Origin: Selaginella moellendorffii
Lineage: Eukaryota; Plantae; Lycopodiophyta
Direction: 5' to 3'
DNA length: 18,961 bases
Assembly: GCF_000143415.4 (NCBI RefSeq)
Contig: NW_003314514.1
Coordinates: 1-18,961, forward strand
Under the pieces are notes generated by a model. The model saw nothing but the letters and a program-made list of their open reading frames with translations, made no database searches and had not been told where the DNA came from. This document shows positions 1 through 18,961 of this stretch, piece after piece; position 1 is the first letter of the stretch, and the number at the start of each line of letters is the position of its first letter. The position numbers were made by a program, and so were the translations under genes.

Positions 1-519
1 CTTTGAGGTCTTGTTGTGAGAAGTATTGCTCTGATGGCATAATTAGAGGCATCGATATGTATTGAAGTCTTTGTCCTAGTTTGGTTGGGCGAGTATTGGA
101 GCCCTTGTTAAGGAATTCTTGAGCATGTCAAATGCTTGTTGGCAATCTTGAGTCCAGTTGTAAACATGATTTTTCTTCAAAAGATCTATAAAGGGTTTTG
201 CAATCTTCACATAATCTTTGATGAAGCGTTGATGGTATTTCATTTTGCCGAGGAAGGATCGTAGTCTAGTGGTGTTTGTTGGGTGTTGCATATTGATGAT
301 GGCAAGAGTCTTAGCTTTGTCAATGAGGATGCCTTTTTTGCAGATGATGTGTCCAAGTAGGATGCCAGATTTGACGAAAAAGGTAGATTTGTCAGGGTTT
401 AAGGTGATGTTGTTCTCTTGACATTTGATGAAGCATTTCTCAAGATGTTGGGGATGTTATTTTTTGCTGTTAAAGATGCTGAAGTCATCCATAAAAACTC
501 ACATGAAGTTGGTGAGGTA
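1..519 (-). mobile_element. Degenerate Ty3/gypsy (Athila-like) pol fragment: RT C-terminus to RNase H start (family X)
   Basis: Minus-strand translation gives YLTNFM*VFMDDFSI, GILLGHII, LRSFLG...YHQRFIKDY, WTQDCQQAF, LTRAPILAQPN and YIDASNYA, with stops and frameshifts. Confidence 0.88.
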
Positions 520-1330
520 ATATAGTGCTTTCAATCTTTATTCTACTCTTTCTTTATGCTTACCATGACTCTTCTATTCTAAACAAGTATATTGTACATT
601 ATCATGTGACTAAGAAGCTACACATGTCTTTTTATTAGTCAAAGATGTGATATGATATTATTTGATATATATATATAGCTATGTTTAATGCCAAACTCAT
701 AATACTCTTCATGTTACAGAAGGACAATTGGAGTTAATTGTAATTTCCCATCCATTTAAGTTGGTGATGTTGATTTGATAGGGCCTTTTTCCATAGTCAA
801 TTCATGGCAATGAATATATCATTATTGCCTCTAACTACTTGATTCATTGGGTGGAAGCTAGTGCTTTTGTTAGTGCATTTGTGACTATTGTTAAATACTT
901 CTTCCAAAATTGAGTGGTATTCTAGCATTCATGTTTATAGTAGATTCTCTCAAATAAAGTCTCATATTTATAGTTAAGATATTTCACATTTTAATGTCTT
1001 AGGTAAGGATACACAACACTTTCACAAGTGCTTATCATTTATGAACCAATGGTTTGGTATAATAGCTTATTCAGACTTTCAAAAGGATGATTAGGATTTA
1101 AATTGGGATGATTATTTGCCACTTCTTTAGTATACATATGGCATAGGGGTACAAAGTTTCATTAGTGCTTCACCATATGAACTTATATATGGTCATGATT
1201 TGATATTATCAATGGAGTTGAATTCACCTTTACAATTGCTATGAACTACCAATGCTAAGTCTTAGAATTAGTGTTTAACGAGCATTTTTCCACTAGTTCA
1301 AGTAGCATTTATTAAACATTTAGTATAGCA
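520..1330 (+). mobile_element. Degenerate Ty3/gypsy integrase fragment (family Y), homologous to ~11470-12270
   Basis: Colinear nucleotide similarity with the integrase at 11470-12270 (e.g. tgggtggaag, cttatatatggtcatgat) and DLIGPFP / WVEA-like remnants with many stops. Confidence 0.8.
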
Positions 1331-1379
1331 CACATGGTTTTCACCCTTTATTCTATAGTGATTTATTATAGAATAACTA

Positions 1380-1970
1380 TGAAGCAGAACCTAAATTTTT
1401 TATATGCCACATGTCCAAGGACAGCGGAGTGGAACCCGAGTTTTAGGGCCTTAAGCCATTAAACAAAGGAATGGAATCAAACTCCCAAACTTGCAGCTAA
1501 GGAACGAAGGAACTAGAGTATAGAGTGACTCTTGAACATTTAGCCCAAGAAGCAAAAGAATAGAAGCATGAAGTGACATAAGAATAGTCCTAGAGCATCA
1601 AATATCCTAATGCCAAGATTAACACACAAAACGAAGCTAAACAGAGCCAAATAAAATTTAGTGCTATTTTAGCATATCAGTGGCTTAACACAAGGATATG
1701 GGTACTCCACTAGCTAGTATGGTATAGAACTTGGGTTAAACCGAATGCAAAACAAAAATAGGTATGCAAACAGGAGCTAGAGTATGCCTTAGGTTAATTG
1801 GCCATGCCTGACATACCCACAATCCCTACTACACATTTGAACTTCGGAAAACATGCTTTAAGTTATCACCCTTAATACCAAGAGTTAGTATTTGGAATAA
1901 GATTGAAATTTATTTAGTGAATATTAAAGAACCAAGCTCAATATAATGGGGGTTACATATGAGCTTCTCA
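1380..1970 (+). repeat. Probable solo LTR (family B); homologues in reverse orientation at ~13600-13988 and 14389-14836
   Basis: Starts with TG. Its gttttagggcctt...ccattaaacaaa block is the reverse complement of blocks near 13915-13943 and 14748-14776. The right boundary is approximate. Confidence 0.55.
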
Positions 1971-2417
1971 TACTGAGTCGAGTATGCTCAGCAAGAAACA
2001 TATAAGAGTTCCTATATTATGTTTATCTAGTATAAGTACATACATGATGACTAGTTTCTCAATTAGCTTGGGTGGAGATTGATAAAGAGTTTAGCAATAC
2101 CAACCTCTTGCTGTCGTGGCAGTAAAGAAAAAATATCTGAAATGACTCATTCATAGGTAATTTTCGATACCTACAATCATATTCCCAACACTTGAGTTGC
2201 ATGCAAATGGGATAACAATGGTGTTACAACTCCCATTATTGTTAACCTATAGAGTATAAAGCAGATGACCTTATGTTAATTAATCTTCCCAATCTTATAG
2301 TGTATAGTTTGTCTAAACAGCTCCTTACTTATTGGAAGAGACTGTATTAAATATTGTGGTAAGTTGGATGTAATCTCTTGAATTTATACTTCTCGGGAAG
2401 TCACCTATTCAAAATAT

Positions 2418-2515
2418 TTCAAGACCCTTAATCAATTAAAAGAAAGGGTGCACTTTTATTCATGGGCCCTTTCCTCCTATATTTAAACCTTTATGGATTA
2501 TCTCTCAAATCATCC
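2418..2515 (+). repeat. ~95-bp dispersed repeat (other copies ~14883-14967 and ~15222-15312), probably LTR-derived
   Basis: Shared core aagaccc(t)taa..attaaaa..aaggg.tgcacttttatt...tatattt.aac...tctc.aatc in all three places. Confidence 0.7.
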
Positions 2516-2614
2516 TTTTTATATTGGACCACAAGTATATGAAGTTTGGCATAACATTCAATAGGTTAATCTTCTAAAAATTGTGCATATAAAATAGCTG
2601 AAATACTTCATACA

Positions 2615-2901
2615 AAAGGATCATAAATAACTAGCATCTATAGATCCACTAGTTCCTCCACCTAATATTCCTTCAAATCCCTATCAACCAGACAATTATA
2701 ACTACTTTCCTTCCTTCCAAAAGGAGAGGATGATATAAGGTTCAAGTGTATGGTTACAATGCCATTTATATTATTACCGTAATAGGATTTTGATAGCCAT
2801 TGAATTGGTTTCAATTTAGATCACTAATAATTGAATATACATATTTAGCTAATTGAATATGCATATTTTTATATTTTATGTCCATATTTCATGCACTTAC
2901 A
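2615..2901 (+). mobile_element. 3' end of a family-Y gypsy copy: 3' internal region, polypurine tract (2719-2733) and 3' LTR (2734-2901)
   Basis: Colinear with 12555-12856. The PPT aaaaggagaggatga is followed by a diverged LTR (tataaggttcaagtgta...tttcatgcacttaca). Confidence 0.75.
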
Positions 2902-3525
2902 GATTTTCTTTTTATTTTGCTTTACAGAGTAAAGTCATATACCTAGATATCTAAATATATTCTTGGATATTCTCTAATCTAAGGGCTCTTAAACTTTCTC
3001 TAATTAACTTGTAATCAGTGTCAAAGTTAATTGTCTAACTTATCTTTCTTTCTATAATTTTGCAGACTCGTCAAAAAGGTACTCGGCATTCCTGTAGGAA
3101 AACGTTTCCCTGTAAAAAGGTCAACCGGTCAAAGGTGCGAATATTCTTTCTACAAAAATCAACAATCCCGCCATTTTCTTCATCGCATCTCCCGAGAATT
3201 GGGATAGCTCTCCAGCTTCCACTCGATCTCTGCCCACTTGAGGTGAGATGCATGGACCCTACAAGAAGCCAGCCGTGGACACCACGCTGTTGCATCTCCC
3301 GTCAATGTGCTGTTTACCAATCCTGTTCCTTGAACCGAACCTGACTACAAGAATGTCGGAAGCCCTTGAGTTGTTCAGCAACCTTGATCGAGAACAACTC
3401 GGCCTGGCAGAAATGCAATGAACTGGCAACGAATTCATATTTCTGAATCGAAATCAGCATGCTGAAAAAGACCAAGACTGCAAAGATGACAAAAAGGAGC
3501 AAGTAAATCTAAACAACTACAACGA

Positions 3526-4941
3526 TCAGCTGCAAACAGACATGTTAGAAGCCAAGCAGAGAATCAGAGTAATGAAAGAAACTCACCAAACAGATTGCCA
3601 GGCAGGATCGCAGAGGATGTCGCGCGCGGATGGACGCTGGTCGCGTCTTGCTGCGACCAGCTCCAACACCTTGGGCGCAATTGATGGGTGTTGGTACGCC
3701 CAGTCTGCTGGTAAAACGCCATCCCGGACGTCAATCAATACCGACTCCCTTTCCTACACAGATTCACCAAACTAAGCAAGCACGTTGCACAAACTGCAGC
3801 CAAACCTGGTCCGGGGGACACCTCCAATGAAGTTCGAAGAGTATAACTCCAAGCGCAAGCATGTCAGTGTAGGTTGAGTTGCTCCGGCGCTGGGGAGAGT
3901 AGTAAACTGCTCTCCCCTTCTTGATATTTTCGGTCTCGAGCATGGACTCCTTATTTTTAGCTGTAAGCCAACAAATGAGAGATGGAAGAGATGTTTCATT
4001 TGCCTACCAAGACCGAAATCTCCCAGCTTGATGCGTCCATCGTCTGTGACGAAGATGTTGTGTGGTGCTATATCCCGATGAACACCCACGTTGTCGTGCA
4101 CATGCGCCACAGCTTGAAGAAGCTGCCTAAACGCATCTGCAGGTGGTGACTCACCGCCGAGGAGCACCGACTGGAGCGAGCGGCCACAAAACTCCATGAC
4201 AATGTACACTTTCGACTTGCCCGGCTCGCCTTCCTCCTTCCACATGTCGAAGTATTTGACTATGTTGGGGTGTTCGCAGCGCTGGAGCATCTCTCCCTCC
4301 TTGAAGACGAGCGCGACATCCTGGTCTCTGGACTTCGTTGCTGTGCGAACCTTGATGACTTTGATGGCGTAGATTTGTTCGTCCTCCTTGCTACGGCACT
4401 TGTATACTTTCCCGGACGCCCCCTGGCCAACACAAGCGAGCACTTCGTAGCTGCTGCAGAAGCGGCCTGGACAAGAGAGACAAGGGGCCACTCAGAAGCG
4501 AAAAGATGCCAAAGAGACAAATTATTGTATCCACCTGCTGCTGCAACTGGAGTCTCCCCTCCCTTTTGGATCGATTCCACGATCCCGGTCACAACATTCG
4601 CCGAGAGCATCTTGAATCTCTCCAAGCGTTGCGCCATTGCGAGGAATTGCCGAACATATTCTGCAAGTCATGAATCAAACCAGCAAAGAGTCGTGTCAGC
4701 CAACAAAAGGAATTCCTCGTACCAGCGTCAGGAGCAGCCTGCAACGCGGATGCATCATGATCAGTTTCTCCTGCTCCTGCTTCAACGAGGATCTTCATCA
4801 GACAAGTGCAGATGTTTCAAGTTTTGACCAACCTGATCGAGCTCGGTTAATCGGATCCAGTGGGCGGGTCCTTTCGAGCATGACGTCGGATCGCTTCTGA
4901 GTGTGTAGTTTCTTCGGACCAGCAGCTCTCTTCCTCTCCAT
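3526..4941 (-). CDS. Spliced Ser/Thr protein kinase, compact eIF2alpha-kinase (GCN2/PEK)-like, ~357 aa. Predicted coding exons: 4941-4833, 4776-4723, 4660-4535, 4466-4008, 3960-3806, 3753-3587, 3529-3526 (or stop at 3585-3583 if the last intron is retained)
   Basis: Six GT-AG introns of 47-68 bp with consistent phases give one open frame. Motifs: RFCSSYEVLACVGQGASGKV, YAIK, HPNIVKYFDMWKE, VYIVMEFC, HRDIAPHNIF, KLGDFGLA, GRAVYYSPQ, DMLALGVILFEL, ERESVLIDVRDGVLPADW, RPSARDIL. The N-terminal exons are less certain than the kinase domain. Confidence 0.85.
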
Positions 4942-5143
4942 GGTGGACTCTGGTCAGTGTTAACATTGTGAGTCGTTGCTGAAAGCACAAAAGAGATTGA
5001 GGAGTCGTTACTGCACTTATCCAACGGCTGGAGCCTAGAATGCGCACATCAGCTGTCCGTCAATGGATTCACAACAAACTTGCTACAATTGCATGCTCCT
5101 TCCGCCTCGCCAACAGTAGGCCGCAAACCAGCAGCGCACTCAC

Positions 5144-5361
5144 CTCTGCCCTTGCCAGACGATCACGGCAGCCCTAGATTTGGAATCTAAGCTGCATTGA
5201 GGATCGACGCGCTCCTCCGGCTCCCTTGGGCTTTGCCAATAGTAGGGTACAAGAATACAAAAGGCCACGTCGGATAGAGTTTAGGGCAGACGTGGCACCT
5301 TTGGTCACCTTTTGTGGCCCTTCTTCATTTCCACGGAATACGAGTCATTTTTTAGGGTATC
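5144..5361. promoter_or_regulatory. Candidate shared bidirectional promoter and kinase 5'-UTR exon; inverted pair of ABRE/G-box-like motifs and a CCAAT box
   Basis: Minus-strand AG|GTGAGT donor at 5143 implies a kinase 5'-UTR exon upstream, with a likely acceptor at 4979. GCCACGTC at 5264-5271 and GACGTGGC at 5289-5296; CCAAT at 5236-5240. Confidence 0.45.
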
Positions 5362-5949
5362 ATGAAGAAGACACTCATTCTCGATCTAGACAATACACTG
5401 GTATACGCTCATAAGGATCTCGTCTCTTCTGTAGATTTCAGCATGGAATTCGACGATGATGCACCACTCCACATGATGAAGAGACCAGGAGTAGATGAAT
5501 TTCTGGGGAAGGTTTCAAAAGTGTACGATATCGTGGTGTTTAGTGCCGCCCAGGAGAAGTATGTCAACCTTGTGGTTGACCATCTGGATCCTACTGGGGG
5601 GCTTGTGTCGAGGAGGCTACATGGTGGCAATTGCGTTGTTCTAAAGGACGGGACGAAAGTCAAGAATCTTGACCATGTAGGGTTTCGGGATTTCAAGCGG
5701 GTGGTGGCACTGGATGACATTATTGACTTCTACCAAGGTCATCAAGAGAGCGTGGTGGTGGCTCCAAAGTTTGAGGGGTCAAAGGATGACCACTTCTTGG
5801 CAGATGTAACCCCATTCCTTCTTGCGCTGTCAAAGTGTGTGGATTTTACCAAAGTTACCCATCGCTGGAATATTGGACAATGTGTGGAGAAGCAAGGCAA
5901 ATTGTACGTCCTAGATTCATTCGATGATGAATGGGTTGTTTTTAACTGA
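5362..5949 (+). CDS. FCP1/SCP-like (NIF domain, HAD superfamily) CTD small-phosphatase-like protein, 195 aa, intronless
   Basis: KKTLILDLDNTLV (DxDxT motif I), KRPGVDEFL, IVVFSAAQEKYV (motif II), LDP, VKNL (motif III Lys), VVALDD (motif IV), F.GSKDDHFL. ATG start, TGA stop and an AATAAA at ~5964. Confidence 0.92.
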   Translation: MKKTLILDLDNTLVYAHKDLVSSVDFSMEFDDDAPLHMMKRPGVDEFLGKVSKVYDIVVFSAAQEKYVNLVVDHLDPTGGLVSRRLHGGNCVVLKDGTKVKNLDHVGFRDFKRVVALDDIIDFYQGHQESVVVAPKFEGSKDDHFLADVTPFLLALSKCVDFTKVTHRWNIGQCVEKQGKLYVLDSFDDEWVVFN

Positions 5950-6342
5950 TTATTGTATTTTGTAATAAATGTTATAATTTTTCTGCCAAAGTGTAGTTTA
6001 TGCAAATGAATCTTAGTGAACTTTTGAGCTCAGGATTTCCTACATGTCTCATGTAAAACAAAATGGCAAAACAAGAAAAACAGCACACCAAATTTTCAAG
6101 CTCTTTTGCCAAGGAAATCTCCTTTACATTGAGAGCCCACAGCTTTGCAACACCCCATGAACACCAATAGGAGCACGTGCCCACCTCAAACAACAAGCTA
6201 GACTTCAAAAAGGACATCACTGATCCAACATTTGATGCCGGAGGATAAGATGCTTAGAAGACTGATTGCTTCTGAGTTCTTTTATGTCTGTTGTTTAGTG
6301 CCTACAAAAATGTGATGATCCATATGAAGCTCTTCACAGGAT

Positions 6343-6346
<4 letters not shown>

Positions 6347-6390
<44 letters not shown>
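6347..6390 (+). repeat. (GA)22 microsatellite
   Basis: Perfect GA dinucleotide run. Confidence 0.97.
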
Positions 6391-6397
<7 letters not shown>

Positions 6398-6490
6398 TAG
6401 AGATGTCTTTGCCATGACTTCCAGCGAAGTAGCAAGAGGAGTGATCGCAGTGCCTCCTGCAGGCATCGATAGAGCTCGATCGCAGCGGGG

Positions 6491-6590
6491 NNNNNNNNNN
6501 NNNNNNNNNNNNNNNNNNNNNNNNNNNNNNNNNNNNNNNNNNNNNNNNNNNNNNNNNNNNNNNNNNNNNNNNNNNNNNNNNNNNNNNNNN
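6491..6590. other. Assembly gap (100 N placeholder)
   Basis: Exactly 100 Ns. Confidence 0.99.
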
Positions 6591-7176
6591 TTCTGGTGCA
6601 AGCAGCCAGCATCGCGCTCCAGGCGACTATCGTCTTGCGCGGCATGTCATCAAAGACCTTCCGCGCGTCTGCCAGGCTGCCGCATTTCCCATACATGGTT
6701 AAGAGGGCGCAGCACACGACTGGATTGCTCGCGATCGCGGGTGGCGCGGCGACGATCTGGGCGTGGATCCGGATGCCCGACTGGAGATCGGGGCAATTGG
6801 CGCAGGCGGCGAGCGCGGCGACGAACGAGATGTGGGTGGGGCGGACGACTGAATCGCTGGCGAGGGCGAGGAAGAGATGAATCGCTTGCGCGCTCTGGCC
6901 GTTTGCGCAGAGCGTCGAGATCATGATGTTACAGGAGAAGGCGTTCTTGTGGACGAGATCGTGGAAGACGGACCATGCGTCCGGGAGGCTGGAGCACTTG
7001 CCATACATGAGGATGAGGAGATTGCTGAACAAGGGGTGGTGGCGTAGGTCGAGGGTGGCGGCCAGGCGGCGGTGCAAGAGCTTCCCTCGCGGGAGGGACT
7101 TGGAATCACCACATTGGTGCAGAAGAGTCGCGATTTGGCGTGGAGCCAGCTCCGGGATGCCGGCATCGGCGCGGAC

Positions 7177-7443
7177 TGGAACACTGCGATTGCCGCAAAT
7201 GCCCATAATGGGCAGTTTAGAGCGGCGATTGTGCTGCTTTGGAAGTTGGATCTGGAAGGGATCGGACCTGATATGGTGACGCTGACTGAGATCCTGGCAG
7301 CGTGTTCTTGGAAGCAGGATAAAGCACAGGGTATAAAGATCACGAGTGTACTTGCTCGTGTGGCTGGGAGCGTAATGTTGTCGCTGGAACCTCTATCGTC
7401 AACATGTATGGAAAGTGTGGCAGAATCAAGGAAGCATCAAGGA
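7177..7443 (+). pseudogene. Second PLS-class PPR fragment, opposite strand, frameshifted
   Basis: WNTAIAANAHNGQFRAAIVLLWKLDLEGIGPDMVTLTEILAACS...GIKI, then after a 1-nt frameshift near 7341, ECTCSCGWERNVVAGTSIVNMYGKCGRIKEA. Confidence 0.8.
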
Positions 7444-7775
7444 AGGAAGCAAGAATCTAAAATTATTTTTTGTTTATCATGGCCTTTATAAAAAAAATTA
7501 AAATATTTTTCTTTTCATAATTTATATACCTTTATTTATATGTTGTTACATTTTATGCCAAGTTTCATATCATCAAATAGATAATGGCTGAAGAACTAGT
7601 TTATAACTTGCACATAAAGATAGAAAATTATTTACTGGACAATAATATTTATATTCAAAAGTTAATTCAAATTTGTAAAACAACTAACCAGAATTATCTT
7701 GATTCTTTATTTATTTAAAAACTTCCAAATTCATTTTGTTTATATCTTGGCTTACTATTAATTGAAATATAGAAA

Positions 7776-8074
7776 TGTGAGGTCAAGTGTATAGCTACAA
7801 TAATGTATACTAATATTAGCATAGTGGGATTTTGGTAGCCATCAGATTAGTTTCAATATAAACTAGAGTTTTTGGGATAATTGATATGCATATTTTATGT
7901 ATTCTCTTTCTATATTCCATGCACTCACATTATTTTATATTCCATGTAGTTTCCATTTGAACCACTTGCTTTTGTATATAAACTAGAGTTTTTGGGATAA
8001 TTGATATACACATTTTATGTATTCTCTATCCATATTCCATGCACTCACATTATTTTATATTCCATGCACTCACA
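7776..8074 (+). repeat. 5' LTR of family Y with internal 120-bp-period duplication
   Basis: Homologous to 12681-12856. 7861-7944 is repeated at 7981-8064, and the terminal tccatgcactcaca occurs three times (ending 7929, 8049, 8074). Confidence 0.8.
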
Positions 8075-8093
8075 TTGGTGGTGGTGAGGGGCA

Positions 8094-9600
8094 TGTTTGA
8101 TTATTCTTGAAAAGTGCTTAGATTTGGGATTTTGGTTTAGATTTAGCTTTTGCATTGTCTAAATTTAGCTTTTTCCATTTCTTTCTTTTATTCTTTCCTT
8201 TTGGGATTTTGGTTTAGATTTAGCTTTTGCATTATCTATATCTCCATTTCCTTCTAATTTTTTTTTATTTCATTTCTTTTGCTCTTTCTTTTCCATTCAT
8301 CTTTATGGTAGAGCAATAATCTCCTCCTCCTTTGACTTTGGAGTAGCATTTTGTACAATTGCTTGATGCTATGTGATTGCAGTTGAACAACCAAACTCAG
8401 TTGATGGCAGTATTCACAACACATGGTAGAACTCTTATTGCTCTTGGTGCCAATCCTCATGTTCAACTAGAGTTCTTTTATGGGAATCTTTAGGGACAAT
8501 GTGTACTATTGGTTCAATCACTTCATAGTGATTGCCATATATCATTCTTGGGATGATACTTGATGTTTGTGTGAGTTTCCCACGTGTTTCCAAGGGATGG
8601 CGCTGTAGTGGTATAATGGTTTGAATATAGCTATTCATGGGGATTAGAGTATTCTTTGAGACGTCTTCAAACACACATTTGGATATGTCAATAATTGTGA
8701 TGATACTTTCCAACAATTGCATCGTCTTTGTTAAGGACCATCTAAATTGGTGATTCAATTTAGCATTTGTTTTCATAGCCTTTTGCTTCATGCGGAGCTA
8801 AATATGTTGGAGCGGATCAAACTAGGAATGTTGTGGCCAATACTTCGTCAAAGTTTTGTAGGACTTGTGCATGCACTTGCTCCAACAACCTCTAACAATG
8901 CTTTTTGTTTGGCACAACATTATGAGACATTGCTTTTTCCACTTCTCGCTACACATATTTTAGCTCCACTTTCTGTGGGAGATGGTTTTGTTTCAATGGA
9001 GGTTGATGTTACTGCTGCTCAGGTTTAAGGACAAGGGTGAGGATGTGGTTATAGTTGTGATATTTGCTACTGAGCATGTAATGAAGTTGGTCACACTTAT
9101 CAGTATTGTTAGTGTTTTCCGGATTGGTAGCTTCCATTTCTTGGGTGGAGACCTTGGCATCAACAATGTCTTGTTGGTATTGTTGCAGTGAAAGGTCTAA
9201 ACATCGAGATGCATCCAGGACATGAGGAGTCATGTGAGTAATGGAGGGACCTTGCACGAATAAGTCAATGACCCCTTCATCTTTCTTTTAGAAGTATCAT
9301 CAAAAGGTTCATTCGGCATCAGTTCATCAAGTGTTTGTTTTCCAAGCTTGTTTTTATAACAAAAGGTCTTTTATTATTCTCTTTGTATCGATTCATACAT
9401 GTTCAAGTTTATCTTCTATTGCTTGACTTGTTACCATATATTACCACCTACATTTGCGTCATGCGGCAGAGTTAGTTTTCATTCTTTATGGCAACGACCA
9501 TACATATGCATATGCACAGGATGAAGTGAACCTAATTGTGTATATAGGTGATCTTGAACTTGGACTGCAGTCATTGCCAGTGGTGCCAAGTTAAGCTTTT
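8094..9600 (-). mobile_element. Probable nested minus-strand LTR-element remnant (3' LTR ~8094-8318, PPT ~8320-8333, decayed internal region)
   Basis: Minus strand reads aaaggaggaggaga-t-tattg...aaca, i.e. a PPT followed by a decayed TG...CA segment with an internal 34-bp duplication. The upstream region is coding-like but stop-ridden with no domain I recognise. The far boundary is approximate. Confidence 0.45.
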
Positions 9601-9789
9601 GACCTCATCCTTAGTATAGGCGCAATCATGCTAAATGTGACTTTGAGGCTTCTTCCCCTTGTCTCATACTTCCTTATATTTTATCCATTCTTTTCACTTC
9701 GAAACATGTTTGTCCCTTTGCTTCTACTTCTACTTTCATTACTTTTGTCTCCCCATTATTTCCTTTTATGTTTCCGTTTTGTTCTGCTT

Positions 9790-12560
9790 TTTATTTTTTC
9801 AATCTCTTAGTTGACAAGCTCATGAAGGAGTATGCCAATCTCTTTGAGTTTCACCTATCGTCTGGGGCCAAGATTGCTATATGTCATCTGATTCCAACCA
9901 GGGATCCTCATCCCATCAAAGTTTCTGTTCATCATCAATCACCCAAAGAGATCAAGATTTTACATGCAAACATCAAGGAGATGTTGGAAAAGGGTGTTAT
10001 TTAAAAGTCACGGAGTCCTTAGGCATATGAACCTCATCTTGTGACGAAGCCTAATGCGAGTATTCATTTCTATATCGATTATCATTCGTTAAACAAAATG
10101 ATGATCTTAGATGTGTATCCTCTTACTCACCTGTTGATTTCTTAGATCATCTAAAAAGAAGTTGTTAGTTCACTAAGTTAGATCTTGCTTCTGGGTACTC
10201 GCAAATACTAATGGGCGAAGAAGATATTCCTAAGAATACTTTTTATACACCATTTAGTTTGTATGAGGTTTTGGTGATTCTGTTTGGTTTGAACAATGCT
10301 TTAGCATTTTTCCAACAAATGATGGATGGGGTTCTTTGTGATATGCTAAAGGTAATTACTAACTTCATTAGTGTTGTTTTGATCCACTCGTAGGGGATGG
10401 GGGAGGAATATATGTTTGTAAAGTGTTAAATCAATTATGGGAAGTTGGTTTAAAGTTGAAGTGGTCGAAGTGTGTATTTGACTCTAATGACACGACTTAT
10501 CTTGAGTACCGTATTTTTCATGAGGGTTTGCAAGTTAATCTTGACAAGCTTGTGGCTATTTTAATGTTCCCTACTCCAAAGTGTGTAAATGATATGTAGT
10601 GCTTCCTGGGTAAAGTGTAGTATCTCAGTTATTTTGGGGATCATCTTTTTTATCACATTGCACTGTTGCAAGTGCTGTCAAAGTCATCAACATCATCTTT
10701 CATCTAGTCTGTGGATTGTGAGTAGGCATTCATGGATTTCAAAAAGCTATTGACGACTCTTCTGGTTTTGGTGTATCCTAACTACACTCAACCTTTCATT
10801 TTGCACATAAATGCTTCTGATATTGGTCTTGGAGGTGTATTGATGCAAAAGAGCTTGAGTGTGTCTAGTTAGCGCCATCCCATTGCATATATAAGACGTA
10901 TATTACAACTAGCAGAAGAAAACTATTTCACGACAGAGATAGAATATTTACTAACAATCTGGGGTTTTGAAAAACTTCATGCATATCTACATGGTTTTTG
11001 GACATTACTGGAAGGTGATGATGCTACCATTACTTCATTATTGAAATGAAAAAACCTGATTGGTCATATTGCTCGGTGGGCTTTGAAGCTTTAGATATAT
11101 AATTTTAATAATGTTCATCACCCAGGGAGTTGCCTTTTCTCGAGCTCCTCTTCCTTATTTGCCCTTTTTTTATGTTTCTAACGAGTGTGTTGTTCTAGCA
11201 TCTGTGGATTTTCTAGACAAGGATTCTGTGTTGTTAGCAGTTGTTGTATTTAATGTTCAATGTCCACAAGGTGTAAAATAGAATTTACCTTCTCTTGATG
11301 AGGTTTGTGAAGCTCAAAAGATTGAGTTATGGATTTGAAGGCTTCGTAATGGGTTTAAAAATTCTACATCACTTGCTAATGACTTCCCTTTCCGGCATTT
11401 ACTTTTTTAATATTATTTTGGAAACAACCTTCTTTATTTTATGGGTACGAATCCTTATGATCATTTATAGTTGGTAGTGCCTTCAATCTTTATTTCATGG
11501 TTCCTCCATGCCTACCATAATTCTCCTATTCTAGGCGGGCATATGGGACATCGTCATGTGACCAAAAAGCTATGTAAGTGTTTTTATTAGCCCGAGATGC
11601 AACGTGATTTTATTCAATATGTGCATAGTTGTGTTTGGTGCTAATCTCATAATACTACCCTTTGTGCTGCAAAAGGATAGTTGGAGTCAATTGCAGTTTC
11701 CCATCCTTTTGAGTTGGTGGCATTTGATCTTATGGGACTTTTTCCATGATTGATTGCTCGTAATGAGTATGTTATTATTACTTTTGACTGTTTAACTTGT
11801 TGGGTGGAAGTTGGTGCTCTTTCTAGCGCCTTTGTAACTATTGTTGAATACTTCCTCCTCAATCAAGTGGTGTTCCAACATTTTTTTCTAGAGCGGATTT
11901 TTTTGGATAATGGTCCCACATTTATCGCTGAGGCATTTTATGTTTTGACGTCTCAGTTAGGGATACGCCATACATTCACACGTGCTTATCATCCACAGTC
12001 AAACAATTTGATAGAACAGCTCATTTAGACATTCAAAAGGATGATCATAAAGCATGTGAATTTTTAGCATTTGGATTGGGATACTTATTTACTGTCTCTT
12101 TGGTATGTAAATGTCACAGGGGTGTAGAGTTTTGTTGGTGCTTCACTATGTAAACTCTTATATGGTCATGATCCAATATTATTAATGGAGTTAGATTTAC
12201 TTTTGTGATTGCCACAAGCTGCCAATGCTAGGTCGTAGGATTAGTATTTGACGGGAATTCTTCCACTTATCCATGCAGAGTCTGCAAAAATCTAGGCCAC
12301 GTACAAGTGGGACAACAATAACACTACAACACCCATCATTGTCCATCTACGGAGTACAAAGTGGATGAATTAGTGTTAGGTTGTTTTCCCCATCTTATGG
12401 TATGTGGTTTATCTAAGGGGCTCTTTGTTCAGTAGAAAGGACCATATCATGTGTTATAGCAAGCTGGACCATAAGTTTATGAGGTTTAGCATGACGTCAA
12501 ACAAGTTAATCCTCCAGAAATTGTGCATGTACAGCGATTGAAACGCTTTGTACAAAGGGA
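9790..12560 (+). pseudogene. Family-Y pol pseudogene: RT, RNase H, integrase (HHCC, core, GPY)
   Basis: KLDLASGYSQILMGEEDIPKNTFYTPFSLYEVLVILFGLNNA; FILHINASDIGLGGVLMQ; YHNSPILGGHMG...C..C; FDLMGLFP; LDNGPTF; RAYHPQSNNLIE; *KGPYHV. Many stops and frameshifts. Confidence 0.9.
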
Positions 12561-12680
12561 TCAGAAACATCTAGTACCATTTATAGATCTACCAATTTCT
12601 CCTCCTAATTTTCTTCTAGATCCTTGCCCATCTACGAGGGAGCTCTAGTGGTCTTCCATTATTTCGAGAGGAAGGGATGA

Positions 12681-12856
12681 TGTGAGGTCCAAGTGTACAA
12701 CTATGATGCCATATATTAATATTGGTGTAGTTGGACTTTAGTAGTTGTTAGATTGGTTTCAATTTGGACCACTCACTCCTATATATAAGCTAAGGTTTAT
12801 GGGTTAATTGATATGCATATTTTTTATATTCCCTTTTCATATTCCATGCACTCACA
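12681..12856 (+). repeat. 3' LTR of family Y (176 bp)
   Basis: Follows the PPT, has inverted termini TGTGAG/CTCACA, and is similar to 7776-7929 and 2734-2901. Confidence 0.85.
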
Positions 12857-13599
12857 TATAAATAATTATTCCTTTAATTACAGACTTATTATTTTTCTCC
12901 TTTTTTATGATCATCTTTTAAAGTGCTATCTATAACACCTAAAATATATGTAAATAATAATATTATATAAAACTTTAAAAACAAATTACCTACTTTTTTC
13001 ATCATCTTCATCATCATATGAGATTATATCATTCAAGGTAGCATGTTTATCACCTTAAAATTATAAGTAATAACAATATATGTATAATTATTTATTATTA
13101 GTTACATATATATTTCTCTTTCTCTCTTATAAGTTATTAATTATTATTTTTATTTCTAATCTATTAAATAAGGAAAAATACAGTAACTTAAAAATTAATG
13201 TTTCTTACATCATTATTTATTATATAGTTAGCAATATAATAATAATATTAAATAAATTTTCTCTAAATTATAAATAAATTATAAGAAAATATGTCTCTGA
13301 TATATTATTTTTTAATTATAGTTAATCACTTGGATCCCTTGGAAATGATGAACTTGAAAAGATTACACAATAGCTAGTGCAAAATTAGTTTTATAATCTT
13401 GTAGTAGAGTAACTAATAGAGCAACAATAGTATGCATAGCATTTTTAGGTTACTTTAGAAAATATAGTGTAAAGCATATACCTAAAATATTTAATATATA
13501 ATAAAATATTCCTTATTCTAAGGGTTATAATTTCTTGCTGTTAAACTTTTCTATAATTCATTTTTATCAAGATTTAATTCTAATATTCTTGGCGGATGA

Positions 13600-13988
13600 G
13601 GAGGGGGGTCTAGTTTCCTATTGGGTGTGTCTATCTTTATTTTACATTTGGCTTAGGTCTAAGCTTAAGATCCATACCATGTTAGCTAGTGGAGTATTTA
13701 TATCCTCAGGCTAGACCATTAATATGTTGAAATAATGCTTTAGCTTTGTTTTACATGTTTGTTTTAATGTTGGGATGTTAAAATTTTTAAATACTATTTT
13801 AGTGTTGTTTTGTGCTCCTGTTTCATCACTCCTTAGTTGCATATTCAAGAGTTGTTCCATACTTTTATTTCTTTGTTCATTAGACATATGCTTAGGAGTT
13901 TGATTCTATCATTTTGTTTAGTGGCCTAAGGCCCTAAAACTTAGGTGTTGCCCTTAGCACACATATCTCAAAAGTTAGGTCTATTCCA
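13600..13988 (-). repeat. Family-B LTR-like copy (reverse of 1380-1800)
   Basis: Shared blocks gtttagtggcctaaggccctaaaacttagg and ttagctagtggagta. The left boundary is approximate. Confidence 0.6.
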
Positions 13989-14089
13989 ATTAAAATGTGA
14001 AAATCATGATTTTGTCTTAAGCATATGCTAGAAGATAAAGATGATTTTATCTTGAAGCATATGCTAAAAGATAACCATGCAAAGTAAAA

Positions 14090-14388
14090 GAGGATCCATG
14101 ACAATCAAAAGGTGGTAATATACCCATACAAGCAATAACTTGATAGATATAAAGGAATTCAAAGTGCTCAACCACATGTTGTGTGGCATCAGAATTAATA
14201 ATAAGAGTAAAAAACAACTAATAGTTAATAAAGCACCAGCAACATGAGTATGATTGTGTTGAAAATCCTTAGTTAAAAATAAAATAGGAGAAGATGAGTC
14301 ATCAATAGTAGTATATGTCTATTGTTGTTATCTATTAGAACTAGTAGCAATATAAGCTTCAGGGACTTGCCATGGATGAGGAATAACA
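14090..14388 (-). mobile_element. Possible decayed Ty1/copia gag-protease fragment
   Basis: Minus-strand LIINSDATQHVVEHFEFLYIY resembles the copia protease W-x-x-DSGA-x-x-H motif. This is a single degenerate motif only. Confidence 0.3.
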
Positions 14389-14836
14389 TGAGAAATTGAA
14401 TAAGTATTATTTAGACGTTGACAAAAAAATTAGGAAATATGGCCAAAACGATTTTAAATATATAGTAGGGATGGGCGTGGTTGACCAACCTGAAACATCA
14501 TCTAACTTCTTATTAGGCATGTTTATTTTTGTTTTATGTTTGGCTTAAGTTTAAGCCCAAACTTTGTACTATATTAGCTGGTGGAATATCTTTATGTTAG
14601 GCCACCATTATGCTAAAATAGTCCTTTAGCTCCATTTTATGTGATAGTTTTGATATTGGAATGCTAAAAGCTCTATTCCTTATTCCTTATTTGTTCTTAT
14701 TCCTTTGTTCATTAGCTTTATATATACTCAAGAGTTTTGTTCATCCCTTTGTTTAGTGGCCAAGGCCCTAAAACTTAGGTGCCACTCTATTGCCATTAGC
14801 ACATATATATATAAGCTTTTAAATTTGGATTTCTCA
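14389..14836 (-). repeat. Family-B solo LTR (448 bp)
   Basis: Perfect inverted termini TGAGAAAT...ATTTCTCA, with internal similarity to 1380-1840 (inverted) and 13625-13988 (direct). Confidence 0.7.
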
Positions 14837-14839
14837 TAA

Positions 14840-17800
14840 TGTCACTAACCCCAATACTATTTAAACTTAAGGACAATATTTTAAAACCCTTAACTGATTA
14901 AAAAAAAGGGGTGCACTTTTATTTATCCCTTTATATTTGAACTCTATAGATCAATGTCTCAAATCATTCCCTTTGGTTGTTTATAATTCATTATATTTCT
15001 CTATACAGTTGCAACTCTTTTGAAACTGTACAAGTCAAGCCCAACTGGAATAAATTAGACTTGCCAAATGTTAATCTCAACACATGGTATGATTCCTCTA
15101 GCTAACTAAATGTCAAACCCGAGACCCTTTTAATACCAAATGTAAGCTCCTAAATTCAAATTTTTTGGGATGTCGCCCAATTTAGTTTATTCAAACCCAA
15201 GAACACTTAACCCCAAGTATTCCAAGACCTCTAACTGATTAAAAAAAAGGTTGCACTTTTATTTATAGGCCTTTCCCCTTATATTTGAACCTCATATATC
15301 ATCTCTCGAATCAATTAGAAACTAACACACGAATCAATTAGAAACTAACTTGAGACCTTCAATCCCCAAGAAGGCTCATGCAAGTGGTCGTGAGTAAGGA
15401 TAAACTTGATATTACTAGAATACTCCAAGTTGTGAGAAAATAAATGTGCATTGGTGATAAACTGGAATACAATAGAGAAGTGCTAACTTTCCCCCTTAAC
15501 TACTCTTACATGGTGGCAACTACCATTTCTTCATGAGTCATGACTGTCAATTATGGAGCTTTACACTTTCTTTAGAGAGCTGGTCATTGATGTATTGTGT
15601 TTCCACGCATACAATCCTCTAAAAGGACATATCTTTAGAGTTAGGATTTTGCTCTTTGCAATGGAGTGTCAAGTTTGAGTCCCTGTGGTAACTTTCTTGA
15701 GTTTTTTCTTTATTGGTGTGGTAGTGTTGGAGAAGCTTGCTTTGTGTTGGTGTTTGGCATGTTTATTGATGAGTCATAAAAGATTCATTAGTCTCTAAGT
15801 CTTGTTTTTTGTTAAAGTTCTTCAAGTTGTTATTTTTCTTCATGTTGTTTTCTTAAGCTTGATTTTTCTTGGATTTTTGAATTTGAGCTTTATGTTTTTT
15901 GATTGTGTTAAGTTTTTGAGCTTGAACTTTGTAAATCTTAAATATGAATATGTTGAAATCTTGAGTTTGAGTTTTCATAGTCTTGATCTCTTGATCTTCA
16001 TGCCTGTAGTTCTTCTTGATGTTTCATTCTCGATCTTTAAAATTGAAAACCTTCATTTCTTTCAATGTCATTTTTTATGATGTTTGAGTCGTATGATTAA
16101 TATTTCTTGAGCTTGTTAAGGTTGACAGTTTGGAGATGCTCGCCATCGAATGTTACAATTGTTGCCATTCCTGGAGCTTTAAATTTTTGGATGAGGAATG
16201 GTCCTTCCTATCTTGAATTCACTCTCAAACCAATGTTTTCAATATTTCTTAGAAACCAGAGTACTTGATCATTGATCTTGAATTCTTCATTTTTCTTTAA
16301 TCTTCTTTTTTTTGTTATGGTTGGTTTTTCTTCAAGCTTGAATGGCTTCGAGTGTCTAAATTGCTTATAATCTTTCTTCGTTAAGTTTTTTTAGTGTTAC
16401 TAATCTTTTCTTAATTAATTTTTCTTGGTTGATCTTGCAGTGTATTGCCATTCGCAATGAAGAAACAATGTACTTCAATGGTGTTAGGGCTTCTAAGCCA
16501 TAAGCAAGCTTGAATAGTGTCAAATTTGTTGAAACCTTGTATGTTGTTCAATATACCCATAGGGCATTGTAAATGTGATTGTCCCAATCTTTCTAATTTG
16601 TTTTCATTATTTTGTTGAGGATGTTCTTAAGTGTCTTATTTATCAACTCTGCTTAACTGTTGCCTTGAGGGTAATATGGTGTTAAAGTCTTATGTTTGTT
16701 TCGCTTAAAGCTTGTTATGAGTAGTCCTATAATTGAAATAGTTCTAGTGGTGTTGTTGGATGAAGCTCTTGAGTTTGTTTCTTTGGTGTGTACTTGGTTT
16801 GTTGACAAATGTTGCATTCTCAACAAAATTTTGCTAAGTTATGCCAAAGTGTTAGCCACTAGAGTCCTGCTTGCAAAATCTTATGAGCTGTGATTTCTTC
16901 TGTGAAGTGGCCTCTTGCTTGTCCACAGTGGGCTTCTTCAAATAAATCTTGAGTTCTTCAAATTGTACACATCTTCATAGTACATTGTCTTATCCTTTTT
17001 TGTACAATCTTCCTCCCACAACTGAATATGGTCTTGTCCTTAAGACAAATTATTTATGGTGATTAGAGATGGAGTATCGACTTAGTATTATTGTTGTTAT
17101 GAGGTAGTAGTATATGTCATTCGTCCATGTTGATGATGTGTGGATGCAAAGTATGTTGGAGTCAGGAAAGTCATCCATGTTGTATTTTAGTTGTTCACTA
17201 GTTGTAAGGTTGGCTTATACATGTTGTTTGCCAGGTTTGTAAATAATCTTGAAGTTGTATTCTTGAAGTAATAAGAACTATCAGGCAATTCTACGGATGA
17301 AGATGGTCTTGTTGAGGAGGTGTAAAAGTGCTTTGTGGTCAACCATGCTCTTGACTTTAGTGCCGAGTAGGTAGTGTCGAAACTTTTATAGTGCATAGAC
17401 CATTCCTAAAACTTCTTTTTCAATGGTGGTGTAGTTCATCTTAGCTGAGTTGAGTCTTCGGCTCGTATAGTAGATTGGTCGGTCTTTGAGGTCTTGTTGT
17501 GAGAAAGTATTGCTCTGATGGCATAATTAGAGGCATCGATATGTATTGAAGTCTTTGTCCTAGTTTGGTTGGGCGAGTATTGGAGCCCTTGTTAAGGAAT
17601 TCTTGAGCATGTCGAATGCTTGTTGGCAATCTTGAGTCCAGTTGTAAACATGATTTTTCTTCAAAAGATCTATAAAGGGTTTTGCAATCTTCACATAATC
17701 TTTGATGAAGCGTTGATGGTATTTCATTTTGCCGAGGAAGGATCGTAGTCTAGTGGTGTTTGTTGGGTGTTGCATATTGATGATGGCAAGAGTCTTAGCT

Positions 17801-18003
17801 TTGTCAATGAGGATGCCTTTTTTGCAGATGATGTGTCCAAGTAGGATGCCAGATTTGACGAAAAAGGTAGATTTGTCAGGGTTTAAGGTGATGTTGTTCT
17901 CTTGACATTTGATGAAGCATTTCTCAAGATGTTGGGGATGTTATTTTTTGCTGTTAAAGATGCTGAAGTCATCCATAAAAACTCACATGAAGTTGGTGAG
18001 GTA
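14840..18003 (-). mobile_element. 3' half of a degenerate Athila-like Ty3/gypsy element (family X): pol 18003-16097, low-complexity 3' spacer, PPT ~15487-15497, probable LTR beyond
   Basis: VFMDDFS (RT); [33 protein letters not shown] (RNase H); YYPQGNS*AELINK and TLFKLAYG (integrase); SR*EGPFLI...VNLNKLKKY*; PPT aagggggaaag. LTR limits are uncertain. Confidence 0.8.
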
Positions 18004-18961
18004 ATATAGTGCTTTCAATCTTTATTCTACTCTTTCTTTATGCTTACCATGACTCTTCTATTCTAAACAAGTATATTGTACATTATCATGTGACTAAGAA
18101 GCTACACATGTCTTTTTATTAGTCAAAGATGTGATATGATATTATTTGATATATATATATAGCTATGTTTAATGCCAAACTCATAATACTCTTCATGTTA
18201 CAGAAGGACAATTGGAGTTAATTGTAATTTCCCATCCATTTAAGTTGGTGATGTTGATTTGATAGGGCCTTTTTCCATAGTCAATTCATGGCAATGAATA
18301 TATCATTATTGCCTCTAACTACTTGATTCATTGGGTGGAAGCTAGTGCTTTTGTTAGTGCATTTGTGACTATTGTTAAATACTTCTTCCAAAATTGAGTG
18401 GTATTCTAGCATTCATGTTTATAGTAGATTCTCTCAAATAAAGTCTCATATTTATAGTTAAGATATTTCACATTTTAATGTCTTAGGTAAGGATACACAA
18501 CACTTTCACAAGTGCTTATCATTTATGAACCAATGGTTTGGTATAATAGCTTATTCAGACTTTCAAAAGGATGATTAGGATTTAAATTGGGATGATTATT
18601 TGCCACTTCTTTAGTATACATATGGTATAGGGGTACAAAGTTTCATTAGTGCTTCACCATATGAACTTATATATGGTCATGATTTGATATTATCAATGGA
18701 GTTGAATTCACCTTTACAATTGCTATGAACTACCAATGCTAAGTCTTAGAATTAGTGTTTAACGAGCATTTTTCCACTAGTTCAAGTAGCATTTATTAAA
18801 CATTTAGTATAGCACACATGGTTTTCACCCTTTATTCTATAGTGATTTATTATAGAATAACTATGAAGCAGAACCTAAATTTTTTATATGCAACATGTCC
18901 AAGGACAGCGGAGTGGAACCCGAGTTTTAGGGCCTTAAGCCATTAAACAAAGGAATGGAAT
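17484..18961 (+). repeat. Long direct repeat, copy 2 (matches 1-1477)
   Basis: Near-identical to the window start and runs to the last base of the window. Confidence 0.97.
18004..18814 (+). mobile_element. Duplicate of the family-Y integrase fragment at 520-1330
   Basis: Part of the near-identical terminal repeat. Confidence 0.8.

Follow-up and report, generated by a model that had tools for sequence, protein, structure and literature searches.

Organization of the Locus

The window, that is the whole stretch of DNA that was analysed (18,961 nucleotides), is the entire scaffold GL377818.1 of Selaginella moellendorffii, and it holds a head-to-head pair made of a kinase gene on the minus strand and a phosphatase open reading frame (ORF) on the plus strand. 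This anatomy is directly observed, and the initial annotation, made from the sequence alone, had placed both genes correctly, with the kinase ATG at 4941 (minus strand), the phosphatase ATG at 5362 (plus strand) and 421 bp between the two. It had also described the pair as surrounded by the debris of decayed transposable elements and genes and as lying in a repeated unit. Both descriptions are borne out by the RT_RNaseH, integrase and PPR fragments found around the pair, by the presence of 3091-6357 at 13 loci and by the repetition of 21-1477 at 17505-18961. The features of the window are as follows.

21-1477: retroelement-derived stretch, found by a repeat search and by an RT_RNaseH_2 match on the ORF at 76-291
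3091-6357, no strand assigned: amplified cassette (kinase, short intergenic region, phosphatase and about 400 bp downstream), delimited by blastn and MAFFT
3460-5263, minus strand: kinase transcription unit with 9 exons, from stranded RNA-seq (20-236x) and spliced joints
3523-4941, minus strand: kinase coding sequence (CDS), from RNA joints; product of 357 aa
4008-4465, minus strand: largest kinase exon, from translation, motif positions and alignments with HRI and PERK
4950-5263, minus strand: kinase 5' UTR, from RNA joints and the alignment of 13 copies
5264-5361, no strand assigned: divergent intergenic region, bounded by RNA molecule ends (5225-5231) and contig ends (5263)
5362-5949, plus strand: intronless ORF of an SCP/NIF-type HAD phosphatase, 195 aa, from Pfam NIF and SCP1 matches
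6334-7206, minus strand: PPR gene fragment, a neighbour outside the pair (Pfam PPR_2 5.9e-12, PPR 3.5e-11)

The retroelement-derived stretch and its second copy flank the gene island on both sides with a period of 17,484 bp, and they differ by 3 mismatches in 1,457 bp. The PPR fragment is preceded by a (GA)n run at 6347-6390 and is split by a 100-N assembly gap at 6491-6590.

Judging from the ends of RNA molecules and contigs, the kinase transcript starts about 99-131 bp from the phosphatase ATG, which is closer than the roughly 220 bp that had been counted from a supposed 5'-UTR donor at 5143; no such donor is seen in RNA. The region in between is variable among copies, which differ there at 5 substitution columns and, in copy L010, by a 20-bp deletion. 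In its head-to-head orientation and in a distance of less than 1 kb, the pair resembles divergent genes that share a bidirectional promoter. The same tight layout speaks for a functional module of the writer/eraser or toxin/antidote kind, acting in drive or defence, in which the kinase would act as effector and the phosphatase would be a stage- or stimulus-specific antagonist expressed from a shared divergent promoter region; on the whole of the evidence given below, such a module is improbable.

The Kinase Gene and Its Transcript

The kinase gene contains eight short introns whose splicing is documented by RNA-seq. Its transcript ends near 3460-3473 on the 3' side and near 5231-5263 on the 5' side; RNA molecules end at 3473 and 5225-5231, and contigs extend to 5263. 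The coding exons lie at 4941-4832, 4775-4723, 4660-4534, 4465-4008, 3960-3805, 3752-3587 and 3529-3523 (stop included), the RNA exon that holds the ATG runs from 4949 to 4832, and the coding introns are GT..AG throughout. The translation of 357 aa is identical to database protein P0372, and use of another acceptor for exon 4, lying 3 nt upstream, gives a 358-aa form that corresponds to P0371. In the 5' UTR, exon 1 extends from 5096 to about 5231-5263, the first intron occupies 5035-5095, the second exon 5012/5017-5034 and the second intron 4950-5011/5016. In the other 12 copies, 5 bp (CTCAC on the plus strand) provide the first intron with its GT donor; the window copy lacks them, and RNA reads carry inserted bases behind 5095 relative to the window copy. 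Searches with the kinase used the ORF of the largest exon together with database proteins (P0007 and P0001); the exons were joined only for counting codon changes and for the identity check against P0372.

Family Assignment of the Kinase

The predicted protein is a bare kinase domain preceded by about 95 N-terminal residues that include a basic stretch resembling an NLS. The largest exon matches Pfam Pkinase (7.7e-36) and encodes a G-loop (GQGASG), the VAIK Lys (YAIKV), the alpha-C Glu, the catalytic loop HRDIAPHN and DFG, while the ORFs of two 5' coding exons match no Pfam family. The best solved relatives in a phmmer search of the PDB are HRI (1.1e-29), PERK (6.5e-28), GCN2 (2.6e-26) and PKR (1.5e-21), in agreement with the eIF2alpha-kinase-like assignment of the initial annotation; the lead of HRI, PERK and GCN2 over NEK1 and Myt1 is small. 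Among 5.8e9 proteins the highest-ranking named matches, with about 33% identity, are HRI and PEK kinases of oomycetes, and the NCBI label is likewise "eIF2-alpha kinase-like". In a quick maximum-likelihood tree of 30 kinases the protein falls on the eukaryotic side (SH-aLRT 100 versus bacterial STKs), on a branch of 2.5 substitutions within a polytomy, and HRI is its nearest neighbour by path length only. Searches of protein databases returned no relative above 40% identity outside its own cluster.

The likeness to eIF2alpha kinases includes the residues NIF after the catalytic loop, an activation segment of the form YxSPx and, in the C-lobe, the pattern "ER..L..vR.g.lP ... RPSA". The protein also differs from them in several respects: it is only about 33-36% identical to these kinases, has 357 aa and carries no sensor or regulatory domain of the HisRS-like/RWD, dsRBM, heme-binding or ER-luminal type, Pfam returning only Pkinase and overlapping kinase models. 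Moreover, the catalytic loop (residues 227-234) has Ala for the canonical Lys of HRDLKPxN, identically in 13/13 copies, and the activation loop reads G-R-A-V-Y-Y-S-P-Q against G-T-K-L-Y-M-S-P-E in PERK and G-T-C-L-Y-A-S-P-E in HRI, which places Arg (residue 267 of P0007) at the Thr position and turns APE into SPQ. In PKR and PERK, the Thr before YMSPE is an autophosphorylation site needed for recognition of eIF2alpha. By sequence, the protein is thus an orphan, atypical, stand-alone PEK/eIF2alpha-kinase-like kinase. Its catalysis is plausible since the VAIK Lys, the alpha-C Glu, the HRD Asp and DFG are retained, and it is non-canonical because of the substitutions at the catalytic-loop Lys, the activation-loop Thr and APE. 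A defence or drive module might contain a kinase of this kind, which is an orphan, was amplified and has diverged fast, as arms-race genes often do, but a potent eIF2alpha-kinase toxicity is uncertain in a protein that lacks the canonical Lys of the catalytic loop and the Thr of the activation loop.

The Phosphatase

The phosphatase matches Pfam NIF (PF03031) with an E-value of 2.4e-36 and 125 bits over model positions 1-159 of 160, and human SCP1 (2.3e-20) is the top match among solved structures. Its HAD motifs are DLDNT (motif I, residues 8-12), VVFSAA (motif II), KVKNL (motif III) and ALDD (motif IV), and they align with the catalytic positions of SCP1: the DxDxT aspartates, the Ser/Thr of motif II, the Lys of motif III and the Asp of motif IV. 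The earlier placement among phosphatases of this family is thus upheld, the protein being SCP1-like with all four motifs present. With a full-length NIF domain and a minimal size of about 190 aa it resembles the small CTD phosphatases (SCP1/CTDSP1; FCP1-homology/NIF; plant SSP and CPL). It departs from them in sharing about 30-40% identity outside its own Selaginella copies, in being intronless, in being silent in two RNA-seq runs and in the decay of some of its copies.

In an exhaustive search, the nearest named relatives outside its own copies were multi-NIF proteins of Cryptomeria japonica and other small SCPs of Selaginella. Families of similar small NIF phosphatases exist in S. moellendorffii and in a conifer, which is consistent with the phosphatase being a functional, independent gene of narrow expression that lies next to the kinase, and was duplicated with it, without functional significance. 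This possibility is doubtful in light of the variation and expression data described below.

The linkage that the initial annotation had proposed to look for among diverged paralogues is not found at the nearest one, a phosphatase with 53% identity (P0004), which is a solo gene beside an asparaginase with no kinase within 6 kb; this also argues against a module. The Cryptomeria protein (P0217) is encoded by a lone ORF with four NIF domains, and no neighbour is called within 10 kb of it. A search of the literature on Selaginella together with eIF2alpha kinases, GCN2 or SCP-like phosphatases found nothing on a kinase/phosphatase pair.

Amplification of the Cassette

As determined by blastn and MAFFT, the cassette is present at 13 loci, namely the window and 12 others, with 98.4-100% identity and in head-to-head orientation every time. 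This observed copy number is to be read as at least 13 in a two-haplotype assembly. Both genes are present together at 13/13 loci, in keeping with the earlier description of a unit amplified as a whole. The NCBI annotation has the kinase at every locus fetched and the phosphatase at some only, with none in the window (L013). The left breakpoint at 3091 is particular to the window copy; the other copies have a different left flank that is common to them, and what the copies share at their edges are longer flanks of variable content (PPR, 2OG oxygenase) and not the fixed ends of an element. An older, decayed pseudo-cassette has the same head-to-head layout, and therefore the linkage predates the recent burst. 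All in all, the cassette is probably a young, lineage-specific segmental amplification in S. moellendorffii, as part of the joint explanation set out in the last section.

The joint amplification at 13/13 loci and the same layout in the older decayed copy could be taken as signs of a module. Against this, the linked copies all come from one ancestral arrangement, so that having many of them adds no independent support for coupling; all the cassette copies in the S. moellendorffii genome represent a single arrangement and are to be counted once.

A multi-copy cassette among retroelement remains, with an intronless phosphatase, could also be foreign or mobile cargo, for instance of giant-virus descent or spread by a transposon, and the clusters nearest to the phosphatase in the feature space of the ESM Atlas are NIF proteins of Nucleocytoviricota, which serves as a lead only. 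Such an origin is very improbable, as a scan of viral contigs gave no relative, the nearest named relatives of the phosphatase are the plant proteins of C. japonica and Selaginella, the kinase is interrupted by its spliced introns, and the copies have no fixed element termini, the 3091 breakpoint being peculiar to the window copy. As to giant viruses in particular, the idea is unsupported: viral contigs yielded nothing, plant relatives are nearest, and there is no kinase or phosphatase among the NCLDV-like genes reported in Selaginella (Maumus et al. 2014, PMC4083422).

Selection and Decay

The two genes differ in how they have varied among the 13 copies, an asymmetry in substitution that is directly observed. 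All 13 copies retain an intact kinase CDS, with 6 variable sites in 1,077, of which 4 are synonymous and 2 are conservative non-synonymous changes, both N-terminal of the kinase domain. In the phosphatase, 19 sites in 588 are variable (7 synonymous and 11 non-synonymous), with changes rich in C>T; its variability equals that of the non-coding flanks (p=0.38) and exceeds that of the kinase CDS (Fisher p=5e-5). The dN/dS ratio, which the initial annotation had proposed as a check on both genes, is about 0.15 for the kinase (p=0.028 versus neutrality, 13 copies) and about 0.44 for the phosphatase (p=0.08). Hence, the expectation of constraint held for the kinase and did not for the phosphatase, whose ratio is indistinguishable from 1 and which varies like its flanks. 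The introns in the coding region of the kinase also vary little (1.2% versus 4.3% in the flanks, p=0.008), and gene conversion may for this reason contribute, besides selection, to the uniformity of the kinase.

The phosphatase is broken in 3/13 copies, with an intact kinase beside each: in L007 by a 1-nt deletion leading to a stop at aa 149, in L009 by an 8-nt deletion leading to a stop at aa 92, and in L016, where the match to the ORF breaks off behind nt 254 and picks up again at a distance of about 5 kb. The ORF is intact with all four HAD motifs in the remaining 10/13 copies. This majority of intact ORFs with a full catalytic motif set would fit both a module and an independent gene, and a dN/dS of 0.44 that is nominally below 1 would fit the latter. 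On the other side, the loss of the phosphatase beside intact kinases and its variation at the level of non-coding DNA weigh against a module, and the same flank-like variability and the three independent disruptions weigh against an independent gene. With many redundant copies, however, selection on any one of them is expected to be weak, and an independent gene therefore grades into the preferred explanation.

Expression

The RNA evidence comes from four runs of unspecified tissue, two of stranded RNA-seq (X21 and X22) and two represented by contigs (X1 and X10). An asymmetry in expression is again directly observed. The kinase reaches a depth of 20-236x in X21 and X22, where the phosphatase gathers 0 reads from either strand. 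Given that the copies agree at 98% or more, reads from any phosphatase copy would have mapped. The co-expression that the initial annotation had proposed as a check is thus not seen where the kinase is well expressed. Divergent pairs with a bidirectional promoter are typically co-expressed, unlike this one, in which 0 reads stand against about 100-200x. For a module these two runs are damaging, as the kinase is abundant in them without its supposed antidote, and zero reads in two deep runs equally disfavour an independent gene.

In the contig runs, pieces of the phosphatase are present at a low depth compared with the kinase, 3.8 versus 9.3 in X1 and 2-3 versus 6-10 in X10. Since the spliced kinase is present in both, both contain RNA, and the phosphatase is likely expressed somewhat in some sample. 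These low-depth contigs in two runs are what either a module or an independent gene of narrow expression would predict.

Interpretation of the Pair

The data are best explained by an amplified, maintained kinase accompanied by an inherited, decaying phosphatase neighbour, with no switch or poison-antidote system between them, a reading to which we assign a probability of roughly 60%. In this explanation, the kinase would be the selectively maintained and transcribed gene of the amplified unit, and the phosphatase a divergent neighbour carried along in every duplication. Transcription of the phosphatase is absent or very low where that of the kinase is active, and the gene changes at the rate of the non-coding flanks, with several copies already inactivated. 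We infer that it may be a passenger under relaxed constraint that is turning into a pseudogene or, at the most, an independent gene of narrow expression, and that the kinase would not depend on it. Counterpoints to a passenger are the 10/13 intact ORFs, the dN/dS nominally below 1, the low-depth contigs and a linkage older than the burst.

The co-regulated writer/eraser or toxin/antidote cassette put forward by the initial annotation is unsupported, and several of the observations that it had itself named as refuting such a cassette are made here. Toxin-antidote and gamete-killer loci, such as the killer systems of rice and fungi, offer a comparison. The pair resembles them in joining two tightly linked, potentially opposing genes that are multi-copy and lie in a repeat-rich region, and differs from them in that the genes are not co-expressed and 3/13 copies have lost the "antidote" but kept an intact "toxin".

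A modest interest remains in the kinase itself, an orphan without a sensor and with unusual residues in the catalytic and activation loops, which is conserved, spliced, well expressed and present in at least 13 copies in a lycophyte. Plants are otherwise not known to possess any such kinase but GCN2; if phosphorylation of eIF2alpha, or a role as a pseudokinase scaffold, were shown, the protein would be a second PEK-type kinase for land plants.

A more specific proposal is that of a lineage-specific defence or drive module, with the PEK-like kinase as the effector and the phosphatase countering it only at a given stage (spores, gametophyte, infection), and we regard it as quite improbable. Under that proposal, redundancy among more than 13 copies would account for the decay of individual phosphatases.

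The cassette and its two genes

The cassette at 3091-6357 comprises a minus-strand kinase gene and a divergent plus-strand phosphatase open reading frame (ORF). The kinase exons were set by stranded raw RNA-seq (runs X21 and X22) together with RNA-derived contigs (runs X1 and X10).

Features of the cassette
5362-5949, plus strand: uninterrupted NIF phosphatase ORF of 195 aa; the NIF domain is full-length (Pfam 2.4e-36)
5096 to about 5231-5263, minus strand: kinase 5'-UTR exon 1 (RNA)
5035-5095, minus strand: first kinase intron (RNA)
5012/5017-5034, minus strand: second kinase UTR exon (RNA)
4949-4832 (ATG at 4941), 4775-4723, 4660-4534, 4465-4008, 3960-3805, 3752-3587 and 3529 to about 3460, minus strand: kinase coding exons (RNA)

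All coding introns of the kinase are GT..AG and 47-68 bp long, and the translation of 357 aa is identical to the database protein P0372. At the exon 4723-4775, use of another acceptor, 3 nt upstream, yields a 358-aa form (P0371/P0007); the annotated isoform P0006 skips this 53-nt exon, and two acceptors, 5012 and 5017, are present in the 5' UTR. The kinase ATG at 4941, the gene end at 3526 and the spacing of 421 bp between the two start codons, all given in the initial annotation, agree with these data; the 5'-UTR donor that it placed at 5143 is not seen in the RNA, the first intron being that at 5035-5095. Molecule ends cluster at 5225-5231 and contigs extend to 5263; only about 99-131 bp separate the start of the kinase transcript from the phosphatase ATG. 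The window copy lacks 5 bp (CTCAC, plus strand) at 5095-5096 that are present in the other 12 copies and that, on the minus strand, provide the GT donor for the first intron of the 5' UTR; canonical splicing of this intron may therefore fail in the window copy. At the same position, 13 of 117 X21 reads, unspliced and derived from other copies, carry a 5-base insertion (TTCAC).

The proposed family assignments, an eIF2alpha-kinase-like kinase and an FCP1/SCP-type phosphatase, proved broadly right. Indeed, the largest kinase exon matches Pfam Pkinase (7.7e-36), and its best solved relatives are HRI (1.1e-29), PERK (6.5e-28) and GCN2 (2.6e-26), with NEK1 close behind (3.6e-26) and PKR at 1.5e-21. 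The G-loop, the VAIK Lys, the alpha-C Glu, the HRD Asp and DFG are present. However, the catalytic loop reads HRDIAPHN, with Ala in place of Lys, an Arg occupies the position of the activation-loop Thr of PERK and HRI, the APE motif reads SPQ, and Pfam finds no sensor domain in the 357/358 aa. Thus, judged from its sequence, the kinase is eIF2alpha-kinase-like by best similarity, with family membership unproven and several defining features lacking. Its first ~95 residues include a basic stretch (residues 3-17). Among 5.8 billion proteins, nothing above about 40% identity was found beyond its own near-identical Selaginella cluster, and hence no diverged kinase homologue with which to test linkage further; the named proteins that match best, HRI of vertebrates and PEK kinases of oomycetes, share about 33%. 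A quick maximum-likelihood tree places the kinase on the eukaryotic side, on a long branch of unresolved position.

Amplification of the cassette as a unit

The 3.3-kb block is found at 13 distinct loci on 10 scaffolds, with 98.4-100% identity and the same head-to-head layout each time, which bears out the earlier view that it was amplified as a unit.

Copies of the block
One copy: GL377818 (window), GL377821, GL377877, GL377619, GL377684, GL377612
Two copies: GL377769, GL377738
Three copies: GL377730

Membership of the kinase cluster points to further copies on additional scaffolds. The assembly holds both haplotypes, so that there are fewer loci per haplotype than counted. Copies on the same scaffold lie in both orientations, 17-26 kb apart. 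The left flank common to the other copies is absent from the window, and the breakpoint at 3091 is therefore specific to the window copy.

Partial and decayed copies are also present. GL377684 carries a rearranged, phosphatase-only fragment (93%) with DLDNP instead of DLDNT, and at several loci a further phosphatase copy, incomplete and with 93-96% identity, lies ~1.4-1.6 kb past the kinase 3' end and misses query nt 341-430, a 90-bp deletion. The deleted form is present in an X10 contig (joint 5701>5792), and thus the partial copy may be transcribed.

Partial and decayed copies at other loci
Partial phosphatase copies: L001 1788-2283; L007 3649-4144; L009 9275-9770; L011 9271-9553
Decayed pseudo-cassette: L010 9169-10596 and 12783-13127; here a phosphatase relic with a frameshift faces a shortened kinase relic that contains stops, and another phosphatase fragment, the third, is decayed further

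The relics at L010 show that duplication and decay recurred at the array, and the decayed pseudo-cassette implies that the kinase-phosphatase linkage predates the latest burst. The linkage check suggested in the initial annotation gave a divided answer: the head-to-head order is kept in the L010 relic, and the diverged phosphatase paralogue P0004 (about 53-56%) is unlinked, a solo gene beside an asparaginase. All linked copies derive from one arrangement.

A maintained kinase and a probable passenger phosphatase

Within the cassette, it is the kinase gene that is maintained and expressed; the phosphatase looks like a silent passenger under relaxed constraint, at most an independent gene with narrow expression. 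Kinase depth is 90-236x in X21 and 20-72x in X22, on a single strand only; copies collapse on the window, so that depth is not copy-specific (at position 3480, the window-copy allele is in 4 of 26 X21 reads). In the same two runs, no read of either strand maps to the phosphatase region (5280-5963), which holds for every copy, since all are at least 98% alike and reads from any of them would map. Phosphatase pieces appear in the contig runs at low depth (3.8 vs 9.3 for the kinase in X1; 2-3 vs 6-10 in X10), and weak transcription somewhere is therefore likely. The kinase coding sequence is intact in 13/13 copies and the phosphatase is broken in three, by a 1-nt deletion (L007), an 8-nt deletion (L009) and an ORF match that ends after nt 254 and resumes ~5 kb away (L016).

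Codon changes among the 13 copies were counted with exons joined; substitution counts are small.

Variability among copies
Kinase coding sequence: 6/1,077 sites variable (0.56%); 4 synonymous, 2 non-synonymous, none of the latter in the kinase domain; dN/dS about 0.15 (p=0.028 vs neutrality)
Phosphatase coding sequence: 19/588 (3.2%); 7 synonymous, 11 non-synonymous; dN/dS about 0.44 (p=0.08 vs neutrality)
Non-coding flanks: 29/670 (4.3%)

Constraint is found in the kinase, and the phosphatase is not distinguishable from neutral. In particular, phosphatase variability is not distinguishable from that of the flanks (p=0.38) and is far above that of the kinase coding sequence (Fisher p=5e-5). 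The proposal of a co-regulated writer/eraser or toxin/antidote pair is left unsupported by the missing phosphatase reads at 20-236x kinase depth, the broken ORFs and this flank-like variability. The phosphatase might still have a stage-specific role, as expression was read from four runs of unspecified tissue and most of its ORFs are intact.

The introns of the kinase coding region are also less variable than the flanks (1.2% vs 4.3%, p=0.008), and the 5'-UTR exons and introns vary like flanks (about 4%). This low intron variability suggests that gene conversion, or homogenisation of another kind, acts on the coding part only, beyond codon selection alone. Of the phosphatase substitutions, polarised by the majority allele, 13/19 are C>T or G>A, several at CpG; such a pattern is expected for deamination in methylated, silenced DNA, and is suggestive only.

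Genomic setting and phosphatase relatives

The window spans the whole of scaffold GL377818.1 (GCA_000143415.2; 18,961 bp), with a GC-rich island at ~3000-7500 (about 47-52% GC) in AT-rich surroundings (about 30-38%). Fragments of PPR and 2OG-Fe(II) oxygenase lie on the flanks of the cassette, their order shuffled from locus to locus.

Fragments and repeats in the window
76-291: RT_RNaseH_2 fragment, retroelement remains, AT-rich part
11750-12028: integrase fragment, retroelement remains, AT-rich part
6334-7206: PPR gene fragment, split by a 100-N assembly gap (6491-6590)
6347-6390: (GA)n microsatellite of variable length, adjoining the PPR fragment
21-1477 and 17505-18961: retroelement-internal direct repeat, period 17,484 bp, 3 mismatches in 1,457 bp

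The direct repeat occupies both scaffold ends and may represent either a tandem unit of 17.5 kb or a single element present in two young copies, which are not distinguishable because the scaffold ends too early.

SCP1 is the best solved relative of the phosphatase (2.3e-20), and the two align in all four HAD motifs. When 1.84 billion representatives were searched exhaustively with HMMER, the phosphatase's own copies came first and P0004 next, followed at 28-40% by multi-NIF proteins of Cryptomeria japonica and further small SCP-like proteins of Selaginella. In an ESM Atlas feature search, the clusters nearest the phosphatase (P0001) are small Nucleocytoviricota NIF proteins (score 0.94-0.95), a lead towards a viral origin that the sequence searches do not back. 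The nearest relatives outside Selaginella are conifer proteins (locus L006, 10001-12343; Cryptomeria japonica BSEH01000001.1). Among them, P0217 is a single ORF of 780 aa with four NIF stretches matched, and proteins of 535-536 aa have two; several of these Cryptomeria NIF genes carry closely numbered tags on one chromosome, and their tandem-NIF architecture is unusual.
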